From Escherichia coli (GTDB lineage: Bacteria > Pseudomonadota > Gammaproteobacteria > Enterobacterales > Enterobacteriaceae): a DNA stretch of 64,000 nt. The notes beneath the pieces are model-generated. The model was given only the letters and a program-made list of their open reading frames with translations. It did not search any database and was not told the origin of the DNA. Made by a program: the position numbers and the translations under genes. This document shows positions 1 to 64,000 of this stretch, in pieces. How positions within the stretch are numbered: the first letter of the stretch is position 1; each line of letters opens with the position of its first letter. The stretch is taken from the NCBI RefSeq assembly GCF_030013205.1, contig NZ_CP122648.1. One strand, given 5' to 3'.

Positions 1-414
1 TAAGTAATGCTTTAAATGCTTTAACTAGTTCTTCTTGCTTAGCCGAGCTTCGCATAAGTCACCCGATATGGTGGTTGATACAACATTATTGTGCATACAG
101 ATGAATTTTTATGCAAACAGTCAGCCCTGAAGAAGGCTGAAATAATGTTATGAAAGAGCGGGATTTTATCAAATTTCGTTATTGAGAAACATGCCTGCGT
201 CACGGCATGCAAATTCTGCTTAAAAGTAAATTAATTGTTATCAAATTGATGTTGTTTTGGCTGAACGGTAGGGTATATTGTCACCACCTGTTGGAATGTT
301 GCGCTAATGCATAAGCGACTGTTAATTACGTAAGTTAGGTTCCTGATTACGGCAATTAAATGCATAAACGCTAAACTTGCGTGACTACACATTCTTGAGA
401 TGTGGTCATTGTAA

Positions 415-1428
<1,014 letters not shown>

Positions 1429-1444
1429 TTGATTAGCGGATAAT

Positions 1445-1474
1445 AAAAAACCGGAGCACAGACTCCGGTTTTTT
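1445..1474. terminator. bidirectional intrinsic terminator after mdh
   Basis: perfect hairpin ccggagcacagactccgg flanked by A6 and T6 runs immediately after the mdh stop. Confidence 0.7.
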
Positions 1475-1477
1475 GTT

Positions 1478-2150
1478 GTGCACAGAAAACCCCCAGCTAG
1501 GCTGGGGGTTCCGGAAAGCTTTCAGCTTTGAGCCAGTTATTAAAACCCCTTTTGATTTGTTAAAACACCTTGCGGTCTGGCAACTGCAAGTGTCAAACAA
1601 GAAATCAAAAGGGGGTCCCAATGGGGAACGAAAAGAGCTTAGCGCACACCCGATGGAACTGTAAATATCACATAGTTTTTGCGCCAAAATACCGAAGACA
1701 GGTGTTCTACAGAGAGAAGCGTAGAGCAATAGGCAGTATTTTGAGAAAGCTGTGTGAGTGGAAAAGCGTACGGATTCTGGAAGCTGAATGCTGTGCAGAT
1801 CATATCCATATGCTTGTGGAGATCCCGCCCAAAATGAGCGTATCCGGGTTTATGGGATATCTGAAAGGGAAAAGCAGTCTGATGCTTTACGAGCAGTTTG
1901 GTGATTTGAAATTCAAATACAGGAACAGGGAGTTCTGGTGCAGAGGGTACTACGTCGATACAGTGGGTAAGAACACGGCGAAGATACAGGATTACATAAA
2001 GCACCAGCTTGAAGAGGATAAAATGGGAGAGCAGTTATCGATTCCCTATCCGGGCAGCCCGTTTACGGGCCGTAAGTAACGAAGTTGGATGCAAATGTCA
2101 GATCGTGTGCGCCTGTTAGGGCGCGGCTGGTAAGAGAGCCTTATAGGCGC
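1478..2150 (+). mobile_element. IS200-like insertion sequence (IS200/IS605 family); boundaries approximate
   Basis: carries a 152-aa Y1/HUH transposase ORF; perfect hairpin aaacccccagctaggctgggggtt near the left side; sits between two convergent-gene terminators; exact ends not determinable without a reference. Confidence 0.6.
1621..2079 (+). CDS. tnpA: IS200-type transposase TnpA (HUH/Y1 family)
   Basis: 152 aa from internal ATG of track ORF 1570..2079: MGNEKSLAHTRWNCKYHIVFAPKYRR... with HIH motif (ADHIHMLVEIPP); near-identical to IS200 TnpA as I recall it. Confidence 0.9.
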   Translation: MGNEKSLAHTRWNCKYHIVFAPKYRRQVFYREKRRAIGSILRKLCEWKSVRILEAECCADHIHMLVEIPPKMSVSGFMGYLKGKSSLMLYEQFGDLKFKYRNREFWCRGYYVDTVGKNTAKIQDYIKHQLEEDKMGEQLSIPYPGSPFTGRK

Positions 2151-2202
2151 ATTTGAAAAACCTCCGGCTATGCCGGAGGATATTTATTTTTGAGCGCACG
2201 AC

Positions 2203-3270
2203 TTAATTGGTTGCCGGATATTCCTGAATGGTGACCTGCAGCGTTAACTGCTTATCATCACGCATCACTACAACCGGGATCACCGAGCCAGGGCGAATTT
2301 CCGCCACCTGATCCATCGTCTCCAGAGCAGAGATGGCCGGTTTGTTATCCACCGAAATAATCAAATCGTTGACCTGAATACCCGCATTCGCCGCCGGGCC
2401 GTCAGGTGACACTTCATTAACCACGATCCCTTGCAGTTGATCTATACCACCGCCCTGCGCGTGCAGTGGTGCGATCTCACGTCCGCCGATACCAATGTAG
2501 CCGCGGATCACGCGACCATCGCGGATCAGCTTATCCATAATTTTGGTTGCTAACTGGAAAGGAATCGCAAAGCCGATGCCTTCCGGCGTTTCGCCATCGT
2601 TACTCTTATCAAACGACAGCGTGTTAATGCCCATCAGTTCGCCCAGCGAGTTCACCAGCGCGCCGCCAGAGTTACCGTGGTTAATGGAAGCATCTGTTTG
2701 CAGGAAGTTTTGCCGCCCGGTCGGGTTCAGACCAATTCGACCCGTGGCACTAATAATCCCCTGGGTAATGGTCTGCCCGAGGTTGTATGGGTTACCGATC
2801 GCCAGTACCACGTCACCAATGTGCGGTACGCGACGTGCATTGATTGGAATGGTAGGTAAACCGCCAGTGGCATTAATTTTAAGTACCGCCAGATCGGTTA
2901 GAGAGTCAGATCCCACCAGCAATGCTTCAAATACACGTCCATCCTGTAAGGCGACGATGATCTGATCGGCGTCGTTGATGACGTGTTTATTGGTGATGAT
3001 ATAACCGCGTTGATCCATGATTACACCGGATCCCAGGGTGCGGATCTCAAGCTGGTTGTGAGAGTTGGTGTTCAAACCACGGTTGTAAACGTTAACCACC
3101 GCTGGCGCGGCGCGGCGAACCGCCAGATTATAGCTGGCAGGCGTCTCATCGGTACTGTCAAATTGCGGAGTGGAAAGCGGGTTAAGGCTGCGCAGCGAAG
3201 GCATGGCAACCAGCAGAATAGCGCCGACAATTAATCCAATCGCAACGGAACGTAAGAGCTTCACAAACAT
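2203..3270 (-). CDS. degS: periplasmic serine endoprotease DegS
   Basis: 355 aa, MFVKLLRSVAIGLIVGAILL..., trypsin-like protease plus PDZ; matches E. coli DegS. Confidence 0.96.
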   Translation of the reverse strand: MFVKLLRSVAIGLIVGAILLVAMPSLRSLNPLSTPQFDSTDETPASYNLAVRRAAPAVVNVYNRGLNTNSHNQLEIRTLGSGVIMDQRGYIITNKHVINDADQIIVALQDGRVFEALLVGSDSLTDLAVLKINATGGLPTIPINARRVPHIGDVVLAIGNPYNLGQTITQGIISATGRIGLNPTGRQNFLQTDASINHGNSGGALVNSLGELMGINTLSFDKSNDGETPEGIGFAIPFQLATKIMDKLIRDGRVIRGYIGIGGREIAPLHAQGGGIDQLQGIVVNEVSPDGPAANAGIQVNDLIISVDNKPAISALETMDQVAEIRPGSVIPVVVMRDDKQLTLQVTIQEYPATN

Positions 3271-3359
3271 GATGGAGGCGTCATTAAAAAAGGGAACGGC
3301 AGCAGCATACCACGAGTTAACCGGACATCACACGTCAGCCTGATGCCCGGTTTACGACA

Positions 3360-4727
3360 TTAACGCATCAGCAGATAGATGCTTTCATTGCCGCGTACAA
3401 TTTGCAGGGCGATGATGGCCGGTTTTGCCGCCAGCACTTTACGCATTTCAGCAATCGAGTTCACCCGATCGCGGTTGACGCCAATGATCACATCGTCTTT
3501 TTGCAAGCCAGCCTGAGCAGCTGGGCTTCCTTTGACAACCTCATCGATCTTAATACCTTTGCCGCCATCTTTTAGCTGACCATCGCTCAACGTTGCACCT
3601 TCAAGCGCTGGCGTGATCATTTCAGCGCTGGCCGACGAAGAGGTGCTGGTATCGAGCGTCACTTCTACTTCCAGTGGTTTGCCGTTACGCAGCAGGCCAA
3701 GCTTCACTTTCGTGCCCGGCTCGGTGGTTGCGATACGAGAGCGCAACTCAGCAAAGCTATTCAGCGGTTTGCCGTTGAGGCTGGTAATAATATCGCCCGC
3801 TTTGACGCCCGCTTTTGCCGAGCCAGAACCTGGCAACACTTCGCTGACAAACGCGCCACGCTGCACGTCAAGGTTGAAGGCTTTGGCGATATCGGCACTC
3901 ATCTCGGTGCCTTTGATGCCTAACAAACCGCGTTTGATTTCACCAAAGTCGATAAGCTGCTGCGCCAGTGTTCGCGCCATATTACTGGGGATGGCAAATC
4001 CAATCCCGACGCTCCCGCCGCCAGGCGCAAGGATTGCAGTGTTGATGCCAATTAACTCACCGTTAAGGTTTAACAGTGCACCGCCGGAGTTACCGCGGTT
4101 AATGGAAGCATCTGTCTGGATAAAGTTTTCCAGACCTTCAAGATTCAACCCACTGCGGCCTAATGCGGAAACAATGCCAGAGGTGGCGGTTTGCCCAAGG
4201 CCAAATGGGTTACCGACCGCCACGGCAAAATCACCGACGCGCAATTTATCGGAGTCGGCAATAGCGATTTGCGTTAATTTGCTCGGGTTTTGAATTTGCA
4301 ACAGGGCGATATCGCTCTGGTCATCGCTACCAATCAGTTTTGCATCAAACTCGCGCCCATCATTGAGCTGAATACTGATTTTCTGTGCCTGATTAATCAC
4401 ATGGTTGTTAGTCAGCACATAGCCTTTACTGGCGTTGATGATGACACCGGAGCCTAAACCTTCGAAGGGTTGTGCCGGTTGATCCGGTAAATCATCACCA
4501 AAAAACTTTTTGAATTCTTCCGGGATTTTCTGTCCCTGACTGGCCGTTCCTTCCACCCGTACGCTCACCACTGCCGGAAGCACTTTTTCCAGCATTGGGG
4601 CCAGACTGGGGAGGGGGGCCTGATCGGCAACCTGGCCTGGAATCGACGCGACGGCCTGAAATGACGCCGAGAGAGTTAACCCGACACTTAACGCTAATGC
4701 ACTCAACAGCTGGGTTTGTTTTTTCAT
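3360..4727 (-). CDS. degQ: periplasmic serine endoprotease DegQ
   Basis: 455 aa from MKKQTQLLSALALSVGL (track ORF has upstream extension); protease plus two PDZ domains. Confidence 0.95.
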   Translation of the reverse strand: MKKQTQLLSALALSVGLTLSASFQAVASIPGQVADQAPLPSLAPMLEKVLPAVVSVRVEGTASQGQKIPEEFKKFFGDDLPDQPAQPFEGLGSGVIINASKGYVLTNNHVINQAQKISIQLNDGREFDAKLIGSDDQSDIALLQIQNPSKLTQIAIADSDKLRVGDFAVAVGNPFGLGQTATSGIVSALGRSGLNLEGLENFIQTDASINRGNSGGALLNLNGELIGINTAILAPGGGSVGIGFAIPSNMARTLAQQLIDFGEIKRGLLGIKGTEMSADIAKAFNLDVQRGAFVSEVLPGSGSAKAGVKAGDIITSLNGKPLNSFAELRSRIATTEPGTKVKLGLLRNGKPLEVEVTLDTSTSSSASAEMITPALEGATLSDGQLKDGGKGIKIDEVVKGSPAAQAGLQKDDVIIGVNRDRVNSIAEMRKVLAAKPAIIALQIVRGNESIYLLMR

Positions 4728-4880
4728 TATTCCTGCTCTCGTACCTGAATGATAAGAAAAGAGATTCAAAACAGTTTGATGTTATTGAATTTTCAGACGG
4801 CTAACAATGAGACACCAGATTAAATGATAGTCGGGGAGGGAGAGAAGAGGAGGGCGCAATGGCTGCGCCCGAAAAATAAA

Positions 4881-5279
4881 TTAGTCGCGCTTCGCGCCAG
4901 TACGCAGCAGGCCGGACGCGCCTTCAGAATAGTCGCGAGGCATCTGCACCGGTGCCTGATCGTTGCTGGCTTCAGACTCTGCCAGACGATTACGGAACGG
5001 GTTTGCTTCAGCAGACAGTTCCGGCAGCAGGCTGCTGGAGCTTTTCGCCATGTGCTGATACAGCTGGCGATAGTCGTGCGCCATGGTATCCAGTAATTCC
5101 GCGCTGCGGGCAAAGTGGCTAACCAGCTCTTCGCGATACTCGTCCAGTTCAGCTTTATTCTTTTCCAGTTCGTACTGCAACGCCTGTTGCTGGCGTAGTT
5201 TACGATTACCAAAACGCATGGCCACAGCACCAATAATGATGCCGACGACTAACCCAATTAGCGCATATTCCCAGGTCAT
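4881..5279 (-). CDS. zapG: inner-membrane cell-division associated protein ZapG/YhcB
   Basis: 132 aa from MTWEYALIGLVVGIIIGAV; N-terminal TM helix then coiled coil; matches YhcB. Confidence 0.92.
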   Translation of the reverse strand: MTWEYALIGLVVGIIIGAVAMRFGNRKLRQQQALQYELEKNKAELDEYREELVSHFARSAELLDTMAHDYRQLYQHMAKSSSSLLPELSAEANPFRNRLAESEASNDQAPVQMPRDYSEGASGLLRTGAKRD

Positions 5280-5472
5280 GAACATCTCCCGTTGTCTTTT
5301 GTTTCCGTAGGGTGTTGGCTTCAGGCTCCATGCCTGCGGCTGATTATGCCACTATAACCGTTAATTCCACAGAAGTGGAATCCCGACTGCATATCGCGTA
5401 GTGTAGAACGGCCTTTTTTTCGTCAACCGTGAACAACGGCGCACCGATTATTCAAGGAATAACAATAAGATC

Positions 5473-6600
5473 ATGCAAAGCGTTACCCCAACATCGCAAT
5501 ACCTGAAGGCGCTCAATGAAGGCAGCCATCAACCCGACGACGTTCAAAAAGAGGCCGTCAGCCGCCTGGAAATTATTTATCAGGAACTCATCAATAGCAC
5601 GCCTCCAGCCCCCAGGACGAGTGGGCTAATGGCGCGGGTCGGTAAGCTGTGGGGTAAACGCGAAGACACAAAGCATACGCCAGTGCGTGGCTTATATATG
5701 TGGGGCGGTGTAGGACGCGGGAAAACCTGGCTGATGGACCTTTTCTATCAAAGCCTGCCGGGAGAGCGGAAACAGCGTCTGCACTTTCACCGTTTTATGC
5801 TGCGGGTGCACGAAGAGCTGACCGAATTACAAGGCCAAAGCGATCCGCTGGAAATTATTGCCGATCGCTTTAAAGCAGAAACTGACGTGCTCTGTTTTGA
5901 CGAATTTTTTGTTTCTGATATTACCGATGCCATGCTACTTGGCGGTCTGATGAAAGCCCTGTTCGCCCGCGGTATTACCCTGGTAGCGACGTCAAATATT
6001 CCGCCGGACGAACTTTATCGAAATGGCCTACAACGTGCGCGTTTTTTGCCTGCAATCGATGCCATTAAACAGCATTGTGATGTAATGAACGTGGACGCTG
6101 GTGTTGATTATCGACTGCGTACACTCACTCAGGCGCATCTGTGGCTTTCGCCCCTCAACGATGAAATCCGGGCGCAAATGGATAAACTATGGTTGGCGCT
6201 GGCGGGGGCGAAACGAGAAAATTCACCGACGTTAGAAATCAACCATCGGCCATTGGCGACAATGGGCGTCGAGAACCAGACGCTGGCGGTCTCTTTTACT
6301 ACGCTGTGCGTCGACGCCCGCAGTCAGCATGACTATATTGCGCTCTCACGCCTCTTTCATACGGTCATGTTGTTTGATGTACCAGTTATGACTCGGTTGA
6401 TGGAGAGTGAAGCGCGGCGCTTTATTGCGCTGGTGGATGAGTTTTACGAGCGCCATGTCAAATTAGTGGTGAGTGCAGAAGTGCCGCTATATGACATTTA
6501 TCAGGGCGAGCGGCTGGAATTTGAGTTCCTGCGTTGCCTGTCACGTCTGCAAGAGATGCAAAGCGAAGAGTATCTGAAGCGCGAGCATTTAGCGGGTTAA
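5473..6600 (+). CDS. zapE: AFG1-like ATPase ZapE
   Basis: 375 aa with Walker A GGVGRGKT; matches E. coli ZapE (YhcM). Confidence 0.93.
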   Translation: MQSVTPTSQYLKALNEGSHQPDDVQKEAVSRLEIIYQELINSTPPAPRTSGLMARVGKLWGKREDTKHTPVRGLYMWGGVGRGKTWLMDLFYQSLPGERKQRLHFHRFMLRVHEELTELQGQSDPLEIIADRFKAETDVLCFDEFFVSDITDAMLLGGLMKALFARGITLVATSNIPPDELYRNGLQRARFLPAIDAIKQHCDVMNVDAGVDYRLRTLTQAHLWLSPLNDEIRAQMDKLWLALAGAKRENSPTLEINHRPLATMGVENQTLAVSFTTLCVDARSQHDYIALSRLFHTVMLFDVPVMTRLMESEARRFIALVDEFYERHVKLVVSAEVPLYDIYQGERLEFEFLRCLSRLQEMQSEEYLKREHLAG

Positions 6601-6731
6601 AACCTGCCACAAATCACAAAAAGGGGTCGATCTTTGACCCCGACTTCTCTATAATCCTGCGACCCCACGTTACAAGAAAGTTTTTTTCCCAAAACTTTTT
6701 GTGTGCTGGCATAGGCTATTCGAAGGGGTAG

Positions 6732-7247
<516 letters not shown>

Positions 7248-7259
7248 TCGGGATTATAG

Positions 7260-7655
<396 letters not shown>

Positions 7656-7687
7656 TTGGCTTCTGCTCCGGCAGAAAACAATTTGCG

Positions 7688-7716
7688 AAAAAACCCGCTT
7701 CGGCGGGTTTTTTTAT
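7688..7716 (+). terminator. intrinsic terminator after rplM-rpsI
   Basis: aaaaaacccgcttcggcgggttttttt hairpin plus U-run downstream of the rpsI stop. Confidence 0.75.
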
Positions 7717-8049
7717 GGCTAAATTCTGAATCAGCGTAAAAAATGGAAAGTTGCTTTTTGCTGCCGTCTGACAGACAGGCAAAACAAAAACCACATCGCC
7801 AATAAGGGACTAAGTCAACTATTTCAGACTAAAGCGCATCTCTTTTTCCCCATTTCCGGCATCGACTCACCACAAAGGTCGCAAAATCTGGTAAACTATC
7901 ATCCAATTTTCTGCCCAAATGTCGGGTATTGCTCATTTTTTGTTTGATTTTCGAACAAAGAGAGTCGTTCCTTACTGGGTAACACAACTTCTGACTGGCC
8001 ACCTGGTGGCTGGTAGCAGTAAAAATTCTGACTATACCTGGAGGTTTTC

Positions 8050-8688
8050 ATGGCTGTCGCTGCCAACAAACGTTCGGTAATGACGCTGTTTTCCGGTCCT
8101 ACTGACATCTATAGCCATCAGGTCCGCATTGTGCTGGCTGAGAAAGGTGTAAGTTTCGAGATCGAACACGTGGAAAAGGACAATCCGCCTCAGGATCTGA
8201 TTGACCTCAACCCGAATCAGAGCGTTCCGACTCTGGTGGATCGTGAGCTGACCCTGTGGGAATCTCGCATCATTATGGAATATCTGGATGAGCGTTTCCC
8301 GCATCCGCCACTGATGCCTGTTTACCCGGTAGCTCGCGGTGAAAGCCGTCTGTACATGCATCGCATCGAAAAAGACTGGTACACGCTGATGAACACCATC
8401 ATCAACGGTTCAGCTTCTGAAGCAGATGCCGCACGTAAGCAACTGCGCGAAGAACTGCTGGCGATTGCGCCGGTCTTCGGTCAGAAGCCGTACTTCCTGA
8501 GCGATGAGTTCAGCCTGGTCGATTGCTACCTTGCTCCGCTGCTGTGGCGTCTGCCGCAACTGGGTATCGAGTTCAGCGGCCCGGGTGCGAAAGAGCTGAA
8601 AGGCTATATGACCCGCGTCTTTGAGCGTGACTCTTTCCTTGCTTCTTTAACTGAAGCTGAACGTGAAATGCGTCTGGGCCGGAGTTAA
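8050..8688 (+). CDS. sspA: stringent starvation protein A
   Basis: 212 aa MAVAANKRSVMTLFSGPTDIYSHQVRIVLAEKG...; GST-like fold. Confidence 0.96.
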   Translation: MAVAANKRSVMTLFSGPTDIYSHQVRIVLAEKGVSFEIEHVEKDNPPQDLIDLNPNQSVPTLVDRELTLWESRIIMEYLDERFPHPPLMPVYPVARGESRLYMHRIEKDWYTLMNTIINGSASEADAARKQLREELLAIAPVFGQKPYFLSDEFSLVDCYLAPLLWRLPQLGIEFSGPGAKELKGYMTRVFERDSFLASLTEAEREMRLGRS

Positions 8689-8693
8689 TCTGT

Positions 8694-9191
8694 ATGGATT
8701 TGTCACAGCTAACACCACGTCGTCCCTATCTGCTGCGTGCATTCTATGAGTGGTTGCTGGATAACCAGCTCACGCCGCACCTGGTGGTGGATGTGACGCT
8801 CCCTGGCGTGCAGGTTCCTATGGAATATGCGCGTGACGGGCAAATCGTACTCAACATTGCGCCGCGTGCTGTCGGCAATCTGGAACTGGCGAATGATGAG
8901 GTGCGCTTTAACGCGCGCTTTGGTGGCATTCCGCGTCAGGTTTCTGTGCCGCTGGCTGCCGTGCTGGCTATCTACGCCCGTGAAAATGGCGCAGGCACGA
9001 TGTTTGAACCTGAAGCTGCCTACGATGAAGATGCCAGCATCATGAATGATGAAGAGGCATCGGCAGACAACGAAACCGTTATGTCGGTTATTGATGGCGA
9101 CAAGCCAGATCACGATGATGACACTCATCCTGACGATGAACCACCGCAGCCACCACGTGGTGGTCGACCAGCATTACGCGTTGTGAAGTAA
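8694..9191 (+). CDS. sspB: ClpXP specificity-enhancing adaptor SspB
   Basis: 165 aa MDLSQLTPRRPYLLRAFYEWLLDNQLTPHLVV... with acidic C-terminal tail ending ALRVVK. Confidence 0.96.
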   Translation: MDLSQLTPRRPYLLRAFYEWLLDNQLTPHLVVDVTLPGVQVPMEYARDGQIVLNIAPRAVGNLELANDEVRFNARFGGIPRQVSVPLAAVLAIYARENGAGTMFEPEAAYDEDASIMNDEEASADNETVMSVIDGDKPDHDDDTHPDDEPPQPPRGGRPALRVVK

Positions 9192-9195
9192 TACT

Positions 9196-9228
9196 AAAAC
9201 AGGCCCTGGCGGCCTGTTTTGTCTTTTT
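9196..9228. terminator. bidirectional terminator between sspB and dcuD
   Basis: aaaacaggccctggcggcctgtttt hairpin with flanking A/T runs between convergent genes. Confidence 0.65.
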
Positions 9229-9234
9229 AATCGC

Positions 9235-10602
9235 TTAATAAAATAGCGTGATAGTGGCAATCATATTCACCACGAAACCGACTGCCATGGGGATCGCTGT
9301 CCGCTTCACTACCGCAAAAGGCGAAACGCCTGCAATTCCTGACGTAACGACCACCACCGCAGTAATCGGCGAAACAGCGCGCGCTAGCGTCGTGGCAAAA
9401 TGCATCGGCATAATCATTACAACCGCTGGTACATGTAGTCCGGCTGCGATATTCGGAATAAGACTGGCAAATGACATAAACGGCGCATTGCCTGAGCCCA
9501 TCACAATGGCACAAATGGCAATGACCAGCGCCATAATAATCATCACGCCAATACCGCCCAGACCAGAATGCTCCGCCCCCCTGATAACCGCATCGACAGT
9601 GCCAATCGTCGTTAAGCCTTTCGCAAATATTTCACCCGCGACCACCAGCGTTACCACGTTGGCAAACTGCGTACCCATGCCATCAAAAAACGCCTGCACA
9701 TCGTCCATTGTTTCGCGCAAGTTATGCTTGCGGAAGAACTCAACAAACATCGTCACCGTCAAACTCAGTAACATCACCACCACCAGATGCAGTTCTGACT
9801 GCATCAGCCCGACGTGGGCAAGGAACAGCGAGCCGAGCATCAGGATTAACGGCATCACCGGTAAAATGGCGTAATAGAGCGGCGGGACATTATCGAGAGC
9901 TTTTTGCTCTGCCTGTTCGTGATTGATATTTTTATCTTTTTTGTCGAAAGCGCGTTGCACGAAAAAGTGGGAGATCGCCACCGAGATAATGACGCAAGAG
10001 GCGACCGGAAGCTGGTAGTGGAAGAAGTAAGTGGCAATTTTCATTCCTGCGACCTGGGCAGCAAAAATGGAGTTCGTTTCCAGAATCCCCCACTCAATGG
10101 ACATGGTGGTTGCGATAACCGCCACCGCAGAGAGACTACTTACTCCCAGACTCACCAGCGTCGGAAATAAGGTGACCATCAGCAACATACCCAGACCGGA
10201 GGCGCTGGTAATAAACTGCGCCATGATTTGGCCGATGACGTAAGTTGCCGACAGAATAATATACGGCGAGCGAATGAGTTTTAACGGGCGGCTTAACAAG
10301 CTCACCATCGCGCGACTTGCCCCTATGCGCTCCATATAGCGGGCATAACCGCCCACTGCCATAATCGACAGCCCCAATCCGGCAATGCGGTTGGACAGCA
10401 TGCGCAGGATTTCATTATAAATATCGACGATCAAGTAGCCGCTGCTTTTGGCGGGATCGAGCACACCACCGAACCCTAACCAGACACCGCACATCATCAG
10501 GAAGATACCTGCGGCAGCCAGCACCACCTGAGGTTTGTAGTTTTTCAGGATCAAATAGCCCATCGTAATTAATACGATGACAGATATAATTATGCCGAAC
10601 AT
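9235..10602 (-). CDS. dcuD: C4-dicarboxylate transporter family protein DcuD
   Basis: 455 aa from [25 protein letters not shown] (internal ATG; track ORF starts at an upstream TTG); polytopic membrane protein. Confidence 0.9.
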
Positions 10603-10981
10603 TGTTGAACTCCGTGTCAAAAGAAAACGGTCAATCCCATAAACGGCAGATTGAAAACAATGATGTTATATTTTTTGCAAGGCTATTTATGGTGCGGATG
10701 TCGTGTTTTTAATTGTAGGTGAGGTGATTTTTCATTAAAAAATATGCGCTTATGATTATTTTGTAAGAACACATTTATAATATTCATAATGCTCGTGAAT
10801 AGTCTTATAAATAATTCAATCGGGATGTTTTTATCTGCGTTACATTAATTTTTCGCAATAGTTAATTATTCCGTTAATTATGGTAATGATGAGGCACAAA
10901 GAGAAAACCCTGCCATTTTCCCCTACTTTCAATCCTGTGATAGGATGTCACTGATGATGTTAATCACACTGACCTTACAGA

Positions 10982-11773
10982 ATGGGCCTTATGAACGCAT
11001 TTGATTCGCAAACCGAAGATTCTTCACCTGCAATTGGTCGCAACTTGCGTAGCCGCCCGCTGGCGCGTAAAAAACTCTCCGAAATGGTGGAAGAAGAGCT
11101 GGAACAGATGATCCGCCGTCGTGAATTTGGCGAAGGTGAACAATTACCGTCTGAACGCGAACTGATGGCGTTCTTTAACGTCGGGCGTCCTTCGGTGCGC
11201 GAAGCGCTGGCAGCGTTAAAACGCAAAGGTCTGGTGCAGATAAACAACGGCGAACGCGCTCGCGTCTCACGTCCTTCTGCGGACACCATCATCGGCGAGC
11301 TTTCCGGCATGGCGAAAGATTTCCTTTCTCATCCTGGCGGGATTGCCCATTTCGAACAATTACGTCTGTTCTTTGAATCCAGCCTGGTGCGCTATGCGGC
11401 TGAACACGCCACCGATGAACAAATCGATTTGCTGGCAAAAGCACTGGAAATCAACAGTCAGTCGCTGGATAACAACGCGGCATTCATTCGCTCAGACGTT
11501 GATTTCCACCGCGTTCTGGCGGAGATCCCCGGTAACCCAATCTTCATGGCGATCCACGTTGCTCTGCTCGACTGGCTGATCGCCGCACGTCCAACCGTGG
11601 CTGATCAGGCTCTGCACGAGCATAACAACGTTAGCTATCAACAGCATATTGCGATCGTTGACGCGATCCGCCGCCACGATCCCGATGAAGCCGATCGCGC
11701 GTTGCAATCGCATCTCAACAGCGTCTCTGCTACCTGGCACGCCTTCGGTCAGACCACCAACAAAAAGAAATAA
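10982..11773 (+). CDS. nanR: GntR/FadR-family repressor of sialic acid catabolism NanR
   Basis: 263 aa [32 protein letters not shown]...; N-terminal wHTH. Confidence 0.95.
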
Positions 11774-11836
11774 TGCCACTTTAGTGAAGCAGATCGCATT
11801 ATAAGCTTTCTGTATGGGGTGTTGCTTAATTGATCT

Positions 11837-11859
11837 GGTATAACAGGTATAAAGGTATA
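11837..11859 (+). promoter_or_regulatory. NanR operator: three tandem GGTATA repeats in the nanA promoter
   Basis: ggtataacaggtataaaggtata read directly about 40 bp upstream of the nanA start; matches the known GGTATA-repeat NanR site. Confidence 0.75.
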
Positions 11860-11894
11860 TCGTTTATCAGACAAGCATCACTTCAGAGGTATTT

Positions 11895-12788
11895 ATGGCA
11901 ACGAATTTACGTGGCGTAATGGCCGCACTCCTGACTCCTTTTGACCAACAACAAGCACTGGATAAAGCGAGTCTGCGCCGCCTAGTTCAGTTCAATATTC
12001 AGCAGGGCATCGACGGCTTATACGTGGGTGGTTCGACCGGCGAAGCCTTTGTACAAAGCCTTTCCGAGCGTGAACAGGTACTGGAAATCGTCGCCGAAGA
12101 GGCGAAAGGCAAGATTAAACTCATCGCCCACGTTGGTTGCGTCAGCACTGCTGAAAGCCAACAACTTGCGGCATCGGCTAAACGTTATGGCTTCGATGCC
12201 GTCTCCGCCGTCACGCCGTTCTACTATCCTTTCAGCTTTGAAGAACACTGCGATCACTATCGGGCAATTATTGATTCAGCGGATGGGTTGCCGATGGTGG
12301 TGTACAACATTCCAGCCCTGAGCGGGGTAAAACTGACCCTGGATCAAATCAACACACTTGTTACGTTGCCTGGCGTCGGTGCGCTGAAACAGACTTCTGG
12401 CGATCTCTATCAGATGGAACAGATCCGTCGTGAACATCCTGATCTGGTGCTCTATAACGGTTACGACGAAATCTTCGCCTCTGGTCTTCTGGCGGGCGCT
12501 GATGGTGGTATCGGTAGTACCTACAACATCATGGGCTGGCGTTATCAGGGGATTGTGAAGGCGCTGAAAGAAGGCGATATCCAGACCGCGCAGAAGCTGC
12601 AAACCGAATGTAATAAAGTCATTGATTTACTGATCAAAACGGGCGTATTCCGCGGCCTGAAAACGGTCCTGCATTATATGGATGTCGTTTCTGTGCCGCT
12701 GTGCCGCAAACCGTTTGGACCGGTAGATGAAAAATATCTGCCAGAACTGAAGGCGCTGGCCCAGCAGTTGATGCAAGAGCGCGGGTGA
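11895..12788 (+). CDS. nanA: N-acetylneuraminate lyase
   Basis: 297 aa [31 protein letters not shown]...; class I aldolase. Confidence 0.96.
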
Positions 12789-12896
12789 GTTGTTTCCCCT
12801 CGCTCGCCCCTACCGGGTGAGGGGAAATAAACGCATCTGTACCCTACAATTTTCATACCAAAGCGTGTGGGCATCGCCCACCGCGGGAGACTCACA

Positions 12897-14387
12897 ATGA
12901 GTACTACAACCCAGAATATCCCGTGGTATCGCCATCTCAATCGTGCACAATGGCGGGCATTTTCCGCTGCCTGGTTGGGATATCTGCTTGACGGTTTTGA
13001 TTTCGTTTTAATCGCCCTGGTACTCACCGAAGTACAAGGTGAATTCGGGCTGACGACGGTGCAGGCGGCAAGTCTGATCTCCGCAGCCTTTATCTCTCGC
13101 TGGTTCGGCGGCCTGATGCTCGGCGCTATGGGTGACCGCTACGGGCGTCGTCTGGCAATGGTCACCAGCATCGTTCTCTTCTCGGCCGGGACGCTGGCCT
13201 GCGGCTTTGCGCCAGGCTACATCACCATGTTTATCGCTCGTCTGGTCATCGGCATGGGGATGGCGGGTGAATACGGTTCCAGCGCCACCTATGTCATTGA
13301 AAGCTGGCCAAAACATCTGCGTAATAAAGCCAGTGGTTTTCTGATTTCCGGCTTCTCTGTGGGGGCCGTCGTTGCCGCTCAGGTCTATAGCCTGGTGGTT
13401 CCGGTCTGGGGCTGGCGTGCGCTGTTCTTTATCGGCATTTTGCCAATCATCTTTGCTCTCTGGCTGCGTAAAAACATCCCGGAAGCGGAAGACTGGAAAG
13501 AGAAACATGCTGGTAAAGCACCAGTACGCACGATGGTAGATATTCTCTACCGTGGTGAACATCGCATTGCCAATATCGTAATGACACTGGCGGCGGCTAC
13601 TGCGCTGTGGTTTTGCTTCGCCGGTAACCTGCAAAATGCCGCGATCGTCGCTGTTCTTGGGCTGTTATGCGCCGCAATCTTTATCAGCTTTATGGTGCAA
13701 AGTACGGGCAAACGCTGGCCAACGGGCGTAATGCTGATGGTGGTCGTGTTGTTTGCTTTCCTCTACTCATGGCCGATTCAGGCGCTGCTGCCAACGTATC
13801 TGAAAACCGATCTGGCTTATAACCCGCATACTGTCGCCAATGTGCTGTTCTTTAGTGGCTTTGGCGCGGCGGTGGGATGCTGCGTAGGTGGCTTCCTCGG
13901 TGACTGGCTGGGAACCCGCAAAGCGTACGTTTGTAGCCTGCTGGCCTCGCAGCTGCTGATTATTCCGGTATTTGCGATTGGCGGCGCAAACGTCTGGGTG
14001 CTCGGTCTGTTACTGTTCTTCCAGCAAATGCTTGGACAAGGGATCGCCGGGATCTTACCGAAACTGATTGGCGGTTATTTCGATACCGACCAGCGTGCAG
14101 CGGGCCTGGGCTTTACCTACAACGTCGGCGCATTGGGCGGTGCACTGGCCCCAATCATCGGCGCGTTGATCGCTCAACGTCTGGATCTGGGTACTGCGCT
14201 GGCATCGCTCTCGTTCAGTCTGACATTTGTGGTGATCCTGCTGATTGGTCTGGATATGCCTTCCCGCGTTCAGCGTTGGCTGCGCCCGGAAGCATTGCGT
14301 ACTCATGACGCTATCGACGGCAAACCATTTAGCGGTGCCGTGCCATTTGGCCGCGCCAAAAACGATTTAGTCAAAACCAAAAGTTAA
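12897..14387 (+). CDS. nanT: sialic acid:H+ symporter (MFS)
   Basis: 496 aa from [22 protein letters not shown] (internal ATG; track ORF starts at an upstream GTG). Confidence 0.95.
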
Positions 14388-14434
14388 TCCTGTTGCCCGG
14401 TCTCTGTACCGGGCCTTTCGCTAAGGGAAGATGT

Positions 14435-15120
14435 ATGTCGTTACTTGCACAACTGGATCAAAAAATCGCTGCTAACGGTGGCCTGATTGTCTCCTGCCAG
14501 CCGGTTCCGGACAGCCCGCTCGATAAACCCGAAATCGTCGCCGCCATGGCATTAGCGGCAGAACAGGCGGGCGCGGTTGCCATTCGCATTGAAGGTGTGG
14601 CAAATCTGCAAGCCACGCGTGCGGTGGTGAGCGTGCCAATTATCGGGATTGTGAAACGCGATCTGGAGGATTCTCCGGTACGCATCACGGCCTATATTGA
14701 AGATGTTGATGCGCTGGCGCAGGCGGGCGCGGACATTATCGCCATTGACGGCACCGACCGCCCGCGTCCGGTGCCTGTTGAAACGTTGCTGGCACGTATT
14801 CACCATCACGGTTTACTGGCGATGACCGACTGCTCAACGCCGGAAGACGGCCTGGCATGCCAAAAGCTGGGAGCCGAAATTATTGGCACTACGCTTTCTG
14901 GCTATACCACGCCTGAAACGCCAGAAGAGCCGGATCTGGCGCTGGTGAAAACGTTGAGCGACGCCGGATGTCGGGTGATTGCCGAAGGGCGTTACAACAC
15001 GCCTGCTCAGGCGGCAGATGCGATGCGCCACGGCGCGTGGGCGGTGACGGTCGGTTCTGCCATTACGCGTCTTGAACACATTTGTCAGTGGTACAACACA
15101 GCGATGAAAAAGGCGGTGCT

Positions 15121-15124
<4 letters not shown>
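14435..15124 (+). CDS. nanE: N-acetylmannosamine-6-phosphate 2-epimerase
   Basis: 229 aa from [23 protein letters not shown]. Confidence 0.95.
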
Positions 15125-16457
<1,333 letters not shown>

Positions 16458-16516
16458 AACTTAGTTCGTTTTAAAGATTCTGCAGACACTGTCTGCAGAA
16501 TTCGAAACCGCTGAAA

Positions 16517-17629
16517 TTAACGGCGTCTATAGCCTTCCTCTAGCACCGCCTGTGTTCGAACGAGTTCATCCGCGAGTCGTTTTTCATCAGGTAGTTGCAT
16601 CTTATATTCGCTCGCCAGAACGGTGTTAGGCAAACCAGCCAGTGCATAATACGCTTCGCCGGCTCCTTTCTCTGCACAGAGAACCAGACCGATGGGCGGA
16701 TTTTCATCCGGTAGTGTCCAGTGCTCTTTGGCGTAGTTGAGATACATATTCATCTGTCCGGCATCGCTATAGCTGAATTTGCCCACTTTTAGATCGACGA
16801 TTAGCAGGCAGCGTAAACGGCGGTGGAAAAACAGCAGATCGACACGAAACCAGTTGTCATCAATGCGTAACCTTCGCTGTCGACCAACAAAGGCAAAATC
16901 ATCCCCAAGTTCCAGCATGAAATCCATCAGGTGGTTGATCAGCGCCTCCTCAAAATCGGATTCTGAGTATTCATCTTTCAATTCCAGAAATTCGAGCACA
17001 AAGGGATCGCGTATCGCCTGCTGCGGAAGAATATGCGTCTCGGTAGGAGCGTGTTGTTGCAGCATGGCTGATTTGTCATGTGACAGTAGTGTCCGCTCAT
17101 AAAACTGGGTCGCAATTTGTCGTTCGAGCTGACGAGCAGACCAGCCACAGCGGAGTGTCTCTTTCTCATAAAAGCTGCGAGCATCAGCTTTTTTAACAGA
17201 AAGCAAACGGACGTAAGTGGACCAGGGCAGGGGGAAGGATTTGGCGAGTTGCGCTAAATGGCAAGATTCTCCAGACACAGTCTGGAGAATTGTGGGGGTG
17301 AATTGTGCAGACAGTGTCTGCACAATTTCAATTCTTTGAAAACAAATATAAAAATTCTTAAACTGCCATAAATTCCTGGTGGAAAATCCACGCTTATACC
17401 TTAGACTTAAATCCTTTGATAGTCGCTTGATTAGCTGCGCACCATACGCAGCCCTGGCCTCGCCACCTTGTTCAAATTCGACAATTCGTCGGCCAATTTC
17501 CCAGTACGTCGCGGTCATTAACGCGTTAACGCTACGTACCGTTTCCGTTCGGGCGCTATCGACCAGATGAATAATGCCGTCGTGGATTTGCTGGTAGCCT
17601 GCTGTGGTTCCTTCTGAGAGCGATTCCAT
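16517..17629 (-). CDS. yhcG: DUF1016 / YhcG-family putative PD-(D/E)XK nuclease
   Basis: 370 aa; C-terminal RVDLLFFH...LLIVDLKVGK resembles a PD-(D/E)XK core; contains an internal 12-residue tandem repeat encoded by palindromic DNA (see findings). Confidence 0.8.
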   Translation of the reverse strand: MESLSEGTTAGYQQIHDGIIHLVDSARTETVRSVNALMTATYWEIGRRIVEFEQGGEARAAYGAQLIKRLSKDLSLRYKRGFSTRNLWQFKNFYICFQRIEIVQTLSAQFTPTILQTVSGESCHLAQLAKSFPLPWSTYVRLLSVKKADARSFYEKETLRCGWSARQLERQIATQFYERTLLSHDKSAMLQQHAPTETHILPQQAIRDPFVLEFLELKDEYSESDFEEALINHLMDFMLELGDDFAFVGRQRRLRIDDNWFRVDLLFFHRRLRCLLIVDLKVGKFSYSDAGQMNMYLNYAKEHWTLPDENPPIGLVLCAEKGAGEAYYALAGLPNTVLASEYKMQLPDEKRLADELVRTQAVLEEGYRRR

Positions 17630-17812
17630 TATCTGTCCCTTAATATGGCGCAGTGTTGAATAATGGAATCAGCTATACGCCGGGCATCTGCCGGTAACAA
17701 TCCAGATGTGCGTATTACATTGGTTTTCTTCAGATTATGCGAGGCGCTTTCCAGAACGAAAGGAGAATTTCAGCGCCGACTCTTTTCTGAGGAGGCGGCG
17801 CTGGGACAGAGC

Positions 17813-19243
<1,431 letters not shown>

Positions 19244-22200
19244 TTACTGCGCCTGCACGCGCAACTCTGCTGCGCTACGACTACGGTGACCCAGCAGTGC
19301 TTTTACATCACTGGACTTCGGTTTAACCAGCGCAAATTTAGTGGCGAAGGTTGACCAGTTCGCCAGAATCTCTTCACCGCGCTGAGAACCGGTATGCTGA
19401 ACATGCTCGGTGATAAGACCGCGCAGATGCTCTTCATGGATCGCCAGATCGTCAACGCTTAAGACCTCGACCAGTTCCGGGTTAACGCGTTTGCGGAAAT
19501 CGCCGCTTTCATCGAGAACGTAAGCGAAGCCGCCGGTCATGCCCGCGCCGAAGTTAACGCCGGTTTTACCCAGAATACAGACAATACCGCCCGTCATATA
19601 TTCACAGCCGTTGTCGCCAATGCCTTCTACCACGGTGATAGCACCGGAGTTACGCACGCCGAAACGTTCACCCGCGCGGCCTGCGGCATACAGACGACCT
19701 CCGGTCGCGCCATACAGGCAGGTGTTGCCGATAATGCTTGCTTCATGGCTGCGGAAGGCTGAGCCAACCGGAGGACGAATGGCGATTAAGCCGCCCGCCA
19801 TGCCTTTACCGACATAGTCGTTGGCATCACCGGTCAGGTACAGTTCCACGCCGCCCGCGTTCCACACACCGAAGCTCTGGCCTGCGGTGCCGTTGAAGTA
19901 CGCTTTGATCGGATCGGCTGCCAGACCCTGATCGCCGTGCGTCTGGGCGATATAGCCTGAAAGCGACGCGCCGACAGAACGGTCGGTGTTGCGAATATCG
20001 AACCAGAAGGTTTTGCTCTGACGCTCATCGACAAACGGTTTTGCCTGTTGCAGCAACTGTGCGTTCAGCAGGCCGTTATCAAACGGCGGGTTGTTTTCGG
20101 TACAGTAGAGCGCCTTACCTGGATGCGGCTCAGCGGTCTCCAGCAGTTTCGACAGCGCCAGTTTCTGCTGTTTGGCGGTGAAACCGTCCAGCTCTTTCAG
20201 CAGGTCGGTGCGACCAATCAGATCCACCAGACGCGTTACCCCCAGCTGTGCCATCAGCTCGCGGGTTTCACGGGCGATAAACTCAAAGTAATTAGTCACC
20301 TTGAACGGCAGGCCGTGATAGTGATTCTTACGCAGTTTGTCATCCTGAGTTGCTACACCCGTCGCGCAGTTGTTCAGGTGGCAAATACGCAGATATTTAC
20401 AGCCGAGCGCCACCATCGGACCGGTGCCGAAGCCGAAGCTTTCTGCGCCGAGAATCGCCGCTTTGATGATATCGACACCCGTTTTCAGGCCGCCATCGAC
20501 CTGCAAACGAATTTTATGACGTAAACCGTTGGCAACCAGCGCCTGTTGGGTTTCCACCAGGCCGAGTTCCCACGGACAGCCTGCGTATTTCACCGATGAA
20601 AGCGGACTTGCGCCGGTGCCGCCATCATAGCCTGCGATGGTGATTAAATCGGCATAAGCTTTCGCCACGCCAGTCGCGATGGTGCCTACGCCCGGTTCGG
20701 AAACCAGCTTCACGGAGATCATCGCTTTCGGGTTAACCTGCTTGAGGTCGAAAATAAGCTGCGCTAAGTCCTCGATAGAGTAGATATCATGGTGCGGCGG
20801 CGGGGAGATCAGCGTCACTCCGGGCACCGAATAGCGCAGTTTGGCGATGTAAGGCGTGACTTTATCGCCCGGTAACTGACCGCCTTCGCCCGGCTTCGCG
20901 CCCTGGGCGACTTTAATCTGAATGACGTCGGCATTGACCAGATACGCCGGAGTAACCCCAAAGCGACCGGAAGCCACCTGCTTGATGCGCGACACTTTGT
21001 TGGTGCCGTAGCGTGCCGGATCTTCGCCGCCTTCACCGGAGTTAGAGTTGCCGCCGATGCTGTTCATCGCTTCAGCCAGCGCCTCGTGGGCTTCCGGGCT
21101 TAACGCGCCGATAGACATCGCAGCGGTATCGAAGCGTTTAAACAGTTCGCTTGCCGGTTCAACATCAGCAATGTTGACCGCGTTTTCACCCGGCGTAATT
21201 GCCAGCAGATCGCGCAGCGTGGTTGCCGGACGCTCATTAACCAGCTTCGCGTATTCCTGATAGTCGCTGTACTCGCCGCTTTGTACCGCCTGTTGCAGCG
21301 TGCGCACCACGTCCGGGTTGTAGGCGTGGTATTCGCCGCCGTGCACATATTTCAGCAGGCCGCCCTGGCTGATGGGCTTACGCGCCAGCCAGGCACGTTT
21401 CGACAGATTCAGCAGATCCTGCTGGAAGTCTTCAAAGCTTGCCCCGCCAATGCGGCTGACCGCGCCCTGGAAGCACAGGCCCACTACATCATCGTGTAGA
21501 CCGACCGCTTCAAACAGTTTCGAGCAGCGGTAAGAGGCGATGGTGGAGATGCCCATTTTGGACATGATTTTGTACAAGCCTTTGTTGATGCCGTTACGGT
21601 AGTTGAGCATCACGGTACGATAATCTTTGGCAATCGCGTGGGTGTCTACCAGGCGGCCCAGCGTTTCATAGGCAAGGTACGGATAAATAGCCGTCGCACC
21701 GAAGCCCAGCAACACGGCGAAATGGTGCGGATCGCGGGCGCTGGCGGTTTCGACGATGATGTTGGCATCGCAACGCAAGCTTTGATCGACCAGACGGGTC
21801 TGGATCGCGCCAACCGCCATCGGGGCTGGAACCGGCAGGCGATCTTTAGCGATATTCCTGTCGGAGAGCACCAGCAGCACAGTGCCGCTACGTACCATTT
21901 TTTCAGCTTTGTCGCACAGCTCTTTGACCGTCGCTTCGAGCGTGGTTTTGGTGACGTCAAAGGTGATATCCAGTGTATCTGCGCGGTAGTGCTCCTCTTT
22001 CATCGTCGTGAGCTGTTTGAAATCGGAGTAGAGCAGAATCGGCGATTTAAAACTTAAACGGTGCGCCTGGCCCTCTGCTTCACAGAAGACGTTCATTTCA
22101 CGCCCTATGCTGGTGGCGAGCGACATAACATGCGCTTCACGCAGTGGGTCGATTGGCGGGTTGGTGACCTGGGCAAATTGCTGGCGGAAGTAATCGTAAA

Positions 22201-23797
22201 TAATGCGCGGCTGACTGGAGAGCACGGCGAATGGGGTGTCGTCGCCCATCGAACCGACCGCTTCCTGACCGTTTTCGCCCAGTACGCGAATTACGGAGTC
22301 CAGCTCTTCCGCGCTGTAGTTAAACTGTTTCTGGTAGCTGGCAAGTGTGTCGTCGTCCAGTTCGCGGCTACCCACTTCTTCATCGGGCAGATCTTCAAAC
22401 GGTACCAGTCGGCGGACGTTTTTCTCCATCCACTCTTTATATGGATGGCGGCTTTTCAGATCGTCATCAGTTTCTGCCGAGTGCAGAATGCGCCCACTGC
22501 GAGTGTCGATCACCATCAGTTCGCCTGGCCCGACGCGGCCTTTTTCGACCACTTCGTCAGGCTGATAATCCCAGATACCGACTTCAGAGGCGCAGGTGAT
22601 GAGCTTATCTTTGGTGATGACGTAGCGCGCCGGACGCAGACCGTTACGGTCGAGGTTACAGGCGGCAAAACGACCATCGGACATCACGATGCCCGCCGGG
22701 CCATCCCACGGCTCCATATGCATGGAGTTAAAGTCAAAGAAGGCACGCAGTTCCGGGTCCATATCCGGGTTGTTCTGCCAGGCGGGTGGTACTAACAGAC
22801 GCATGGCGCGGATGATATCCATCCCGCCTGCCAGCAGCAGTTCCAGCATGTTATCCATGGAACTGGAGTCAGAGCCGGTTTCGTTGACGAACGGCGCGGC
22901 GTCGTGCAGGTCAGGGATCAGCGGCGTCTGGAATTTATAGGTACGCGCACGCGCCCATTGGCGGTTGCCGGTGATGGTGTTGATTTCACCGTTATGCGCC
23001 AGGTAGCGGAACGGCTGCGCCAGCGGCCAGCGCGGTACGGTGTTAGTGGAGAAGCGCTGGTGGAACAGGCAAATGGCCGATTCCAGACGCAGGTCCGCAA
23101 GATCCAGGTAGAAGCGCGGTAGATCCGCCGGCATACACAGACCTTTATAGATGTTCACCAGATTCGACAGGCTACAGACGTAGAAGTCTTTGTCGGCTTC
23201 GAGACGCTTTTCAATGCGGCGGCGGGCGATAAACAGACGGCGCTCCATATCGCGCGGACGCCAGCCTGCCGGGGCGTTCACAAAAATTTGCTCAATGCGT
23301 GGCAGAGAGGAGAGGGCGATTTCACCCAGCACGCCTTCGTTGGTGGGGACATCACGCCAGCCCACAATCGATAAGGTTTCGCGTTGCAGCTCTTCTTCAA
23401 CGATGCGGCGTGCGGCAGCGGCGAGTTCAGGATCTTTATTCAGGAAGAGCATCCCGACGGCGTAGTTTTTCGCTAAACGCCAGCCGCGCTCCTGCGCAAC
23501 GATGCGAAAAAAGCGATCCGGTTTTTGTAACAGCAAGCCGCAACCGTCACCGGTTTTACCATCGGCGAGAATCGCGCCACGGTGCTGCATGCGGGCCAGT
23601 GCGTGTATTGCAGTACGCACTACCTTGTGGCTAGGTTCGCCTTCTATGTGGGCGATCAGGCCGAAACCACAGTTATCCCTCTCAAGGGATTTATCGTACA
23701 ACATATCGTGAACCTCCCCCAGGCTCTGCGGGAACCCCACTTCCGAACCGCTGCGCACGGGCACAGAAAGAGCGTGGCGACGGGGGTTGCGTGTCAT
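19244..23797 (-). CDS. gltB: glutamate synthase large subunit
   Basis: about 1517 aa from [20 protein letters not shown] (track ORF extends 5 codons further upstream); amidotransferase Cys in ...[11 protein letters not shown]... Confidence 0.95.
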
Positions 23798-24378
23798 ACG
23801 CGCGCCTCGCATTCGCCCCCTTGTTGTCCTTTTCGCATCGGTTAATACGGTGAAGAGGGGATCTCAATTACTGCATAAATATGATGAGCAGGCTGCTCAT
23901 CCAGAAAGCTTCCAGCGGATTTCCAACTTATCGGGAAAGCTGATACAGGTCAAATGGCAAGCTTATTGGTACAGAAATGTGCTTTAGCGCAAAATTCTTT
24001 ATTAATTTGCTGAAATTAAAGTGGATTTTCTATTTAAGGCTAAAAGGGGCGTCGTTAGAGAAACAGTCAATTCCTGACTGTCATAAAGGCGTGTTAACCC
24101 TTATCCTGCCTTGAACTGACGAGAAAGCCAGCATTTTATACTGCTTTAATTGGTAATGGCATTTTATGCTACTGTTTTTGCCTAAAATCCATAAGGAGAT
24201 AAAAAAATCTGACACAAGATAAGCAAAAATGATTTATGTGATCATGCATGAAATTTCGGTAATTTTGATTGATTATGCAGTTGATAAAAGCAGGCCGGGA
24301 CGATTGATCCAGGTCATCGCCGAATTGAGCTAAAAATGGCAGGCTTTGGCCTCTTTTCAAGGCGCGGTCTATCAGATT

Positions 24379-25308
24379 ATGCAGTTACAGAAATTAGTCA
24401 ATATGTTTGGTGGTGATCTCACCCGTCGTTATGGGCAAAAGGTGCATAAGCTGACGCTGCACGGCGGTTTTAGCTGCCCTAACCGTGACGGTACCATCGG
24501 GCGTGGTGGCTGCACATTCTGTAATGTTGCCTCGTTTGCCGATGAAGCGCAGCAACATCGTTCCATTGCCGAACAACTGGCGCACCAGGCGAATTTAGTT
24601 AACCGCGCTAAACGCTATCTGGCCTACTTTCAGGCGTATACCAGCACCTTTGCGGAAGTTCAGGTGCTGCGTTCTATGTATCAGCAGGCGGTGAGCCAGG
24701 CCAATATTGTCGGTTTGTGTGTTGGTACCCGCCCGGACTGCGTGCCGGATGCAGTGCTGGATCTGCTTTGTGAATATAAAGACCAGGGCTACGAAGTGTG
24801 GCTGGAGCTGGGGCTACAAACCGCCCACGACAAAACGCTACATCGCATCAACCGCGGCCATGATTTTGCCTGTTATCAGCGTACAACCCAGCTGGCACGT
24901 CAGCGCGGGCTGAAGGTGTGTTCCCACTTAATTGTCGGCCTGCCTGGCGAAGGGCAGGCTGAATGTTTGCAAACGCTGGAGCGAGTGGTTGAAACCGGCG
25001 TGGACGGCATAAAGCTGCATCCGCTGCATATTGTGAAAGGCAGCATTATGGCGAAAGCCTGGGAAGCGGGGCGTTTGAACGGTATTGAACTGGAGGATTA
25101 CACGCTCACTGCCGGAGAAATGATTCGCCATACGCCACCGGAAGTGATCTACCACCGCATTTCCGCCAGCGCCCGTCGCCCGACGCTGCTTGCTCCTCTG
25201 TGGTGCGAAAATCGATGGACGGGAATGGTCGAGCTGGATCGTTATCTGAATGAACATGGCGTACAGGGATCGGCGCTGGGACGTCCGTGGCTACCTCCAA
25301 CGGAGTAG
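24379..25308 (+). CDS. yhcC: radical SAM protein YhcC (TIGR01212 family)
   Basis: 309 aa from MQLQKLVNMFGGDL; divergent from gltB. Confidence 0.9.
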   Translation: MQLQKLVNMFGGDLTRRYGQKVHKLTLHGGFSCPNRDGTIGRGGCTFCNVASFADEAQQHRSIAEQLAHQANLVNRAKRYLAYFQAYTSTFAEVQVLRSMYQQAVSQANIVGLCVGTRPDCVPDAVLDLLCEYKDQGYEVWLELGLQTAHDKTLHRINRGHDFACYQRTTQLARQRGLKVCSHLIVGLPGEGQAECLQTLERVVETGVDGIKLHPLHIVKGSIMAKAWEAGRLNGIELEDYTLTAGEMIRHTPPEVIYHRISASARRPTLLAPLWCENRWTGMVELDRYLNEHGVQGSALGRPWLPPTE

Positions 25309-25403
25309 TCCATTGAGGGGGATTCCGCATTTCTCACACAATTTATAACGTAACTGTCAGAATTGGGTATTATTGGGGCAGGTTGTCGTGAAGGAATTCC
25401 CTA

Positions 25404-27740
25404 ATGAAGCAAATTCGTCTGCTGGCGCAGTATTATGTTGACCTGATGATGAAGTTAGGTCTGGTGCGCTTCTCAATGTTGCTGGCGCTGGCCCTCGTCG
25501 TTCTTGCCATTGTGGTACAAATGGCGGTAACCATGGTGCTGCATGGTCAGGTCGAAAGCATTGATGTTATTCGTTCTATCTTCTTTGGTTTGCTGATTAC
25601 GCCGTGGGCGGTCTACTTTCTATCGGTGGTCGTCGAGCAACTGGAGGAGTCACGGCAACGTCTGTCACGGCTGGTGCAAAAACTGGAGGAGATGCGCGAG
25701 CGCGATTTGAGCCTCAACGTTCAGTTAAAAGATAATATTGCCCAGCTAAATCAGGAAATCGCCGTTCGTGAAAAAGCGGAAGCAGAACTGCAGGAAACCT
25801 TCGGCCAACTGAAAATTGAAATTAAAGAGCGCGAAGAGACACAAATTCAGCTCGAACAGCAATCCTCATTCTTACGTTCCTTTCTTGATGCTTCACCCGA
25901 CCTGGTTTTTTATCGTAACGAAGATAAAGAGTTTTCCGGCTGTAACCGCGCGATGGAGCTGCTGACCGGAAAAAGCGAAAAACAACTGGTTCACCTGAAA
26001 CCTGCTGATGTTTACTCACCGGAAGCCGCCGCAAAAGTCATTGAAACCGATGAAAAAGTGTTCCGTCATAATGTGTCACTGACCTATGAACAGTGGCTGG
26101 ATTACCCGGACGGGCGCAAAGCCTGTTTTGAAATCCGTAAAGTGCCGTACTACGACCGCGTGGGTAAACGTCACGGTTTGATGGGTTTTGGTCGCGACAT
26201 TACCGAGCGTAAGCGGTATCAGGATGCGCTTGAACGGGCCAGCCGCGACAAAACGACGTTTATCTCCACCATCAGTCACGAATTGCGTACACCGCTGAAT
26301 GGTATCGTCGGCCTGAGCCGCATTCTGCTGGATACCGAACTCACCGCCGAGCAGGAAAAATATCTCAAAACCATCCATGTTTCGGCCGTCACGCTCGGGA
26401 ATATCTTCAACGATATTATCGACATGGATAAGATGGAACGGCGTAAGGTCCAGCTTGATAATCAGCCGGTTGATTTCACCAGCTTCCTTGCCGATCTGGA
26501 AAATCTCTCCGCATTGCAGGCGCAACAAAAAGGATTGCGCTTTAATCTGGAGCCTACGCTGCCATTACCGCATCAGGTCATTACCGACGGGACGCGTTTA
26601 CGGCAGATCCTGTGGAATCTCATCAGTAACGCCGTCAAATTCACCCAGCAAGGCCAGGTTACCGTGCGCGTGCGCTACGATGAAGGCGATATGCTGCATT
26701 TTGAAGTGGAAGACTCTGGTATCGGCATTCCGCAGGATGAGCTGGATAAAATCTTTGCCATGTATTACCAGGTGAAAGACAGTCATGGCGGTAAACCTGC
26801 CACCGGCACCGGTATTGGTCTGGCCGTTTCTCGTCGTCTGGCGAAAAATATGGGCGGCGATATTACGGTTACCAGCGAACAGGGTAAAGGTTCAACCTTT
26901 ACGTTGACGATCCACGCACCGTCGGTGGCTGAAGAGGTCGATGATGCGTTTGATGAAGACGATATGCCTTTACCGGCGCTGAATGTGCTGCTGGTGGAAG
27001 ACATTGAACTGAACGTGATTGTCGCGCGTTCTGTGCTGGAAAAATTAGGTAACAGCGTTGATGTCGCCATGACCGGCAAGGCGGCGCTGGAGATGTTTAA
27101 ACCGGGCGAATACGACCTGGTATTGCTGGATATTCAGTTGCCAGATATGACCGGGCTGGATATCTCTCGTGAACTGACGAAGCGTTATCCGCGCGAGGAT
27201 TTACCGCCGCTGGTGGCCTTAACCGCTAACGTGCTGAAAGACAAGCAAGAGTACCTCAATGCTGGAATGGATGATGTGCTGAGTAAGCCGCTTTCTGTTC
27301 CGGCGCTAACCGCGATGATCAAGAAATTCTGGGATACCCAGGATGATGAGGAGAGTACGGTGACGACAGAAGAGAACAGTAAATCAGAAGCATTGCTCGA
27401 TATTCCCATGCTGGAACAGTATCTCGAACTTGTAGGACCGAAGCTGATCACCGACGGGTTAGCGGTGTTTGAGAAGATGATGCCGGGCTATGTCAGCGTG
27501 CTGGAGTCGAATCTGACGGCGCAGGATAAAAAAGGCATTGTTGAGGAAGGACATAAAATTAAAGGTGCGGCGGGGTCAGTGGGGTTACGCCATCTGCAAC
27601 AGCTGGGTCAGCAAATTCAGTCTCCTGACCTTCCCGCCTGGGAAGATAACGTCGGTGAATGGATTGAAGAGATGAAAGAAGAGTGGCGTCACGACGTAGA
27701 AGTACTGAAAGCGTGGGTGGCAAAAGCCACTAAAAAATGA
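25404..27740 (+). CDS. arcB: aerobic respiration control sensor kinase ArcB
   Basis: 778 aa MKQIRLLAQYYVDLMMKLGLVRF...; transmitter H-box ISHELRTPLN, receiver and HPt domains. Confidence 0.97.
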   Translation: MKQIRLLAQYYVDLMMKLGLVRFSMLLALALVVLAIVVQMAVTMVLHGQVESIDVIRSIFFGLLITPWAVYFLSVVVEQLEESRQRLSRLVQKLEEMRERDLSLNVQLKDNIAQLNQEIAVREKAEAELQETFGQLKIEIKEREETQIQLEQQSSFLRSFLDASPDLVFYRNEDKEFSGCNRAMELLTGKSEKQLVHLKPADVYSPEAAAKVIETDEKVFRHNVSLTYEQWLDYPDGRKACFEIRKVPYYDRVGKRHGLMGFGRDITERKRYQDALERASRDKTTFISTISHELRTPLNGIVGLSRILLDTELTAEQEKYLKTIHVSAVTLGNIFNDIIDMDKMERRKVQLDNQPVDFTSFLADLENLSALQAQQKGLRFNLEPTLPLPHQVITDGTRLRQILWNLISNAVKFTQQGQVTVRVRYDEGDMLHFEVEDSGIGIPQDELDKIFAMYYQVKDSHGGKPATGTGIGLAVSRRLAKNMGGDITVTSEQGKGSTFTLTIHAPSVAEEVDDAFDEDDMPLPALNVLLVEDIELNVIVARSVLEKLGNSVDVAMTGKAALEMFKPGEYDLVLLDIQLPDMTGLDISRELTKRYPREDLPPLVALTANVLKDKQEYLNAGMDDVLSKPLSVPALTAMIKKFWDTQDDEESTVTTEENSKSEALLDIPMLEQYLELVGPKLITDGLAVFEKMMPGYVSVLESNLTAQDKKGIVEEGHKIKGAAGSVGLRHLQQLGQQIQSPDLPAWEDNVGEWIEEMKEEWRHDVEVLKAWVAKATKK

Positions 27741-27853
27741 CCCCGGCTAGACCGGGGTGCGCGAATACTGCGCCAACACCAGGGAAATCTTGGCTGCGCC
27801 GTAAATTATTATGATGAGTTACAAGGGCACAGCACTGTTTTTCAGGCCGCACG
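27733..27853 (-). ncRNA. arcZ: small regulatory RNA ArcZ
   Basis: minus-strand sequence gtgcggcctgaaaaacagtgctgtgccc...ccccggtctagccggggtcatttttt matches ArcZ as I recall it; its terminator overlaps the arcB stop codon. Confidence 0.85.
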
Positions 27854-27969
27854 CAGTTAAGATAGCAAAACTTAAATGATTTGTTACATGAATCAGTTAA
27901 ATGTGTGATGCGTAGCATTTTTATTAAAAAAATTAATGTGTTTCAGTCAATTGCGAAAGGATGATCACA

Positions 27970-28623
27970 ATGAAGAAAATTGGCGTAATTCTGAGCGGAT
28001 GCGGCGTCTATGACGGTTCTGAAATTCATGAAGCGGTGTTGACGTTGTTAGCTATTTCACGCAGCGGTGCGCAGGCGGTCTGCTTTGCACCGGATAAGCA
28101 GCAGGTTGATGTTATCAACCATTTAACGGGCGAAGCGATGACGGAAACGCGCAATGTGCTGATTGAAGCGGCACGAATAACGCGCGGTGAAATCCGTCCT
28201 CTGGCCCAGGCCGATGCCGCTGAACTGGATGCGTTGATTGTGCCGGGGGGGTTTGGCGCGGCGAAGAATTTAAGCAATTTTGCCAGTCTTGGTAGCGAAT
28301 GCACCGTTGACCGTGAATTAAAGGCGCTGGCACAAGCGATGCATCAGGCCGGAAAACCGCTTGGTTTTATGTGTATTGCCCCGGCGATGCTGCCGAAAAT
28401 TTTCGATTTCCCGCTGCGTTTGACCATCGGTACTGATATCGATACCGCAGAAGTGCTGGAAGAGATGGGCGCGGAGCATGTGCCGTGTCCTGTCGATGAT
28501 ATCGTGGTTGATGAAGACAATAAGATTGTCACCACCCCGGCATATATGCTGGCGCAGAACATTGCAGAAGCGGCGAGCGGCATTGATAAGCTGGTTTCCC
28601 GCGTGCTGGTCCTGGCGGAATGA
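27970..28623 (+). CDS. elbB: DJ-1/PfpI-family protein ElbB
   Basis: 217 aa from [23 protein letters not shown]. Confidence 0.93.
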
Positions 28624-29348
28624 GTAAAAGCCGCTTAACGGTGTTTAGTTTCATTCGCCGTTTTCTTCTGCGGTTAATGGTTGTCCTCGCCGTTTTCTGG
28701 GGCGGGGGCATTGCGTTGTTTAGCGTTGCGCCTGTTCCTTTCTCTGCGGTAATGGTCGAGCGGCAAGTCAGCGCCTGGCTGCATGGCAATTTTCGTTACG
28801 TGGCACATTCTGACTGGGTCAACATGGATCAAATCTCGCCGTGGATGGGACTGGCGGTGATTGCCGCAGAAGATCAGAAGTTTCCTGAGCACTGGGGCTT
28901 TGATGTCGCTTCCATTGAGCAAGCCCTGGCGCACAACGAACGCAATGAAAACCGTATTCGCGGTGCGTCGACGATTTCTCAGCAGACAGCCAAAAATCTC
29001 TTTTTATGGGATGGGCGCAGCTGGGTTCGAAAAGGGCTGGAAGCCGGATTAACGCTGGGGATAGAAACTGTCTGGAGCAAAAAGCGTATCCTGACGGTTT
29101 ACCTGAATATCGCCGAATTTGGCGACGGTGTGTTTGGCGTCGAAGCTGCGGCACAACGTTATTTCCACAAACCCGCGAGCAAACTTACCCGCTCGGAAGC
29201 TGCATTACTGGCTGCTGTATTACCTAATCCACTTCGTTTCAAAGTCTCCGCGCCATCGGGCTACGTGCGTAGCCGTCAGGCGTGGATTTTACGGCAGATG
29301 TATCAGTTAGGCGGTGAGTCGTTTATGCAACAGCACCAGCTGGATTAA
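28620..29348 (+). CDS. mtgA: monofunctional peptidoglycan glycosyltransferase
   Basis: 242 aa [29 protein letters not shown]...; start overlaps the elbB stop. Confidence 0.95.
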
Positions 29349-29977
29349 GCTTCGCGCGAAGTGAGGGCCAGCGTTTTGCTCTCACGAGGTTGCAGATCTT
29401 TCTGCAGGGCAATAGCCAGCGCCGGTTGGGCGATAAATCGTTTCCATAACCGCTCTTGCTTACGCAGACAACACCACTTCGACCAGGTCGCCAGTGGAAT
29501 CAATGTGCTTTCACCAATGTTGTCGCAGACGACGGGGATAACCTCTGACTCACTGATGCGGTGACAGAGGATATTCTGCGGCTTCAGCGACATCGTCACG
29601 ATACGGTTATCCTGCAAATAACGCTTCAGCTGTTTCAGTAGCTGGCGCAGTTGTGCAATGTCTTCTTCGTAACGGCATTGTTCAGCAAATTCGGTCAGCG
29701 TAATGGAGGGTTTGCCGTCAAAATCTGCAATCACATCGTAGACATAACCGGTTCCGCAATCCGTCTCAACGGTACCGTGATAGCGCGGTATTCCACTCCA
29801 GTCTTTTAACCGACGACCAAGATGCGCGTAGTACTTTAACTCACGGCGGATCTCTTTATCGCCACCATCGCCACGATGGTAGACAATCTTGATACAGCGT
29901 TGGGCATCTTCCGGATGCGCATAACATTTCCGATGTCTTCCGGTGCCCAGGGGACTTTGTTCAGATAAGCGAATCAT
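29345..29977 (-). CDS. yrbL: PhoP-regulated protein YrbL
   Basis: 210 aa from [28 protein letters not shown] (internal ATG; track ORF starts at an upstream TTG). Confidence 0.9.
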
Positions 29978-30027
29978 GCCATCTCCTGGAAATATTTTCT
30001 GACGATCTCCAGTATGGTCGATTAACT

Positions 30028-30044
30028 TAAACAAAACCTAAACA
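30028..30044 (-). promoter_or_regulatory. PhoP box upstream of yrbL
   Basis: minus-strand TGTTTA-GGTTT-TGTTTA direct repeat about 50-65 bp upstream of the yrbL ATG; matches the (T/G)GTTTA-N5-(T/G)GTTTA consensus. Confidence 0.7.
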
Positions 30045-30189
30045 ATGCCTCTTAAGGTTTTCTTAAGGTTCTTCTGAAAGTGAAAAGCGCACAAAATGTA
30101 CAAATGACGTTGATTGAGAACGATTTCAGTACGCGCTTTTCTTATTGCCGGAGGAGCTTGAAGGGATTTGAATGTCAAAGTGATGAAGA

Positions 30190-30462
30190 TTAATCTTCAT
30201 CAAAACCAGAGTTAAAGAGGGCGATAACGGCGGCCAGTGCTTCCTCTTCCTGTGGACCGGTCGCTTCAACTTCAATCTGCCGTCCTTTGGCAGAATCCAA
30301 CATCAGCAGCGCAATAACGCTGTTGGCTTCAGCCTCGGTGCCTTCGTCATTACGTAACAGCACTTCAGCGTCAAAACCCTGCATTAATTCAAACAGCTTC
30401 ATTGCAGGCCGGGCATGCATGCCCAGCTTGTTTGTGATTTCAACAGTTTGCTTGACGGTCAT
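30190..30462 (-). CDS. ptsO: nitrogen-PTS phosphocarrier NPr
   Basis: 90 aa [24 protein letters not shown]...; HPr-like with active-site His. Confidence 0.95.
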
Positions 30463-31313
30463 GGTTTACGTTTTTCCAGCGTCCGATGGCGTGACTGGAC
30501 GTTTTTACCGCGCGAGCGGAAGTAGTCTGCCAGTTGCTCTGCAATATACACCGAACGGTGCTTCCCGCCGGTACAACCAATGGCGACCGTCAGGTAGCTA
30601 CGGTTGTTGGTTTCCAGCATAGGTAACCATAGCTCAAGATAGCTTCGCGTCTGGTAGATAAAATTGTGTACTTCTGTGTGGCGGTCGAGGAACGCGGCGA
30701 CAGGTTTATCAAGACCTGTCATTGGACGCAGTTTCGGATCCCAGTGCGGGTTCGGCAAGAAGCGCACGTCAAAGACGTAATCTGCATCGATAGGGATACC
30801 GTGTTTGAAGCCGAAAGACTCAAAGACCATTGTCAGTTCGCGTTCACGTTTACCCAGCAGACGGGTACGCAGCATTTCAGCCAGCTCGTGAACGGACATT
30901 TCTGAGGTATCGACAATCAGATCCGCTCGCGAACGCAGAGGCTCCAGCAAATCGCTTTCTTTGTCGATAGCACTTTCCAGCGACAGGTTTTTGCTGGAAA
31001 GCGGATGCAGTCGGCGCGTGTCACTGTAACGACGAATTAAGGTATTACGGTCGGCATCCAGGAACAGGAGTTGCGGTGAGAAAGCGTCAGGCAGGTTACT
31101 CATCGCCTGTTCGAATATTTCTGGTGACTCCGGCATATTACGAACATCAATGCTGACGGCGGCAGAAATCTCGCGATCGGCCAGGGTTCGAGCCAGATCG
31201 GGTAACAACACTACGGGAAGGTTATCCACGCAGTAAAAACCCATATCTTCCAGCGCACGCAGGGCGACAGATTTACCTGAACCTGAACGTCCGCTGACGA
31301 TCATCAGTACCAT
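30459..31313 (-). CDS. rapZ: RNase adaptor protein RapZ
   Basis: 284 aa [26 protein letters not shown]... with Walker A. Confidence 0.95.
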
Positions 31314-31358
31314 GTACTGTTTCTCCTCACAACGTCTAAAAGAGACATTACCGAATAA

Positions 31359-31850
31359 CTACGCTTCATCCGGAGTACCTTCGGTATCCGTAATGATTTG
31401 ATACAGCTCTTCATCGCTCTGGGCTGCGCGTAAACGGCGGCAGATGGTTTTGTCCGCCAGACGTTTCGCCACCAGTGACAGAGTATGCAGGTGCGTTTTA
31501 GTTTGGTCTGCCGGCACCAGCAGGGCAAAAAGTAAGTCCACCGGTTGGTTGTCGATGGCATCGAAAGCTATAGGCGTTTCGAGCTGAACGAAAACGCCAA
31601 CGGCGCGCAGAGTATCTTCTTCCAGTTTGCCATGCGGAATGGCAATACCATTGCCGATACCGGTACTGCCCATTTTTTCCCGCGTCAGGATAGCTTCAAA
31701 AACCACCTGAGGCGGCAGACTAAGTTGTTTCGCCGCCAGCTCGCTGATGATTTCCAGGGCGCGTTTTTTGCTCTGACAGTGGACGCGGCTTCGCGTACAT
31801 TCCCTGTTAAGAACACTGCTAAGCTGTAGAGTTGTATCATTATTTGTCAT
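31359..31850 (-). CDS. ptsN: nitrogen-PTS EIIA-Ntr
   Basis: 163 aa from MTNNDTTLQLSSVLNRECTRSRVH. Confidence 0.95.
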   Translation of the reverse strand: MTNNDTTLQLSSVLNRECTRSRVHCQSKKRALEIISELAAKQLSLPPQVVFEAILTREKMGSTGIGNGIAIPHGKLEEDTLRAVGVFVQLETPIAFDAIDNQPVDLLFALLVPADQTKTHLHTLSLVAKRLADKTICRRLRAAQSDEELYQIITDTEGTPDEA

Positions 31851-31967
31851 AATTTCACCTAAGAACCTGCCCACTCAAACAGTGGAACAGGCTCGGAGCA
31901 TTAACCGTACAAATGGCCCGTTGTGCCGCACAACAGGCCGCCATGCACATGCTAATTGCCCGGACAA

Positions 31968-32255
31968 TTAGTGTTGTTTCAGTTTATCTTTATGTTTGGT
32001 CAACTGGCGTGCCAGCTTATCAATTAAGCCATCAATGGCAGCGTACATGTCCTGACCTTCCGCGCTGGCATGAATTTCACCACCGTTTACATGCAGTGTT
32101 GCATCTGAGGTGTGGGTGACTTTCTCCACTTTCAGAACAACATAGACCTGGTTGATTCGGTCAAAATATTGCTCAAGTTTGGCAAATTTGGCTGTAACAA
32201 ATTCGCGCAGTGCCTCGGTGATCTCGACGTTATTTCCGGTAATGTTGAGCTGCAT
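31968..32255 (-). CDS. hpf: ribosome hibernation promoting factor
   Basis: 95 aa from MQLNITGNNVEITEALREFV. Confidence 0.95.
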   Translation of the reverse strand: MQLNITGNNVEITEALREFVTAKFAKLEQYFDRINQVYVVLKVEKVTHTSDATLHVNGGEIHASAEGQDMYAAIDGLIDKLARQLTKHKDKLKQH

Positions 32256-32277
32256 AGTGTCTTCCTTATCGGTTGGG

Positions 32278-33711
32278 TCAAACGAGCTGTTTACGCTGGT
32301 TTGACGGCGGAATGGATAAAGACTCTCGGTACTTCGCAACAGTGCGGCGTGCCACCATGATACCTTGTTCCGACAGCAAAGAGGTTAACTTGCTGTCGCT
32401 CAATGGTTTCGCTGGGTTTTCCGCCGCGATTAATTTCTTCACCAGCGCACGAATCGCCGTGGAGGAAGCTTCGCCGCCGCCCTCGGTATTGACGTGACTG
32501 GAAAAGAAATACTTCAGTTCAAAAATGCCTCGTGGACTATGCAGGTATTTTTGCGTGGTCACGCGAGATATCGTCGATTCATGCATTTCGACAGCCTGGG
32601 CGATATCGGCCAGTACCATCGGTTTCATATATTCTTCACCTTGCTCAAAGAAGGCTTGCTGCTGTTCAACGATACAGCGACTCACGCGCAGTAGCGTATC
32701 GTTACGGCTTTCCAGACTCTTGATCAACCATTTGGCATCCTGCAGATTGCTGCGGATAAACTGGCTATCACCATCGTTGCGCGCGTTATTGCACATCGAG
32801 GCGTAGTGCTGGTTGATTTGCAGACGCGGAATGCTGTCACTGTTGAGTTCTACCGTCCAGTGACCGTTATGCTTACGCACCAGCACATCTGGAATGACAT
32901 ACTCAGGTTCGCCCGTCTGGATCGACTGCCCGGGGCGCGGATCGAGCGACTGGATCAGATTGACGGCTTCTTTCAGCACATCTTCTTTCAGACGCGTGAC
33001 GCGCATTAAAGTGCGGAAGTCGTGATTGGCTAACAGATCGAGATGATCGCTAATAATCAGTCTGGCCTCTTCCAGCCACGGCGTGGTTTTATCGAATTGG
33101 GAGAGTTGGATCAGCAGGCAGTCACGCAGATCTTTTGCCGCCACACCGACCGGATCAAACCGTTGGATCCGCTTAAGGACGGCTTCAACTTCGTCGATGT
33201 CGATCTCTTCATCGCCCATACTTTCGAGAATATCTTCCAGCGGGACAGTCAGATAACCGGTGTCATCAACGGCATCGACGATAGAGGTAGCAATGGCGCG
33301 GTCAGTATCGGAAAACGGTGTCAGCTCGACCTGCCACATCAGGTAATCCTGCAAGGTCTGCGTCGTTTCGCCCTGATAGACCGGCAGCTCGTCGTCAATG
33401 TAGTCACCGCTGGTGCCGGATGGTGTACCAGCGGTGTAAATGGTGTCCCAACTGGCATCGAGCGGCAGCTCTTCCGGCATCTCTTTTTGTTCGAGCGCGT
33501 CGGCGGTGTCCAGCGTTTCACTGTCTTGCGTTTCGCGGGTGTCGATTTCTTCATGAGTGTCGATTTGCTCAAGCAGCGGATTACTCTCCAGCGCCTGCTG
33601 TAGCTCCTGCTGAAGTTCCAGCGTCGACAACTGCAACAGACGAATTGCCTGTTGGAGCTGTGGCGTCATCGCCAGTTGTTGGCTAAGCCTGAGTTGCAAA
33701 CCTTGCTTCAT
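32278..33711 (-). CDS. rpoN: RNA polymerase sigma-54 factor
   Basis: 477 aa [33 protein letters not shown]...; C-terminal RpoN box ARRTVAKYR. Confidence 0.97.
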
Positions 33712-33758
33712 GTTCAGAATCGTACTCTCCTGCTAAAACGTCGCAAACTTCTACCCTA

Positions 33759-34484
33759 TCAGAGTCTGAAGTCTTCCCCAAGGTATACACGCTTAACGTG
33801 TTCGTCTTGTAAGATTTCCGTAGGCGTGCCGTGGGCGATCAAATGCCCCTGACTGACGATATAAGCGCGTTCACAAACCGCCAGTGTTTCACGCACGTTG
33901 TGGTCAGTGATCAGTACGCCCAGGCCGCTGTCGCGCAGGTGCTCAATGATGCGTTTAATGTCGATAACCGAGATCGGGTCAACCCCGGCAAACGGTTCGT
34001 CGAGCAGAATAAATTTCGGATTCGCAGCCAGTGCGCGGGCAATTTCTACACGGCGACGTTCACCCCCGGAGAGTGACTGCCCCATGCTGTCACGCAGGTG
34101 CTCAATGTGAAACTCTTCCATCAGCTCGTTCGCGCGGTCTTCACGTTGTTCAGCAGACAAGTCGTCACGAATTTGCAGTACCGCCATCAGGTTATCGTAA
34201 ACGCTGAGGCGACGGAAAATGGAGGCTTCCTGTGGCAGATAGCCGATACCGCGGCGCGCGCGTGCATGCAGAGGCAGCAGACTGATATCGTCATCATCAA
34301 TAATGATGTTGCCCGCATCGCGCGGCACAATGCCTACAACCATGTAGAAAGTGGTGGTCTTACCGGCACCGTTTGGCCCCAGCAGACCGACAATTTCCCC
34401 GGAGTTGACGGTCAGGCTGACGTCTTCTACCACGCGACGGCCTTTATAGGCTTTTGCAAGGTTCTTTGCAGTTAATGTTGCCAT
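33759..34484 (-). CDS. lptB: LPS export ABC transporter ATPase LptB
   Basis: 241 aa [24 protein letters not shown]...; Walker [10 protein letters not shown]. Confidence 0.96.
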
Positions 34485-34490
34485 AACGAA

Positions 34491-35048
34491 TTAATTACCC
34501 TTCTTCTGTGCCGGGGTCTGGCCTTTGTTGTTTTTGTCCTGCAGCTGCGACGGCACCAGAACGGTGGTTACGCGCTTACCTTTGTCGCTGAAAGCCTGCA
34601 TTTTCTGCTCTTTCACCAGGTAAGTGATCTTATCGCCCTTAATGTTGCTATCGACCTGCTGCAGATAAGCATTACCCGTCAGAACGACAAAATCTTTTGC
34701 CAGTTCGTAGTGCATCTGGGAAGCGTGACCTTCAACGGGTTTACCATTGTCCTGCATCTGGTAGAACGTTGCCGGTTTACCGTAGCCGTCAATCACTTCT
34801 TTACCTTGTTCGCCGCCCGGACGGGTAACGACCACTTTGTCGGCATTAATTTTGATGGTGCCCTGGGTGACGATGACATTACCGGTAAAGGTAACCACGT
34901 TGCCTTGCATATCAAGAGATTGCTGGTCCGATTCAATGTGGATCGGCTGATCAGTGTCTCCGGTTACGGCAAATGCCGGAATGCTGGCGGCCAGAAGTGA
35001 GCTGGCAAGCACAAGATTAAGGCTGAGTTTGTTTGTTTTGAATTTCAT
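34491..35048 (-). CDS. lptA: LPS transport periplasmic protein LptA
   Basis: 185 aa from MKFKTNKLSLNLVLASSLLAASIPAFA (signal peptide). Confidence 0.95.
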   Translation of the reverse strand: MKFKTNKLSLNLVLASSLLAASIPAFAVTGDTDQPIHIESDQQSLDMQGNVVTFTGNVIVTQGTIKINADKVVVTRPGGEQGKEVIDGYGKPATFYQMQDNGKPVEGHASQMHYELAKDFVVLTGNAYLQQVDSNIKGDKITYLVKEQKMQAFSDKGKRVTTVLVPSQLQDKNNKGQTPAQKKGN

Positions 35049-35592
35049 AGGATGTTCTAACCTTTTCAATCAGCTCGGCGTTCTTGCTGCGTAAGTTGCC
35101 GCGCATTTTCAGACCGCTGGAGTTAAATGTTGTTCCGTATAACGTGACGAGGTCTTCAGAGGTAACATCCTGCGTCACCAGATTGATCTGCGCGTTATCC
35201 GTCGTGATTCTGCGAAGTTGAGAGTCCGGCACAAGTGCGTTGACTTCAACGTGTCCATATAAATAGAGCATCCGGTCATTGGTCAGCTTGGCTTTATCTG
35301 CTTTTACGGACCATGTCGGGATTTTATCCTTATCAAACGTGGTAAGTACCGGCTGCGTAAACCACGAAACGGCCTGATCGGAATAATATTCAACATGTTG
35401 AGCAATCAATCGATAGCTTAGTGCCCCTTCTGGGTTATAGACGAGCGTGTCCGTATGCTCGCTTTTATAGGTGGGATCATTGTTGTTGACGACCACCTGG
35501 GCGGTATCGTCTTTTTCGGCCATATTAATGCCGATCATCACCAGAACCGCCAGTGATAGCACAATGATAACCCAACGTCTGGCTTTACTCAT
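35017..35592 (-). CDS. lptC: LPS export system protein LptC
   Basis: 191 aa MSKARRWVIIVLSLAVLVMIGINMAEKDD...; 3' end overlaps the lptA start by about 32 nt. Confidence 0.95.
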   Translation of the reverse strand: MSKARRWVIIVLSLAVLVMIGINMAEKDDTAQVVVNNNDPTYKSEHTDTLVYNPEGALSYRLIAQHVEYYSDQAVSWFTQPVLTTFDKDKIPTWSVKADKAKLTNDRMLYLYGHVEVNALVPDSQLRRITTDNAQINLVTQDVTSEDLVTLYGTTFNSSGLKMRGNLRSKNAELIEKVRTSYEIQNKQTQP

Positions 35593-36155
35593 ATCGATTG
35601 CCCTTTGGCTTCATCCAGTTTGCCCTGCGCCAGGAGTAATAAGTCGCAAACTTCACGCACTGCACCACGACCGCCAGCAATGCGCGTCACGTAATCGGCG
35701 CGCGGGAGCAACAGTGGATGCGCATCGGCCACGGCGACGCTTAAACCCACTTTTTCCATTACCGGCCAGTCGATGAGATCATCGCCGACATAAGCCACAT
35801 TTTCCGGGGCAATCGCCAGTTTTTCCAGCAAATCGCTAAAGGCGATCAGTTTGTTTGACTGCCCCTGATACAAGTGAGTGATCCCCAATGTGGCACAACG
35901 ATCTTCTACCAGTTTAGCCTTTCGCCCGGTAATGATAGCGACTTCAATATCAGAGGTGAGCGCACAACGAATGCCATAACCGTCACGAACATTGAACGCT
36001 TTCAGCTCTTCGCCATTATTGCCCATATAAATCAGGCCATCTGACAGTACGCCATCGACATCGAGGATCAGCAGACGAATGTTCTCTGCTTTTGCTATAA
36101 CGTCGGCGCTGACAGGGCCGTAACAGGTCGCAAGCGACGCACCTGCTTTGCTCAT
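35589..36155 (-). CDS. kdsC: KDO-8-phosphate phosphatase
   Basis: 188 aa MSKAGASLATCYGPVSADVIAKAENIRLLILDVDGVL (HAD motif). Confidence 0.95.
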   Translation of the reverse strand: MSKAGASLATCYGPVSADVIAKAENIRLLILDVDGVLSDGLIYMGNNGEELKAFNVRDGYGIRCALTSDIEVAIITGRKAKLVEDRCATLGITHLYQGQSNKLIAFSDLLEKLAIAPENVAYVGDDLIDWPVMEKVGLSVAVADAHPLLLPRADYVTRIAGGRGAVREVCDLLLLAQGKLDEAKGQSI

Positions 36156-36175
36156 TGTTGTTTATCCTTGAATCT

Positions 36176-37162
36176 TTACACTACGCCTGCACGCAGTAAA
36201 TCATGCATATGTAACACACCGAGTAAATGGTCGCCATCGGCAACCATCACGGAGGTGATATGGCGGGACTGCATTAAGTTCAGTGCCTCAACGGCCAGAA
36301 TGCCAGGGCGCACGCGTATTCCCCCCGGCGTCATAACATCGGCAATACTTAACTGACGAACATCCACGCCCATATCGAAGACACGGCGTAAATCACCGTC
36401 GGTAAAGATGCCTTCAATCATCATATTGTCATCGCAAATGACAGTCATACCAAGATTTTTGCGGGTAACTTCCAGCAATGCGTCACGCAGACTGGCCGTT
36501 TTCTTAACATGCGGGATCTCATCGCCCGTATGCATAATATCGTTTACGCGCAGCAGAAGTTTACGACCCAGTGCGCCGCCTGGATGTGAGAGCGCAAAAT
36601 CTTCGGCAGTAAAGCCGCGTGCTTTTAACAGCGCGACAGCGAGGGCATCGCCCATAACCAGCGTGGCGGTGGTGCTGCTGGTCGGTGCCAGCCCTAACGG
36701 ACAGGCTTCTTTCGCTACTTTAACACACAGATGAACATCTGCGGCGCGCGCCATGCTGCTCTCCGGGCGACCGGTGATGCAGATTAACGGTACGTGAAGA
36801 CGCTTAAGCACTGGAATTAAGGCCGTGATTTCGCTGGATTCACCTGAGTTAGAGATAGCAATCACCACATCCTGTGGGGTGACCATGCCTAAATCACCAT
36901 GCGCGGCTTCACCAGGATGGACGAAAAATGAAGGTGTACCGGTGCTGGCAAACGTTGCCGCCATTTTGCGCCCAATATGCCCCGATTTCCCCATCCCCAT
37001 GACGACAACTTTCCCTTTACACCAGAACATCTTTTCACAGGCAAGCGTGAAATTCTGATTGATGTATTGATCAAGCTCCGCCAGGCATTCACGTTCAATC
37101 GCCAGGACTTCTTTACCTGCTTGCTGAAAGTCAAAACCCGGTTGTAACTCTACGTGCGACAT
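36176..37162 (-). CDS. kdsD: D-arabinose-5-phosphate isomerase
   Basis: 328 aa from MSHVELQPGFDFQQAGKEVL; SIS domain plus tandem CBS. Confidence 0.95.
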   Translation of the reverse strand: MSHVELQPGFDFQQAGKEVLAIERECLAELDQYINQNFTLACEKMFWCKGKVVVMGMGKSGHIGRKMAATFASTGTPSFFVHPGEAAHGDLGMVTPQDVVIAISNSGESSEITALIPVLKRLHVPLICITGRPESSMARAADVHLCVKVAKEACPLGLAPTSSTTATLVMGDALAVALLKARGFTAEDFALSHPGGALGRKLLLRVNDIMHTGDEIPHVKKTASLRDALLEVTRKNLGMTVICDDNMMIEGIFTDGDLRRVFDMGVDVRQLSIADVMTPGGIRVRPGILAVEALNLMQSRHITSVMVADGDHLLGVLHMHDLLRAGVV

Positions 37163-37175
37163 AATGCGTTTCCAG

Positions 37176-38153
37176 TTATTCAACGAGTATTGGCGATAAC
37201 CAGTACAACATCGCCAGCCATACGATAAATCCGCCAGTTAATAATACCCCTACACCACGGCCCGATTGCGGGGAGCGCCGCCAGCACAGCAACGCAAAAA
37301 TAATGCTCACCAGCAACATCACGCTGTAGTCACGACTGTACGCCAGTGGATCAATCTCTCCTGGCGTTATCAGCGCGGGTAAACCCAACACGATGACAAT
37401 ATTAAAAATGTTTGCGCCAATGATATTTCCGACAGCAATGTCGTTTTCACCTTTGCGAACCCCCGCTATTGCGGTTGCCAGTTCCGGCAGGCTGGTTCCG
37501 ATAGCAATTGCCGTCAGCCCCATCGTCAACTCGCTGATGGCAAAGTAATTCGCCAGCACCGTGGCGTTATCAACCACCATCCGCGTGGCCACTGGCATGA
37601 TGATAAGCGCAATGCCGAGCCATAAAAACGCGACGGGCAATCCACCTTCACGCGGCAGCTCTGCAAGCTGCTCTCTGGTCAGACTGTCAGTCCCCTGACG
37701 TTCAGCCTGACGTGCAAGTTTAACAATGAACAGCAGCCATAGCACAGCCAGAAAGAGGAGAAAGATACCATCGCTGCGACTAAGTTGTCCGTCATAGAGT
37801 ACGGAACCGGCCACCACGCTGACCAACAACATTAAGGGTAATTCACGGCGTAGAACATCAGAATGGACGGTAAAAGGACGAACCAGCGCAGCCAGACCGA
37901 GGATCAGCAATATATTGATAATGTTTGAGCCGAGGGCTGTACCAACGGCTAAATCGCGTTGTTCGTGCAGAGACGCGGCAAGCGAGACGATGATTTCTGG
38001 TAACGATGTACCAATACTGACCACCGTCATGCCGATGATCAGCGGCGGGATGCCAAAGGTTCGGCAAAGAATAGACGCGGCAAAAACCAGGCGGTCGGCA
38101 CTGTAAACGACCAAAAGTAAACCAACAATTAACAGTGCCGTAGCTAAAAGCAT
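37176..38153 (-). CDS. yrbG: CaCA-family cation antiporter YrbG
   Basis: 325 aa polytopic membrane protein MLLATALLIVGLLLVVYSADRL... with duplicated GTSLPE motifs. Confidence 0.92.
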   Translation of the reverse strand: MLLATALLIVGLLLVVYSADRLVFAASILCRTFGIPPLIIGMTVVSIGTSLPEIIVSLAASLHEQRDLAVGTALGSNIINILLILGLAALVRPFTVHSDVLRRELPLMLLVSVVAGSVLYDGQLSRSDGIFLLFLAVLWLLFIVKLARQAERQGTDSLTREQLAELPREGGLPVAFLWLGIALIIMPVATRMVVDNATVLANYFAISELTMGLTAIAIGTSLPELATAIAGVRKGENDIAVGNIIGANIFNIVIVLGLPALITPGEIDPLAYSRDYSVMLLVSIIFALLCWRRSPQSGRGVGVLLTGGFIVWLAMLYWLSPILVE

Positions 38154-38362
38154 CTAACGTCCTTTCTTCAGGTATACTCGCCGGTCCGCTGAAGATTTTC
38201 AGAAAGCCGTAACGGATTCTTAATTTTGACTTTATGCGGCTAAAAAGTAAAACAAATGCCAGCTTTCGCTAACCACGGCGGGTAATATTCTGTAAATATG
38301 TTGGGTTCAAGGTTAAATTGAGCGCCATGCTTAGAAAATCAACGCAAGACGAAGGGTGAATT

Positions 38363-39962
<1,600 letters not shown>

Positions 39963-39966
39963 GTTC

Positions 39967-40518
39967 ATGCAAACGAAAAAAAATGAAATTTGGGTGGGTA
40001 TCTTTTTATTAGCAGCACTACTGGCGGCGCTGTTTGTTTGCCTGAAGGCGGCGAACGTGACGTCCATACGTACTGAACCGACCTACACGCTTTATGCGAC
40101 GTTCGATAACATTGGCGGCCTGAAAGCGCGCTCTCCGGTCAGCATTGGTGGTGTTGTTGTGGGCCGGGTGGCGGATATTACGCTGGACCCGAAAACCTAT
40201 CTGCCGCGCGTAACGCTGGAAATTGAACAACGTTATAACCACATTCCTGATACCAGTTCGCTGAGCATTCGTACTTCCGGCCTGCTGGGGGAACAATATC
40301 TGGCATTAAACGTCGGTTTTGAAGACCCGGAACTGGGGACTGCTATCCTGAAGGATGGCGATACAATTCAGGACACCAAGTCTGCGATGGTGCTGGAAGA
40401 TCTTATTGGTCAGTTCCTTTACGGTAGTAAAGGCGATGACAATAAGAATAGTGGCGATGCGCCAGCTGCTGCGCCAGGTAATAATGAAACCACTGAACCT
40501 GTGGGTACAACGAAATAA
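39967..40518 (+). CDS. mlaD: MCE-domain phospholipid transport protein MlaD
   Basis: 183 aa from MQTKKNEIWVGIFLLAALLAALF. Confidence 0.94.
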   Translation: MQTKKNEIWVGIFLLAALLAALFVCLKAANVTSIRTEPTYTLYATFDNIGGLKARSPVSIGGVVVGRVADITLDPKTYLPRVTLEIEQRYNHIPDTSSLSIRTSGLLGEQYLALNVGFEDPELGTAILKDGDTIQDTKSAMVLEDLIGQFLYGSKGDDNKNSGDAPAAAPGNNETTEPVGTTK

Positions 40519-41171
<653 letters not shown>

Positions 41172-41172
<1 letters not shown>

Positions 41173-41465
41173 TGAGCGAGTCACTGAGCTGGATGCAGAC
41201 GGGTGACACGCTGGCGCTATCCGGAGAGCTGGATCAGGACGTTCTGCTACCGCTTTGGGAAATGCGTGAGGAAGCGGTGAAGGGGATTACCTGCATCGAT
41301 CTTAGCCGTGTGTCCCGCGTGGATACGGGTGGACTGGCATTGCTGCTCCATCTTATCGATCTGGCGAAAAAGCAGGGCAACAACGTGACGCTTCAGGGGG
41401 TAAACGACAAAGTGTATACCCTGGCGAAATTGTATAATTTGCCTGCTGATGTTCTGCCTCGTTAA
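41172..41465 (+). CDS. mlaB: STAS-domain protein MlaB
   Basis: 97 aa from MSESLSWMQTGDTLALSGELD (internal start of track ORF 41076..41465); start overlaps the mlaC stop. Confidence 0.92.
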
Positions 41466-41624
41466 ATTTTTTCAGGCCGGATATGGCGTTAACCGCCTGT
41501 CCGGCAAACCTGCCTGCAAGTCGAGCCTTGTCTGATTTATCAGCGAGGCTTTTTGCTTATTTATGCCAGCGCAACTTTGCTCTAAGATGTTTCGCTGGTT
41601 TATTAACTGATGATTGAAGATCCC

Positions 41625-41879
41625 ATGGAAAATAATGAAATTCAGAGCGTGTTGATGAACGCTCTCTCCCTCCAGGAAGTCCACGTTTCCGGCGATGGCA
41701 GCCACTTTCAGGTTATTGCCGTGGGTGAGTTGTTTGACGGCATGAGTCGGGTTAAAAAACAGCAGACGGTCTATGGCCCGCTGATGGAATATATTGCGGA
41801 TAACCGCATTCATGCTGTGTCGATCAAAGCGTATACCCCTGCGGAGTGGGCGCGCGATCGCAAACTGAACGGCTTTTGA
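41625..41879 (+). CDS. ibaG: BolA-family acid-stress protein IbaG
   Basis: 84 aa from [21 protein letters not shown] (internal ATG of track ORF). Confidence 0.92.
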
Positions 41880-41933
41880 GCTATGGGCGATTCGCCGGTA
41901 GCGGATATGAATTGTTAACTGAGAACAAACTAA

Positions 41934-43193
<1,260 letters not shown>

Positions 43194-43240
43194 TTGTCTG
43201 AGAGCTGGCAGCCCCGTTCGCGGGGCTACCGCCAGACCAC

Positions 43241-43519
43241 TCATTTTTTCGGTTTAGTGTAGCTACGCATCAACTGCGTTCTGTCGATAAACTCATGGGT
43301 CTGCGGATCATGGTAGCGAGATGGCCAGATAATCCAGGGGTCAGTTCCCAGGGCTTTCGCAATAATCATCTCTCCTTTCGGCCAGGGGCGCGATAATGCG
43401 TTCGCCAGCGTTGAGGAACTCAAACCATTTCTGCGAGATTCCGCCGCCATTGACGTTCCCTTCTTGCGCAAACCCGCAATGATGTCAGCGGGATGCCAGT
43501 CAATGAAATTACTTTCCAT
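43241..43519 (-). CDS. sfsB: Ner-like DNA-binding protein SfsB (Nlp)
   Basis: 92 aa MESNFIDWHPADIIAGLRKKGTSMAAESRRNGLSSSTLANAL... Confidence 0.93.
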   Translation of the reverse strand: MESNFIDWHPADIIAGLRKKGTSMAAESRRNGLSSSTLANALSRPWPKGEMIIAKALGTDPWIIWPSRYHDPQTHEFIDRTQLMRSYTKPKK

Positions 43520-43746
43520 CTTTCCTCACTCCTTAAGTTAGTCGCTTTCATTCAGAACATTTCTTCTGTCGGGCATCACTATACTCCTGATGGCGTATTG
43601 TTCTAAAAAGTTCCTGTAAAGAGTGTGAATATTCAGAATATATAAAGATGTACAGCCCTATTATTCAGGTGTTATAGAGCTGAATAAGTGTTTTTATGGA
43701 ATTTACTAGAACCATCCCGCGCGCTGCGCGGGATGCGGGGAGGGGA

Positions 43747-44718
43747 TTAACGATCGCGTTGAACAGCGATGTGCGCGAGGCCGATGAGTGCTTCTCGCCA
43801 CGGGGTGTCCGGGAGCACCTGTAACGCTGCGATGGCTTTGTCTGCTTCTTCCTCGGCACGCTGACGCGTCCATTCAAGAGAGCCACAAGCGTTCATTGCT
43901 TCCAGAACCGGTTCCAGAAGATGACGACCGTTACCCTGTTCGATGGCGGTACGAATCATCTGTGCCTGTTCTGGTGTGCCATGATGCATTGCATGCAGCA
44001 GCGGCAGCGTCGGTTTACCTTCGTTCAGATCGTCGCCGACGTTTTTACCTAACTGTTCGTCATCGGCATTGTAATCGAGTAAATCGTCGATCAACTGGAA
44101 AGCAGTGCCGAGATAGCGCCCATAATCCTGCAGGCCTTTCTCCTCCTCCGGCGTACAGCCAGCCAGAATCCCGGAACACTGCGCGGCAGCCTCAAACAGA
44201 CGCGCGGTTTTGCTATAGATAACGCGCATGTAGTTTTCTTCAGTGATGTCCGGATCGTTAACGTTCATCAGTTGCAGAACTTCACCTTCTGCGATGACGT
44301 TTACGGCTTCTGACATGACTTCCAGCACTTTGAGCGAACCGAGGCTGGTCATCATCTGGAACGCGCGGGTATAAATAAAATCGCCTACCAGCACGCTGGC
44401 GGCATTGCCAAATGCGGCGTTGGCGGTAGCTTTACCCCTGCGCATATCTGATTCATCCACAACGTCGTCGTGCAGCAGAGTCGCCGTGTGGATAAACTCG
44501 ATCAGGGCAGCAATGGTGACATGCGCATTTCCCTCATAGCCAACAGCTCGTGCAGCCAGTACAGCAATCATCGGACGAATACGTTTACCGCCGCCGCTGA
44601 CGATGTAATAGCCTAACTGATTGATCAGTTGGACGTCGGAATTAAGCTGCTCAAGGATTGTCGCATTAACACCCGCCATATCTTGCGCGGTTAACTCATT
44701 GATTTTTTCTAAATTCAT
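43747..44718 (-). CDS. ispB: octaprenyl diphosphate synthase
   Basis: 323 aa MNLEKINELTAQDMAGVNATILEQL...; DDxxD motifs (LLHDDVVDESD and QLIDDLLD). Confidence 0.96.
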   Translation of the reverse strand: MNLEKINELTAQDMAGVNATILEQLNSDVQLINQLGYYIVSGGGKRIRPMIAVLAARAVGYEGNAHVTIAALIEFIHTATLLHDDVVDESDMRRGKATANAAFGNAASVLVGDFIYTRAFQMMTSLGSLKVLEVMSEAVNVIAEGEVLQLMNVNDPDITEENYMRVIYSKTARLFEAAAQCSGILAGCTPEEEKGLQDYGRYLGTAFQLIDDLLDYNADDEQLGKNVGDDLNEGKPTLPLLHAMHHGTPEQAQMIRTAIEQGNGRHLLEPVLEAMNACGSLEWTRQRAEEEADKAIAALQVLPDTPWREALIGLAHIAVQRDR

Positions 44719-44940
44719 CGCAAAAGCCGGGCTTTTCGCCCCGATTACCTTACTGTGAACAAAGGCAACTTAGGGTTTATGGTTAGGAATATAGGGTGAT
44801 TGTACTGAAAAAATGGCACAGATAAACGTTACCGTACAAGTTGTGTTTTTTTTCTTCGTGTATTGACTGTAGCACTTGTCAAAGGCGTGCGTTTTGCGTA
44901 ATATTCGCGCCCTATTGTGAATATTTATAGCGCACTCTGA

Positions 44941-45566
<626 letters not shown>

Positions 45567-45591
45567 GTTTTTCGCGTCCCGGTAACGGATG

Positions 45592-45622
45592 AAAGCCCCG
45601 CAACACGTTGCGGGGCTTTTTA
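45592..45622 (+). terminator. intrinsic terminator after rplU-rpmA
   Basis: aaagccccgcaacacgttgcggggcttttt hairpin plus U-run. Confidence 0.75.
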
Positions 45623-45692
45623 CATTCGATAACCGGTAAAAATGCGCATGGTGCGACGTTAATCCGCAAATGCGCTTTGCAGGGAATACGGT

Positions 45693-46658
45693 ATGAAGCA
45701 GCAGGCAGGCATTGGCATTCTTTTGGCGCTCACCACAGCAATTTGCTGGGGGGCGTTGCCAATCGCAATGAAGCAGGTGCTGGAGGTGATGGAACCTCCG
45801 ACAATCGTGTTTTACCGTTTCTTGATGGCGAGTATTGGCCTTGGTGCCATTCTTGCGGTGAAGAAGAGGTTGCCGCCATTACGCGTGTTTCGTAAGCCAC
45901 GCTGGTTGATTTTGTTGGCAGTGGCGACCGCCGGGCTGTTTGGGAACTTCATCCTGTTCAGCTCATCCTTGCAATACCTGAGTCCGACCGCTTCGCAGGT
46001 GATTGGGCAACTCTCGCCAGTTGGCATGATGGTTGCCAGCGTATTTATCCTGAAAGAGAAAATGCGCAGCACTCAGGTTGTAGGGGCATTGATGCTCCTG
46101 AGCGGCCTGGTGATGTTTTTTAACACCAGTCTGGTCGAGATATTTACAAAGCTCACCGATTACACCTGGGGAGTTATCTTTGGGGTCGGTGCTGCGACGG
46201 TTTGGGTGAGTTATGGCGTGGCGCAAAAGGTTTTATTGCGTCGGCTGGCCTCACCGCAGATTCTGTTTTTACTGTACACTTTATGTACAATTGCGCTCTT
46301 CCCTCTGGCAAAGCCTGGAGTGATAGCGCAGCTTAGCCACTGGCAGCTCGCATGTTTAATTTTTTGCGGACTGAATACATTGGTAGGATATGGCGCCCTG
46401 GCGGAAGCGATGGCTCGCTGGCAGGCAGCGCAGGTGAGCGCGATCATTACGCTCACCCCACTGTTTACGCTGTTTTTTTCAGATCTTTTATCACTGGCCT
46501 GGCCCGATTTCTTCGCCAGACCGATGTTAAACCTTTTAGGTTATCTCGGTGCGTTTGTCGTGGTTGCGGGCGCGATGTATTCCGCCATTGGTCATCGTAT
46601 TTGGGGCGGATTACGTAAGCATACAACGGTGGTATCGCAACCCCGCGCAGGCGAATGA
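45693..46658 (+). CDS. yhbE: EamA/DMT-family inner-membrane transporter YhbE
   Basis: 321 aa MKQQAGIGILLALTTAICWGALPIAMKQ...; 10 predicted TM helices. Confidence 0.92.
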   Translation: MKQQAGIGILLALTTAICWGALPIAMKQVLEVMEPPTIVFYRFLMASIGLGAILAVKKRLPPLRVFRKPRWLILLAVATAGLFGNFILFSSSLQYLSPTASQVIGQLSPVGMMVASVFILKEKMRSTQVVGALMLLSGLVMFFNTSLVEIFTKLTDYTWGVIFGVGAATVWVSYGVAQKVLLRRLASPQILFLLYTLCTIALFPLAKPGVIAQLSHWQLACLIFCGLNTLVGYGALAEAMARWQAAQVSAIITLTPLFTLFFSDLLSLAWPDFFARPMLNLLGYLGAFVVVAGAMYSAIGHRIWGGLRKHTTVVSQPRAGE

Positions 46659-47846
<1,188 letters not shown>

Positions 47847-47852
47847 TCAGCA

Positions 47853-47877
47853 AAACCCCGGCCATGTGCCGGGGTTT
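47853..47877. terminator. bidirectional terminator between obgE and dacB
   Basis: aaaaccccggccatgtgccggggttt hairpin between convergent genes. Confidence 0.7.
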
Positions 47878-47886
47878 CTCTTTAGA

Positions 47887-49320
47887 CTAATTGTTCTGGT
47901 AAATATCTTTATACAAACGGCTTTCAAAACGTACCAACGGAATACGGCGATTACGCTGATCCGCCGGTTCTACTGCATAGCCAGAAAGATATTGCACAAA
48001 CGCCATTCGTTGCCCGCTCGCTGTGGTAATGAATCCCGCCAGGTTATATACCCCCTGCAACGAACCGGTTTTCGCTGAGACTTTTCCATCCACGCCCGCC
48101 TGATGCAGACCTGCACGGTACTGCAAAGAGCCGTCATAGCCCGCCAGCGGCAGCATGGAGATAAAGTTAAGTTCATTGTCGTGTTGGGCAATGTATTGCA
48201 GCACCTGCATCATGGTGGCGGGGGCAATCAGGTTATGCCGCGAAAGCCCTGAACCATCGGCAATAATGGTGTTTCCAATATCGACACCGGCTTGCTGGCG
48301 CAGGATCTGACGCACGGCGTCCGACCCGGCCCGCCATGTTCCGGGCACATTGAAGCGCGCATGGCCTATCATGCGGAAAACCGTATCGGCGATCATGTTG
48401 TCTGACTTTTTCAGCATAATCTTAAGCAGATCGTGCAGCGGGGCCGACTGTTTACTGGCAACTACCGTTCCAGGTTCGTTAACCTGAGTCTGGCGCAGCA
48501 GTGTTCCGCTCCAGGTGATACCCGCCTGTTTTAACTCATCTTTCAGAATTGCCCCGGCATAGCTGGCTCCATCCTGCACGGCAAAAGCCAACGGGAGCGG
48601 CTCAGAACGTTGCGGCAGGCATCCCGTCAGCGTAAAGCGGTTCAGCTCGCCTGGTACGACATCCAGTTCGCAGTATTGCGCTTCGGCAGAACCACGGGGG
48701 AGGGTGCGTACCTGGCTGAACATCGTAACGGGGTAATAAGATGCCACGCGTATAAAAGCCATATCACCAGGTTTTGGGGCACTGTAGAGCGAGACGGAGA
48801 AACAGTTGCGGTCAACTATGGCGGCGGCAGGCGGAGCGCTAAAGCATTGTGTCATGTCATTCCATGGCCAGCCGGGGGCTTTATCGTGGCTGGCGAAAAT
48901 GGAGGTATCTATAAACACATTGCCATCGATTTGGTTGACGCCAGATTTTTTCAAAGTCGCGACCATATTGCGAATATCCTGACGTCTTAACGTCGGATCG
49001 GCACCAAATCGCGCCACTAAGTCACCCTTAAGTACGCCGTTTTCCACATTGCCTTTGGTTTCAAGCGTCGTGGTAAAACGAAAATCGGGGCCGAGTTGAA
49101 TCAACGCCGCCAGTGCAGTAATCACTTTCTGCGTACTGGCGGGCAGCGCCATCTGCTGACTGTGGTAATCAATAGCGGGGGCCGACGCGCCGACTTTTTG
49201 CACCATCAGGGCAAGGTTGGCACCAGCGGGGAGTTGAGTAATGTACTCATCAACATTTGCGGCCTGAACACTGAACGCTATACAGCTGGTCAATCCGATG
49301 ATAAATCTGGAAAATCGCAT
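47887..49320 (-). CDS. dacB: D-alanyl-D-alanine carboxypeptidase/endopeptidase PBP4
   Basis: 477 aa MRFSRFIIGLTSCIAFSVQAANVDEY...; SxxK active site STQK. Confidence 0.96.
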   Translation of the reverse strand: MRFSRFIIGLTSCIAFSVQAANVDEYITQLPAGANLALMVQKVGASAPAIDYHSQQMALPASTQKVITALAALIQLGPDFRFTTTLETKGNVENGVLKGDLVARFGADPTLRRQDIRNMVATLKKSGVNQIDGNVFIDTSIFASHDKAPGWPWNDMTQCFSAPPAAAIVDRNCFSVSLYSAPKPGDMAFIRVASYYPVTMFSQVRTLPRGSAEAQYCELDVVPGELNRFTLTGCLPQRSEPLPLAFAVQDGASYAGAILKDELKQAGITWSGTLLRQTQVNEPGTVVASKQSAPLHDLLKIMLKKSDNMIADTVFRMIGHARFNVPGTWRAGSDAVRQILRQQAGVDIGNTIIADGSGLSRHNLIAPATMMQVLQYIAQHDNELNFISMLPLAGYDGSLQYRAGLHQAGVDGKVSAKTGSLQGVYNLAGFITTASGQRMAFVQYLSGYAVEPADQRNRRIPLVRFESRLYKDIYQNN

Positions 49321-49435
49321 AATCTCGCGCTAACAACCTGGAATCGAGCCGTCATACTACGGCGCAACGCCCTATAAAGTAAACGATGACCCTTCGGGAA
49401 CTTCAGGGTAAAATGACTATCAAAATGTGAATTGT

Positions 49436-49476
49436 AGCTGACCTGGGACTTGTACCCGGGTCGGTATTTTTTTGCT
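49436..49476 (+). promoter_or_regulatory. greA leader terminator/attenuator (GraL-like)
   Basis: hairpin gacctgggacttgtacccgggtc followed by T7 run about 90 bp upstream of the greA ATG; consistent with the known greA leader RNA. Confidence 0.5.
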
Positions 49477-49567
49477 TCTGGTCCCGGTGAGGAGTTATGC
49501 CGGGCAGGCCGAACAGCCGGGGTGGGTGAAGACTTGCCCCATCAGGAATATTCAAGAGGTATAACAA

Positions 49568-50044
<477 letters not shown>

Positions 50045-50087
50045 GAATTACCCAATACTCAAGATGTTGATGTATTGTAAAGAAAGG

Positions 50088-50114
50088 AAAAAGGCCGCTA
50101 TGCGGCCTTTTATC
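50088..50114. terminator. bidirectional terminator between greA and yhbY
   Basis: aaaaaggccgctatgcggccttttat hairpin between convergent genes. Confidence 0.7.
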
Positions 50115-50199
50115 AACGAACAGAGCGTGGCATTTTGCTCTCCTGCCTGCGGAAAACCCCTCGTTTTACACAGCAAATGTGTGTAACTTTAGGATAATC

Positions 50200-50493
50200 T
50201 TAGCGTGGCAGCGAGATTTTACGTTCTTTAGTTGGGCGATAAAGCACCAGCGTTTTACCGATGACCTGTACATTACAGGCGCCGGTTTCGCGCACGATAG
50301 CTTCCACGATCAAGGTTTTAGTTTCGCGATCTTCGGTGGCGATTTTCACCTTGATGAGTTCATGGTGCTCTAACGCTTGTTCAATCTCGGCCAGCACCCC
50401 TTCGGTCAAACCATTACTGCCAAGCAGAACAACTGGCTTGAGCGGATGTGCCAGACCTTTCAGGTGCTGTTTTTGTTTAGTACTCAGATTCAT
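50200..50493 (-). CDS. yhbY: CRS1/YhbY-family RNA-binding protein
   Basis: 97 aa MNLSTKQKQHLKGLAHPLKPVVLLGSNGLTEGV... Confidence 0.95.
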   Translation of the reverse strand: MNLSTKQKQHLKGLAHPLKPVVLLGSNGLTEGVLAEIEQALEHHELIKVKIATEDRETKTLIVEAIVRETGACNVQVIGKTLVLYRPTKERKISLPR

Positions 50494-50618
50494 CGTATTT
50501 TTTGCTTACGTTGGGATTGAAAACGGGTCATTCTACCGCCATCTCCCATATATCGCCAAATAGGCGCGTAAAAATTTACGCAATTGGTTACGATGAGTTA
50601 TCCCCATGGGAAAGTTAA

Positions 50619-51248
50619 ATGACAGGTAAGAAGCGTTCTGCCAGCTCCAGCCGCTGGCTTCAGGAACACTTTAGCGATAAATATGTTCAACAGGCACAGA
50701 AAAAGGGGTTACGTTCCCGTGCCTGGTTTAAACTTGATGAAATACAGCAAAGTGACAAACTCTTTAAACCGGGAATGACGGTTGTCGACCTTGGTGCTGC
50801 GCCGGGTGGTTGGTCACAATATGTGGTCACCCAAATTGGCGGCAAAGGCCGTATCATCGCTTGCGATCTTTTACCTATGGATCCTATCGTTGGTGTGGAC
50901 TTTCTTCAGGGCGATTTTCGTGATGAACTGGTGATGAAAGCACTGCTGGAGCGCGTTGGCGACAGCAAAGTCCAGGTTGTCATGTCCGATATGGCACCAA
51001 ACATGAGCGGAACACCGGCGGTGGATATCCCCCGTGCCATGTATCTGGTGGAACTGGCGCTAGAAATGTGTCGTGATGTATTAGCGCCAGGTGGCAGTTT
51101 TGTAGTGAAGGTGTTCCAGGGCGAAGGTTTCGATGAGTATCTAAGGGAAATTCGCTCCCTGTTTACGAAGGTCAAAGTTCGTAAGCCGGACTCTTCTCGT
51201 GCACGTTCGCGGGAAGTGTATATTGTAGCGACCGGGCGTAAACCCTAA
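50619..51248 (+). CDS. rlmE: 23S rRNA U2552 2'-O-methyltransferase RlmE/FtsJ
   Basis: 209 aa [42 protein letters not shown]...; SAM motif [11 protein letters not shown]. Confidence 0.96.
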
Positions 51249-51347
51249 CCGGGAGATTTCAGACGAAAGTTTGAAAGATGCTGGATATAGAGTATCCTGA
51301 CGCTGTTTTTAACACAGTTGTAATAAGAGGTTAATCCCTTGAGTGAC

Positions 51348-53282
51348 ATGGCGAAAAACCTAATACTCTGGCTGGTCATTGCCGTTGTGCTGATGTCAGT
51401 ATTCCAGAGCTTTGGGCCCAGCGAGTCTAATGGCCGTAAGGTGGATTACTCTACCTTCCTACAAGAGGTCAATAACGACCAGGTTCGTGAAGCGCGTATC
51501 AACGGACGTGAAATCAACGTTACCAAGAAAGATAGTAACCGTTATACCACTTACATTCCGGTTCAGGATCCGAAATTACTGGATAACCTGTTGACCAAGA
51601 ACGTCAAGGTTGTCGGTGAACCGCCTGAAGAACCAAGCCTGCTGGCTTCTATCTTCATCTCCTGGTTCCCGATGCTGTTGCTGATTGGTGTCTGGATCTT
51701 CTTCATGCGTCAAATGCAGGGCGGCGGTGGCAAAGGTGCCATGTCGTTTGGTAAGAGCAAAGCGCGCATGCTGACGGAAGATCAGATCAAAACGACCTTT
51801 GCTGACGTTGCGGGCTGCGACGAAGCAAAAGAAGAAGTTGCTGAACTGGTTGAGTATCTGCGCGAGCCGAGCCGCTTCCAGAAACTCGGCGGTAAGATCC
51901 CGAAAGGCGTCCTGATGGTCGGTCCTCCGGGTACCGGTAAAACGCTGCTGGCGAAAGCGATTGCAGGCGAAGCGAAAGTTCCGTTCTTTACTATCTCCGG
52001 TTCTGACTTCGTCGAAATGTTCGTCGGTGTGGGTGCATCCCGTGTTCGTGACATGTTCGAACAGGCGAAGAAAGCGGCACCGTGTATCATCTTTATCGAT
52101 GAAATCGACGCCGTAGGCCGCCAGCGTGGCGCAGGCCTGGGCGGTGGTCACGATGAACGTGAACAGACTCTGAACCAGATGCTGGTTGAGATGGATGGCT
52201 TCGAAGGTAACGAAGGTATCATCGTTATCGCCGCGACTAACCGTCCGGACGTTCTCGACCCGGCGCTGCTGCGTCCTGGCCGTTTCGACCGTCAGGTTGT
52301 GGTTGGTTTGCCAGATGTTCGCGGTCGTGAGCAGATCCTGAAAGTTCACATGCGTCGCGTACCATTGGCACCCGATATCGACGCGGCAATCATTGCCCGT
52401 GGTACTCCTGGTTTCTCCGGTGCTGACCTGGCGAACCTGGTGAACGAAGCGGCACTGTTCGCTGCTCGTGGCAACAAACGCGTTGTGTCGATGGTTGAAT
52501 TCGAGAAAGCGAAAGACAAAATCATGATGGGTGCGGAACGTCGCTCCATGGTGATGACGGAAGCGCAGAAAGAATCGACGGCTTACCACGAAGCGGGTCA
52601 CGCGATTATCGGTCGCCTGGTGCCGGAACACGATCCGGTGCACAAAGTGACGATTATCCCACGCGGTCGTGCGCTGGGTGTGACTTTCTTCTTGCCTGAG
52701 GGCGACGCAATCAGCGCCAGCCGTCAGAAACTGGAAAGCCAGATTTCTACGCTGTACGGTGGTCGTCTGGCAGAAGAGATCATCTACGGGCCGGAACATG
52801 TTTCTACCGGTGCGTCCAACGATATTAAAGTTGCGACCAACCTGGCACGTAACATGGTGACTCAGTGGGGCTTCTCTGAGAAATTGGGTCCACTGCTGTA
52901 CGCGGAAGAAGAAGGTGAAGTGTTCCTCGGCCGTAGCGTAGCGAAAGCGAAACATATGTCTGATGAAACTGCACGTATCATCGACCAGGAAGTGAAAGCA
53001 CTGATTGAGCGTAACTATAATCGTGCGCGTCAGCTTCTGACCGACAATATGGATATTCTGCATGCGATGAAAGATGCTCTCATGAAATATGAGACTATCG
53101 ACGCACCGCAGATTGATGACCTGATGGCACGTCGCGATGTACGTCCGCCAGCGGGCTGGGAAGAACCAGGCGCTTCTAACAATTCTGGCGACAATGGTAG
53201 TCCAAAGGCTCCACGTCCGGTTGATGAACCGCGTACGCCGAACCCGGGTAACACCATGTCAGAGCAGTTAGGCGACAAGTAA
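51348..53282 (+). CDS. ftsH: ATP-dependent zinc metalloprotease FtsH
   Basis: 644 aa from [20 protein letters not shown] (ATG three codons inside the TTG-initiated track ORF); Walker A GPPGTGKT and HEAGH zinc motif. Confidence 0.96.
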
Positions 53283-53313
53283 GTTCCCGCATCAGATGAC
53301 TGTATTTGTACCG

Positions 53314-53346
53314 AAAACCCCGGGGCGTGCTCCGGGGTTTTTTCTT
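53314..53346 (+). terminator. hairpin terminator/attenuator between ftsH and folP
   Basis: aaaaccccggggcgtgctccggggttttttctt. Confidence 0.65.
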
Positions 53347-53371
53347 ATCAATTCATACCAGGGATAACACC

Positions 53372-54220
53372 ATGAAACTCTTTGCCCAGGGCACTTCACT
53401 GGACCTTAGCCATCCTCACGTAATGGGGATCCTCAACGTCACGCCTGATTCCTTTTCGGATGGCGGCACGCATAACTCGCTGATAGATGCGGTGAAACAT
53501 GCGAATCTGATGATCAACGCTGGCGCGACGATCATTGACGTTGGTGGCGAGTCCACGCGCCCAGGAGCGGCGGAAGTTAGCGTTGAAGAAGAGTTGCAAC
53601 GTGTTATTCCTGTGGTTGAGGCAATTGCTCAACGCTTCGAAGTCTGGATCTCGGTCGATACATCCAAACCAGAAGTCATCCGTGAGTCAGCGAAAGTTGG
53701 CGCTCACATTATTAACGATATCCGCTCCCTTTCCGAACCAGGGGCTCTGGAGGCAGCTGCAGAAACCGGTTTACCGGTTTGTCTGATGCATATGCAGGGA
53801 AATCCAAAGACCATGCAGGAAGCCCCGAAGTATGACGATGTCTTTGCAGAAGTGAATCGCTATTTTATTGAGCAAATAGCACGTTGCGAGCAGGCGGGTA
53901 TCGCAAAAGAGAAATTGTTGCTCGACCCCGGATTCGGTTTCGGTAAAAATCTCTCCCATAACTATTCATTACTGGCGCGCCTGGCTGAATTTCACCATTT
54001 CAACCTGCCGCTGTTGGTGGGTATGTCACGAAAATCGATGATTGGGCAGCTGCTGAACGTGGGGCCGTCCGAGCGTCTGAGCGGTAGTCTGGCTTGTGCG
54101 GTCATTGCCGCTATGCAAGGCGCGCATATCATTCGTGTTCATGACGTCAAAGAAACCGTAGAAGCGATGCGGGTGGTGGAAGCCACTCTGTCTGCAAAGG
54201 AAAACAAACGCTATGAGTAA
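53372..54220 (+). CDS. folP: dihydropteroate synthase
   Basis: 282 aa from [32 protein letters not shown] (internal ATG). Confidence 0.96.
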
Positions 54221-55550
54221 TCGTAAATATTTCGGTACCGATGGGATTCGTGGTCGTGTAGGGGATGCGCCGATCACCCCTGATTTTGTGCTTAAGCTGG
54301 GTTGGGCCGCGGGTAAAGTGCTGGCGCGCCACGGCTCCCGTAAGATCATTATTGGTAAAGATACGCGTATTTCTGGCTATATGCTGGAGTCAGCACTGGA
54401 AGCGGGTCTGGCGGCTGCCGGTCTTTCCGCGCTCTTCACTGGCCCGATGCCAACACCGGCCGTGGCTTATCTGACGCGGACTTTCCGCGCAGAGGCTGGG
54501 ATTGTGATATCTGCATCGCATAACCCGTTCTACGATAATGGCATTAAATTTTTCTCTATCGACGGCACCAAACTGCCGGATGCAGTTGAAGAGGCCATCG
54601 AAGCGGAAATGGAAAAAGAGATCAGCTGCGTTGATTCGGCAGAACTGGGTAAAGCCAGCCGTATCGTTGATGCTGCGGGTCGCTATATCGAGTTTTGCAA
54701 AGCCACGTTCCCGAACGAACTTAGCCTCAGTGAACTGAAGATTGTGGTGGATTGTGCAAACGGTGCGACTTATCACATCGCGCCGAACGTGCTGCGTGAA
54801 CTGGGGGCGAACGTTATCGCTATCGGTTGTGAGCCGAACGGTGTAAACATCAATGCCGAAGTGGGGGCTACCGACGTTCGCGCTCTCCAGGCTCGTGTGC
54901 TGGCTGAAAAAGCGGATCTCGGTATTGCCTTCGACGGCGACGGCGATCGCGTGATTATGGTTGACCATGAAGGCAATAAAGTCGATGGCGATCAGATCAT
55001 GTATATCATCGCGCGTGAAGGTCTTCGTCAGGGCCAGCTGCGTGGTGGCGCTGTGGGTACATTGATGAGCAACATGGGGCTTGAACTGGCGCTGAAACAG
55101 TTAGGAATTCCATTTGCGCGTGCGAAAGTGGGTGACCGCTACGTACTGGAAAAAATGCAGGAGAAAGGCTGGCGTATCGGTGCAGAGAATTCCGGTCATG
55201 TGATCCTGCTGGATAAAACCACTACCGGTGACGGCATCGTTGCTGGCTTGCAGGTGCTGGCGGCGATGGCGCGTAACCATATGAGCCTGCACGATCTTTG
55301 CAGCGGCATGAAAATGTTCCCGCAGATTCTTGTTAACGTGCGTTACACCGCAGGTAGCGGCGATCCGCTGGAGCATGAATCAGTCAAAGCTGTGACCGCA
55401 GAAGTTGAAGCGGCGCTGGGTAGCCGTGGACGTGTGCTGTTGCGTAAATCCGGCACCGAACCGTTAATTCGCGTGATGGTGGAAGGTGAAGACGAAGCGC
55501 AGGTGACTGAATTTGCACACCGCATCGCTGATGCAGTAAAAGCCGTTTAA
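54213..55550 (+). CDS. glmM: phosphoglucosamine mutase
   Basis: 445 aa [18 protein letters not shown]...; active-site SASHNP; overlaps the folP 3' end by 8 nt. Confidence 0.97.
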
Positions 55551-55777
55551 AGCGTTATATAGCTGGCTAAAAAGGCGGCGATTGTCGCCTTTTTTCTCAG
55601 CGAACACATCGGTTTTGCTGTTTTTTTCCGCAGTTGATACAATGCGATAAAATTGCCCTTGCGAAGGTCATTCGCTTTGGTTAGTATTCACACCCGCTTC
55701 AGTGGGAAAGATTAAAAATTCCCGCTTTATTGGTTGAAGCATTGGTACGCGGCAACTCCGCAAGGAACAGGTTGATT

Positions 55778-56110
55778 ATGTACGAAGCTCTTTTAGTAGT
55801 TTTCCTTATTGTGGCAATTGGCCTTGTTGGTCTGATCATGCTGCAGCAAGGTAAAGGCGCTGATATGGGAGCCTCCTTCGGAGCAGGCGCTTCCGCTACG
55901 CTGTTTGGTTCAAGTGGTTCTGGTAACTTCATGACCCGCATGACGGCGCTGCTGGCAACGTTATTCTTCATCATCAGTCTGGTGCTGGGTAACATCAATA
56001 GCAATAAAACCAATAAAGGTAGCGAATGGGAAAACCTGAGTGCGCCGGCGAAAACCGAACAAACTCAGCCAGCTGCTCCGGCTAAGCCGACCAGCGATAT
56101 CCCGAACTAA
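55778..56110 (+). CDS. secG: protein translocase subunit SecG
   Basis: 110 aa from MYEALLVVFLIVAIGLVGLIMLQQGKGADMG (internal ATG). Confidence 0.96.
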   Translation: MYEALLVVFLIVAIGLVGLIMLQQGKGADMGASFGAGASATLFGSSGSGNFMTRMTALLATLFFIISLVLGNINSNKTNKGSEWENLSAPAKTEQTQPAAPAKPTSDIPN

Positions 56111-56124
56111 AAAGTAGTATCCGT

Positions 56125-56211
56125 GCCGAGGTGGTGGAATTGGTAGACACGCTACCTTGAGGTGGTAGTGCCCAATAGGGCTTACGGGTTCAAGTCCCGT
56201 CCTCGGTACCA
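56125..56211 (+). tRNA. leuU: tRNA-Leu (anticodon GAG)
   Basis: 87-nt gccgaggtggtggaattggtagacacgctaccttgaggtggtagtgcccaatagggcttacgggttcaagtcccgtcctcggtacca; long variable arm, anticodon loop cttGAGgt, 3' CCA encoded. Confidence 0.93.
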
Positions 56212-56217
56212 AATTCC

Positions 56218-56248
56218 AGAAAAGAGACGCTGAAAAGCGTCTTTTTTC
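56218..56248 (+). terminator. intrinsic terminator after secG-leuU
   Basis: agagacgctgaaaagcgtcttttttcg hairpin plus U-run. Confidence 0.7.
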
Positions 56249-56667
56249 GTTTTGGTCCTGGTCTGAGGAATGGTTGTCAGGTATCTGTATCTCGTCCAGT
56301 TGCTTTACTCGTAGCTGGTACTTTGAAACGATGGTATCGGTACGCCTTAGTTATAAACTTTTCCCTTCTGCTGACATAATTGGCACTTTATTGTGTCAAC
56401 TCCAGTTCCGGTACGAATACGGATATGTTTACTTCTCGATAAACCATCCTGCTCCTGTCAGTATAACTACTGATGGCTACGTTCTGCGTAATGTTTAGAG
56501 ACGCATTGATAATGTTATTTAATTACTGAGAACAATGGCCGCATCATTTAAAAAGAAAAAACTAACAGTGTTTCGGTCTGATATGGATCAGAGTTGAAAA
56601 ACATGTCTGATATAAAATTGAACATTGTTGATAATTGTTTATATTGGTTGTGAACTTGGATTTCTGG

Positions 56668-58293
56668 ATGACAGTATTCAACAAATTTGTTAGAAGTTTT
56701 AAATCTCATTGGTTGTTGTATCTTTGTGTTATTGTTTTTGGTATTACGAACTTAGTCGCCTCTTCCGGAGCGCATATGGTTCAGCGATTGCTGTTCTTCG
56801 TTCTGACCATCCTGGTTGTTAAACGTATATCATCCCTTTCGCTTCGCCTGCTTGTTGCCGCACCATTTGTGTTACTGACAGCGGCAGACATGAGTATTAG
56901 CCTCTATTCATGGTGTACCTTTGGTACAACTTTCAATGATGGATTTGCGATTAGCGTGCTGCAGAGTGATCCGGATGAAGTTGTCAAAATGCTGGGGATG
57001 TATATCCCTTATCTATGTGCTTTTGCCTTTTTATCCCTTCTTTTTTTTGCAGTAATAATAAAATATGATGTTTCCTTGCCGACGAAAAAAGTGACAGGAA
57101 TATTATTGCTGATTGTCATTTCGGGCAGTTTATTTTCCGCTTGTCAATTTGCTTATAAAGATGCAAAAAATAAAAAAGCGTTCAGTCCATATATACTAGC
57201 GTCGCGATTTGCTACCTATACACCGTTTTTCAATCTCAATTATTTTGCTTTAGCAGCGAAAGAGCATCAAAGATTACTCTCAATTGCAAACACGGTGCCG
57301 TATTTTCAATTATCAGTCAGGGATACAGGTATTGATACCTACGTGTTGATTGTGGGGGAGTCTGTACGTGTCGACAATATGTCTTTGTATGGATATACAC
57401 GCTCTACGACACCGCAAGTCGAAGCACAAAGAAAACAGATCAAACTGTTTAATCAAGCAATAAGCGGTGCACCTTACACTGCGCTGTCGGTTCCCCTTTC
57501 TTTAACTGCTGATTCTGTTTTGAGTCATGACATTCATAATTACCCGGACAACATTATTAATATGGCTAATCAAGCAGGATTTCAGACTTTCTGGCTAAGC
57601 TCGCAATCCGCTTTTCGGCAGAATGGTACAGCAGTTACCAGTATCGCCATGCGCGCCATGGAAACAGTCTATGTCAGAGGATTTGATGAATTGTTGTTGC
57701 CGCATTTATCGCAAGCGTTAAAGCAAAAGACGCAGCAAAAGAAACTGATTGTTCTTCATTTAAATGGAAGCCATGAACCGGCTTGTAGCGCCTATCCGCA
57801 ATCCAGCGCCGTGTTTCAACCGCAGGACGATCAGGATGCCTGCTATGACAACTCCATTCATTACACAGATAGTTTGCTAGGTCAGATTTTTGAATTATTA
57901 AAAGATCGCCGCGCCTCGGTCATGTATTTTGCCGACCACGGCCTGGAACGTGACCCTACGAAGAAGAACGTCTATTTTCATGGAGGCAGGGAGGCTAGCC
58001 AGCAGGCATATCATGTCCCGATGTTTATCTGGTATAGCCCCGTTCTTGGGGATGGCGTGGATCGCACAACGGAAAACAACATCTTTTCCACAGCTTACAA
58101 TAATTACCTGATTAATGCGTGGATGGGGGTAACAAAGCCGGAACAACCGAAAACGCTGGAGGAAGTGATTGCACACTATAAAGGAGACTCACGGGTTGTG
58201 GATGCAAACCATGATGTTTTCGATTATGTGATGCTCAGAAAGGAGTTTACAGAGGATAAGCAAGGTAACCCCACCCCTGAAGGGCAGGGTTGA
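56668..58293 (+). CDS. yhbX: putative phosphoethanolamine transferase (EptA-like sulfatase-family membrane protein) YhbX
   Basis: 541 aa from MTVFNKFVRSFKSHWLLYLCV (internal ATG); N-terminal TM segments, C-terminal sulfatase-like domain; visibly AT-rich compared with neighbours. Confidence 0.85.
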   Translation: MTVFNKFVRSFKSHWLLYLCVIVFGITNLVASSGAHMVQRLLFFVLTILVVKRISSLSLRLLVAAPFVLLTAADMSISLYSWCTFGTTFNDGFAISVLQSDPDEVVKMLGMYIPYLCAFAFLSLLFFAVIIKYDVSLPTKKVTGILLLIVISGSLFSACQFAYKDAKNKKAFSPYILASRFATYTPFFNLNYFALAAKEHQRLLSIANTVPYFQLSVRDTGIDTYVLIVGESVRVDNMSLYGYTRSTTPQVEAQRKQIKLFNQAISGAPYTALSVPLSLTADSVLSHDIHNYPDNIINMANQAGFQTFWLSSQSAFRQNGTAVTSIAMRAMETVYVRGFDELLLPHLSQALKQKTQQKKLIVLHLNGSHEPACSAYPQSSAVFQPQDDQDACYDNSIHYTDSLLGQIFELLKDRRASVMYFADHGLERDPTKKNVYFHGGREASQQAYHVPMFIWYSPVLGDGVDRTTENNIFSTAYNNYLINAWMGVTKPEQPKTLEEVIAHYKGDSRVVDANHDVFDYVMLRKEFTEDKQGNPTPEGQG

Positions 58294-58300
58294 TGTCGAA

Positions 58301-59659
<1,359 letters not shown>

Positions 59660-59695
59660 TTAATTAACTGATGATGAGCCTGGATTTCCGCTCTC

Positions 59696-59732
59696 ACTGA
59701 ATTTTTATGCAAAATAAATGAGTTTTCATTTA
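59696..59732 (-). promoter_or_regulatory. candidate tandem ARG boxes (ArgR operator) in the argG promoter
   Basis: actgaatttttatgcaaa and taaatgagttttcatttaa, two adjacent AT-rich near-palindromes resembling the TNTGAAT-W4-ATTCANW consensus, 50-90 bp upstream of argG. Confidence 0.55.
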
Positions 59733-59879
59733 ATCATCTTTTATCGGAGACAGGAAGAGTTTAGTGTGTTTTTTGTAAAATAATGCGCTTAAGGGAGAGC
59801 AGGAGAAGGCAAAAGTATTCAACAAATGAAAGTGAACTGGATATTCATTCACGTGATTAGCAATAAACGTTGACAAAAT

Positions 59880-59976
59880 GTGGCATGGATCACTATAATG
59901 CCTGCAGATTTTACGTCCCGTCTCGGTACACCAAATCCCAGCAGTATTTGCATTTTTTACCCAAAACGAGTAGAAT
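59880..59976 (+). promoter_or_regulatory. tandem sigma-70 promoters of the metY-rimP-nusA-infB operon
   Basis: TTGACA-18 bp-TATAAT at about 59880-59909, and TTGCAT-17 bp-TAGAAT at about 59948-59976 ending about 15 nt before the tRNA. Confidence 0.6.
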
Positions 59977-59991
59977 TTGCCACGTTTCAGG

Positions 59992-60068
<77 letters not shown>

Positions 60069-60182
60069 CTTTAGTCCTTTTTCAAATATACTGTGAAGAC
60101 TTCGGCCTTCGTAGTGGGATTTGAAAAAATCCTTCTGGAAAGTGCTCCAGACCGCAGTTGCGGTTATAGGGTTCAGTTATAT

Positions 60183-60210
60183 AAAGCCCCGATTTATCGG
60201 GGTTTTTTGT
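60183..60210 (+). terminator. intrinsic terminator/attenuator after metY
   Basis: aaagccccgatttatcggggttttttg. Confidence 0.7.
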
Positions 60211-60267
60211 TATCTGACTACAGAATAACTGGGCTTTAGGCCCTTTTTTTATGTCTTGGGGGTGGGC

Positions 60268-60720
60268 TTGTCCACATTAGAGCAAAAATTAACAGAGATG
60301 ATTACTGCGCCAGTTGAGGCCCTGGGTTTTGAACTGGTTGGCATCGAATTTATTCGCGGTCGCACATCCACACTGCGCATCTATATTGATAGTGAAGATG
60401 GCATCAATGTTGATGATTGTGCTGATGTGAGCCACCAGGTAAGTGCTGTGCTGGATGTTGAAGATCCCATCACCGTTGCTTATAACCTGGAAGTCTCCTC
60501 ACCGGGTCTCGATCGCCCACTGTTCACGGCTGAACACTACGCCCGTTTCGTCGGAGAAGAGGTGACTCTGGTTCTCCGCATGGCGGTACAAAACCGTCGT
60601 AAATGGCAGGGCGTTATCAAAGCGGTAGACGGTGAAATGATCACAGTTACCGTCGAAGGTAAAGATGAAGTGTTCGCGCTGAGTAATATCCAGAAGGCGA
60701 ACCTGGTTCCCCACTTTTAA
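60268..60720 (+). CDS. rimP: ribosome maturation factor RimP
   Basis: 150 aa if started at TTG (L)[24 protein letters not shown]; the track ORF begins 4 codons earlier at another TTG, so the start is uncertain. Confidence 0.88.
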
Positions 60721-60747
60721 TAGTCTGGATGAGGTGAAAAGCCCGCG

Positions 60748-62235
<1,488 letters not shown>

Positions 62236-62259
62236 TAAACTGTAGCAGGAAGGAACAGC

Positions 62260-64000
62260 ATGACAGATGTAACGATTAAAACGCTGGCCGCAGAGCGACA
62301 GACCTCCGTGGAACGCCTGGTACAGCAATTTGCTGATGCAGGTATCCGGAAGTCTGCTGACGACTCTGTGTCCGCACAAGAGAAACAGACTTTGATTGAC
62401 CACCTGAATCAGAAAAATTCAGGCCCGGACAAATTGACGCTGCAACGTAAAACACGCAGCACCCTTAACATTCCTGGTACCGGTGGAAAAAGCAAATCGG
62501 TACAAATCGAAGTCCGCAAGAAACGCACCTTTGTGAAACGCGATCCGCAAGAGGCTGAACGCCTTGCTGCGGAAGAGCAAGCCCGTCGTGAGGCAGAAGA
62601 ATCGGCTAAACGCGAGGCGCAACAAAAAGCTGAACGTGAGGCCGCAGAACAAGCTAAGCGTGAAGCTGCTGAACAAGCGAAACGTGAAGCTGCGGAAAAA
62701 GACAAAGTGAGCAATCAACAAGACGATATGACTAAAAACGCCCAGGCTGAAAAAGCCCGCCGTGAGCAGGAAGCTGCAGAGCTCAAGCGTAAAGCCGAAG
62801 AAGAAGCGCGTCGTAAACTCGAAGAAGAAGCACGTCGCGTTGCTGAAGAAGCACGTCGTATGGCGGAAGAAAACAAATGGACTGATAACGCGGAACCGAC
62901 TGAAGATTCCAGCGATTATCACGTCACTACTTCTCAACATGCTCGCCAGGCAGAAGACGAAAGCGATCGTGAAGTCGAAGGCGGCCGTGGCCGTGGTCGT
63001 AACGCGAAAGCTGCGCGTCCGAAGAAAGGCAACAAACACGCTGAATCAAAAGCTGATCGTGAAGAAGCACGCGCAGCAGTACGTGGCGGTAAGGGCGGAA
63101 AACGTAAAGGTTCTTCGCTGCAGCAAGGCTTCCAGAAGCCTGCTCAGGCCGTTAACCGTGACGTTGTGATCGGCGAAACCATCACCGTTGGCGAACTGGC
63201 GAACAAGATGGCGGTTAAAGGCTCTCAGGTCATCAAAGCGATGATGAAACTGGGCGCAATGGCAACCATCAACCAGGTTATCGATCAGGAAACCGCACAG
63301 CTGGTTGCTGAAGAGATGGGCCACAAAGTTATCCTGCGTCGTGAAAACGAGCTGGAAGAAGCGGTAATGAGCGACCGTGACACGGGTGCAGCGGCTGAAC
63401 CGCGCGCGCCGGTTGTGACCATCATGGGTCACGTTGACCACGGTAAAACCTCTCTGCTGGACTACATTCGTTCAACGAAAGTGGCCTCTGGCGAAGCGGG
63501 CGGTATTACCCAGCACATTGGTGCATACCACGTTGAAACTGAAAACGGCATGATCACCTTCCTGGACACCCCGGGGCACGCCGCGTTTACTTCAATGCGT
63601 GCTCGTGGTGCGCAGGCAACGGACATCGTAGTCCTGGTTGTTGCTGCCGACGACGGCGTAATGCCGCAGACCATCGAAGCAATCCAGCACGCGAAAGCGG
63701 CGCAGGTTCCGGTGGTCGTTGCAGTGAACAAGATCGATAAACCAGAAGCCGATCCGGATCGCGTTAAGAACGAACTCTCCCAGTACGGCATCTTGCCGGA
63801 AGAGTGGGGCGGTGAAAGCCAGTTCGTACATGTGTCTGCGAAAGCGGGTACTGGTATCGATGAGCTGCTGGACGCTATCCTGCTGCAGGCGGAAGTTCTG
63901 GAACTGAAAGCGGTACGTAAAGGCATGGCGAGCGGTGCGGTTATCGAATCCTTCCTCGATAAAGGTCGTGGTCCGGTTGCTACCGTTCTGGTACGTGAAG
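62260..64000 (+). CDS. infB: translation initiation factor IF-2 (5' part; truncated by the window end)
   Basis: open frame from ATG about 25 nt after the nusA stop, [32 protein letters not shown]..., through the G-domain motifs GHVDHGKTS and DTPGH to the last base; no stop in the window. Confidence 0.95.

Follow-up and report, generated by a model that had tools for sequence, protein, structure and literature searches.

The genes mdh and degS of Escherichia coli face each other across a spacer of 62 bp in strain K-12 (...CCGGAGCACAGACTCCGG TTTTTTGTTTT GAGCGC...), whereas 774 bp separate them in the stretch of 64,000 nucleotides analysed here, which is referred to as the window. The question raised by this locus is what the additional DNA is, where precisely it starts and stops, and why it is found at this point. 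Over positions 1380 to 2280, the window shows 100% identity with the chromosome of the swine isolate E. coli CFSAN018748 (NZ_CP028192.1) from Denmark. The native components of the locus, with coding sequences taken from the open reading frame list and from the RefSeq annotation of this identical record, are as follows:

490..1428, plus strand: mdh coding sequence, upstream of the insertion sequence and in the same orientation
2203..3270, minus strand: degS coding sequence, with its stop codon 14 nt from the right end of the insertion sequence
1451..1468, unstranded: native bidirectional intrinsic terminator hairpin of mdh and degS, CCGGAG-CACAGA-CTCCGG, with an A-run and a T-run on either side

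The hairpin at 1451-1468 is identical in the empty site of K-12 and has a DNA folding energy of -12.6 kcal/mol (z = -6.7). It is the single bidirectional terminator with which the mdh-degS locus is natively equipped. Next after degS follows degQ.

The additional DNA is an ordinary, intact copy of IS200 in the variant IS200C, an element that is well known and already annotated. In the original prediction, made from the sequence letters, a 152-aa open reading frame had been recognised as an IS200-type HUH/Y1 transposase. The sequence quoted there agrees exactly with the gene given here, and the assignment is borne out by Pfam, NCBIfam and structure matches:

1621..2079, plus strand: tnpA, encoding a 152-aa Y1/HUH transposase with HUH motif H61-I-H63 and conserved Tyr110, identical to WP_000526135.1

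The TnpA protein matches Pfam PF01797 (Y1_Tnp) with an E-value of 4.4e-38 and the NCBIfam equivalog NF033573 (transpos_IS200) with 147.7 bits (cut-off 55; E 2e-43), as well as the solved IS200/IS605 TnpA structures 2EC2 (4e-23) and 2A6M of IS608 (4e-19). The H61-I-H63 motif and Y110 align with the Sulfolobus TnpA (2EC2/2F4F), with Y110 positioned opposite the conserved SYF tyrosine. The similarity to IS200/IS605 TnpA, on which the prediction hinged, is strong, and the RefSeq/PGAP product name of WP_000526135.1 in the CFSAN018748 record is 'IS200/IS605-like element IS200C family transposase'. The gene is the sole one of the insert of about 0.7 kb; tnpB and iscB are absent, and there is no room for tnpB. 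The only other open reading frame of at least 40 aa in the insert (121 aa, 1639..2004, minus strand) lies antisense within tnpA and is unmatched. One copy of IS200C is present in the 64-kb window. Membership in the REP-associated tyrosine transposases (RAYT) was considered and rejected, as the REP_Tyr_transpos score of 32.2 bits falls below the cut-off of 80 and the flanks are unrelated gene terminators.

Alignment of the window with the empty site of K-12 yields 712 additional bases, in agreement with the earlier statement that the spacer is far shorter in that strain. The insert at the mdh site amounts to 711 bp in four other strains, and comparison of five further IS200C sites (3' of guaA, galU, fabF, yccU and kdsA) with the K-12 empty sites gives 711 bp three times and 712 bp twice. 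As the one-base difference always falls inside a T-run, it is put down to T-runs of varying length. On the right side of the element (window 2189-2191, set against L013-L016 and K-12, L001), the T-run is one T longer than in four other occupied strains, and empty mdh sites vary by about 1 nt in length among strains (matches of 188-190 nt). The element is placed as follows:

1478..2188, plus strand: IS200C element of 711 bp, GTGCACAG...GATATTTATT, equally writable as 1476..2186 owing to a TT ambiguity

Its termini, GTGCAC... at the left and ...TATTTATT at the right, are not inverted repeats of each other. Eleven aligned E. coli copies have GTGCACAG...GATATTTATT in common, always with TT directly before it, and IS1541 of Yersinia pestis aligns to positions 1-711 of the interval with 87.5% identity. 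The six empty-site comparisons are compatible with a 711-bp insert without duplication as well as with a 709-bp insert accompanied by a TT duplication, and the two nucleotides TT at each boundary could accordingly represent a 2-bp target duplication around a 709-bp element. This second reading is opposed by one copy only, the IS1541 copy L094, in which the left flank ends in CT and the right end still reads ...TATT; this copy suggests that the terminal TT is part of the element rather than a duplicated target. The ends of IS200C are placed on these comparisons at 1478 and 2188, within a residual TT ambiguity of 2 nt. The interval originally proposed, 1476..2185, came within 2-3 nt of the ends derived here and is replaced by them.

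The anatomy of the element follows that of IS200 in Salmonella enterica, and consists of these parts:

1488..1510, plus strand: left-end hairpin with GC core 1490-1497/1501-1508 and loop TAG, with GAAAA (1485-1489) before it
1546..1614, plus strand: SD-sequestering stem-loop predicted by folding, corresponding to nt 69-138 of Salmonella IS200 (Ellis 2015)
1540..1630, minus strand: putative art200 (STnc490) antisense sRNA gene of about 90 nt, with coordinates transferred from Ellis 2015
2108..2151, plus strand: second stable stem-loop predicted in the right end, ahead of the subterminal hairpin (z = -4.5 for the folded interval 2095-2192)
2161..2179, plus strand: right-end subterminal hairpin CCTCCGGC-TAT-GCCGGAGG, with GAAAAA (2155-2160) before it and ATATTTATT (2180-2188) after it

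Rfam RF01405 (STnc490) matches 1488-1611 over the full model with 146 bits, and both stem-loops of the Salmonella-type architecture fold at the published positions. The left-end hairpin, with GC core CCCCCAGC/GCTGGGGG and a fold z-score of -3.4, represents positions 1-23 of RF01405. By position it corresponds to the bidirectional terminator of Salmonella IS200 at nt 12-34 (Ellis 2015, PMC4513863), and we infer that it also serves as the TnpA-bound left subterminal hairpin. By analogy with Salmonella, the minus-strand start of art200 would fall at 1629/1630, the counterpart of the 5' ends at IS200 nt 153/154. Salmonella IS200 and E. coli IS200C are likewise about 710 bp in length, encode one 152-aa Y1/HUH tnpA and lack terminal inverted repeats, and the Salmonella element has the same left terminator hairpin, SD-sequestering stem-loop and art200/STnc490 region. 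Apart from a quoted length of 707 bp (PMC4513863), as opposed to 711 bp by the boundary definition used here, there is no substantive difference.

The two subterminal hairpins are similar to each other and lie on one strand, each with an 8-bp GC core, a 3-nt loop and a preceding A-run, GAAAA(A). The right-end hairpin is absent from the K-12 empty site and has the same sequence in 47 Y. pestis and other copies. This modifies the original prediction in one respect, namely that the element would lie between two hairpin terminators: both hairpins exist, and the one at 1451-1468 is native and found in K-12, but the one at 2161-2179 belongs to the right end of the element itself. Sub-threshold Rfam matches to MicX, anti-hemB and isrF at about 1367-1543 were set aside as chance similarity to terminator hairpins.

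We consider it very likely that the window carries an intact, autonomous IS200C (711 bp, tnpA only) that was inserted by single-strand peel-and-paste transposition directly 3' of the T-tract of the mdh/degS terminator, in the orientation of mdh and of replication. According to the IS608/ISDra2 paradigm, the cleavage site base-pairs with a short guide located 5' of each hairpin foot, and the lagging-strand template is used (Ton-Hoang 2012, PMC3333891). Transferred to IS200C, TnpA would bind the two similar subterminal hairpins, the A-runs (GAAAA) 5' of the hairpin feet would guide T-rich cleavage at the left flank (TTTNTT) and the right terminus (TTTATT), and insertion would take place into the lagging-strand template. 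The A-runs are read as guides because they occupy the guide position and both cleavage sites are T-rich. The plus strand of the window is G-rich, with a GC skew of +0.041, which would put the element's top strand on the lagging-strand template, in line with the family paradigm.

IS608 of Helicobacter pylori and ISDra2 of Deinococcus share with IS200C a homologous TnpA, same-strand subterminal hairpins, insertion 3' of a fixed short flank motif, the lack of inverted repeats and an orientation consistent with the lagging-strand template. They differ in that they carry tnpB, recognise TTAC or TTGAT and have no reported need for a target hairpin, whereas IS200C has a T-rich TTTNTT at its left flank and right terminus and nearly always follows a host hairpin. 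Six insertion sites mapped to K-12 are presumably all co-directional with replication, given the positions of oriC and ter that we assume, a tendency in which the direction of replication and that of the upstream gene are confounded.

Whether the copy should be regarded as mobile at all bears on this reading, since it could be an inert or domesticated relic that matters through its RNA, in the form of art200 and sRNAs from the tnpA 5'UTR, rather than through transposition. IS200 has been described as nearly dormant and transposes very rarely (PMC4513863), its 5'UTR-derived sRNAs regulate Salmonella genes (PMC5435999; PMC4513863), and the UTR structure is fully conserved in the window copy. Against this stand an intact tnpA with HUH motif and conserved tyrosine, and the copy number. 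An IS200C-like sequence is present in 3,096 of 5,426 complete E. coli genomes with a median of 1 place per positive genome (maximum 35), whereas there are 31 such places in CFSAN018748; copies of 100% identity are numerous in other strains, which points to a recent increase in copy number. RNA output and mobility are furthermore compatible with each other, and the relic explanation is considered improbable. Porcine O139:H1/ETEC strains related to CFSAN018748 carry 19-33 IS200C places per genome, and several human-associated lineages have about 20 copies, a high number for an element described as nearly dormant.

At the mdh junction itself, 26 of the 5,426 complete genomes are occupied and 5,400 are empty. 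The occupied genomes are mostly porcine ETEC and O139:H1 strains (19-33 places each), together with human isolates that include ST69. The insertion is hence common to 25 other complete genomes, mainly porcine edema-disease/ETEC strains. The expectation that the element distinguishes this strain from K-12 holds, as it is absent at this site from K-12 and from the 5,400 empty genomes, and most E. coli do not carry the open reading frame here. In strain FDAARGOS_1276, the same junction is occupied by an IS200 variant with 29 differing positions (96% identity), while strain 98210 has an element identical to that of the window next to an mdh that differs at 7 positions. Given the 96%-identical variant at the same junction, at least two independent insertions have probably occurred at the same mdh nucleotide, a pattern that could also have been produced by gene conversion between copies of the element instead of separate insertions.

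The same comparison bears on the idea that the element was ancestral at the mdh locus and later disappeared, by deletion or precise excision, from K-12 and the majority of other lineages. IS200/IS605 elements do excise precisely and leave scarless empty sites, and the occupied genomes are of varied backgrounds (porcine O139:H1, ST69 and others). Ancestry is nevertheless very improbable, as the junction is empty in nearly all genomes, the copies match IS200C at other loci with 100% identity whereas 4-8 SNPs are found in the flanking mdh, and the diverged variant in FDAARGOS_1276 suggests repeated insertion. Insertion of IS200C remains the preferred reading, and it leads to the question of what singles out this nucleotide.

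In E. coli, the left end of the element is found behind a GC-rich hairpin and T-run of a co-oriented upstream gene in 11 of 11 copies. The same TnpA was examined in 10 other genomic contexts, and in each of them the gene upstream has the element's orientation and stops about 40-65 nt short of it. The possibility that these flanking hairpins are carried by the element itself was rejected: they vary from copy to copy and also occur in the empty sites of K-12, which identifies them as host terminators. At the mdh site, the hairpin at 1451-1468 is followed by:

1472..1477, plus strand: target motif TTTGTT, six host bases that directly precede the element and fit the TTTNTT of 129 left junctions

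These junctions were collected in a cross-taxon search for the exact 23-nt left hairpin with one genome per species, which returned more than 120 stretches. The exact hairpin is found in Yersinia, Vibrio, Brenneria, Dickeya, Edwardsiella, Budvicia, Pluralibacter, Oxalobacter and Mailhella/Desulfovibrio, and also in MAGs labelled Bacillota, Peptococcaceae, Elusimicrobiaceae and Saccharibacteria. The hairpin AACCCCCAGCTAGGCTGGGGGTT (window 1488-1510; loci L021-L140) is exact in copies that are only about 74-88% identical overall (Mailhella, Vibrio, Yersinia). Its wide spread reflects either extreme constraint or mis-binned MAG contigs.

The left ends of the IS200 group adjoin a hairpin and then TTTNTT. 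Among the matches listed, a stem-loop ends 1-10 nt upstream at 117 of 129 (91%) non-redundant left junctions from many taxa. The frequency of T at these junctions is 129 at position -1, 127 at -2, 110 at -4, 124 at -5 and 101 at -6, with -3 free, which yields the consensus TTTNTT. Hairpins were scored with one mismatch and loops of at most 10 nt, and the same rule was applied to the controls; it replaced a stricter one (perfect stem, loop of 3-8 nt) that had missed 3 of the 11 E. coli sites with visible hairpins. By this rule, a hairpin is found at 6.8% of random TT sites and 6-11% of TTTNTT sites. The frequency rises to 21% at intergenic-like TTTNTT sites, which lie outside long open reading frames by an approximate, ORF-based mask, and comparison with the junctions gives a binomial p of about 1e-64, a value that overstates independence because many sites come from few genomes. 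About 57 of the 124 pattern matches listed, from L085 onward, belong to the draft genome of Y. pestis NCTC5923.

As a tentative explanation, and one in which our confidence is limited, IS200-group transposases may home to intrinsic terminators, in which a GC-rich hairpin followed by TTTNTT on the lagging-strand template would mimic the element's own right end, with the A-run as a guide. Host terminators would be preferred, judging from the junction data, because their hairpin and T-tract look like that right end. The right terminus of the element indeed consists of a hairpin and TTTATT, the same motif as the TTTNTT of the left flank.

The association could instead arise after insertion, if any T-rich TTTNTT site in single-stranded DNA were used and only the harmless copies persisted. 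Insertions in genes or promoters would be purged, and IS200 was first found as a polar insertion within hisD (PMC4513863), a sign that sites other than terminators are usable; 12 of the 129 junctions, moreover, have no hairpin by the rule used. Selection for harmlessness does not readily account for a hairpin frequency of 91% at the junctions as opposed to 21% at intergenic-like TTTNTT sites, nor for the tight spacing, in which the stem ends 1-9 nt before the element. In every case the T-tract belongs to the top strand of the element, with a co-oriented upstream gene in the 11 E. coli copies, and neutral intergenic positions on the far side of the terminators are not used. We regard post-insertion selection as unlikely to be the main cause, though part of the preference for hairpins could stem from the persistence of insertions that do no harm. 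At the two-sided mdh terminator, the orientations are distributed 26 to 0, a count in which strand preference and the direction of the upstream gene are confounded: none of the 5,426 genomes has an IS200 facing the other way behind this terminator, though the minus strand offers a hairpin and TTTTTTATT.

A further observation that speaks against selection is the reuse of the element's right end, with its hairpin and TTTATT, as a target in tandem copies. IS1541 of Y. pestis and Y. pseudotuberculosis has identical left and right hairpins and the same flank of hairpin and TTTNTT as IS200C, from which it differs in its host, in its left end (GTGCCCAG instead of GTGCACAG) and in the occurrence of head-to-tail pairs. 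In such pairs of Y. pestis NCTC5923 (L086, L087, L089 and L133), the left end of one copy adjoins the right end of another, ...GGAGGATATTTATT, which fits the right end being a valid target. The pairs could also stem from a rolling-circle-like event.

If homing to terminators is correct, it would explain the harmlessness and persistence of these elements and their low fitness cost, the repeated hits at mdh and the head-to-tail pairs of IS1541. Landing sites would become predictable, with 23 candidate sites in the 64-kb window. It would also provide a natural DNA-transposon parallel to the terminator-homing group IIC introns. According to PMC1702495, these introns are likewise placed just downstream of intrinsic terminator motifs, described as an inverted repeat followed by Ts. 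However, they are retroelements with a ribozyme and a reverse transcriptase, are not homologous and use another chemistry, and the resemblance is one of function only. RAYT/TnpA-REP proteins, with a related Y1 HUH fold, act on GC-rich extragenic hairpins (PMC3333891), while the hairpins flanking IS200C are unrelated terminators and not a REP family.

The target rule is the only part of this analysis that may be novel, and its novelty is uncertain. According to a 1998 report by Odaert et al., IS1541 copies reportedly lie downstream of genes and share no consensus target. Among the papers found, none states the rule of TTTNTT after a hairpin or the resemblance to the right end, and Odaert 1998, Beuzon 2004 and He 2015 may partly cover it. 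In a study of pheL, IS1541 is located between pheL and pheA in Yersinia, that is, behind an attenuator. The interpretation given in 10.1101/2025.07.22.666184 is limiting transposase expression.

For the neighbouring genes, the consequences of the insertion appear to be minor. The hairpin and T-tract of mdh are unchanged. On the minus strand, the right-end hairpin is followed by TTTTT and was scored as terminator-like in the scan, and transcripts of degS probably now terminate at this hairpin. Rfam Ysr202 has a partial, sub-threshold match at window 2156-2189 on the minus strand, covering its last 34 positions (28.5 bits against a gathering score of 315; E 9e-6); this Yersinia sRNA may end in the right end of IS1541 read on the opposite strand. 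The match to the 3' terminator of Ysr202 hints that the right-end hairpin is able to stop minus-strand transcripts. Effects on the expression of mdh and degS are probably small, and it is plausible that both genes are undisturbed, as the original prediction had supposed. Locally, the copy appears as a neutral-looking marker of strain or lineage, and mdh as well as the essential degS probably remain functional.

Elsewhere the window has the appearance of an unremarkable E. coli chromosome and includes ArcZ, the greA leader, leuU, metY and the rimP leader. Between mdh and leuU (window 1428-56125), the interval is, by our assumption about the K-12 map, about 7 kb shorter than in K-12 with the insertion sequence included, and some of the genes that we take to lie between mdh and leuU in K-12 may be missing from the window. 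The G+C content falls to 0.42 at 56001-58000, between leuU and metY, in a stretch that, from the gene order we assume for K-12, is probably yhbX.

What the first reader, a model, noticed from the sequence alone, without database searches (positions are those of the whole stretch)
11837..11859. NanR operator intact: three tandem GGTATA repeats
The sequence ggtataacaggtataaaggtata lies just upstream of nanA. This matches the known NanR-binding arrangement and suggests the nanATEK-yhcH operon is still under normal sialic-acid control in this strain.
Basis: partly seen in the sequence, partly recalled or inferred. Interest (0 to 1): 0.2.

Follow-up and report, generated by a model that had tools for sequence, protein, structure and literature searches.

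The report
Intact NanR operator upstream of nanA
This is the ordinary, already well-characterised binding site for the E. coli sialic-acid repressor NanR in front of the nanA operon, base-for-base identical to the laboratory strain K-12 and to almost every other sequenced E. coli.

Summary
The string GGTATAACAGGTATAAAGGTATA is exactly at window 11837-11859 (+), is unique in the window, and never appears in shuffled controls. It lies 35 nt upstream of the nanA start codon, in the 121-bp gap between nanR (10982-11773) and nanA (11895-12788). nanT, nanE, nanK and nanQ/yhcH follow, all full length. The whole 121-bp gap is 100% identical to E. coli K-12 MG1655, although the flanking nanR and nanA genes differ from K-12 at 3-4% of bases. 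A 40-mer centred on the repeats is exact in about 5,350 of 5,426 complete E. coli genomes. The 31-nt block TCTGGTATAACAGGTATAAAGGTATATCGTT is also invariant in two Enterobacter species. Repeat number (3) and spacers (3 and 2 nt) match the published operator, which binds three NanR dimers cooperatively and releases them when N-acetylneuraminate is present. The adjacent NanR is intact. Its single difference from K-12, T207A, is a recurrent natural allele and lies outside every published DNA-, ligand- and zinc-contact residue. The feature is already known and of low interest. The only mildly new side observation is that similar GGTATA arrays lie next to NanR-like regulators in Synergistales and an alphaproteobacterial metagenome bin, and next to a more distant GntR regulator in Hungatella/Enterocloster.

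The parts
10982..11773 (+). nanR, encoding the GntR/FadR-type repressor NanR (263 aa)
   Evidence: NCBIfam NF003011 NanR scores 408.9 bits against a cutoff of 260. It has one amino-acid difference (T207A) from K-12 and is identical to WP_000523844.1 in strains CFSAN018748 and PEC41. It matches PDB 6ON4/6WFQ/6WG7 NanR over residues 1-263.
11780..11801 (+). CRP-like site TTTAGTGAAGCAGATCGCATTA, centred at 11790.5 (inferred activator site)
   Evidence: The core matches 8 of 10 positions of TGTGA-N6-TCACA. It is the second conserved block in the E. coli/Enterobacter alignment and is identical to K-12. Its function was not tested here.
11834..11864 (+). 31-nt invariant block TCTGGTATAACAGGTATAAAGGTATATCGTT, which contains the operator (phylogenetic footprint)
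   Evidence: It is the longest run of invariant columns among E. coli and two Enterobacter species whose NanR is about 83% identical. Its size fits the roughly 30-bp NanR footprint reported by Kalivoda 2003, which I cite from my own knowledge of the abstract because the paper is not held.
11837..11842 (+). GGTATA repeat 1
11846..11851 (+). GGTATA repeat 2 (spacer ACA before it)
11854..11859 (+). GGTATA repeat 3 (spacer AA before it)
   Evidence: A natural variant, GGTGTA, occurs in strain PEC41.
11839..11844 (+). Candidate -10 hexamer TATAAC inside repeat 1 (inferred)
   Evidence: It matches TATAAT at 5 of 6 positions and predicts a +1 near 11851, which puts the CRP-like site at about -60.5/-61.5. 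The two best -10-like hexamers (5/6) with class-I-compatible spacing from the CRP-like site both lie inside the operator, and only a weak 4/6 match (TATCAG, 11865-11870) lies just outside it. The strict sigma-70 scan found no consensus promoter, as expected for an activator-dependent promoter.
11895..12788 (+). nanA, N-acetylneuraminate lyase (297 aa)
   Evidence: TIGR00683 scores 571.5 bits. The protein is identical to K-12.
12897..14387 (+). nanT, sialate:H+ symporter (496 aa)
   Evidence: NF003024 scores 947.8 bits. There are 2 amino-acid differences from K-12.
14435..15124 (+). nanE, ManNAc-6-P 2-epimerase (229 aa)
   Evidence: NF002231 scores 340.1 bits. The protein is identical to K-12.
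15121..15996 (+). nanK, N-acetylmannosamine kinase (291 aa)
   Evidence: NF047821 scores 509.5 bits. There are 9 amino-acid differences from K-12 and the protein is full length.
15993..16457 (+). nanQ/yhcH, N-acetylneuraminate anomerase (154 aa)
   Evidence: NF040884 scores 235.8 bits. There are 4 amino-acid differences from K-12.

Best explanation
The 23-bp array at 11837-11859 is the NanR operator of the nanATEK-yhcH (nanATEKQ) promoter. [quoted passage not shown] When N-acetylneuraminate enters the cell it binds the C-terminal domain of NanR together with Zn2+, and this weakens DNA binding so that the operon is induced. Shown here: the sequence, spacing, position, conservation, and the integrity of the operator, repressor, CRP-like site and structural genes. 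Taken from the literature: the stoichiometry, cooperativity and effector response, all measured on the identical K-12 sequence. Inferred: the exact position of the -10 hexamer and +1, and that this strain behaves like K-12.
For: The 23-mer is present, unique, and absent from all shuffles. The intergenic region is 121/121 identical to K-12 MG1655, while nanR and nanA differ at 30/792 and 28/894 nt. At the flanking rate about 4 changes would be expected in 121 nt, and the Poisson probability of none is about 0.016 (hand calculation). The 40-mer 11829-11868 gives a best match of at least 99% identity in 5354 of 5421 matching records, and 5408 of 5426 genomes have a place covering at least 80% of it. 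The 31-nt block around the repeats is invariant in two Enterobacter species while other intergenic positions vary. K-12's nanX/yjhB operator carries the identical 23-mer, and the nanC operator has two perfect repeats plus GGTGCA, all preceded by TGATCT. The literature reports three GGTATA repeats separated by 2-3 nt (PMC3658417). It also reports three dimers, KD of 20-39 nM, Hill coefficient near 2, poor binding to one repeat, attenuated binding when the spacers are lengthened by 6 nt, and attenuation by Neu5Ac (PMC8012715). NanR is intact with every named DNA, Neu5Ac and Zn residue present.
Against: No binding, footprint or expression data exist for this strain. The transcription start could not be read from a held paper: Kalivoda 2003, Kalivoda 2013 and Vimr 2004 are all absent from the library. 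The overlap with the -10 hexamer and +1 is therefore my inference, supported by my recollection of the 2003 abstract ('about 30 bp covering the promoter region'). [quoted passage not shown] The consensus promoter scan found nothing in 11700-11960. NanR carries T207A relative to the protein used in the structural work, and its effect is untested.
Confidence: 0.95

Rival explanations
1. The operator is intact but regulation in this strain differs from K-12, because the NanR T207A allele or some unlinked factor changes repression or inducer sensitivity.
For: There is one amino-acid difference from K-12 in the effector-binding domain. It lies near Arg203, which contacts Neu5Ac.
Against: A207 is the allele in the window and in all three other natural E. 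coli isolates sampled: CFSAN018748 and PEC41 have the identical protein, and MMC-J-0066 differs only at residue 258. It is also the residue in an Enterobacter orthologue, so T207 was seen only in K-12 in this small sample. Residue 207 is not in the published lists of DNA, Neu5Ac or Zn contacts.
Confidence: 0.04
2. The three GGTATA are a chance or compositional feature of an AT-rich promoter (reiterated TATA-like -10 hexamers) and have no specific repressor-binding role.
For: Each repeat contains a TATA core that resembles a -10 element. Single GGTATA hexamers occur at about the chance rate in the window.
Against: The array never occurs in shuffles. It is invariant across about 5,400 E. coli genomes and in Enterobacter while the flanks vary. 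The same 23-mer recurs at the unlinked, NanR-co-regulated nanX promoter. Direct binding to this exact sequence is published.
Confidence: 0.005
3. The conserved block is an RNA element in the nanA 5' leader, not a DNA operator.
For: If +1 is near 11851, part of the array would be transcribed.
Against: There is no Rfam match in 10500-12500 even at E<=1. The repeats are direct, not inverted, and the only inverted repeats in the gap are 6-nt chance-sized ones.
Confidence: 0.005

Closest known systems
E. coli K-12 nanA (nanATEK-yhcH) NanR operator (Kalivoda et al. 2003, PMID 12897000; Horne et al. 2021, PMC8012715)
   Same: The 23-mer is identical, as is the entire 121-bp nanR-nanA intergenic region. 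Gene order and position relative to the nanA ATG are the same.
   Different: Nothing differs in the operator or promoter. The flanking coding sequences are 3-4% diverged, and NanR carries A207 where K-12 has T207.
K-12 nanX/yjhB (nanXY) NanR operator
   Same: The 23-mer GGTATAACAGGTATAAAGGTATA and the TGATCT 5' flank are identical.
   Different: It is at a different locus that is not in this window. Its 3' flank differs (CAGAAAAG against TCGTTTAT), and it regulates a 2,7-anhydro-Neu5Ac transporter and hydratase.
K-12 nanC (nanCMS)/fimB-region NanR operator
   Same: It has the TGATCT flank and two perfect repeats with the same ACA spacer.
   Different: Its third repeat is degenerate (GGTGCA). 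It lies in the long nanC-fimB intergenic region. From my own knowledge (not tested here), NanR also acts there with NagC on fimB expression.
Canonical FadR-subfamily GntR operators (for example FadR, PDB 1HW2)
   Same: The repressor family and the winged-HTH major-groove recognition are the same. Horne 2021 superimposes NanR-DNA on FadR-DNA at RMSD 0.98 A.
   Different: Those operators are single palindromes bound by one dimer. The NanR site is three direct repeats bound by three dimers, with cooperativity through a 32-residue N-terminal extension.

Membership tests
E. coli NanR (GGTATA)3 operator of the sialoregulon | Three direct GGTATA hexamers | tested here: met
   Searches give three exact copies at 11837, 11846 and 11854.
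E. coli NanR (GGTATA)3 operator of the sialoregulon | Spacers of two or three nucleotides. Lengthening the spacers by 6 nt attenuates binding. | tested here: met
   The spacers are ACA (3) and AA (2), identical to K-12. The criterion comes from PMC3658417 and PMC8012715.
E. coli NanR (GGTATA)3 operator of the sialoregulon | Located in the promoter region of a sialoregulon operon (nanA, nanC or nanX), next to or controlled by nanR | tested here: met
   It lies 63 nt after the nanR stop codon and 35 nt before the nanA ATG. The genes were identified by NCBIfam equivalogs and by RefSeq annotation of matching records.
E. coli NanR (GGTATA)3 operator of the sialoregulon | Overlaps the core promoter or transcription start, so that bound NanR blocks RNA polymerase | tested here: inconclusive
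   The two best -10-like hexamers (5/6) with class-I-compatible spacing from the CRP-like site lie inside the array, and TATAAC at 11839-44 gives CRP at about -60.5. No mapped start site could be read, because the papers are not held.
E. coli NanR (GGTATA)3 operator of the sialoregulon | [quoted passage not shown] | tested here: met
   The protein is 263 aa and residues 1-206 and 208-263 are identical to K-12. All of S33, E58, G68, S71, R73, E91, R128, N165, F168, D172, H176, I200, R203, H214, N215, S218, Q221, H222, H244 and L245 are present.
E. coli NanR (GGTATA)3 operator of the sialoregulon | NanR binds the site with nanomolar affinity and is released by N-acetylneuraminate | not testable with these tools
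   This is published for the identical DNA sequence. It was not measured for this strain or for the A207 protein.

The most novel reading that the evidence does not exclude
The period-8/9 GGTATA direct-repeat array may be a conserved operator layout for a NanR-like clade of FadR-type GntR regulators well outside the Enterobacterales, not an E. coli/enterobacterial peculiarity. Exact (GGTATA)3 arrays with 2-nt spacers lie within 250 bp of such regulator genes in several distant lineages. One is a Synergistales genome (L030), where the regulator is 35% identical to NanR, keeps the LPSER(D/E)LM..F.VGRP..RE recognition motif, and lies next to a dehydrogenase and a TRAP transporter. Another is an alphaproteobacterial metagenome bin (L071, 53% identical). 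A more distant GntR/FCD regulator has one in Hungatella and Enterocloster (L055, L063, L014), next to a NanA/DapA-like lyase and a YhcH-family gene. If true, multi-dimer cooperative assembly on direct repeats would be an old and transferable regulatory design.
Probability: 0.35. Interest if true: 0.3.

Novelty: already known. Interest (0 to 1): 0.06.

Why it matters
It matters little beyond annotation. The result confirms that this strain keeps the textbook NanR/CRP-controlled sialic-acid catabolic operon unchanged, so growth on host sialic acid should be inducible as in K-12. The population figures give a useful baseline for spotting the rare strains that do carry operator variants, such as PEC41 with GGTGTA in repeat 3. 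Those figures are an exact 40-mer in roughly 98-99% of 5,426 complete genomes, and an intergenic region more conserved than its flanking genes.

Tried and rejected
(1) I scanned one genome per species for the exact GGTATA-N2-3-GGTATA-N2-3-GGTATA pattern. Most were unrelated 8-9-nt tandem repeats in Bacteroidota and other MAGs (for example L008 Pseudoalteromonas and L017 Shewanella microsatellites, with no nan or GntR gene nearby). It therefore does not give the phylogenetic distribution of the operator, and only 7 loci were informative.

(2) I tried to read the papers that mapped the promoter (PMC166481, PMC3807447, PMC362108). None is held, and further literature searches gave no transcription-start coordinates. 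The -10 and +1 placement stays an inference.

(3) The consensus sigma-70/terminator scan of 11700-11960 found nothing. This is uninformative for a CRP-dependent promoter.

I discarded that result and redid the comparison against the real MG1655 record. The outcome was the same: T207A.

(5) An Rfam search at E<=1 over 10500-12500 found nothing, so the RNA-element reading was rejected.

(6) A relaxed scan for further two-repeat NanR-like sites in the window found only weak 1-mismatch pairs at 57320, 37243 and 5345, which look like chance. I did not pursue them.

Full report
**Observation.** The sequence ggtataacaggtataaaggtata is at window 11837-11859 on the + strand, exactly as reported.
- It is the only match in the window even when 2 mismatches are allowed, and none of 100 dinucleotide-preserving shuffles produced one.
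- The architecture pattern GGTATA-N2-3-GGTATA-N2-3-GGTATA also occurs once, against zero in shuffles.
- Single GGTATA hexamers occur at roughly the chance rate (18 against 12.7 +/- 3.7), so the clustering is what is non-random.
- Start-to-start spacings are 9 and 8 nt, giving spacers ACA and AA.

**Context.** The array lies in a 121-bp gap between two + strand genes.
- Upstream is ORF 10982-11773 (263 aa), which matches NCBIfam 'transcriptional regulator NanR' at 408.9 bits against a cutoff of 260.
- Downstream is ORF 11895-12788 (297 aa), which matches the N-acetylneuraminate lyase equivalog at 571.5 bits.
- These are followed by nanT, nanE, nanK and the anomerase nanQ/yhcH, all above their curated cutoffs.
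- With K-12 start codons the genes are nanT 12897-14387, nanE 14435-15124, nanK 15121-15996 and nanQ 15993-16457. All are full length.
- RefSeq annotation of matching E. coli records names the flanking genes nanR and nanA.

- Window 11760-11910 aligns to MG1655 with 151 of 151 identical columns.
- The complete nanR-nanA intergenic region is 121/121 identical.
- The flanking coding sequences are not identical: nanR differs at 30/792 nt and nanA at 28/894 nt.
- At that rate about 4 differences would be expected in 121 nt, and the Poisson probability of none is about 0.016 (my arithmetic). This is modest evidence that the regulatory region is under tighter constraint than its genes.

**Population and cross-species conservation.**
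- A 261-bp query spanning the region matches 5,409 of 5,426 complete E. coli genomes.
- The 40-mer 11829-11868 gives a best match of at least 99% identity in 5,354 of 5,421 matching records, and 5,408 genomes have a place covering at least 80% of it.
- Two of the rare variants were read. Strain PEC41 has GGTGTA in the third repeat. Strain MMC-J-0066 has an extra T in the T-run just after the array.
- Two Enterobacter species with NanR about 83% identical (L018, L112) carry the identical 23-mer at the same position. Across the three-way alignment the longest invariant block is TCTGGTATAACAGGTATAAAGGTATATCGTT (window 11834-11864). Secondary conserved blocks lie at a CRP-like site and at the ribosome-binding site.

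**Comparison with the characterised operator.**
- Horne et al. [quoted passage not shown]
- They also show that one repeat binds poorly, two repeats give two complexes, and lengthening the spacers by six nucleotides attenuates binding.
- Removing residues 1-32 abolishes the higher-order complexes, and Neu5Ac attenuates DNA binding.
- The other K-12 operators fit the same pattern. The nanX/yjhB operator carries the identical 23-mer, and the nanC operator has two perfect repeats plus GGTGCA. Both are preceded by TGATCT, as in the window.

**Is the rest of the control circuit intact?**
- The window protein is identical to the NanR of CFSAN018748 and PEC41. MMC-J-0066 and an Enterobacter orthologue also have A207. 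T207 was therefore seen only in K-12 in this small sample.
- Residue 207 is not among the published Neu5Ac contacts: R128, N165, D172, H176, R203, H214, N215, S218, Q221, H244, F168, I200 and L245. It is also not among the Zn ligands (D172, H176, H222, H244) or the putative DNA contacts (S33, E58, G68, S71, R73, E91). All of these are present in the window protein.
- The protein matches PDB 6ON4/6WFQ/6WG7 over its whole length.

**Mechanism and what is inferred.**
- A CRP-like site (TTTAGTGAAGCAGATCGCATTA, core 8/10) is centred at 11790.5.
- Downstream of it, the two best -10-like hexamers (5/6 match) both fall inside the array, and only a weak 4/6 match (TATCAG, 11865-11870) lies just outside it.
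- TATAAC at 11839-11844 would put +1 near 11851 and CRP at about -60.5/-61.5, which is classic class-I geometry.
- The strict consensus scan found no sigma-70 promoter, as expected for an activator-dependent promoter.
- I could not read the papers that mapped the start site. That NanR occludes the -10 hexamer and +1 is therefore an inference. It is consistent with my recollection of the Kalivoda 2003 abstract (a footprint of about 30 bp 'covering the promoter region') and with the 31-nt invariant block.
- No RNA family matches the region, and there is no meaningful inverted repeat. These argue against an RNA-level element.

**Verdict.** This is the already known NanR operator, identical to the K-12 reference, nearly invariant in the species, and accompanied by an intact repressor, activator site and structural genes. 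What remains untested is function in this particular strain, which needs EMSA or a reporter assay. Interest is low.

**Side observations.**
- The species-wide pattern scan was mostly noise, but it turned up exact (GGTATA)3 arrays with 2-nt spacers within 250 bp of FadR-type GntR regulator genes outside the Enterobacterales.
  - Synergistales (L030): the regulator is 35% identical to NanR and scores 215.9 bits against the NanR subfamily model, below the cutoff. The array lies in the divergent intergenic region.
  - A 'Sphingomonadales' metagenome bin (L071): the regulator is 53% identical.
  - Hungatella/Enterocloster (L055, L063, L014): a more distant regulator, next to a NanA/DapA-like lyase and a YhcH-family gene.
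  - The first two keep the NanR-type recognition motif LPSER(D/E)LM..F.VGRP. The clostridial ones have the generic SRTP form.
  - This hints that the direct-repeat operator layout is wider than described, but it rests on a handful of loci.
- The window also differs structurally from K-12 in three places.
  - An IS200-family element lies at about 1481-2187, between mdh and degS.
  - gltF-yhcADEF is absent between yhcG and gltD.
  - About 152 bp of the dacB-obgE spacer is absent.

Noticed in passing
window 1481-2187: About 707 bp is absent from K-12 between mdh and degS. It encodes a 152-aa IS200-like Y1 transposase (Pfam PF01797, 130.7 bits), so this is an IS200-family insertion next to the mdh terminator hairpin.
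   Followed up: partly
window 17757-17810: yhcG (a PDDEXK/DUF1016 gene, 16517-17629, - strand) is joined almost directly to gltD. The K-12 genes gltF, yhcA, yhcD, yhcE (with IS5) and yhcF are absent. Strain CFSAN018748 (L003) has the same arrangement.
   Followed up: partly
window 47849-47856: About 152 bp of the K-12 dacB-obgE intergenic region is missing here and is replaced by about 6 bp. It may be a REP/BIME-type element that is present in K-12 only.
   Followed up: no
window 11774-11894 compared with 10982-11773 and 11895-12788: The nanR-nanA intergenic region is 0/121 different from K-12, while nanR and nanA differ at 3.8% and 3.1% of nucleotides. The whole block 2188-17756 is 97.5% identical to K-12, against 98.5-99.1% for the rest of the window.
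   Followed up: partly
window 15121-16457: NanK (9 of 291 aa) and NanQ/YhcH (4 of 154 aa) are the most diverged proteins of the operon relative to K-12, whereas NanA and NanE are identical at the protein level.
   Followed up: no
window 11888-11893: A fourth, imperfect copy (GGTATT) overlaps the nanA Shine-Dalgarno region (GAGGTATTTATG), and GAGGTAT is conserved in Enterobacter too. It lies 34 nt from repeat 3, so it is out of register with the array. It is probably just the ribosome-binding site.
   Followed up: no
L030 8520-8541; L071 1040-1062; L055 6003-6024; L063 6788-6809; L014 3602-3623: Exact (GGTATA)3 arrays lie within 25-250 bp of FadR-type GntR regulator genes outside the Enterobacterales. 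They occur in Synergistales and a Sphingomonadales MAG (NanR-like regulators) and in Hungatella/Enterocloster (a more distant GntR).
   Followed up: partly
L004 (strain PEC41) locus 1201-1240; one search hit H20 (strain EC96): Rare natural variants exist. PEC41 has GGTGTA in repeat 3. In EC96 only the nanA-coding part of the 261-bp query matched, which suggests a rearrangement or insertion upstream of nanA in that strain.
   Followed up: partly
L008 9135-9230 (Pseudoalteromonas sp. TB64); L017 431-500 (Shewanella sp.): Long tandem runs of GGTATAACT or GGTATAGAA (period 9, 10 or more copies) have no NanR or nan homologue within the fetched flanks. They appear to be microsatellite-like arrays that merely share the hexamer.
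   Followed up: no

Follow-up and report, generated by a model that had tools for sequence, protein, structure and literature searches.

In-frame palindromes of Escherichia coli yhcG as copies of a nucleic-acid element of the YhcG/DUF1016 nuclease family

Why do three related palindromes lie in and next to a single gene, two of them inside its reading frame, and is it the encoded peptide or the nucleic acid that is conserved? The question is raised by yhcG in the stretch of E. coli DNA analysed here (64,000 nucleotides; hereafter, the window), for which a first-pass annotation, made from the sequence, had proposed that an ancestral peptide of YhcG was duplicated in frame.

The yhcG locus and its palindromes

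All three palindromes, termed P1, P2 and P3, were present as the first-pass annotation had described them, and they recurred as one family both in sequence and by covariance model (Table 1). A core, CAGACANTGTCTG, was found three times in the 64 kb when up to one mismatch was allowed, against 0.10 occurrences expected, and 0 of 100 shuffled sequences reached three; a covariance model built from homologues matched P1, P2 and P3 only in the whole window (E up to 10), with E values of 5e-10 to 1e-8, each on the better-scoring strand.

Table 1. Coordinates of yhcG, the palindromes and associated features in the window
Feature	Position	Strand	Arms	Description
yhcG CDS	16517..17629	minus		370 aa; neighbours nanQ and gltD
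P1 ATTCTGCAGACAcTGTCTGCAGAAT	16477..16501	.	16477-16488 / 16490-16501	perfect 12+1+12; nanQ/yhcG intergenic gap
P2 ATTCTCCAGACacaGTCTGGAGAAT	17266..17290	.	17266-17276 / 17280-17290	11+3+11; within yhcG; encodes ILQTVSGE (residues ~113-121)
P3 AATTGTGCAGACAgTGTCTGCACAATT	17301..17327	.	17301-17313 / 17315-17327	13+1+13; within yhcG; encodes EIVQTLSAQF (residues ~101-110)
Degenerate unit ATTTGGCG-AGTTG-CGCTAAAT	17239..17259	.		7/8 pairs
Hypervariable patch around the palindromes	17180..17400	.		from the window versus K-12 allele alignment

P2 and P3 start 36 bp apart and are both read in the yhcG frame, within the wider peptides TILQTVSGES and EIVQTLSAQF, respectively, in agreement with their earlier description as 12-codon repeats; the number of such units varies between alleles. 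P3 is the first unit of the gene, and its position matches that of the single unit in Salmonella and Citrobacter. The degenerate unit aligns, in the comparison of the window and K-12 alleles, with an intact third palindrome of K-12, GATTTGGCAGACagcGTCTGCCAAATC. P1 occupies the gap between the stop codons of nanQ (yhcH) and yhcG, as previously noted, although the gap is of 59 rather than 60 bp and the palindrome lies one base to the left of the 16478-16502 first assigned to it. It stands 15 nt beyond the yhcG stop codon in the same frame as yhcG, where it would read ILQTVSAE, and together with its flank forms a 40-nt copy of the P3 region (78% identical); P1 is an out-of-ORF copy of the element described below. 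On the gltD side of yhcG the covariance model found no second palindrome, and only a weak GGAGAATTT half-site could be discerned by eye; the notion that yhcG is a cassette flanked by palindromes on both sides is thus unsupported in the window.

The YhcG/DUF1016 family is defined by two Pfam domains (PF17761 and PF06250), and the window protein carries both: DUF1016_N at residues 19-179 (E 7.6e-43) and the YhcG_C PD-(D/E)XK nuclease domain at residues 203-355 (E 5.2e-56). It also matches, across residues 9-365 and over the full length of the profile, the PADLOC candidate defence gene PDC-S02 (PDLC04807, E 2.3e-133); a comparison with NCBIfam gave no match. In a structure model the palindrome-encoded residues (~101-122) form a loop of the N-terminal domain, with pLDDT ~50, between confidently predicted helices. 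The fold of the nuclease domain matched NucS/EndoMS, Bax1, Can2 and NucC, and no sequence relative with a solved structure was found; the domain had earlier been related to NucS (DUF91), YraN and archaeal Holliday-junction resolvases (PMC1189080). DUF1016 is represented by 24,055 cluster representatives (E up to 1e-3), and its genes were seen embedded in type III restriction-modification (RM), MmeI-like and BREX operons. Pairwise identity in the N-terminal half of the protein tracks that in the C-terminal half (r = 0.86); the two evolve together, and module swapping at the linker was ruled out by this congruence.

Each palindrome folds into an 11-12-bp stem with a 3-nt loop, and the hairpins are stable on both strands. 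As RNA, P1 gave -15.6 to -16.9 kcal/mol (z -4 to -6) and the P2+P3 pair a z-score of ~ -6.5 to -7.8. The view of the first-pass annotation that these are not classic terminators holds for P1, which has no U-run; in a terminator scan P1 and P2 were flagged on neither strand, and P3 on the plus (antisense) strand only, where it has a T-rich tail. Terminator-like sites in the region were not in excess over shuffled sequences. A search of the Rfam 15 covariance models returned three chance-level snoRNA matches (E 2.9-4.4), none of which fell on a palindrome.

Same-site palindromes across the YhcG/DUF1016 family

Of 73 YhcG/DUF1016 homologues that could be analysed, 69 carried palindromes, one to five each, in which at least 11 of the 12 arm positions pair, all at one fixed in-frame site in the low-confidence loop of the N-terminal domain. 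Their bearers span Proteobacteria, Cyanobacteria, Acidobacteria, Verrucomicrobia, Actinobacteria and one archaeal metagenome-assembled genome, and homologues down to ~40% identity keep a palindrome at the same site, with other cores; because the position is shared across phyla, the element has been inherited with the gene, not repeatedly inserted. When control windows in the same ORFs were scored, only 1 of 274 had a palindrome of at least 11/12 pairs, and the chance expectation was ~0.02 per locus. Some members of the family, L089 among them, have only a weak palindrome. Outside the ORF, the element was found just 5' of the gene at two loci (L011 and L085) and just 3' of it in E. coli (P1); such copies would fall within any transcript that covers the gene.

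The element has the form of an 11-12-bp stem and a 3-nt loop, with a fixed stem base (ATT/AAT, 73-75 of 76), a fixed apex, ACA-S-TGT (C:G pair in 74 of 76; central C or G in 126 of 133), and a freely covarying middle; the centre base on the coding strand was C in 69 cases, G in 57, T in 5 and A in 2. Stem variants covary (CAGAC/GTCTG, GAGAC/GTCTC, GAATC/GATTC, TACAC/GTGTA and others), and where the units of one gene differ in their arms, each is still self-complementary. In an alignment composed of the best unit of each locus, and with the caveat that templated mutation may mimic covariation, the covariation score was 0.408, against 0.146 in shuffled alignments (0 of 500 reached the observed value) and at most 0.128 in slid controls; double-sided changes were seen in 13 of 15 pairs, with 22-40 per middle pair. 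The positional test, in which same-site palindromes were compared with control windows, is independent of the choice of unit. Covariation at the homologous position thus exceeds both kinds of control, which points to a conserved structured nucleic-acid element in the generic sense.

Synonymous codons were then resampled while the peptides were held the same, and the best palindrome match dropped from 11.5 to 7.95 of 12. Since synonymous resampling destroys the palindromes, it is the nucleic acid that is under constraint, with the IxQTxSxK/E peptide as a by-product. Codon choice within the units differed sharply from that elsewhere: ATT was used for 95% versus 29% of Ile, AAA for 100% versus 43% of Lys, and ACA for 69% versus 17% of Thr. 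Residues of the peptide covary as base pairing requires, QT going with S[A/G] in 68 of 78 cases, ET with SR in 20 of 21 and ES with IR in 7 of 9, and equally good palindromes at the same site encode other peptides (RDALRLE, VHPLGAQ, PYTVCRE, SESxIRK). The palindrome thus sets the peptide, I-x-Q/E-T-x-S-x-K/E/Q, and the peptide does not set the palindrome.

The IVQTLSA-like motif that the first-pass annotation had ascribed to DUF1016 proteins is indeed widespread in the family, where IxQTxSxK/E is common. Of its proposal that one ancestral peptide had been duplicated in frame, the variation in unit number stands, but the conserved object is the DNA palindrome and not the peptide. There is more to it than an ancestral peptide and a recent duplicate: palindromes are kept at the same site down to ~40% identity, and compensatory changes in their arms rewrite the peptide. 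The palindromes are copies of a nucleic-acid element, ancient and under selection, that is proper to the YhcG/DUF1016 family of nuclease genes.

Variation among E. coli alleles and copies away from the gene

The number of palindrome units per E. coli yhcG allele is one, two or three, and changes by whole units. It had been allowed at the outset that K-12 might encode the identical 370-aa protein, in which case both peptide copies would simply be native sequence; K-12 YhcG is instead a protein of 375 aa that carries three different units. Within the patch around the palindromes the two alleles are 40-85% identical (16-34/40 per block, with indels), versus ~88-100% in the rest of the gene, and in most E. 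coli genomes yhcG alleles are only 90-95% identical overall. Translation of one E. coli protein (P0003, 391 aa) runs past the yhcG stop codon and through P1.

Between strains, P1 varies by symmetric double changes and by flips of its centre. Its arms are CTGCAG/CTGCAG in K-12 and the window and CTCCAG/CTGGAG in another allele (L096); at the centre, K-12 has c and O157 has g. The unit at the P2 position reads TCTCC/GGAGA in the window versus TCGCC/GGCGA in allele L097, with identical flanks. These are the marks of a quasi-palindrome hotspot of templated mutation, in which alleles that are otherwise almost identical differ by symmetric double substitutions or by inverted loops. Such changes within a species show that templated mutation contributes to the symmetry, and the covariation described above is to that extent weakened as proof of selection. 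Units have been gained, lost and exchanged.

Strains of E. coli that lack yhcG retain exactly one palindrome, a solo copy that lies between nanQ and gltD where P1 would be. In B2-type strains this copy is flanked by A/T runs, TTTTATAAATT...AATTTATTGTT, and it may be a terminator at that locus. One yhcG allele is cut exactly at a palindrome edge and joined to foreign DNA. Palindrome places number a median of three and a maximum of six per E. coli genome, and K-12 has four, as many as the palindromes read at its yhcG locus. Whether the core is a repeat dispersed through the genome had been raised by the first-pass annotation; with three sites in the 64 kb and at most four to six places per genome, a dispersed repeat in E. 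coli was rejected.

Approximately one quarter of exact-pattern matches in metagenomes have no DUF1016 gene within several kb, and presence of the gene in cis is accordingly no requirement for the element to exist. A DUF1016 relic was seen in the flanks of only 7 of 40 such orphan copies, and the idea that all orphans are relics of DUF1016 genes is not generally supported. Restriction-modification and other defence operons contain free-standing copies, placed between hsdM and hsdS, after hsdR, and inside a DUF1156/DUF499 system. Others adjoin apparent AbiE genes and a large serine recombinase (both identified from ORF translations only), and direct repeats of 179 nt, with two palindromes in each, lie on either side of a toxin-antitoxin cassette. 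Several orphans lie 1-70 nt beyond stop codons, three (L132, L137 and L161) have extended conserved flanks, and perfect palindromes persist in three decayed pseudogene relics (L075, L127 and L077).

Candidate roles of the element

Our leading reading, to which we assign a probability of roughly 0.4, is that the element acts folded, as a hairpin or cruciform, and is recognised by YhcG itself, which would thereby limit its own expression or activity. The loop and the stem base would be the points of recognition, and the YhcG protein the recogniser, as the one partner that always travels with the element; its nuclease domain is similar to those of Holliday-junction resolvases and of NucS, DNA enzymes that are structure-specific. 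Binding of YhcG to its own gene or transcript would provide a control site built into the gene and independent of promoters, for a defence nuclease that is potentially toxic, horizontally mobile and often without a promoter. Repeats prone to form hairpins would, as a side effect, give rise to the changes in copy number, the hypervariable patch, the truncations and the orphan copies. Against self-recognition, about a quarter of the metagenome matches have no DUF1016 gene nearby, and some members of the family, such as L089, are weakly palindromic.

Between the two folded forms we slightly favour the DNA cruciform over an mRNA hairpin, because C and G are about equally frequent at the centre on the coding strand, no G.U signature marks the sense strand, and the enzyme has a DNA-nuclease fold. 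Mismatches on the coding strand were A.C in 49 cases versus G.T in 19 (two sets), which speaks against a G.U wobble signature of sense mRNA; this is a weak indicator, which coding or mutational bias may confound. Two points speak against a cruciform: palindromes of 25-27 bp are short for spontaneous extrusion, and a strand bias in mismatches is not expected of it and would have to be mutational. The group closest to YhcG's C-terminal domain is that of the resolvase-like PD-(D/E)XK nucleases (Hjc, YraN, NucS/EndoMS), and an extruded palindrome is a four-way junction, as are the substrates of Holliday-junction resolvases. We know of no resolvase with palindromes resembling its own substrate in its gene. 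Type III toxin-antitoxin systems (ToxI/ToxN) offer a second likeness, with tandem units of ~36 nt on the transcript of a toxic nuclease, a length equal to the exact 36-nt spacing of P2 and P3; ToxI, however, folds into pseudoknots, is non-coding and is situated upstream of the toxin, and ToxN is an endoRNase of a different fold, whereas the yhcG units are simple hairpins inside the ORF of a nuclease with a PD-(D/E)XK fold of the DNA-nuclease type, and no RNA signature was found for them.

A more far-reaching proposal, which we consider doubtful, is that a widespread candidate defence-nuclease family carries within its ORF its own array of hairpins or cruciforms, which the encoded Holliday-junction-resolvase-like protein reads; the array would serve as a built-in regulator or neutraliser that needs no promoter, or as a site of self-targeted recombination, and would travel with the gene between phyla. 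If true, this would define a new class of cis-element, 'coding hairpin repeats', where the structural demands of DNA or RNA fix the protein sequence of a loop.

It is unlikely that the palindromes are sites of recombination or mobility, that is, folded strands or cruciforms where defence-gene cassettes insert, excise or exchange, with YhcG as the initiating, structure-specific nuclease, in the manner of attC or REP/RAYT. The single palindrome kept between nanQ and gltD in yhcG-less strains, the allele fused to foreign DNA at a palindrome edge, the cassette between 179-nt repeats, the orphans in hsdM/hsdS, post-hsdR, DUF1156/DUF499, apparent AbiE and large-serine-recombinase surroundings, the hypervariable patch around the units, the copying of an internal P3 segment in P1 with its flank, and the resolvase-like fold are all consistent with it. 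A mobility site would not, however, be expected at a fixed in-frame position one third into the ORF throughout a family, the co-evolution of the two halves excludes module swapping there, the gltD side of yhcG has no palindrome in the window, so that the insert is not flanked on both sides, and no recombinase is consistently linked; the rearrangements could all be the passive outcome of hairpin fragility. Integron attC sites likewise conserve structure over sequence and are read as a folded strand, and P1 lies, as they do, at the 3' end of a mobile gene, but they are 57-141 bp long and imperfect, with extrahelical bases and a GTTRRRY core, require IntI and never lie inside an ORF; the palindromes described here are perfect, of 25-27 bp, and have no GTTRRRY.

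We regard as distinctly unlikely a functionless palindrome that perpetuates itself, namely an old in-frame insertion in a tolerant loop whose symmetry is renewed by intrastrand template switching and gene conversion while peptide and DNA are neutral. In close E. coli alleles, symmetric double substitutions and c<->g centre flips, in coding and non-coding copies alike, are the signature of templated, inversion-type mutation, and match what is seen at quasi-palindrome template-switch hotspots (the Ripley model; E. coli thyA); the shifts in copy number by whole units, the position of the peptide in a low-confidence loop, and the persistence of perfect palindromes in pseudogene relics also fit. 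Such a hotspot is a mutational mechanism, which may explain symmetry but not a fixed position or conserved bases: why stem base, apex and central C/G stay fixed while the middle pairs drift, and why one site is retained to ~40% protein identity across dozens of phyla, would be left without explanation. To our knowledge, bacterial palindromes of similar size, for example operators, do not turn symmetric at positions that are not contacted, which also counts against neutrality.

An mRNA or transcription element for the host machinery (a terminator or attenuator, an RNA-stabilising hairpin or a ribosome pause, with P1 and the solo copies as bidirectional terminators) is improbable. The hairpins are stable on both strands, P1 and the B2-type solo palindrome lie between convergent operons, the latter with A/T flanks, P3 with its T-rich tail is terminator-like on the antisense strand, and several orphans closely follow stop codons. 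P1 has no U-run, though, and terminator-like sites do not exceed shuffles; neither termination nor pausing depends on conserved bases in the loop and at the stem base, no preference for G.U on the sense strand is seen among the mismatches, and the surroundings of the gene change with every lineage while the in-ORF element stays.

That a dispersed small mobile palindrome (of REP/BIME, MITE or Rickettsia-RPE type) landed by chance in and near yhcG is very improbable, and for E. coli this reading is largely refuted. It is favoured by the in-frame in-ORF copies, which recall RPEs, by the one copy outside the gene, and by orphans in other genomes, some with extended conserved flanks; the three sites in 64 kb, the few places per E. 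coli genome, with the four of K-12 equal in number to the palindromes at its yhcG locus, and the shared gene position across phyla, which speaks of inheritance with the gene, argue against it, and the small palindromic element offered as an option by the first-pass annotation falls with it. REPs of the REPIN-RAYT system are likewise short hairpin palindromes tied to and adjoining one nuclease gene, with structure and a few bases conserved, but they are extragenic, present in tens to hundreds of copies, begin with 5' GTAG and depend on an HUH (Y1) transposase. The yhcG element is mostly in-ORF and in frame, with 1-4 copies at one locus in E. coli; no multitude of dispersed copies and no GTAG at the hairpin foot was found, and the adjacent gene encodes a PD-(D/E)XK protein, not a RAYT. 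RPEs, too, are palindromes, selfish ones, whose DNA is read in frame, the resulting surface or loop peptide being a tolerated by-product, but they measure 100-150 bp and are spread over many unrelated genes of one genus. The element shares their in-frame insertion but is of 25-27 bp, confined in E. coli to yhcG, and located at a single homologous site of one gene family in different phyla; it is passed down with the gene, and its covariation is maintained.

Selection on the IxQTxSxK/E repeat as protein, with codons palindromic by chance, is scarcely credible and was rejected as sole cause, for although the motif is found widely among DUF1016 proteins, the palindrome is lost when synonymous codons are resampled, codon choice within the units is extreme, palindromes just as good at this site give rise to unrelated peptides, copies outside coding sequence are no less perfect, and the encoded region has low pLDDT.

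The literature searched on DUF1016, yhcG and PDC-S02 describes a predicted nuclease, its RM, BREX and ICE neighbourhoods and, in K-12, an antisense ncRNA at the 5' UTR, and makes no mention of the palindromes; absent from Rfam and from that literature, the element is apparently undescribed. YhcG/DUF1016 is a very large family whose genes reside in defence loci, restriction-modification and BREX among them, and pass freely from phylum to phylum, and the element offers a first concrete handle on it: a conserved, easily mutated structure within the gene, with covariation, odd codons and a copy-number polymorphism in E. coli. Hypotheses on how the family is regulated, on its mobility and on its substrate, whether hairpin, cruciform or junction DNA, become directly testable. 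The element is also a clear case of a nucleic-acid constraint that dictates protein sequence, pairs of residues covarying by Watson-Crick rules, which bears on how 'conserved motifs' and low-confidence loops are interpreted. In metagenomes, the palindromes probably break assemblies and yield spurious gene fragments.

Palindromes and protein at the yhcG locus

All three of the related palindromes that the first-pass annotation had described in and next to yhcG were present in the E. coli sequence, and the two coding copies, P2 and P3, were spaced in frame as it had claimed, 36 bp apart and both in the yhcG frame. Conceptual read-through beyond the yhcG stop codon continued into P1 (...RRR*FQRFRILQTVSAES), and in one E. 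coli homologue of 391 aa (P0003) the stop is read through and P1 is translated. The 12-base core occurred three times in the window against 0.10 expected, a number reached by none of 100 shuffles, and a covariance model built from homologues matched only P1, P2 and P3 within the 64 kb, its E-values being rough after a quick calibration. On either strand the three palindromes folded far better than shuffles, into an 11-12-bp stem with a 3-nt loop. P3 followed by CAATTCTTTG alone among the three received a terminator-like call (17300-17338, plus strand); this strand is antisense to yhcG and runs in the same direction as the nan operon.

Features of the yhcG region in the window
Feature	Position	Strand	Arms (arm+centre+arm)	Remarks
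P1	16477-16501		12+1+12	intergenic, 15 nt beyond the yhcG stop codon, in frame with yhcG
P2	17266-17290		11+3+11	inside yhcG, in frame, encodes TILQTVSGES
P3	17301-17327		13+1+13	inside yhcG, in frame, encodes EIVQTLSAQF
Degenerate fourth unit	17239-17259			from alignment of the window with the K-12 allele
nanE, nanK, nanQ (yhcH)	nanQ 15993-16457	+		converge on yhcG
yhcG	16517-17629	-		370 aa; gltD directly next
gltD	17813-19231	-		adjoins yhcG
DUF1016_N domain of YhcG	residues 19-179			domain search
YhcG_C, PD-(D/E)XK nuclease	residues 203-355			domain search

YhcG matched PDC-S02, a PADLOC candidate defence family, over its full length (E 2e-133); NCBIfam held no name for YhcG, and no relative by sequence was found among solved structures. 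In the AlphaFold model (mean pLDDT 81.8) residues 101-120 have a pLDDT of about 50, with confident helices on either side, and the closest folds to the nuclease domain were NucS/EndoMS, Bax1, Can2/Card1 and NucC. NucS, YraN and the archaeal Holliday-junction resolvases are among the structure-specific DNA enzymes, and a four-way junction is the form of an extruded palindrome. The YhcG domain was earlier related to DUF91 (NucS), YraN and archaeal Holliday-junction resolvases (PMC1189080).

Upstream of yhcG, homology between the window and the K-12 allele does not extend beyond some 20-60 bp from the start codon. In the window gltD is the direct neighbour of yhcG (17630-17812); at this place the K-12 locus (L003 3346-5470) carries yhcF, a yhcE pseudogene and IS5, and the full K-12 interval is one which we take to be gltF-yhcADEF. 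A stationary-phase ncRNA, G0-10703, is reported from the K-12 yhcF-yhcG intergenic region, divergent from yhcG and with a 128-bp overlap with its 5' UTR (PMC7967276). This ncRNA does not overlap the palindromes, and the yhcF-yhcG arrangement is absent from the window.

A covarying, hairpin-forming element of the YhcG/DUF1016 gene family

A degenerate-peptide scan, one genome per species, yielded 80 YhcG homologues of 50-66% identity; these loci are the best matches to E. coli YhcG, and more distant members were sampled seven times. The taxa comprised Beta-, Gamma- and Deltaproteobacteria, Acidobacteria, Cyanobacteria, Verrucomicrobia, Ignavibacteria, Nitrospirae, Actinobacteria, Flavobacteriales, Elusimicrobia and one Methanoperedens MAG. 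In the interval between the conserved motifs N[LIV]..MR.FY and LPWSHY, analysable at 73 loci, the best palindrome had 12/12 complementary pairs in 40 loci and 11/12 in 29 more, whereas control windows of the same length from the same ORFs averaged 7.8 and reached 11 in only 1 of 274. Palindromes with at least 11/12 pairs were concentrated at ORF offsets 300-480, and in the homologue loci listed the covariance model had its matches at the equivalent place, also in the six that the anchor search had missed.

The consensus is ATT-NNN-CAGACA-N-TGTCTG-NNN-AAT, with compensated classes ..TCCGAGACA/TGTCTCGGA.. (peptide ISETxSRK), ..TCCGAATCA/TGATTCGGA.. (ISESxIRK), ..CTCTCGACA/TGTCGAGAG.. and ..TCCGCGACA/TGTCGCGGA... 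Cores differ again in homologues of about 40% identity, namely GATTCGAGACGCgctGCGTCTCGAATC (IRDALRLES), ATTGTGCACCCAcTGGGCGCACAAT (IVHPLGAQ), ATTCCCTACACAgTGTGTAGAGAAT (IPYTVCRE) and ATTCTTCCGACAgTGTCGGAAGAAT (ILPTVSEE); in L089, one of the seven distant members sampled, the palindrome was weak. Many cluster representatives of the family (P0124, P0127, P0129, P0138, P0195, P0197 and others) start just past the linker (query residues about 116-142) and are likely spurious gene fragments from metagenome contigs that break at the palindromes.

When codons were resampled synonymously, with peptides kept and each gene's own codon usage applied, the best match fell to 7.95/12. Codon choice inside the units also differed from that elsewhere in the same genes (Ile ATT 95% vs 29%, Lys AAA 100% vs 43%, Thr ACA 69% vs 17%, Ser TCT 56% vs 14%). 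In an alignment of the best unit per locus, 85% of cells were paired against 71% in shuffles, and the covariation score was 0.408, compared with 0.146 when shuffled (0.408 being reached by 0 of 500) and at most 0.128 when partners were slid. Each of the four middle pairs showed 22-40 double-sided changes, with at most 5 of 76 unpaired, and the stem base (ATT/AAT) and the apical C:G were near-invariant. A Watson-Crick innermost pair occurred in only 54% of units, which makes for an effective loop of 3 nt. Peptide residues covaried as pairing predicts (QT with S[A/G] in 68/78, ET with SR in 20/21, ES with IR in 7/9), and the residue preceding Q/E determined which two residues follow S (for example AQ with V, GK with F and AE with P). 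We conclude that the conserved object is the nucleic-acid palindrome and that the loop peptide is its by-product; a repeat maintained at the protein level is scarcely credible.

Arms varied between units of one gene, yet every unit was self-complementary, which points to intrastrand pairing (hairpin or cruciform) or a symmetry-generating process rather than to a plain dimer-binding duplex site. The centre base of the coding strand was C in 69 units, G in 57, T in 5 and A in 2; a central C:G pair is conserved, with either orientation equally used, as would be predicted if recognition were strand-symmetric (duplex or cruciform) or inversion frequent, but not for a strand-specific RNA loop. Outside the loop, coding-strand mismatches were A.C in 33 cases and G.T in 11 in the first set, and 16 and 8 in an independent, non-ascertained set, a spectrum opposite to the G.U signature of a sense mRNA and a weak indication, since a bias in coding or in mutation could have a part in it.

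Variation within E. coli and copies outside the ORF

In the proposed comparison with K-12, P1 is the same there as in the window, but K-12 YhcG, at 375 aa, is not the identical 370-aa sequence and contains three intragenic palindromes with differing arms (TGGCAGAC/GTCTGCCA, CTGCAGAC/GTCTGCGG and CGCCAGACA/TGTCTGGTG). Among enterobacterial alleles there is one unit in Salmonella (order gltD-yhcG-codBA, a single perfect unit ATTCCGCAGACAcTGTCTGCGGAAT), Citrobacter and the 349-aa E. coli alleles, two in the window, and three in K-12 and the 382-aa alleles. Compared in 40-base blocks, window and K-12 yhcG share about 88-100% of their bases (95-100% in most blocks), but in a patch of about 220 bp that surrounds the palindromes (17180-17400) identity is 40-85% with indels. 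Each of the two patch versions, NLWQF/IK.FY and NLRQMR.FY, was found in other genera too, which suggests that mosaic segments were imported or that the polymorphism is old. Palindromes of near-identical E. coli alleles differ by symmetric double substitutions and c<->g centre flips, which affect coding copies and the non-coding P1 alike.

A 40-nt P1 query matched a median of 3 and a maximum of 6 places per E. coli genome, and its 4 places in K-12 equal the number of palindromes read around K-12 yhcG; in E. coli the element is thus no dispersed repeat, contrary to one option of the first-pass annotation, and a REP-like dispersed element is highly improbable. In E. coli lacking yhcG, the 67-bp nanQ-gltD gap contains a single palindrome, AAATTCGCCAGACAcTGTCTGGCGAATTT, which occupies the P1 position and has the same nanQ-side flank; the gap was inspected in BEN2908 and E5, and about 1,660 records show only the same ~83%-identical match. 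In E. coli 1919D3 (L005 2540-3035) yhcG breaks off exactly where its third palindrome ends on the right, and foreign DNA is joined there; the C-terminal part and P1 give way to ~430 bp with an ORF of 101 aa, annotated 'transposase', and a different terminator-like hairpin. Truncation of this type recurs in genome matches H18-H20 and H52-H54.

Family-type palindromes also lie ~100 nt upstream of the DUF1016 gene at two loci (L085, and L011, directly after the upstream gene's stop codon) and in decayed DUF1016 relics (L077, and L075 with an array of four or five). An exact pattern of 18 specified bases, which captures intact copies only and leaves the decay rate of orphans outside its reach, matched 31 times in viral contigs (18 inside DUF1016 ORFs) and at least 128 times in metagenome contigs; among the metagenome matches listed, 94 fell within or at DUF1016 ORFs, and 30 came from loci that lack such a gene. 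Most orphan copies have 2-3 of 3 complementary pairs at the unspecified middle positions and hence are true palindromes; recognisable DUF1016 remnants flanked only 7 of 40. Those inspected were mostly intergenic, several within defence operons: one in hsdM-GxxExxY-[palindrome]-hsdS, one immediately behind an hsdR, and one where anti-phage genes DUF1156 and DUF499 adjoin it on either side. Others apparently have putative AbiE genes, RhuM and a large serine recombinase as neighbours, as read from ORF translations.

In one contig (L127) two 179-nt direct repeats, 94% identical (4686-4864 and 6008-6186), surround a two-gene module resembling a toxin-antitoxin pair, and in each repeat two palindromes of the family type accompany a weak DUF1016 relic; in L126 this module stands beside an intact DUF1016 gene. 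Three orphans of metagenome contigs (L132 3658, L137 1176, L161 5440) have at least 40 nt of common conserved sequence on each side and may be parts of a larger repeated element; L132 and L137 apparently carry the same element in opposite orientation, with nearby ORFs resembling an IS3-family transposase.

Proposed recognition of the element

The element is conserved, covarying, hairpin-forming and intrinsic to the YhcG/DUF1016 gene family; the loop peptide is set by it, its copy number varies, and some copies lie outside the ORF. Once folded, it would be recognised through its loop and its stem base. The most plausible recogniser is YhcG, since no other partner of the element is constant. The DUF1016 gene is often inserted without a promoter in foreign RM, BREX or type III operons, or alone as in E. 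coli, and an intragenic site would be the one kind of control element always carried along with such a mobile gene; for this reason we prefer self-recognition by YhcG for promoter-independent self-limitation, a tentative reading (probability about 0.4) in which the DNA form is slightly favoured over the mRNA form.

That the palindrome is a recombination or mobility site is unlikely: the solo palindrome, the junctions and the orphans would be accounted for, but the fixed ORF position is left unexplained, and the N and C halves of YhcG are congruent (r = 0.86). The invariant base, apex and centre positions, together with the depth of conservation, speak against a neutral palindrome whose symmetry is kept by template switching and conversion, a rather improbable reading despite the symmetric changes within E. 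coli. That host machinery reads the hairpin as a terminator, as a pause site or for RNA stability is improbable.

REP/RAYT, attC and ToxI repeats work in a somewhat similar way, but the element fails defining features of each. It matched no Rfam family, and the searched literature on DUF1016, yhcG and PDC-S02, which covers the predicted nuclease and its defence and mobile neighbourhoods, does not mention palindromes. We rate it as a structured cis element under conservation that is multi-copy and in frame and that belongs to a single gene family; a class of its own is a real, if less likely, possibility.

Two DUF1016 paralogues with different hairpin cores, CCAGAC and CCGAATC, occur per genome in Paraburkholderia aspalathi (L030/L074, on one contig) and in Caballeronia sp. 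INDeC2 (L042/L073); such pairs would fit cognate protein-hairpin partners, but simple descent could also account for them.

Follow-up and report, generated by a model that had tools for sequence, protein, structure and literature searches.

What kind of enzyme does yhcG of Escherichia coli encode, and what is the role of the palindromes that lie in its reading frame? A restriction-enzyme-like nuclease was predicted for this gene in 2005. An earlier note on the 64-kb stretch of E. coli DNA analysed here (the window) had described it as the gene of an uncharacterised, putative PD-(D/E)XK-type nuclease. Alone, this finding is ordinary, that of a known, uncharacterised predicted nuclease. The analysis that follows revealed in addition a hairpin that is conserved in nucleotides and not in peptide, and that coincides with rearrangement junctions of the locus.

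The YhcG protein and its family

The 370-residue reading frame lies on the minus strand, exactly at the coordinates given by the earlier note (Table 1). Profile searches support the nuclease assignment, since both Pfam domains were matched far over their gathering cut-offs, with the N-to-C order kept: DUF1016_N (PF17761) at E = 5.8e-43 and 146.7 bits (cut-off 32.8) and YhcG_C (PF06250) at E = 3.3e-56 and 189.9 bits (cut-off 32.5). No match to YhcG was obtained with NCBIfam profiles. Structure prediction also supports a PD-(D/E)XK fold, the AF2 model (pLDDT 82.6) having the core alpha-beta-beta-beta-alpha-beta. The D...(D/E)xK pattern claimed for the C-terminal region was borne out as well: D264 and D279-L-K281 lie in the quoted peptide, NWFRVDLLFFHRRLRCLLIVDLKVGKFSYSDAGQMNMYLNY, which is found in YhcG, and together with E240 and Q292xxxY296 they give a full predicted catalytic set. 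These positions (E240, D264, D/E279, K281, Q292, Y296) are kept in 51-56 of 57 diverse homologues: E240, D264 and K281 in 53-56, D/E279 in 55, Q292 in 51 and Y296 in 52. The QxxxY motif (Q292-M-N-M-Y296) lies in the helix that follows strand three and is a mark of the RecB/NucS/Cas4-like subgroup.

The closest solved fold to the nuclease domain is that of NucS. However, YhcG has no detectable sequence similarity to NucS/EndoMS (DUF91; PDB 2VLD) or to any other solved chain (PDB sequence search, none at E <= 1). The N-terminal domain of NucS is a beta-barrel-like DNA-binding domain, whereas that of YhcG is the helical, unrelated DUF1016_N and, as judged from a reading of the sequence, the YhcG C-terminus carries no evident clamp-binding motif. 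A beta-clamp-binding motif had been considered in view of the dnaN synthetic lethality described below; it was rejected by eye, as both the Q-T-x-S repeats and the C-terminus misfit the consensus, which is of the QL[SD]LF type. The resemblance of the all-helical N-terminal domain to ParB/KorB corresponds to marginal structural scores, and this domain shows no sequence signal, CTPase or ParB N-terminal domain. YhcG would be a two-domain enzyme, made of a helical N-terminal module, possibly a ParB/KorB-like DNA binder, and of a C-terminal NucS/RecB-type PD-(D/E)XK nuclease.

Table 1. Features of the yhcG region (positions in the window)
Feature	Position	Strand	Remarks
yhcG coding sequence	16517..17629	minus	ATG start, TAA stop, 370 aa, intact; WP_000445130.1 in strain CFSAN018748
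DUF1016_N domain, aa 19-179	17093..17575	minus	all-helical; weak resemblance to ParB/KorB helix-turn-helix DNA-binding domain
YhcG_C PD-(D/E)XK nuclease domain, aa 203-355	16565..17023	minus	
Predicted catalytic codon E240	16910-16912		
Predicted catalytic codon D264	16838-16840		
Predicted catalytic codon D279	16793-16795		
Predicted catalytic codon K281	16787-16789		
Predicted catalytic codon Q292	16754-16756		
Predicted catalytic codon Y296	16742-16744		
Hypervariable cassette, codons 75-140	17210..17407	minus	centred on the hairpins; from alignment to K-12
Hairpin unit P1, ATTGTGCAGACAcTGTCTGCACAAT	17302..17326		perfect palindrome; in frame, I102-V-Q-T-L-S-A-Q; covariance model 41.3 bits
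Hairpin unit P2, ATTCTCCAGACtgtGTCTGGAGAAT	17266..17290		perfect 11-nt arms; I114-L-Q-T-V-S-G-E; covariance model 38 bits
Degenerate third unit	17238..17265		right arm GCCAAAT alone left; covariance model 9 bits
Post-stop hairpin, ATTCTGCAGACAgTGTCTGCAGAAT	16477..16501		perfect palindrome in the 59-nt nanQ/yhcG gap; covariance model 43.7 bits
Inverted repeat at start codon	17622..17670	minus	11 nt, perfect (17622-17632 with 17660-17670); would pair the AUG start codon with upstream mRNA
gltD-yhcG intergenic region, 183 nt	17630..17812	minus	homology to the K-12 yhcG upstream region ends near 17756

Clustering at 50% identity leaves 24,055 representatives of the DUF1016/YhcG family, which, as the earlier note stated, is without established function. 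The sole PHROGs match of YhcG is to a family of unknown function, and no biochemical report on the family was found in the literature searched. The PADLOC profile PDC-S02, a guilt-by-embedding defence candidate (10.1101/2024.01.29.577857), matches YhcG over its full length (aa 9-365, E = 2.3e-133); among the PADLOC matches listed for the protein, the only other one is a Cas-associated PD_DExK model. Shedu SduA, HamA, McrC-type and Can2/Card1 effectors are PD-(D/E)XK defence nucleases of other families.

The gene neighbours of 80 relatives were then compared. Upstream, HsdM-type methylases were found in 14 of 76 cases and phage integrases in 11 of 76; HsdS was found downstream in 9 of 74, and ResIII, GmrSD, Cas1 and AbiEii-type genes were also observed. 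Relatives are found inside type I restriction-modification operons or beside island integrases, adjacency to a known defence system being seen in a minority of them. Unlike this embedding, E. coli yhcG lies between gltD and the nan operon; its neighbours in the window are gltD and nanQ, not a defence system, and the locus is not part of a defence island. Across Enterobacteriaceae, it keeps its place beside gltD. We infer that YhcG is a metal-dependent DNA endonuclease of the restriction or defence type, both the nuclease activity and the role in defence being putative. In K-12, deletion of yhcG shows synthetic lethality with hypomorphs of dnaB, dnaN and parE, and the protein is found in association with HsdMRS and McrBC (PMC2672614). 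A cold-seep PDC-S02 homologue was not among the candidates protective against T4, T5 and T7 (10.1101/2024.09.26.614923). In contrast to Shedu SduA-type nucleases, the YhcG family is a candidate defence family only, the test of this one homologue being negative.

Palindromic units within and beside yhcG

Each unit is a 25-nt perfect palindrome with an 11-bp stem and a 3-nt loop. In the gene, the units are 36-39 nt apart, with spacers of 11-14 nt, and their stems differ. Tandem Repeats Finder found nothing in yhcG because the units are too divergent; they came to light on reading the sequence and in a repeat search (find_repeats). At the place of the degenerate third unit, K-12 has an intact one. 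The flanks of the post-stop hairpin resemble those of the internal units, and this copy is not present in Salmonella and Citrobacter. Three copies in 64 kb compare with zero expected by chance, the next-best covariance-model site in the window scoring 15 bits. The internal units sit in a cassette with 62.9% nucleotide identity to K-12 and 15 gap columns, as compared to 98.2% identity upstream and 96.5% downstream. Among E. coli yhcG alleles, the number of units is 1, 2+ or 3, and protein lengths are 349, 370 and 375 aa.

The same element was found across the family. One to four tandem 25-nt palindromes encode a loop between two N-domain helices. One or more copies lie at nucleotides ~265-330 in 78 of 80 relatives, drawn from many phyla and from genomes with a GC content of 34-68%. 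At some loci (L054, L109, L142) an extra copy lies 80-140 nt upstream of the gene. Hairpin density is 1.13 per kb within the relatives' genes, as compared to 0.078 per kb in their flanks, and the hairpin centre falls in the same codon phase in 125 of 131 units. Stem positions 2-12 show 85-99% Watson-Crick pairing, and position 13 shows 44%, percentages that are circular because the underlying alignment was chosen for pairing. Double-sided stem changes were counted against shuffles: 167 were observed versus 50, and none of 500 shuffles reached the observed value. In a second, divergent subfamily, a hairpin of at least 9/10 occurs in the loop region of 23 of 38 genes, versus 1 of 38 elsewhere in the gene.

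It could be argued that the peptide is what is selected, as a repeated I-x-Q-T-x-S-x-x-S surface-loop motif, the palindromy of the DNA being incidental. The motif is indeed recognisable and repeated in many members, and its frame is constant. Codon usage speaks against this explanation. In units picked by peptide only, serine is TCT in 97 of 100 cases and isoleucine ATT in 75 of 77. In genomes of at least 60% GC, TCT is used in 36 of 36 units against a background of 7%, ATT in 29 of 29, and threonine is never ACC. Synonymous sites are therefore fixed to pairing-competent codons against a strong genomic bias. Moreover, a Q-to-P change in one unit is accompanied by a compensating TCT-to-TCG change, divergent members have perfect hairpins with the unrelated peptides IRDALRLE, ILSTVWRE and FLDAARRE, and a non-coding copy is perfect too. 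Finally, the encoded residues form a low-confidence loop in structure models and are predicted to be disordered. Selection on the peptide is hardly credible.

The palindrome might also be an independent mobile or dispersed repeat that has invaded DUF1016 genes in frame, in the manner of REP, MITE or Rickettsia RPE elements. RPEs are short palindromic DNA, sometimes in frame and translated inside genes, and REPs occur between convergent genes; the yhcG unit resembles the former by its in-frame palindrome and the latter by the post-stop copy between convergent genes. However, RPEs and REPs are dispersed in many copies at unrelated loci, whereas the yhcG unit, 25 nt long, belongs to one family, at one position and in one phase. 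In viral contigs, the pattern has 41 exact matches, of which 16 have no DUF1016 gene beside them; these stand-alone matches are near-perfect palindromes, some of them in tandem. Extragenic copies exist in E. coli as well. By estimate rather than computation, chance hairpins fitting the 8-base arm pattern could explain the viral matches. The E. coli copies are confined to the yhcG locus, and the position and phase shared across the family argue for descent, not repeated insertion. This origin is very improbable. E. coli genomes have a median of 3 hairpin places each (4 in K-12 types, corresponding to their four yhcG-locus copies), which rules out REP/BIME-type dispersed palindromes.

Several other identities were rejected. 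A CRISPR array is ruled out, the units being in an ORF and in frame, with differing repeats and short spacers. Of the stems in the family, only the TTAAC/GTTAA variants conform to an integron attC-like R''/R' signature, and Tth111I-type GACNNNGTC recognition leaves the covarying outer stem unexplained. Rfam covariance models gave no family match, the best E-value being 3.1 with unrelated snoRNA models. For the hairpin core sequence, the only matches in the literature searched were to unrelated shRNAs or primers, and nothing was found there on in-frame palindromes within restriction-like genes.

Arrangement of the locus in E. coli

The context reported by the earlier note was confirmed. yhcG is convergent with the nan operon, the nanQ stop being at 16457, and adjoins the 3' end of gltD, with which it shares the strand and whose stop codon precedes it by 183 nt. 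In K-12, gltF-yhcA-yhcD-yhcE::IS5-yhcF separate the two genes. As for conservation of the neighbourhood across Enterobacteriaceae, the gltD-yhcG arrangement of the window is that of Salmonella, Citrobacter and the majority of complete E. coli genomes, where three configurations account for 58% (as in the window), 23% and 17.5%. Since this arrangement is both the majority one and shared with Salmonella and Citrobacter, it is probably K-12 that carries an insertion, in the form of its 8.3-kb block. This gltF-yhcADEF-yhcG block has hairpin copies on both flanks, and in contrast to the K-12 gltD end, the gltD-yhcG intergenic region of the window has no copy.

Near-full-length yhcG (at least 80%) is present in 3347 of 5426 complete E. 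coli genomes, ~38% being without such a copy. It is cleanly absent in 947, and in others it is disrupted by IS1, IS629 or foreign DNA. At the yhcG-less junction, the two hairpin copies flanking the K-12 block are combined into a hybrid; this junction is nearly identical in 944 genomes and probably goes back to one event. A deletion of this type could be mediated by any 25-nt repeat. The yhcG-less strains keep a perfect hairpin copy in non-coding DNA. In strain 120899, foreign DNA begins exactly at the 3' edge of hairpin unit 3.

Such losses and disruptions would be expected if E. coli yhcG were a decaying remnant without current function, the variation of the locus reflecting erosion. Against this, the ORF is intact here and has 529 identical database members, the catalytic residues are intact, and alleles are 96-98% identical outside the cassette, with no frameshifts. 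Moreover, synteny of the gene extends to Salmonella and Citrobacter, and the K-12 data show expression and genetic interactions. Decay is improbable.

Possible nature of the hairpin

Overall, we consider it somewhat better than an even chance that YhcG is a nuclease and that the hairpins in its gene are a DNA-level, recombination-prone palindrome. The data above show that the element exists, that it is conserved in nucleotides and that it coincides with junctions. On the folding strand or molecule, the way in which the element is maintained and its benefit to the cell, we infer the following. The hairpin would be chiefly a DNA-level element, forming a hairpin or a cruciform, within a loop tolerant of sequence change. 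The complementarity of its arms may be due to selection, to template-switch ('quasipalindrome') correction or to a combination of the two. The palindrome would promote local rearrangement, with in-frame shifts in unit number and a hypervariable cassette as outcomes, and would seed deletion or insertion junctions. With 11 bp, the arm is short for a cruciform to extrude in vivo. Quasipalindrome template switching, as studied with E. coli thyA and lacZ QP reporters, converts imperfect into perfect palindromes and produces double-sided changes without selection. This phenomenon is known at arbitrary sites; to our knowledge, it has never been described as a conserved site of a protein family across phyla.

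The hairpins could also work at the level of the yhcG transcript, controlling its expression in cis or its stability. As a site of pausing, processing or protein binding, for example, they would limit a potentially toxic nuclease. Stable RNA hairpins are predicted, with -33.3 kcal/mol (z -5.8) for the two internal units of this allele and -55 kcal/mol (z -8.1) for the three K-12 units. Transcript position and codon phase are conserved, the covariation is compatible with base pairing in any single strand, and the extra upstream copies fit such a role. However, stem mismatches comprise 13 GT and 29 AC, so that sense-strand G.U pairs are not in excess; A.C is also the commoner in the second subfamily. 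This asymmetry may be driven by codon choice. Furthermore, perfect copies survive outside transcribed yhcG, even in strains without the gene, and Rfam contains no matching family. The units are not terminator-like either, with a T-rich side 5' and an A-rich side 3' on both strands. Indeed, an intrinsic (Rho-independent) terminator is ruled out by the lack of a 3' U-tract on either strand (units 5'-ATT...stem...AAT-3'); a loose terminator consensus scan listed P1 only, with a number of sites no higher than in shuffles. A role in the mRNA is possible, if doubtful. The inverted repeat at the start codon folds in both alleles, yet its overall z is only -1.6 and -1.3 versus shuffles, which is not significant.

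A reading that agrees with the DNA-level palindrome, and would extend it, makes the hairpin a substrate or operator of YhcG itself, leading to autoregulation or to targeted breaks as starting points of gene conversion and rearrangement. The nuclease domain is nearest to NucS and Holliday-junction-resolvase-like enzymes acting on distorted DNA (PMC1189080), and the N-terminal domain weakly resembles ParB/KorB, which bind palindromic sites. In addition, hypervariation and junctions cluster at the hairpins, and hairpin and protein family co-occur almost universally. This evidence is purely correlative. Three units per gene with differing stems argue against sequence-specific recognition at the variable positions, and strains without yhcG have kept a perfect copy. 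We hold this extension only tentatively and think it rather unlikely. More speculative still, and quite unlikely, is that YhcG-family enzymes at large are structure-specific nucleases or binders of stem-loops or cruciforms within their own genes. Gene and enzyme would then form a self-contained module, in which YhcG, by acting on the hairpins of its own gene, would set its own dose or, alternatively, would make targeted breaks leading to cassette hypervariation, change in unit number and rearrangement of the locus.

The hairpin element appears to be new: Rfam and the literature searched carry nothing on it. For a large family that had none, and that is routinely flagged as the PDC-S02 defence candidate in genome surveys, the conserved hairpin is a concrete and cheap experimental handle. 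The 'I-x-Q-T-x-S' repeats and the allele lengths are products of a DNA element, not protein features, and alignments, domain models or selection scans treating the repeats as protein features would be misled. The hairpin copies at the junctions between K-12-type and yhcG-less forms explain the polymorphic architecture of the E. coli locus, and the view of K-12 as the reference form of this locus is corrected. If the hairpins are indeed a ligand of the enzyme encoded by the same gene, a very large nuclease family has a built-in nucleic-acid partner, overlooked because it was read as protein.

The yhcG gene and its predicted protein

The open reading frame lies where the earlier note had placed it (see table), and the surrounding 2.4 kb are 100% identical to strain CFSAN018748, in which yhcG is annotated as 'PDDEXK nuclease domain-containing protein'. 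G+C content of the gene is 0.47-0.49, as compared to 0.52-0.60 for the nan and glt genes on either side. By sequence, the product matches two Pfam domains, no NCBIfam model and no solved chain; its PHROGs match is a family of unknown function. An AlphaFold model using 57 diverse homologues as input (mean pLDDT 82.6) displays the canonical alpha-beta-beta-beta-alpha-beta core. The catalytic columns are kept in 51 to 56 of the 57 homologues and window yhcG is intact at each. Pfam domains, model core and catalytic residues thus bear out the PD-(D/E)XK nuclease reading of the earlier note. An identical assignment, with the DUF91/NucS link, had been published in 2005 (PMC1189080). Overall, YhcG is an intact NucS-like PD-(D/E)XK protein of the YhcG/PDC-S02 family, a correct finding that is by itself ordinary.

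Two smaller repeats were observed. Through a perfect 11-nt inverted repeat, the AUG of yhcG would base-pair with sequence further upstream, the Shine-Dalgarno region lying in the resulting loop. K-12 keeps 10 of the 11 positions, and the folds are not significant as compared to shuffles (z -1.6 and -1.3). The stationary-phase ncRNA G0-10703 of K-12 is reported to be antisense to the yhcG 5'UTR (PMC7967276). A 30-nt direct repeat, 77% identical, between the 3' part of yhcG and the 3' end of gltD is probably due to chance.

Features of yhcG, its hairpins and the compared loci
Feature	Position	Sequence or detail
yhcG	window 16517-17629, minus strand	ATG to TAA, 370 aa
DUF1016_N	aa 19-179	Pfam, E 5.8e-43
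YhcG_C	aa 203-355	Pfam, E 3.3e-56
Catalytic set in window YhcG		E240, D264, D279 (D or E in family), K281, Q292xxxY296
Hypervariable cassette	window 17210-17407	codons 75-140
Hairpin unit, perfect palindrome	window 17302-17326	ATTGTGCAGACAcTGTCTGCACAAT
Hairpin unit, perfect palindrome	window 17266-17290	ATTCTCCAGACtgtGTCTGGAGAAT
Degenerate third unit	window 17238-17265	
Post-stop hairpin, perfect	window 16477-16501	ATTCTGCAGACAgTGTCTGCAGAAT, directly after yhcG stop codon
Start-codon inverted repeat	window 17622-17632 / 17660-17670	
Direct repeat yhcG/gltD	window 16635-16664 / 17821-17850	
K-12 fimbrial block comparison	window 17630-17812 vs K-12 (L001) 10930-17956	
Fifth K-12 hairpin copy	K-12 (L001) 17913-17943	33.8 bits
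Hairpin of yhcG-less TUM13773	L126 1183-1213	perfect
Junction region in strain 120899	L127 1127-1235, junction ~1131	
Genes between yhcG and nanQ, Salmonella and Citrobacter	L185 6219-8739; L186 6221-8741	
Divergent-member hairpin		GATTCGAGACGCgctGCGTCTCGAATC, IRDALRLE
Divergent-member hairpin		AATTCTCTCCACagtGTGGAGAGAATT, ILSTVWRE
Divergent-member hairpin		TTCTCGACGCagcGCGTCGAGAA, FLDAARRE

In-frame hairpin units and allele divergence

Window and K-12 YhcG are 90% identical, the differences being restricted to residues ~75-140. At the nucleotide level, identity is 98.2% for codons 1-74 and 96.5% for codons 141-370, and falls to 62.9% with 15 gap columns for codons 75-140. This divergence can be ascribed to the perfect palindromes located there. 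The copies differ from each other while each remains self-complementary (GTG/CAC, CTC/GAG, TGG/CCA, CTG/CAG). In K-12 yhcG, three internal units recur every 39 nt (13 codons) and the same post-stop copy is present. The 349-aa O157-type allele contains one unit; in Salmonella and Citrobacter there is a single internal unit, and the post-stop copy is absent. With a covariance model, three window copies scored 38-44 bits as compared to 15 bits at the next-best site; the unit pattern was found nowhere else in the 64 kb, where none is expected by chance.

Within the cassette (compared with P0060), the window sequence …STRNLWQFKNFYICFQRIEIVQTLSAQ… is nearer to the Salmonella protein (…STRNLWQIRTFYLCFQHIEIPQTLSAE…) than to K-12 (…SAKNLRQMRLFYLFFQHVEIHQTMSGE…), which suggests either old allelic lineages or exchange of the cassette only between genera.

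Known types of element were considered. Rfam gave no match to the unit. A terminator was rejected, since on either strand T adjoins the stem on its 5' side and A on its 3' side. A CRISPR array and a REP-type dispersed repeat were likewise rejected. The unit occurs at a median of three places per E. coli genome; the four places in K-12-type strains fit the four yhcG-locus copies (three internal and post-stop) known before the fifth described below. Searches of the open-access literature for the unit sequence or the concept of an in-gene palindrome returned nothing relevant.

Rearrangements at the gltD-yhcG-nanQ locus

The claim that the genomic context differs from K-12 held: gltF-yhcA-yhcD-yhcE::IS5-yhcF stands between gltD and yhcG in K-12 and is missing from the window. 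Using junction-specific searches in 5426 complete E. coli genomes, the window-type gltD-yhcG junction was found in 3139, the K-12-type junction in 1236 and a yhcG-less nanQ-gltD junction in 947. The order gltB-gltD-yhcG with nothing between is also that of Salmonella and Citrobacter. Together with the 3139 genomes, this indicates that the window arrangement is common and probably ancestral, the gltF-to-yhcF fimbrial block being a probable insertion carried by K-12. At least 80% of yhcG is present in only 3347 of the 5426 genomes; in others the gene is broken by IS1, IS629 or foreign DNA. On the other side of yhcG, Salmonella and Citrobacter carry cytosine/purine permease-type and amidohydrolase genes before nanQ, where E. 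coli has only a 59-nt spacer with the post-stop hairpin.

A fifth K-12 copy, detected with the covariance model, directly follows the gltD stop, so that the 8.3-kb gltF-yhcADEF-yhcG block has hairpin copies on both sides. In the yhcG-less strain TUM13773, the entire nanQ-gltD spacer is 67 bp long and contains one perfect hairpin. It shares its stem and its gltD-side flank (32 of 33 nt) with the K-12 post-gltD copy, and on the nanQ side its flank matches the post-yhcG copy. In the 947 yhcG-less genomes, little besides one such hybrid hairpin separates nanQ from gltD. This hybrid is consistent with a recombination product of two copies or with the empty site of a hairpin-duplicating insertion. 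Across 944 genomes this junction hardly differs, so that one event probably accounts for it. In strain 120899, the 3' two-thirds of yhcG have been exchanged for foreign DNA, which begins precisely where unit 3 ends on its 3' side. Overall, hypervariation between alleles, changes in unit number and rearrangement junctions of two kinds all coincide with the hairpin array.

The insert of 120899 (~430 bp) contains a 101-aa ORF annotated 'transposase' (WP_000639208.1), and the truncated yhcG form also occurs in several other genomes (H59-H64).

Pairing, peptide and possible roles across the family

In frame, the unit encodes I-x-Q-T-x-S-x-x-S, directly upstream of the conserved LSWSHY; in distant representatives the motif occurs once to four times or more. 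Among 80 loci of YhcG relatives from named genomes (34-68% G+C), 78 carry at least one hairpin inside the gene at nt ~265-330, as defined by 11-nt arms with at least 10 Watson-Crick pairs. Hairpins number 1.13 per kb within the genes as compared to 0.078 per kb in flanking DNA, and the unit centre occupies a single codon phase in 125 of 131 units. Across these 131 units, pairing ranges from 85 to 99% over stem positions 2-12 and drops to 44% at position 13, which delimits an 11-bp stem with a 3-nt loop. At stem positions 7-9, CG, GC, TA and AT replace one another freely.

In a gap-free alignment of 98 units, pre-chosen for pairing so that the figure is circular, 93.9% of cells are paired as compared to 76.7% after shuffling and 22-50% with the partner slid. 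Double-sided changes number 167 where ~50 are expected, a value reached in none of 500 shuffles. Our conclusion is based instead on three tests free of this circularity: the site detection in 78 of 80 loci, codon usage in units chosen by peptide, and divergent members. In peptide-chosen units, Ser is TCT in 97/100, Ile is ATT in 75/77 and Thr is ACA or ACG in 99/100, never ACC. In genomes of at least 60% G+C, TCT accounts for 36/36 unit serines vs 7% of the Ser codons outside the units of these genes. Divergent members (35-41% identity to YhcG) carry a perfect hairpin at the equivalent site and in the equivalent phase, built from unrelated stems and encoding unrelated peptides. In a second subfamily, from viral contigs, a loop-region hairpin (at least 9 of 10 pairs) occurs in 23/38 distinct genes vs 1/38 elsewhere in the gene. 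In one unit, a Q to P change (CAG to CCG) is matched by TCT to TCG on the opposite arm. Both models also have their lowest internal confidence at the hairpin-encoded residues (pLDDT 48-54). Taken together, codon choice, divergent members, the second subfamily, the compensated change and low pLDDT exclude peptide-level selection as the main force. The gene contains a conserved, covarying in-frame hairpin array, a feature of the whole family.

Extra copies lie upstream of the gene in three relatives' loci (L054, ~-142; L109, ~-96; L142, 2394-2424, -107), and a fourth (L152, 478-543) has two tandem copies ~1.4 kb upstream; these may lie in the promoter or 5'UTR region. Of 41 exact pattern matches in viral contigs, 16 have no DUF1016 gene nearby and were not counted as family members, since ordinary hairpins could fit the pattern by chance. 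Contigs of this kind show intergenic near-perfect palindromes (L024 9938-9985; L041 4740-4764 and 6062-6086; L008 5813-5837), some in tandem, some repeated 1.3 kb apart with identical flanks; these, too, may be ordinary hairpins that fit the pattern by accident.

No biochemical study of YhcG was found in the literature. It is reported to associate with HsdMRS, McrBC and integrases, and its deletion to be synthetic-lethal with hypomorphic dnaB, dnaN and parE (PMC2672614). YhcG matches PADLOC PDC-S02 end to end (E 2.3e-133), one of 145 defence candidates taken from genes embedded within BREX, DISARM or type I RM loci (10.1101/2024.01.29.577857); one PDC-S02 homologue assayed against T4, T5 and T7 was not among the protective systems (10.1101/2024.09.26.614923). 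A 'DUF1016 family protein' is 17-fold enriched beside programmed-inversion targets, mostly hsdS (PMC9881135), and Rickettsia RAGE elements are among the ICEs that carry the family (PMC4316617). In the 80 loci, upstream neighbours (n=76) include 14 HsdM-type methylases and 11 phage-type integrases, downstream neighbours (n=74) include 9 HsdS, and ResIII/SNF2 helicases, GmrSD, Cas1, AbiEii-type ATPases, RadC and TOTE primases also occur. Sampled relatives are 53-66% identical to E. coli YhcG despite their origin in many phyla, which points to horizontal spread.

Ten proteobacterial loci (L073, L078, L080, L083, L090, L092, L093, L096, L098, L106) have a same-strand upstream ORF of ~415-450 aa (positions ~4700-5960) that stops a few dozen nt short of the DUF1016 gene. 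We assume that they account for the 11 upstream phage-type integrases, 10 of which have an Arm-DNA-bind_3 domain according to a Pfam count made over all upstream neighbours together. If these ORFs are integrases, they would form a recurrent integrase-YhcG pair at island ends.

We consider it slightly better than an even chance that YhcG is an active DNA endonuclease in foreign-DNA conflicts and that the hairpin acts mainly as DNA. The hairpin would be a palindrome in a tolerant loop, promoting local rearrangement, its arms kept complementary by selection, by template-switch correction, or both. Template-switch correction is a known mutational mechanism of E. coli. Regulation by the hairpin within yhcG mRNA appears unlikely. 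Sense-strand G.T mismatches in stems (13) are rarer than A.C (29), which argues weakly against wobble tolerance in sense RNA, though codon choice (Lys vs Glu) may contribute. Recognition of the hairpin by YhcG itself, compatible with the DNA-level reading and the most interesting of the readings, we hold to be a little less probable still. It is for this hairpin element, which we have not found described, that yhcG merits attention, as a direct starting point for experiments on a very large family with no known function (24,055 representatives at 50% clustering).

Follow-up and report, generated by a model that had tools for sequence, protein, structure and literature searches.

The island-free gltD-yhcG junction of Escherichia coli and a recurrent palindrome in DUF1016 nuclease genes

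Introduction

The Yhc fimbrial operon is described as "sporadic" and "under-represented" in E. coli by Wurpel et al. (2013, PMC3559732), who in the retrieved passages of that paper ask whether it is ancient and was then mostly lost or is a recent acquisition. The retrieved passages of del Canto et al. (2017, PMC5216030) report the operon solely from phylogroup A strains, and in those of both papers (PMC3559732, PMC5216030) the disruption of yhcE by IS5 is limited to K-12. The neighbouring gene yhcG encodes a protein whose nuclease domain was predicted to be Holliday-junction-resolvase-like (Kosinski et al. 2005, PMC1189080). Genes of its family, DUF1016, often adjoin type I restriction-modification genes or integrases. 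Neither a solved structure nor a functional study of the YhcG/DUF1016 family was found in the literature searched. Palindromic DNA within coding genes is described for the Rickettsia palindromic elements, which are protein-coding and selfish, 100-150 nt in length, and found in many unrelated genes of one genus (Ogata et al. 2000/2002, cited in PMC4316617).

Here the gltD-nanQ interval is described in a 64-kb stretch of E. coli DNA (the window), where gltD lies close to yhcG. The main finding, an absence of the Yhc genes, is an ordinary one; the palindrome within DUF1016 genes is the item that merits follow-up.

The gltD-yhcG junction in the window

The window carries gltB (19244-23704, window annotation), gltD (17813..19231) and yhcG (16517..17629) on the minus strand. 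The product of gltD is the 472-aa small subunit of glutamate synthase, identified from the open reading frame list, a TIGR01318 match (E 1e-270) and the RefSeq annotation of an identical genome. The 370-aa reading frame that follows is assigned to yhcG because it contains the domains DUF1016_N (PF17761, E 7.6e-43) and YhcG_C (PF06250, E 5.2e-56). On the plus strand, nanR-nanA-nanT-nanE-nanK precede nanQ (yhcH; 15993..16457; NF040884, E 2e-70, and annotation), which forms the right-hand anchor of the variable interval. The strain has gltBD, yhcG and the nan operon in intact form.

The gltD stop codon (17813-17815) and the yhcG start codon (17627-17629) enclose a spacer of 183 bp (17630..17812, minus strand), the distance given in an initial annotation made from the sequence alone and borne out by the coordinates. 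Only one open reading frame of at least 40 aa touches this spacer, and it is mechanical, running antisense into the 3' end of gltD (17663-17980, plus strand). It starts within the spacer, would encode 105 aa and is unannotated in the identical RefSeq genome.

The same annotation had taken gltF and yhcADEF to be missing, and they are: K-12 queries for GltF, YhcA, YhcD and YhcF gave no tblastn match in the 64-kb window (for YhcD at E <= 1e-3), and the 7.08-kb segment that holds these genes in K-12 shares just a 27-nt palindrome with the window. Of the components of a Yhc operon, the window has no usher gene (PapC_N / Usher / PapC_C, YhcD), no PapD-like chaperone (YhcA) and no DUF1120 subunits (GltF, YhcF). 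The strain is without Yhc fimbriae and GltF, like most E. coli, because its haplotype is island-free. The surrounding 2901-bp region is 100% identical in 15 complete genomes and differs by a single-base gap in 3 more. These near-identical genomes come nearly all from porcine isolates, O139:H1 and ETEC-labelled strains among them, and the 2.9-kb region is contiguous in 2543 genomes.

Two other features of the window lie outside this interval. At 1621-2079, between mdh and degS, the identical RefSeq genome has an annotated IS200C-type tnpA. A gene for a DcuC-family C4-dicarboxylate transporter (9235-10602) lies between sspB and nanR; it is another presence/absence difference nearby, because in ST131 (locus L003) nanR is directly beside sspB.

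Comparison with K-12

The gene order given for K-12 in the initial annotation is correct, MG1655 having gltB-gltD-gltF-yhcA-yhcD-yhcE(IS5)-yhcF-yhcG-nanQ(yhcH). The distance given there, about 5 kb between gltD and yhcG, is too low; the actual gap is 7210 bp, or about 6.0 kb when IS5 is subtracted. Homology to K-12 on the gltD side (97.4% identity) stops at window position 17811, two bases past the stop codon, and on the yhcG side it starts at 17756, which corresponds in blastn to position 13700 of the K-12 locus (L001). Between these breakpoints the window has 54 bp on the minus strand (17757..17810), including a hairpin, and K-12 carries 7080 bp (L001 6620-13699). The 54-bp segment gave no blastn-short match in the 20-kb K-12 locus, and because it lacks a K-12 counterpart the short form is not derivable from K-12 by simple deletion. 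On the K-12 alignment 17630..17812 holds no sequence homologous to gltF or yhcA-F, a point that the initial annotation had singled out for checking. The gltD and nan flanks are 94-100% identical to K-12, with divergence concentrated beside the junction and in the repeat block of yhcG.

The K-12 segment deviates in base composition, as a genomic island does, with a GC content of 44% (32% in the gltD-gltF spacer) compared with 57% in gltBD. The MG1655 annotation has neither an integrase nor a tRNA at its borders, just IS5 inside yhcE, and related 27-bp palindromes at L001 6632-6658 and 14970-14998 bracket the island plus yhcG, not the island alone. A reading of the segment as a classical genomic island was rejected, since it has neither integrase nor tRNA and clean direct repeats are lacking.

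Right after gltD, the island-bearing and B2 haplotypes have a palindrome (K-12, L001 6620-6700; E. marmotae, L137 6950-7010; also L013 11420-11490). Its stem is that of unit 2 of the Pseudocitrobacter faecalis yhcG, and yhcG-like bases come next; the flank in E. marmotae reads GAATCTTGCCCATTAAC. When the post-gltD DNA of K-12 was compared with yhcG by tblastn, a weak match with in-frame stops was obtained (E 0.003-0.01 in a tiny search space). A homologous segment also follows gltD in a Pseudocitrobacter genome that has no yhcG. From these likenesses it is plausible that an older yhcG copy left this remnant after gltD in the island-bearing and B2 haplotypes. The island haplotypes appear to derive from a yhcG-containing arrangement, because a yhcG-type palindrome and flank sit after gltD.

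Haplotype frequencies in E. coli

Haplotypes were counted among 5426 complete E. coli genomes. The short gltD-yhcG junction, detected with a 131-bp probe across it, is present in 3139 of them (58%), including O157:H7. The K-12 island (4957-bp probe, at least 80% covered) is found in about 1120 of the 5426, many of which are laboratory derivatives of K-12. A third state, in which yhcG is missing and gltD is directly beside nanQ, accounts for 947, for example ST131. Roughly 4% of the 5426 genomes are outside these three counts; two strains examined from this residue, SX12 and KH_005, have IS1-associated deletions. In the gltD-nanQ state of ST131 the spacer is 67 bp long (L003 9019-9085), and a single palindrome links the gltD flank to the nanQ flank.

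The short junction is the majority state, and not strain-specific, because it occurs in 3139 of the 5426 genomes. The suggestion of a strain-specific deletion in the initial annotation falls on this count, on a 95.7% identical spacer in E. albertii and on a layout common to other genera. The absence of Yhc genes here is ordinary, and the sporadic distribution of Yhc was already known from published work.

The locus in related species and genera

A GltD search of genome contigs gave, among the matches listed, E. albertii and many distant genera, and neither Salmonella nor E. fergusonii; loci of Salmonella, Citrobacter koseri and P. faecalis were reached through contigs encoding the protein, and E. 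fergusonii lies outside the comparison. The spacer of the window is 95.7% identical to that of E. albertii and 92.9% identical to that of another Escherichia lineage, the identity falling to 72% for P. faecalis and to 57-60% for Salmonella and C. koseri. In the E. albertii type strain the window-type spacer precedes a truncated yhcG; in a second species-level representative of Escherichia it precedes a full one. The order gltD-(181-209 bp)-yhcG is found in Salmonella enterica, C. koseri and P. faecalis. The short form is collinear with the arrangement in these related genera, because the spacers share the hairpin position and the yhcG-proximal blocks.

Clusters of the gltF-yhcADEF type also occupy the gltD-nan interval outside E. 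coli (L135-L139, L014, L015). E. marmotae and some E. albertii have them in the K-12 orientation, and they are inverted in a Citrobacter, Enterobacter asburiae and E. cloacae. YhcD homologs are 82% (E. albertii) and 67% (E. marmotae) identical in amino acid sequence to the K-12 protein, about 56% in Citrobacter, Kluyvera and Klebsiella oxytoca, and 41-49% in Enterobacter. E. marmotae has the K-12 architecture, in which gltD is followed by the palindrome and yhcG-like bases (...GGCGAATCTTGCCCATTAAC), the island and the yhcG upstream block, and then by a decayed yhcG, a palindrome and nanQ. The two agree at about 90% across the right junction and at just 67% in the usher, which indicates, from sequence comparison, that the E. 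marmotae/K-12 island is mosaic. In lineage L007 the spacer is of the window type and the yhcG allele is K-12-like. Since the same interval is occupied in several taxa, presence or absence of the cluster is an old mosaic polymorphism across Escherichia.

The alternative offered in the initial annotation, that the short form is the ancestral state before an insertion in K-12, was largely right but too simple: outgroup collinearity favours the short form as the older layout, but the insertion is not specific to K-12, clusters being present in other taxa as well. These comparisons largely support the short form as the older layout, though not necessarily as that of the deep ancestor.

A codBA-like pair (Transp_cyt_pur and amidohydrolase domains; cytosine permease/deaminase) precedes nanQ in Salmonella and in a Citrobacter, placed after yhcG in L086/L087 (7219-9739) and after the yhc cluster in L139 (2842-5362). 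The gltD-nanQ interval is a multi-module hotspot, because this pair is inserted there too.

Explanations for the short junction

The 183-bp spacer is very probably an intact island-free haplotype, old and in the majority in E. coli, and not a deletion scar. K-12 and about one fifth of sequenced E. coli carry an alternative haplotype, with 7.08 kb of low-GC DNA in place of the hairpin-bearing 54 bp. The longer segment consists of a probable yhcG-derived palindrome remnant, a beta-class chaperone-usher operon (gltF-yhcADEF) and, in K-12, IS5. A deletion peculiar to this lineage, removing about 7 kb from an arrangement like that of K-12, has precedents at this locus, both in the IS1-mediated losses of SX12 and KH_005 and in palindrome-to-palindrome deletions of E. 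albertii and phylogroup B2 strains. However, the junction holds 54 bp that are absent from K-12 and no remnant of the island, the spacer is collinear with those of E. albertii, Salmonella, C. koseri and P. faecalis, and the junction is found in 58% of genomes. Such a deletion is very improbable, and the 54-bp segment together with outgroup collinearity effectively refutes it. That gltD was joined to yhcG by an artefact of the assembly or of the window has next to no likelihood, as 18 independently completed genomes have the 2901-bp region at 100% identity, 2543 have it contiguous, and the junction occurs in 3139.

Secondary loss by allelic replacement, in which an island-bearing ancestor received the island-free haplotype of another E. 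coli through crossovers in gltD and in yhcG/nan, is more credible than a deletion but still unlikely. The island haplotype is old and common to Escherichia species, homologous recombination can restore an island-free allele, and the divergence between K-12 and the window is concentrated beside the junction and in the repeat block. The locus is also mosaic, as seen in the junction shared by K-12 and E. marmotae (about 90%, compared with 67% for YhcD) and in the mixture of spacer and allele in L007. Replacement is nevertheless needless for a majority haplotype, and the gltD and nan flanks show the ordinary identity to K-12 of 94-100%. Even if it had occurred, the sequence found here would still be the old island-free allele.

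The spacer hairpin and the yhcG upstream block

The spacer has a GC-rich hairpin 3' of gltD (17771..17803, minus strand), which RNA folding shows as an 8-bp stem and a 17-nt loop with a 3-bp inner helix. Its arms, at 17771-17778 and 17796-17803, are the inverted repeat cagcgccg/cggcgctg seen near the gltD stop in the initial annotation. The stem begins 10 nt past the gltD stop codon, and 7 of its 8 pairs are G-C. The gltD-sense RNA of the surrounding 81 nt (17735-17815) folds at -23.2 kcal/mol, modestly better than shuffled sequences (z = -1.8). A GC-rich stem soon after a stop codon is what an intrinsic terminator has; the short loop (3-8 nt) and immediate U-run of a terminator are lacking, the tail being the U/C-rich AAAUUCUCCUUUCGUUCU. 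A scan for consensus promoters and terminators called neither the spacer hairpin nor a yhcG promoter, and its sole terminator-like calls were one intragenic palindrome (antisense strand) and a weak 7-bp stem at 17050-17066. Rfam 15 gave no match at E <= 1 to either strand of window positions 16300-18000, which cover the spacer and the palindromes.

Orthologous spacers have a hairpin at the same position. The stem is CAGCGCCG..CGGCGCTG in Escherichia and CAGCGCCGCC..GGCGGCGCTG, a longer version of it, in P. faecalis, and it differs in Salmonella and C. koseri (GGC(C/T)CCCC..GGGGAGCC). The hairpin at 17771-17803 most likely ends or stabilises the 3' end of the gltBD transcript, a reading as terminator or 3' hairpin that is adopted mainly because its position is conserved across genera.

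The remainder of the spacer (17630..17756, minus strand) is homologous in blastn to K-12 L001 13700-13827. The blocks TTCTGGAAAGC, ATGTAATAC, GGATTG and GCGTATAGCTG are kept in all seven spacers aligned with MAFFT, including the right junction of K-12. These approximately 127 bp presumably contain the promoter and leader of yhcG.

YhcG and its palindromes

YhcG is a DUF1016 / PD-(D/E)XK nuclease, and in the window allele alignment shows it with two 12-aa units encoded by palindromes. It matches the PADLOC candidate defence system PDC-S02 (E 2.3e-133). Many PDC-S02 fragment models stop at YhcG residues ~101-116, at the palindrome, which suggests that reading frames truncated there are common in genomes. 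In an AlphaFold model with a mean pLDDT of 78, the peptide encoded by the palindrome lies in a low-confidence stretch, residues 101-120 having a pLDDT of ~50.

The first intragenic palindrome (17300..17328, minus strand) is AAATTGTGCAGACACTGTCTGCACAATTC and encodes EIVQTLSAQF; the second (17265..17291, minus strand) is AATTCTCCAGACTGTGTCTGGAGAATC and encodes ILQTVSGES. Folded together, the two hairpins have a z of -6.8. A further copy lies between the convergent genes yhcG and nanQ (16477..16503; GAATTCTGCAGACAGTGTCTGCAGAATC), with RNA fold z values of -3.3 and -4.3 on the two strands. Where 0 matches to the pattern CAGAC-N3-GTCTG are expected in the 64 kb, there are just three, two of them inside yhcG and one between yhcG and nanQ. 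All three occurrences of CAGACNNTGTCTG in the 64 kb lie in or beside yhcG (0 expected).

The 12-aa units have the form I-x-Q-T-x-S-x-x. One copy is present in Salmonella and C. koseri, two in the window and P. faecalis, and three in K-12. The unit copy number explains much of the length range of 349-382 aa in E. coli YhcG. The window and K-12 alleles of yhcG diverge by 10%, mostly within the unit block. Among E. coli, YhcG variants of 307-382 aa have one to three units (36-39 bp each) or deletions starting from the unit (17220-17340, codons ~97-135).

Palindromes also mark the ends of larger losses. In the E. albertii type strain (L006 3115-3500) yhcG is cut to its first ~300 bp, and a hybrid palindrome combines the internal unit with the 3' copy; on this sequence evidence the truncation would clearly be a palindrome-to-palindrome deletion. 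The decayed yhcG of E. marmotae contains a hybrid unit, one palindrome joins the gltD flank with the nanQ flank in B2 strains, and shortened YhcG proteins stop or resume at the unit.

The palindrome across the DUF1016 family

In the first 11 DUF1016 genes examined, from Enterobacteriaceae, Burkholderia, Pseudomonas, Paraburkholderia, Aeromonas, a Klebsiella plasmid and Hymenobacter, the strongest hairpin of the gene is at the same alignment position in every case (11/11; 35-100% amino acid identity). The palindrome is 25-29 bp long and lies 18 nt upstream of the conserved Trp codon in the L-S-W-S-H motif of DUF1016_N. Equivalents are found in DUF1016 genes of Pseudomonadota, Bacteroidota, Actinomycetota and Deinococcota (loci L086-L147).

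An anchored test was made on these earlier genes and 39 further homologs from viral contigs, which together gave 37 distinct sequences. The anchor was the protein motif alone: the codon lying six residues ahead of the conserved Trp was located, and its first base was taken as the centre of the palindrome. Of the 37 distinct genes, 23 have complementarity at 10 or more of 14 positions; when the centre is placed elsewhere in these genes, at least 9 are complementary in 0.49% of cases and at least 11 in 0.056%. Most of the failures were genes in which additional residues separate the unit from the motif. Further genes scored 13/14 (Curtobacterium and Rhodococcus), 12/14 (Legionella), 10/14 (Deinococcus) and 9/14 (Meiothermus).

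The stems vary by changes on both arms, which alter the encoded amino acids. Among 22 anchored sequences, 10 of the 14 pairs have changed on both sides, and the covariation score is 0.658, compared with 0.194 in shuffles (0 of 500 reach it); slid controls of the same 22 sequences pair at 25-37%. The figure of 88% paired for this set is biased, as the sequences were picked for pairing, and the unfiltered anchored test is the fairer measure. Mismatches of the G.U and A.C types are equally frequent (8 and 8) and so favour neither an RNA-level nor a DNA-level function, nor either strand. The literature search returned no paper linking DUF1016 with a palindrome, and the palindrome has no Rfam family. 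A subset of DUF1016 genes has a second palindrome of 28-30 bp near the 5' end (L095 nt ~314-343, L121-L124), one example being TCGAGGCGGCGCGCAAGCGCGCCGCCTCGA, which encodes IEAARKRAAS. A selfish element like those of Rickettsia was considered and rejected, as the DUF1016 palindrome is not dispersed, has a fixed position in the family and consists of units of 25-29 bp.

It is quite possible, if a little short of probable, that the gltD-nanQ interval is rearrangement-prone through the yhcG palindrome, an undescribed hairpin or cruciform element kept by selection whose copies serve as indel breakpoints. A link with expression, or with what the Holliday-junction-resolvase-like nuclease acts on, is conceivable, and the indels of yhcG and of the yhc island would have their breakpoints at local copies of the palindrome. 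Alternatively, the palindrome may maintain itself neutrally, through hairpin-templated (quasi-palindrome) correction in a structurally permissive linker.

Significance of the locus

K-12 is an atypical reference at gltD-yhcG, the island-free junction being the older layout, and gltF, once assigned with gltBD, belongs to a sporadic fimbrial operon that is missing from most E. coli. The base-precise junctions of the three common haplotypes are usable as typing markers, and the gltD-nanQ interval is a long-lived hotspot common to Escherichia species. The conserved coding palindrome could give a handle on a widespread, uncharacterised, defence-associated nuclease family. It would be an example of constraint at the nucleic acid level, or of self-perpetuating palindromes, shaping protein sequence.

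Comparison with known systems

The spacer hairpin resembles an intrinsic terminator or 3'-stabilising hairpin in its GC-rich stem just after the last stop codon and in keeping its position while its sequence changes. It differs in its 17-nt loop, the lack of a clean U-tract, a modest z and its being uncalled by the scan. Deletion, duplication and template-switch mutagenesis at hairpins and quasi-palindromes are established replication-slippage mechanisms. The locus is like hairpin-mediated or quasi-palindrome-mediated deletion in that the endpoints of yhcG truncations, the gltD-nanQ join and the unit copy variants fall in palindromes; the likeness is one of coinciding endpoints alone, and the right boundary of the gltF-yhcADEF island is not at a palindrome.

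The yhcG gene of the window has both Pfam domains of the YhcG/DUF1016 nucleases and matches the PDC-S02 models. Here it is a solitary, chromosomal gene in a conserved place between gltD and nanQ, and is a candidate defence gene. With the Rickettsia palindromic elements the DUF1016 palindrome has in common that palindromic DNA stays in frame within a structurally permissive region of a coding gene. Unlike them, it has no copies in the window away from yhcG and occupies one fixed site in one gene family across several phyla.

The closest comparison is with the published presence/absence polymorphism of Yhc (PMC3559732, PMC5216030), which in the retrieved passages concerns the same locus and the same polymorphism. 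Those passages do not describe the junction, whereas here it is base-precise, shared with E. albertii and collinear in Salmonella, Citrobacter and Pseudocitrobacter. Added to what they contain are a count of the gltD-nanQ state and the presence of clusters in the same interval of E. marmotae and E. albertii.

Follow-up and report, generated by a model that had tools for sequence, protein, structure and literature searches.

The minus strand of positions 27852 to 27732 in the analysed window, which is the whole stretch of 64,000 nucleotides of Escherichia coli DNA, carries arcZ, the gene for the small regulatory RNA (sRNA) ArcZ, a gene earlier named sraH/ryhA. The best explanation of the locus, to which we give a probability of about 98%, is a chromosomal arcZ gene whose 121-nt precursor would be cut to a 56-nt trans-acting fragment and which would be tied to ArcAB by feedback, the mechanism being taken from the literature. 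This is a known E. coli sRNA gene in its textbook context and the same allele as the reference, and nothing contradicts the identification. The features of the locus, in window positions, are the following:

25404 to 27740, plus strand: arcB, the oxygen-sensor gene, coding for a sensor histidine kinase of 778 amino acids (open reading frame, Pfam, annotation in matching genomes).
27732 to 27852, minus strand: primary transcript of arcZ, 121 nt, with the +1 G at 27852 and the last U at 27732 (Rfam and K-12 identity).
27732 to 27787, minus strand: predicted processed, active ArcZ, 56 nt, ArcZ nt 66–121 (published length and motif).
27793 to 27833, minus strand: 5' stem of the precursor, in which GCUGUGCC (nt 20–27; 27833 to 27826) pairs with GGCGCAGC (nt 53–60; 27800 to 27793) (Rfam consensus structure).
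27769 to 27784, minus strand: conserved core CCCUGGUGUUGGCGCA, nt 69–84, part of the target-pairing region directly 3' of the cleavage site (read directly).
27759 to 27773, minus strand: internal hairpin GCGC-AGUAUUC-GCGC, nt 80–94 (Rfam and RNAalifold consensus structures).
27732 to 27758, minus strand: Rho-independent terminator, consisting of a stem-loop (27758 to 27740), CA and six U (27737 to 27732) (terminator scan and MFE fold).
27732 to 27740, both strands: overlap of arcZ and arcB, 9 nt, holding two Lys codons and TGA on the plus strand and the last stem base, CA and the U-tract on the minus strand.
27853 to 27910, minus strand: arcZ promoter (hexamers read relative to the annotated +1; blocks conserved across species).
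27730 to 27918, minus strand: spurious open reading frame (ORF) of 62 amino acids that spans promoter and RNA (no Pfam match, no annotation, frame unconserved).
27970 to 28623, plus strand: elbB, divergent from arcZ (K-12 and PGAP annotation).

By scanning the whole window with Rfam 15 (cmscan), we obtained a minus-strand match to the ArcZ family (RF00081) running from 27852 to 27745, which scored 120.8 bits (the gathering score being 66 bits) and had an E-value of 4.1e-27. The match covers model positions 1–106 of 106 and is not truncated, the end of the model lying inside the ArcZ terminator. In the E. coli K-12 MG1655 record, arcZ (b4450, "small regulatory RNA ArcZ") occupies 3350577..3350697 (121 nt), and in an in-register alignment the minus-strand sequence of 27852..27732, GTGCGGCCTGAAAAACAGTGCTGTGCCCTTGTAACTCATCATAATAATTTACGGCGCAGCCAAGATTTCCCTGGTGTTGGCGCAGTATTCGCGCACCCCGGTCTAGCCGGGGTCATTTTTT, is identical to it at 121 of 121 nt. 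An earlier note, made from the letters of this DNA, had assigned the minus strand of 27733–27853 to ArcZ and named an alignment with K-12 arcZ and an Rfam scan as checks. Both uphold the assignment; as to the range, the locus was right and both ends were set 1 nt too high, 27853 being the base that precedes the annotated +1 G and 27732 the final U of the tail.

The agreement with K-12 extends to the surroundings of the gene: arcZ b4450 has the same sequence, length and strand relation to arcB and elbB, the same 9-nt overlap and terminator, and the same promoter elements up to −62. The RNA itself shows no difference, and the one upstream intergenic substitution, at 27915 (−63), is a C on the arcZ strand of the window and a G in K-12; it is the single base that differs in the 117 nt of the arcZ–elbB intergenic region (27853..27969), and the C is shared by other E. 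coli genomes with a 100% match to the window. A few scattered differences from K-12 are found in the arcB and elbB coding sequences (for elbB, 4 mismatches in 654 nt), mtgA comes next after elbB, and ArcB shows the Pfam domains HKR_ArcB_TM, PAS, HisKA, HATPase_c, Response_reg and Hpt. Among complete E. coli genomes, arcZ was found once each in 5416 of 5426 and was at least 99% identical in 5395; a 401-nt query around the gene likewise had a match in 5416 of the 5426, mostly at 99% identity or more. Natural loss-of-function arcZ alleles exist in several Enterobacterales (PMC11331407), and the window might in principle hold an inactive allele comparable to the processing-defective point mutants of Dickeya solani. 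However, the RNA is identical throughout its 121 nt to the functional K-12 allele, which is the form of nearly all E. coli genomes, and the sole nearby difference from K-12, at −63, lies upstream of the conserved promoter blocks, so that we regard inactivity as exceedingly improbable.

A search pattern of 26 nt that contains the conserved core matched at least 120 Enterobacterales genomes. The genera among the matches listed are Escherichia, Citrobacter, Enterobacter, Kluyvera, Yersinia, Rahnella and Serratia, together with Erwinia, Pantoea, Photorhabdus, Xenorhabdus, Proteus, Providencia and Morganella. Aligning 113 loci drawn from the matches listed gave these identities to the window sequence:

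Promoter of arcZ, −40 to 0: 71% (113 loci).
ArcZ nt 1–65: 44% (113 loci).
ArcZ nt 66–68: 98% (113 loci).
ArcZ nt 69–94: 100% (113 loci), a value that is inflated by ascertainment and uninformative, this segment being the search pattern.
ArcZ nt 95–121, the terminator: 85% (113 loci).
Antisense of the arcB codons past the ArcZ 3' end: 56% (113 loci).

Such a regional profile is the one expected of an sRNA in which the 3' fragment would be the working part. The position relative to arcB is equally stable: the ArcB C-terminus is encoded convergently just past ArcZ in 109 of the 109 loci with enough flanking sequence, and in 92 of these 109 the 3' end of ArcZ lies 9–11 nt inside arcB, the stop codon counted. 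At the other loci, mainly in Pantoea, Erwinia and Mixta, the overlap of the two genes is small or absent.

The structure of ArcZ is supported independently of its sequence. Across the 113 loci, the 5' 65 nt are poorly conserved, yet the stem that they form just 5' of the cleavage site is kept through compensatory changes: both sides have changed in 7 of its 8 pairs, and a rough alignment has 76% of the cells paired. In the terminator, 3 of the 8 stem pairs carry compensatory changes and 97% of the cells are paired, GG/CC having become AA/UU in 20–22 species (Photorhabdus, Xenorhabdus, Proteus, Providencia and Morganella). The hairpin of nt 80–94 is invariant at all 113 loci and is uninformative on covariation because it lies inside the search pattern. 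For the three-helix, Rfam-type structure as a whole, 89.6% of the cells form standard pairs, versus 27–47% in a control in which the 3' partners were slid by 1–3 columns. None of 500 column shuffles reached the observed covariation score, although phylogeny alone can exceed a shuffle control; of the two controls, the slid one carries more meaning, and its outcome is clear. RNAalifold, run on a MAFFT alignment, did not recover the 5' stem, owing to the poor alignment of the 5' part, and the pairs of this stem were counted explicitly instead.

ArcZ is known to be cleaved once by RNase E, whose consensus is RN↓WUU (the arrow marks the cut), which yields a stable 56-nt 3' fragment, the active species (PMC11331407). 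The published length and this consensus together would place the cut in the motif GA↓UUU (27789..27785), between A65 (27788) and U66 (27787); the longer sequence GA↓UUUCCCUGGUGUUGGCGCA is present at 27789..27769. The core CCCUGGUGUUGGCGCA that starts three nucleotides further on is highly conserved and is required for this unique cleavage (PMC11331407). Because the RNA is identical to K-12 ArcZ, in which both were shown, it is very likely that Hfq binds this RNA and that RNase E processes it to the 56-nt form here as well, and the terminator region (27732..27758) is expected to be the Hfq-binding 3' end. MicL and the short form of RprA, both Hfq-dependent and matured by RNase E, resemble ArcZ in losing a variable 5' part and retaining a conserved 3' fragment that holds the seed and an Hfq-binding terminator (PMC11331407). 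However, their sequences are unrelated to that of ArcZ, and they belong to other loci and other regulators, which makes the likeness a mechanistic analogy only.

The only terminator-like site that a terminator scan reported in 27500–28100 is on the minus strand, with its stem at 27758..27740. Its stem-loop reads ACCCCGG TCTA GCCGGGGT, then CATTTTTT; the stem has 8 pairs, 6 of them G-C, and is followed by CAUUUUUU. On the plus strand, ArcB ends in ...AKATKK*, with a TGA stop codon at 27738–27740. On the minus strand, the terminator stem closes with a T at 27740; CA follows as the spacer, and the six U (27737..27732) run antisense to the codons of the last two lysines. In K-12, arcZ ends at 3350697 and arcB occupies 3350689..3353025 on the other strand, and 9 nt are therefore common to both genes, as in the window; an overlap of about ten bases is usual (PMC11331407). 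These positions confirm the convergent arrangement of arcB and arcZ described in the earlier note and turn out to fit exactly its remark that the terminator overlaps the arcB stop codon, as TGA shares the last stem base and the spacer. Its further statement that ArcZ transcription reads into the 3' end of arcB holds for 9 nt, that is, two codons and the stop, and no further.

The conserved sequence adjoins arcB in every species examined, and the hairpin could form in the arcB transcript too, both of which would suit a 3' UTR or terminator of arcB without any independent minus-strand RNA. Several lines of evidence stand against this. The T-run after the hairpin exists on the minus strand only, the plus strand continuing after the hairpin with GCGCGAATAC, which has no T-run, and the scan found no terminator-like site on the plus strand of 27500–28100. 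Moreover, the minus strand has a conserved promoter with a −10 element at the right distance; the ArcZ 3' end is unchanged in Pantoea, Erwinia and Mixta, although arcB has its stop codon beyond that end there; and 5'RACE and northern data show the RNA (PMC11331407). We thus see next to no chance that the locus is nothing but an arcB 3' end.

A separate question, with an independent arcZ gene taken as given, is how far arcB transcripts themselves extend. No terminator-like site follows the arcB stop codon on the plus strand, and arcB transcripts may therefore traverse all of arcZ. Tentatively, and with the odds rather against it, such read-through, perhaps as far as elbB, might give arcB a long 3' UTR with complementarity to the whole of ArcZ, which could act as a cis-antisense sponge or as a trigger of degradation. 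If this were true, a joint constraint would act on the arcB stop codon and on the base that follows the terminator stem; across genera, the minus-strand triplet is TCA where it pairs with a TGA stop and TTA where it pairs with a TAA stop. The antisense idea is offered as speculation in a review on ArcZ (PMC11331407), and the new part would be only the extent of the read-through and its continuation into elbB.

Upstream of the RNA, the hexamers were read relative to the annotated +1. A −10 element, TATCTT, is at 27864..27859 (−12..−7), with TG before it at 27867–27866 (−15/−14), and a −35-like GTAACA is at 27887..27882 (−35..−30). Together, the hexamers match the consensus at 8 of 12 positions and are thus sub-consensus; a simple sigma-70 scan reported no promoter at arcZ because this lies below its threshold of 9 matches in 12. 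Over the 113 Enterobacterales loci, near-invariant promoter blocks extend from about −57 to −30 and from −16 to −8, and a TCACA motif at 27908..27904 (−56..−52) falls within the most conserved of them. In Klebsiella pneumoniae, CRP is needed for ArcZ expression, and mutation of TCACA, or truncation of the promoter from −41 upward, lowers the amount of the precursor Pre-ArcZ (PMC11322559). As for ArcA, a ChIP-seq study did not report a site upstream of arcZ (PMC3798270), and a search by eye of −60..−15 did not find the canonical ArcA box (two GTTA-type repeats, 11 bp apart), the spacings of GTTA-type repeats seen there being 12 and 13 bp only.

The promoter and the RNA are both spanned by the ORF at 27730..27918, whose translation is MLRITHLTDSCNKSFKFCYLNCVRPEKQCCALVTHHNNLRRSQDFPGVGAVFAHPGLAGVIF. 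An ATG-initiated frame of 62 codons is thus present, which is what a real small-protein gene, or a dual-function ArcZ that also encodes a peptide, would require. However, the translation has no Pfam family at an E-value of 1 or below, and no CDS is annotated over it in K-12 or in a PGAP record that is 100% identical to the window. Nor is the frame kept in evolution: when the same frame was followed through the invariant core in 107 other species, the median ORF length was 0 amino acids, an ATG-started ORF was absent in 99 of the 107, and the stop positions were scattered between 34 and 223 nt downstream. Evolution of the 5' part of the region proceeds by indels, which would shift the frame. 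In addition, the ATG (27918) is 66 nt upstream of the arcZ start and so outside the ArcZ transcript, and no Shine-Dalgarno-like sequence precedes it (aataaaaATG). A coding role is already largely refuted by these data and deserves hardly any credence; the ORF is a chance open frame, in line with the initial judgement that it is not a protein gene.

With the identity and boundaries of the gene, its terminator and overlap, the covariation, conservation and synteny, and the non-coding nature of the ORF all observed directly, the literature suggests how arcZ would work. A sub-consensus sigma-70 promoter with an extended −10 would start transcription at 27852, which would stop at the intrinsic terminator with a U-tract antisense to the last two arcB codons. 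In the resulting 121-nt precursor, the variable 5' part would be folded into the conserved stem, and Hfq on the 3' end would guide a single RNase E cut at nt 65/66, leaving the stable 56-nt 3' fragment. This fragment would then pair in trans with many mRNAs, raising rpoS translation and lowering flhDC, mutS, tpx, sdaC and the sRNA CyaR. ArcB/ArcA would repress arcZ at low oxygen, and ArcZ in turn would lower arcB mRNA, the two thus forming a mutual negative feedback.

ArcZ is an Hfq-bound RNA for which several hundred interactions are described, among them the activation of rpoS translation and the repression of flhDC, mutS, tpx, sdaC and CyaR (PMC11331407, PMC4152358). It also acts in cis, as a 3'-antisense RNA that reduces the expression of arcB, which results in mutual repression (PMC11331407, PMC4152358). 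For the repression of arcZ by ArcB/ArcA at low oxygen, the relevant passages of the reviews point to Mandin and Gottesman 2010 (PMC11331407, PMC4152358). The published contact between UUUCCCU of ArcZ and GGGGAAA of rpoS (about −104..−98) is present in the K-12 rpoS leader. Duplex predictions with RNAduplex do not discriminate either way: ArcZ nt 66–94 at the published rpoS site gave −16.3 kcal/mol, a value matched by 414 of 1000 shuffles, and over the whole K-12 rpoS leader, where the best-scoring site differed from the published one, 853 of 1000 shuffles were as good, which is again non-discriminating. DsrA and RprA act on the same target region of the rpoS leader by the same anti-antisense activation as ArcZ (PMC4152358); in contrast to these likenesses, they have no sequence relationship with ArcZ, respond to other inducing signals and are not convergent to their own regulator.

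The present result leaves knowledge of ArcZ unchanged, and its value is for annotation only. At this locus, the PGAP-annotated RefSeq E. coli records that we examined contain only arcB and elbB and omit ArcZ, and mechanical ORF tracks therefore show the spurious frame of 62 amino acids; recognising the RNA averts a false protein call. ArcZ also accounts for the strong conservation of this non-coding stretch and of the last arcB codons. As a core regulator of enterobacteria, ArcZ connects oxygen sensing with the RpoS stress response, motility, mutagenesis and virulence.

The two bases that lie 3' of the arcZ terminator stem vary with the arcB stop codon, both in the window (27738-27740) and among the arcZ loci of other Enterobacterales that we compared with it (L003-L122). 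Across these loci, a TGA stop in arcB is accompanied by GGGGUCA in arcZ and a TAA stop by GGGGUUA, the latter combination being found in Yersinia, Photorhabdus, Xenorhabdus, Proteus, and Providencia. In Pantoea, Erwinia, and Mixta, the UCA of arcZ is retained although the arcB stop codon lies beyond the 3' end of ArcZ; the constraint on the bases that follow the stem therefore seems to come from the ArcZ RNA itself.

On the opposite strand, a search of 27741-27969 (+) for a terminator-like site after the arcB stop codon found none, and elbB starts 229 nt downstream of this stop on the same (plus) strand. Transcripts of arcB may read through across the arcZ gene. The spacer between arcZ and elbB differs from that of K-12 only at 27915 (-63 from the arcZ start), where the arcZ strand carries C in the window and G in K-12; C at this position recurs in further E. 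coli genomes with a 100% match. A possible CRP site would have its weak upstream half at position 27915.

The interval between mdh and degS holds an IS200-type element together with the 5' structured RNA of that element, as follows from the order of features:

424..1428, mdh, ending just before the STnc490 match
1488-1611 (+), STnc490 ("Hfq binding RNA"), full-length Rfam match, 146 bits
1570..2079 (+), IS200/IS605-family transposase ORF (NCBIfam NF033573, E 2.6e-43), its 5' end overlapped by the STnc490 match (the two together span 1488-2079)
2203..3270 (-), degS, next after the transposase ORF

Other Rfam matches in the window, all above the gathering score, are features to be expected in this part of the chromosome:

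49351-49472 (+), greA leader, 127.5 bits
56125-56208 (+), tRNA
59992-60065 (+), tRNA
60150-60250 (+), rimP leader, 102 bits

Within the E. coli genome collection, an ArcZ match was absent from 10 of the 5426 complete genomes; one record contained two matches, and one match was plasmid-borne. Among the RefSeq E. coli records listed, those with PGAP annotation show only arcB under the ArcZ match, to which a longer query adds elbB; an arcZ ncRNA feature is present only in the curated K-12 record. The missing arcZ feature in PGAP records is an annotation gap and reflects no biological difference.

Follow-up and report, generated by a model that had tools for sequence, protein, structure and literature searches.

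The window analyzed here is a 64,000-nucleotide stretch of DNA from Escherichia coli. Gene annotation for the window was taken from the RefSeq record of the near-identical strain K_EC180, in which arcB, elbB and mtgA lie on the plus strand and yrbL, npr, rapZ, ptsN, hpf and rpoN follow on the minus strand. Between positions 28500 and 30300 the window is 100% identical to K_EC180 and 97.7-98.5% identical to the other E. coli listed. The junction at which mtgA and yrbL converge is defined by three features:

28620..29348, plus strand: mtgA coding sequence (monofunctional peptidoglycan glycosyltransferase, 242 aa; ORF list, RefSeq annotation and Pfam)
29345..29977, minus strand: yrbL coding sequence (PhoP regulatory network protein YrbL, 210 aa, ATG at 29977; ORF list, RefSeq annotation, Pfam and homologues)
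29345..29348, both strands: TTAA tetramer containing both stop codons (mtgA TAA at 29346-29348, yrbL TAA at 29347-29345; read directly, and identical in K-12)

Direct reading of the sequence shows that the plus strand ends mtgA with ...CAG CTG GAT TAA (stop at 29346-29348) and that the minus strand ends yrbL with ...CGC GAA GCT TAA (stop at 29347-29345), such that the two stops overlap within a single TTAA. This is the arrangement that an earlier note on this DNA had described, and the ORF list, the RefSeq annotation and the K-12 genome all agree with it. In K-12 MG1655, RefSeq places yrbL at 3348452..3349084 and mtgA at 3349081..3349809, an identical 4-bp overlap, and a 70-nt junction probe finds a single-piece match in 5401 of 5426 complete E. 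coli genomes, with mtgA and yrbL both annotated beneath the probe among the matches listed. Because the overlap reaches, besides the stop bases, only the wobble bases of the last sense codons (GAT for Asp and GCT for Ala), it places no amino-acid constraint on either protein. At the other end of mtgA, its start codon and the elbB stop share an ATGA at 28620-28623. The longest open reading frame in the yrbL frame has 229 aa with a TTG start; the annotated protein has 210 aa from its ATG.

Is the overlap genuine, or could it be an annotation artefact in which one of the genes ends earlier or in another frame? The bodies of both proteins are recognized by Pfam (MtgA as Transgly, PF00912, E 8e-54; YrbL as YrbL-PhoP_reg, PF10707, E 2e-67), and what speaks for an artefact is that the last 15 residues of MtgA and the last 25 of YrbL fall outside these domains and that the YrbL tail varies among distant relatives. 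For comparison, an alignment of YrbL homologues was used to fetch 51 loci, one genome per species, and both stops were located in each; all spacing counts given below refer to the 27 loci in which yrbL and mtgA are adjacent and convergent. The MtgA C-terminus (...FM..H/N.L.*) ends at a homologous residue in all 27, whatever the spacing, and YrbL ends in ...SSREA* or ...TSREA* in Escherichia, Citrobacter and Salmonella, even where the two genes lie 74-104 nt apart. Both frames are also open up to their stops with no earlier in-frame stop. The misassigned frame against which the earlier note had cautioned is ruled out by these open frames, by the Pfam matches and by the homologous C-termini in loci that do not overlap, and an artefact of annotation is thus extremely improbable.

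The 4-nt overlap belongs to a well-described class. Lillo & Krakauer 2007 reported that the number of convergent overlaps jumps at length 4, with CTAA, TTAA, CTAG or TTAG as the four-base sequence, and counted 1890 convergent overlaps in 58 species, 1218 of them at least 5 nt long, from which it follows that roughly a third are 4 nt or shorter (PMC2174442). The class is accounted for by models of stop-codon mutation without invoking selection, in which a gene lengthens until it reaches the complement of the neighbour's stop, and 58 convergent overlaps were counted in E. coli (PMC2174442). At the yrbL-mtgA junction two adjacent convergent genes in genuine frames have their stops in one YTAR tetramer at no cost in amino acids, so that the pair is an ordinary member of the standard 4-nt YTAR mode, does not differ from it in kind and counts among the 58 E. 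coli cases. The window holds eight convergent pairs, separated by 123, 43, 59, -4, 47, 40, 155 and 7 nt, and one of the eight is a YTAR overlap. The 7-nt gap lies between yhbX (plus strand) and argG (minus strand), which converge at 58291-58299; argG-yhbX likewise appears in the list of E. coli MG1655 excludons (PMC12288877).

Two further observations concern the window at large. An IS200C transposase gene (1621-2079) lies between mdh and degS together with an STnc490 RNA (Rfam, 146 bits, 1488-1611). Agreement with the K_EC180 record is exact up to position 35864, and at 35862-35865 the window reads CCCC where the otherwise identical record reads CCC; kdsC (35589-36155, minus strand), which is flagged as frameshifted in that record, is an intact 188-aa ORF in the window. 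The difference is likely a homopolymer sequencing error in the K_EC180 record.

Upstream of yrbL lie the elements of a regulated promoter:

30011..30016, minus strand: -10 hexamer CATACT, separated from the PhoP box upstream of it by 11 nt (sequence, and PMC3335776 Tables 1-2)
30028..30044, minus strand: PhoP box TGTTTAGGTTTTGTTTA, a perfect direct repeat and the only zero-mismatch match in the 64-kb window
30051..30067, minus strand: direct repeat CTTAAG-N5-CTTAAG immediately upstream of the PhoP box, resembling a PmrA box (sequence)

The repeat at 30051-30067 resembles what we take to be the PmrA consensus. Repression of the E. coli yrbL promoter by PmrA has been described (PMC3335776). The presence of a PhoP box, which the earlier note had also proposed, is borne out by a perfect match at 30044..30028 on the minus strand; when up to two mismatches are allowed, the pattern is otherwise found in the window at chance level (12 found against 13 expected). 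The box matches that of Salmonella yrbL, TCGTTTAGGTTTTGTTTAA, and with its hexamer and the unusual spacing of 11 nt it reproduces the published PhoP-activated, class II 'architecture I' yrbL promoter (PMC3335776). This architecture has a single direct-repeat box, (T/G)GTTTA-N5-(T/G)GTTTA, in direct orientation and a spacing of 11-12 nt, about one helical turn, to the -10 hexamer; both are present here, the spacing being 11 nt. A scan of 27700-30600 gave no match to the sigma-70 consensus, which is expected because the yrbL promoter is PhoP-dependent and has a poor -35 element. Dependence on PhoP and low Mg2+ was established for Salmonella yrbL by S1 mapping (PMC3335776), and in E. coli yrbL is employed as a PhoP reporter (PMC13215669).

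A further question is how transcription ends on two strands that have no intergenic DNA between them. The earlier note had argued that the genes leave no room for a terminator, and this is correct: a consensus scan of 27700-30600 detected no hairpin followed by a U-tract within ~230 nt of the junction on either strand, and the total of terminator-like sites in that interval was no greater than in shuffled sequence. The nearest intrinsic terminator on the yrbL strand is that of ArcZ, at 27758..27740, and 141-nt RNAs spanning the junction fold no more stably than shuffles on either strand (z -0.7 and -0.4). Coordinates from the K-12 study of Adams et al. 2021 (PMC7815308) were transferred to the window by alignment, and the features that bear on termination are as follows:

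29251..29282, minus strand: stem-loop CGCCUGACGGCUACGCACGUAGCCCGAUGGCG (-15.6 kcal/mol by RNA folding) in the yrbL 3' UTR, antisense to the mtgA codons for ...GYVRS...
29247..29248, minus strand: Term-seq 3' end on the yrbL strand, listed as 'antisense mtgA' (K-12 3349181/3349182; PMC7815308 Supplementary file 1)
28730, minus strand: peak of the yrbL-strand Rho termination region (K-12 3349699; PMC7815308 Supplementary file 2)
29621, plus strand: peak of the mtgA-strand Rho termination region, 273 nt beyond the stop of mtgA (K-12 3348808; PMC7815308 Supplementary file 2)
28965..29104, minus strand: candidate rut region predicted from composition, the strongest C-rich and G-poor stretch (C up to 39%, G 15%, C/G up to 2.6)
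29245-29344, minus strand: second candidate rut region in the yrbL-strand RNA, predicted from composition
29409..29548, plus strand: candidate rut region antisense to yrbL with C in excess of G (C/G 1.2-1.5), predicted from composition

The RNA 3'-end mapping that the earlier note had proposed as a check is largely covered by these published data, which describe another strain, K-12, grown in LB or M63 as opposed to the low-Mg2+, PhoP-inducing conditions named in the note. On the yrbL strand the mapped 3' end is found 97 nt beyond the yrbL stop, 3 nt downstream of the stem-loop, and no U-tract follows it (PMC7815308, mapped here). The Rho region on the same strand has upstream/downstream reads of 280/21 in untreated cells and 613/672 after bicyclomycin (Rho score 14.6, p 3e-54), and that on the mtgA strand has 85/38 and 46/66 (Rho score 3.2, p 2e-5); both regions derive from 800-nt windows, such that their positions are coarse (PMC7815308). 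The K-12 data report no discrete 3' end for the mtgA transcript (PMC7815308), and neither mtgA nor yrbL is entered in the SMRT-Cappable-seq supplements. A further Term-seq end lies at 29848 on the minus strand (K-12 3348581), 129 nt into the yrbL ORF; its scores of 5938 and 10894 exceed those of the 3' UTR end, and with a Rho score of 1.2 it is not Rho-dependent (PMC7815308).

The composition of the RNA past both stops fits loading by Rho. The yrbL-strand RNA has a C/G ratio of 1.4-1.7 in the first 100 nt past the stop, rising to 2.6 at +241 to +380, and the mtgA-strand RNA has a ratio of 1.2-1.5 at +61 to +200. The junction thus combines C-rich, G-poor RNA past the stops with readthrough that bicyclomycin raises on both strands in K-12, together with a 3' end at the foot of a hairpin that lacks a U-tract, and in each of these respects it resembles published cases of Rho termination followed by 3' trimming (PMC7815308; Dar & Sorek 2018, PMC6061677). 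It differs from them in that termination takes place inside the coding region of the neighbouring gene, and the rut sites named here are candidates.

An alternative hypothesis is that an intrinsic, possibly bidirectional, hairpin is hidden in the 3' end of mtgA or yrbL and that the two transcripts hardly overlap. The -15.6 kcal/mol stem-loop does coincide with the 3' end mapped on the yrbL strand, the mtgA stop is followed by two hairpins (-11.6 and -8.6 kcal/mol), and about 20% of E. coli genes in convergent overlaps reportedly have a Rho-independent terminator inside their partner (PMC2174442). However, all of these hairpins lack a U-tract, the scan gave no terminator-like hit at any of them, no 3' end has been reported at the hairpins past the mtgA stop, and readthrough is bicyclomycin-sensitive on both strands (PMC7815308). 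Covariation in the stem-loop likewise shows nothing beyond what MtgA coding explains: 90% of the structure can pair in 29 Enterobacteriaceae, and covariation among these 29 sequences is no better than in shuffles (231/500). A hidden intrinsic terminator is for these reasons very unlikely. As a selected RNA structure in its own right, the stem-loop was rejected on the same covariation result, the conserved GYVRS codons of MtgA being an adequate explanation. The one double change of its kind among the 29 sequences occurs in E. albertii (locus L010, alignment columns 78-93), where GGC...GCC has become GGT...ACC, such that pairing is kept and MtgA Ser is replaced by Asn. The 12-nt palindrome CTTCGCGCGAAG beside the TTAA was also rejected as a terminator; it folds weakly (-2.4 to -3.8 kcal/mol) and simply codes for the end of YrbL, ...SREA.

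Comparison across the Enterobacteriaceae reveals how freely the spacing between the two stops has changed. The -4 state is the commonest, with 14 of the 27 loci, and is found in five Escherichia lineages, one Citrobacter amalonaticus, three Pseudocitrobacter, UBA5654, two Superficieibacter, Intestinirhabdus and Siccibacter turicensis; the tetramers at these loci are TTAA, TTAG and CTAA, three of the four possible. Deeper overlaps of -26 occur in Pseudescherichia vulneris and its relatives and in C. koseri. In this variant (loci L027, L028 and L030 at 3572-3597, and L031 at 3648-3673) the frame of the YrbL tail differs, and the tail is coded antisense to the last seven MtgA codons. Pluralibacter is at +1, three Citrobacter and Siccibacter colletis are at +5 to +7, and values of +31 and +47 are also seen. 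The widest gaps, +74 and +83 in Salmonella enterica subspecies diarizonae and arizonae and +104 in C. amalonaticus S646, contain the following elements:

3634-3707 of locus L017, 3634-3716 of locus L020 and 3634-3737 of locus L014: REP/BIME-like spacers exactly between the yrbL and mtgA stops (Salmonella enterica subspecies diarizonae/arizonae and C. amalonaticus S646)

These long spacers carry paired palindromic units (GCCGGATAAGRCG...CGCCATCCGGC; GCCTGATGGCGCT..GCTTATCAGGCC) that fold at -29 to -41 kcal/mol, and the units agree with what we take to be the enterobacterial REP consensus. The same junction in Salmonella and in one Citrobacter is therefore an instance of REP/BIME elements between convergent genes, with stable hairpins between the stops, and the E. 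coli junction differs in having no such element. An intergenic region at this position has independently been described in Salmonella, where a cassette was inserted 37 bp beyond the stop of yrbL and 28 bp beyond that of mtgA (PMC3261920). Parsimony makes the -4 state ancestral, and the REP spacers look derived, as insertions between otherwise unchanged stops.

More distant YrbL homologues occur in gut Betaproteobacteria (~50% identity; Sutterella and Parasutterella, loci L036-L044 and L049) and in Negativicutes (~30% identity; Selenomonadaceae, loci L053, L054 and L056), none of them beside mtgA, and Parasutterella secunda has two YrbL copies on one contig. This patchy distribution suggests horizontal transfer. 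A YrbL fragment with 98% identity to the E. coli protein is present on a 420-bp contig (L033, NZ_JUET01000135.1) of the Tannerella forsythia ATCC 43037 assembly, and this contig is probably E. coli contamination.

The PhoP box was compared in the 200 nt upstream of yrbL in loci L006-L035. It is found ~50 nt upstream of yrbL in Escherichia, Salmonella, C. amalonaticus S646, C. koseri and Pseudocitrobacter vendiensis, and at up to two mismatches it was not detected in Superficieibacter, Siccibacter, Intestinirhabdus, UBA5654 or C. amalonaticus AUH, all of which are in the -4 state. Conversely, Salmonella and C. amalonaticus S646 keep the box despite REP hairpins between the genes, which is to say a box without an overlap. 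The number of Enterobacteriaceae in which yrbL shows no PhoP box at this threshold is large, and the label 'PhoP regulatory network protein' may, judging from these promoter regions, not be valid for the whole family.

Does convergence at this junction influence expression of either gene? The earlier note had raised the possibility of convergent interference, and one part of that proposal stands, in that the transcripts do overlap. ExcludonFinder lists yrbL-mtgA among 165 convergent pairs in which transcription overlaps in at least half of 58 MG1655 transcriptomes (PMC12288877), in agreement with the K-12 termination data (PMC7815308), and since the coding sequences themselves touch, overlap of the transcripts is unavoidable. 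The other part, that the interference would be meaningful, is unsupported, and the comparative data argue against a co-evolved device. Convergent excludons (PMC12288877; PMC7154746) share with this pair their overlapping 3' ends; however, the definition implies mutually exclusive expression, while for yrbL-mtgA it is transcript overlap alone that is documented, and here the coding sequences touch, as opposed to a regulated extension of a 3' UTR. The junction is in this sense already known: it is annotated in RefSeq, it is in the excludon catalogue and its class is well described.

A more specific hypothesis is that the junction is a selected excludon, in which yrbL, induced by PhoP in low Mg2+, is read up to ~600 nt antisense into mtgA and lowers its expression by collision of polymerases and/or cleavage of the RNA duplex by RNase III, thereby linking the PhoPQ envelope response to glycan-chain synthesis. 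A tested E. coli precedent is mscL-arfA (PMC10070815), which is likewise a convergent pair with complementary 3' regions and one stress-induced partner; repression, changed mRNA stability and RNase III cleavage were shown there by experiment, and the likeness of yrbL-mtgA to it is one of arrangement. As a class, excludon pairs tend to mutually exclusive expression in single cells (PMC12288877), and the prevalence of the -4 arrangement across genera, like the documented overlap of the two transcripts, would also be compatible with selection. The untreated read counts lend further weight: in LB, and without induction, RNA of the yrbL strand over mtgA (280 reads per 800 nt) is not below that of the mtgA strand (85). 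Against this, our literature search found no paper on an effect of PhoP, Mg2+ or yrbL on mtgA, antisense transcription is limited by Rho, the spacing varies freely from -26 to +104, and stop-codon mutation models explain the class without selection (PMC2174442). In five genera or more the overlap persists and no PhoP box is detected, and Salmonella and C. amalonaticus S646 combine the box with REP hairpins that separate the two stops. Since the distribution of the overlap across genera is independent of that of the box, a co-evolved interference device is not supported; interference is unproven and, from the comparison of loci, looks unselected. We consider a selected excludon unlikely, and it is quite unlikely that PhoP-induced yrbL transcription antisense through most of mtgA measurably lowers MtgA during low-Mg2+ or antimicrobial-peptide stress.

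The explanation that we favor, with a probability of about 0.8 for the whole, is that the junction is an ordinary, ancestral 4-nt tail-to-tail overlap of unrelated genes in which Rho ends each transcript inside the neighbour, and that the overlap is a by-product of compact packing rather than a device selected for PhoP-dependent control of mtgA. Because neither intergenic DNA nor an intrinsic terminator is present, polymerase leaving each gene runs into the other on its antisense strand. Release of the ribosome at the stop codon would expose untranslated, C-rich RNA, onto which Rho would presumably load, and Rho would then stop transcription within the neighbouring gene. The yrbL transcript would subsequently be trimmed by exonucleases back to the stem-loop 97 nt past its stop, and the outcome is two transcription units whose 3' ends overlap. 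The overlap itself, its conservation, the lack of an intrinsic terminator and the excess of C over G past both stops are established here, and the mapped 3' end, the bicyclomycin sensitivity on both strands and the overlapping RNA-seq coverage were established in K-12 by others. Interference between the genes would be small under this explanation. The untreated read counts given above speak against it on this point, and by these K-12 counts an effect on mtgA may exist; selection could also be why the -4 state is kept in many genera.

If PhoP induction of yrbL did damp mtgA, the shared-stop junction would hard-wire the PhoPQ envelope response to peptidoglycan glycan polymerization in Escherichia, a link that Salmonella would have uncoupled by insertion of REP hairpins, and both the PhoP regulon and the set of functional excludons would be modestly enlarged. 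The comparative data make such a selected PhoP-mtgA function unlikely, and the significance of the junction is low. To us it illustrates, in clean textbook fashion, the way in which convergent genes under tight packing end where no terminator is present, with Rho clearing the invading transcripts.
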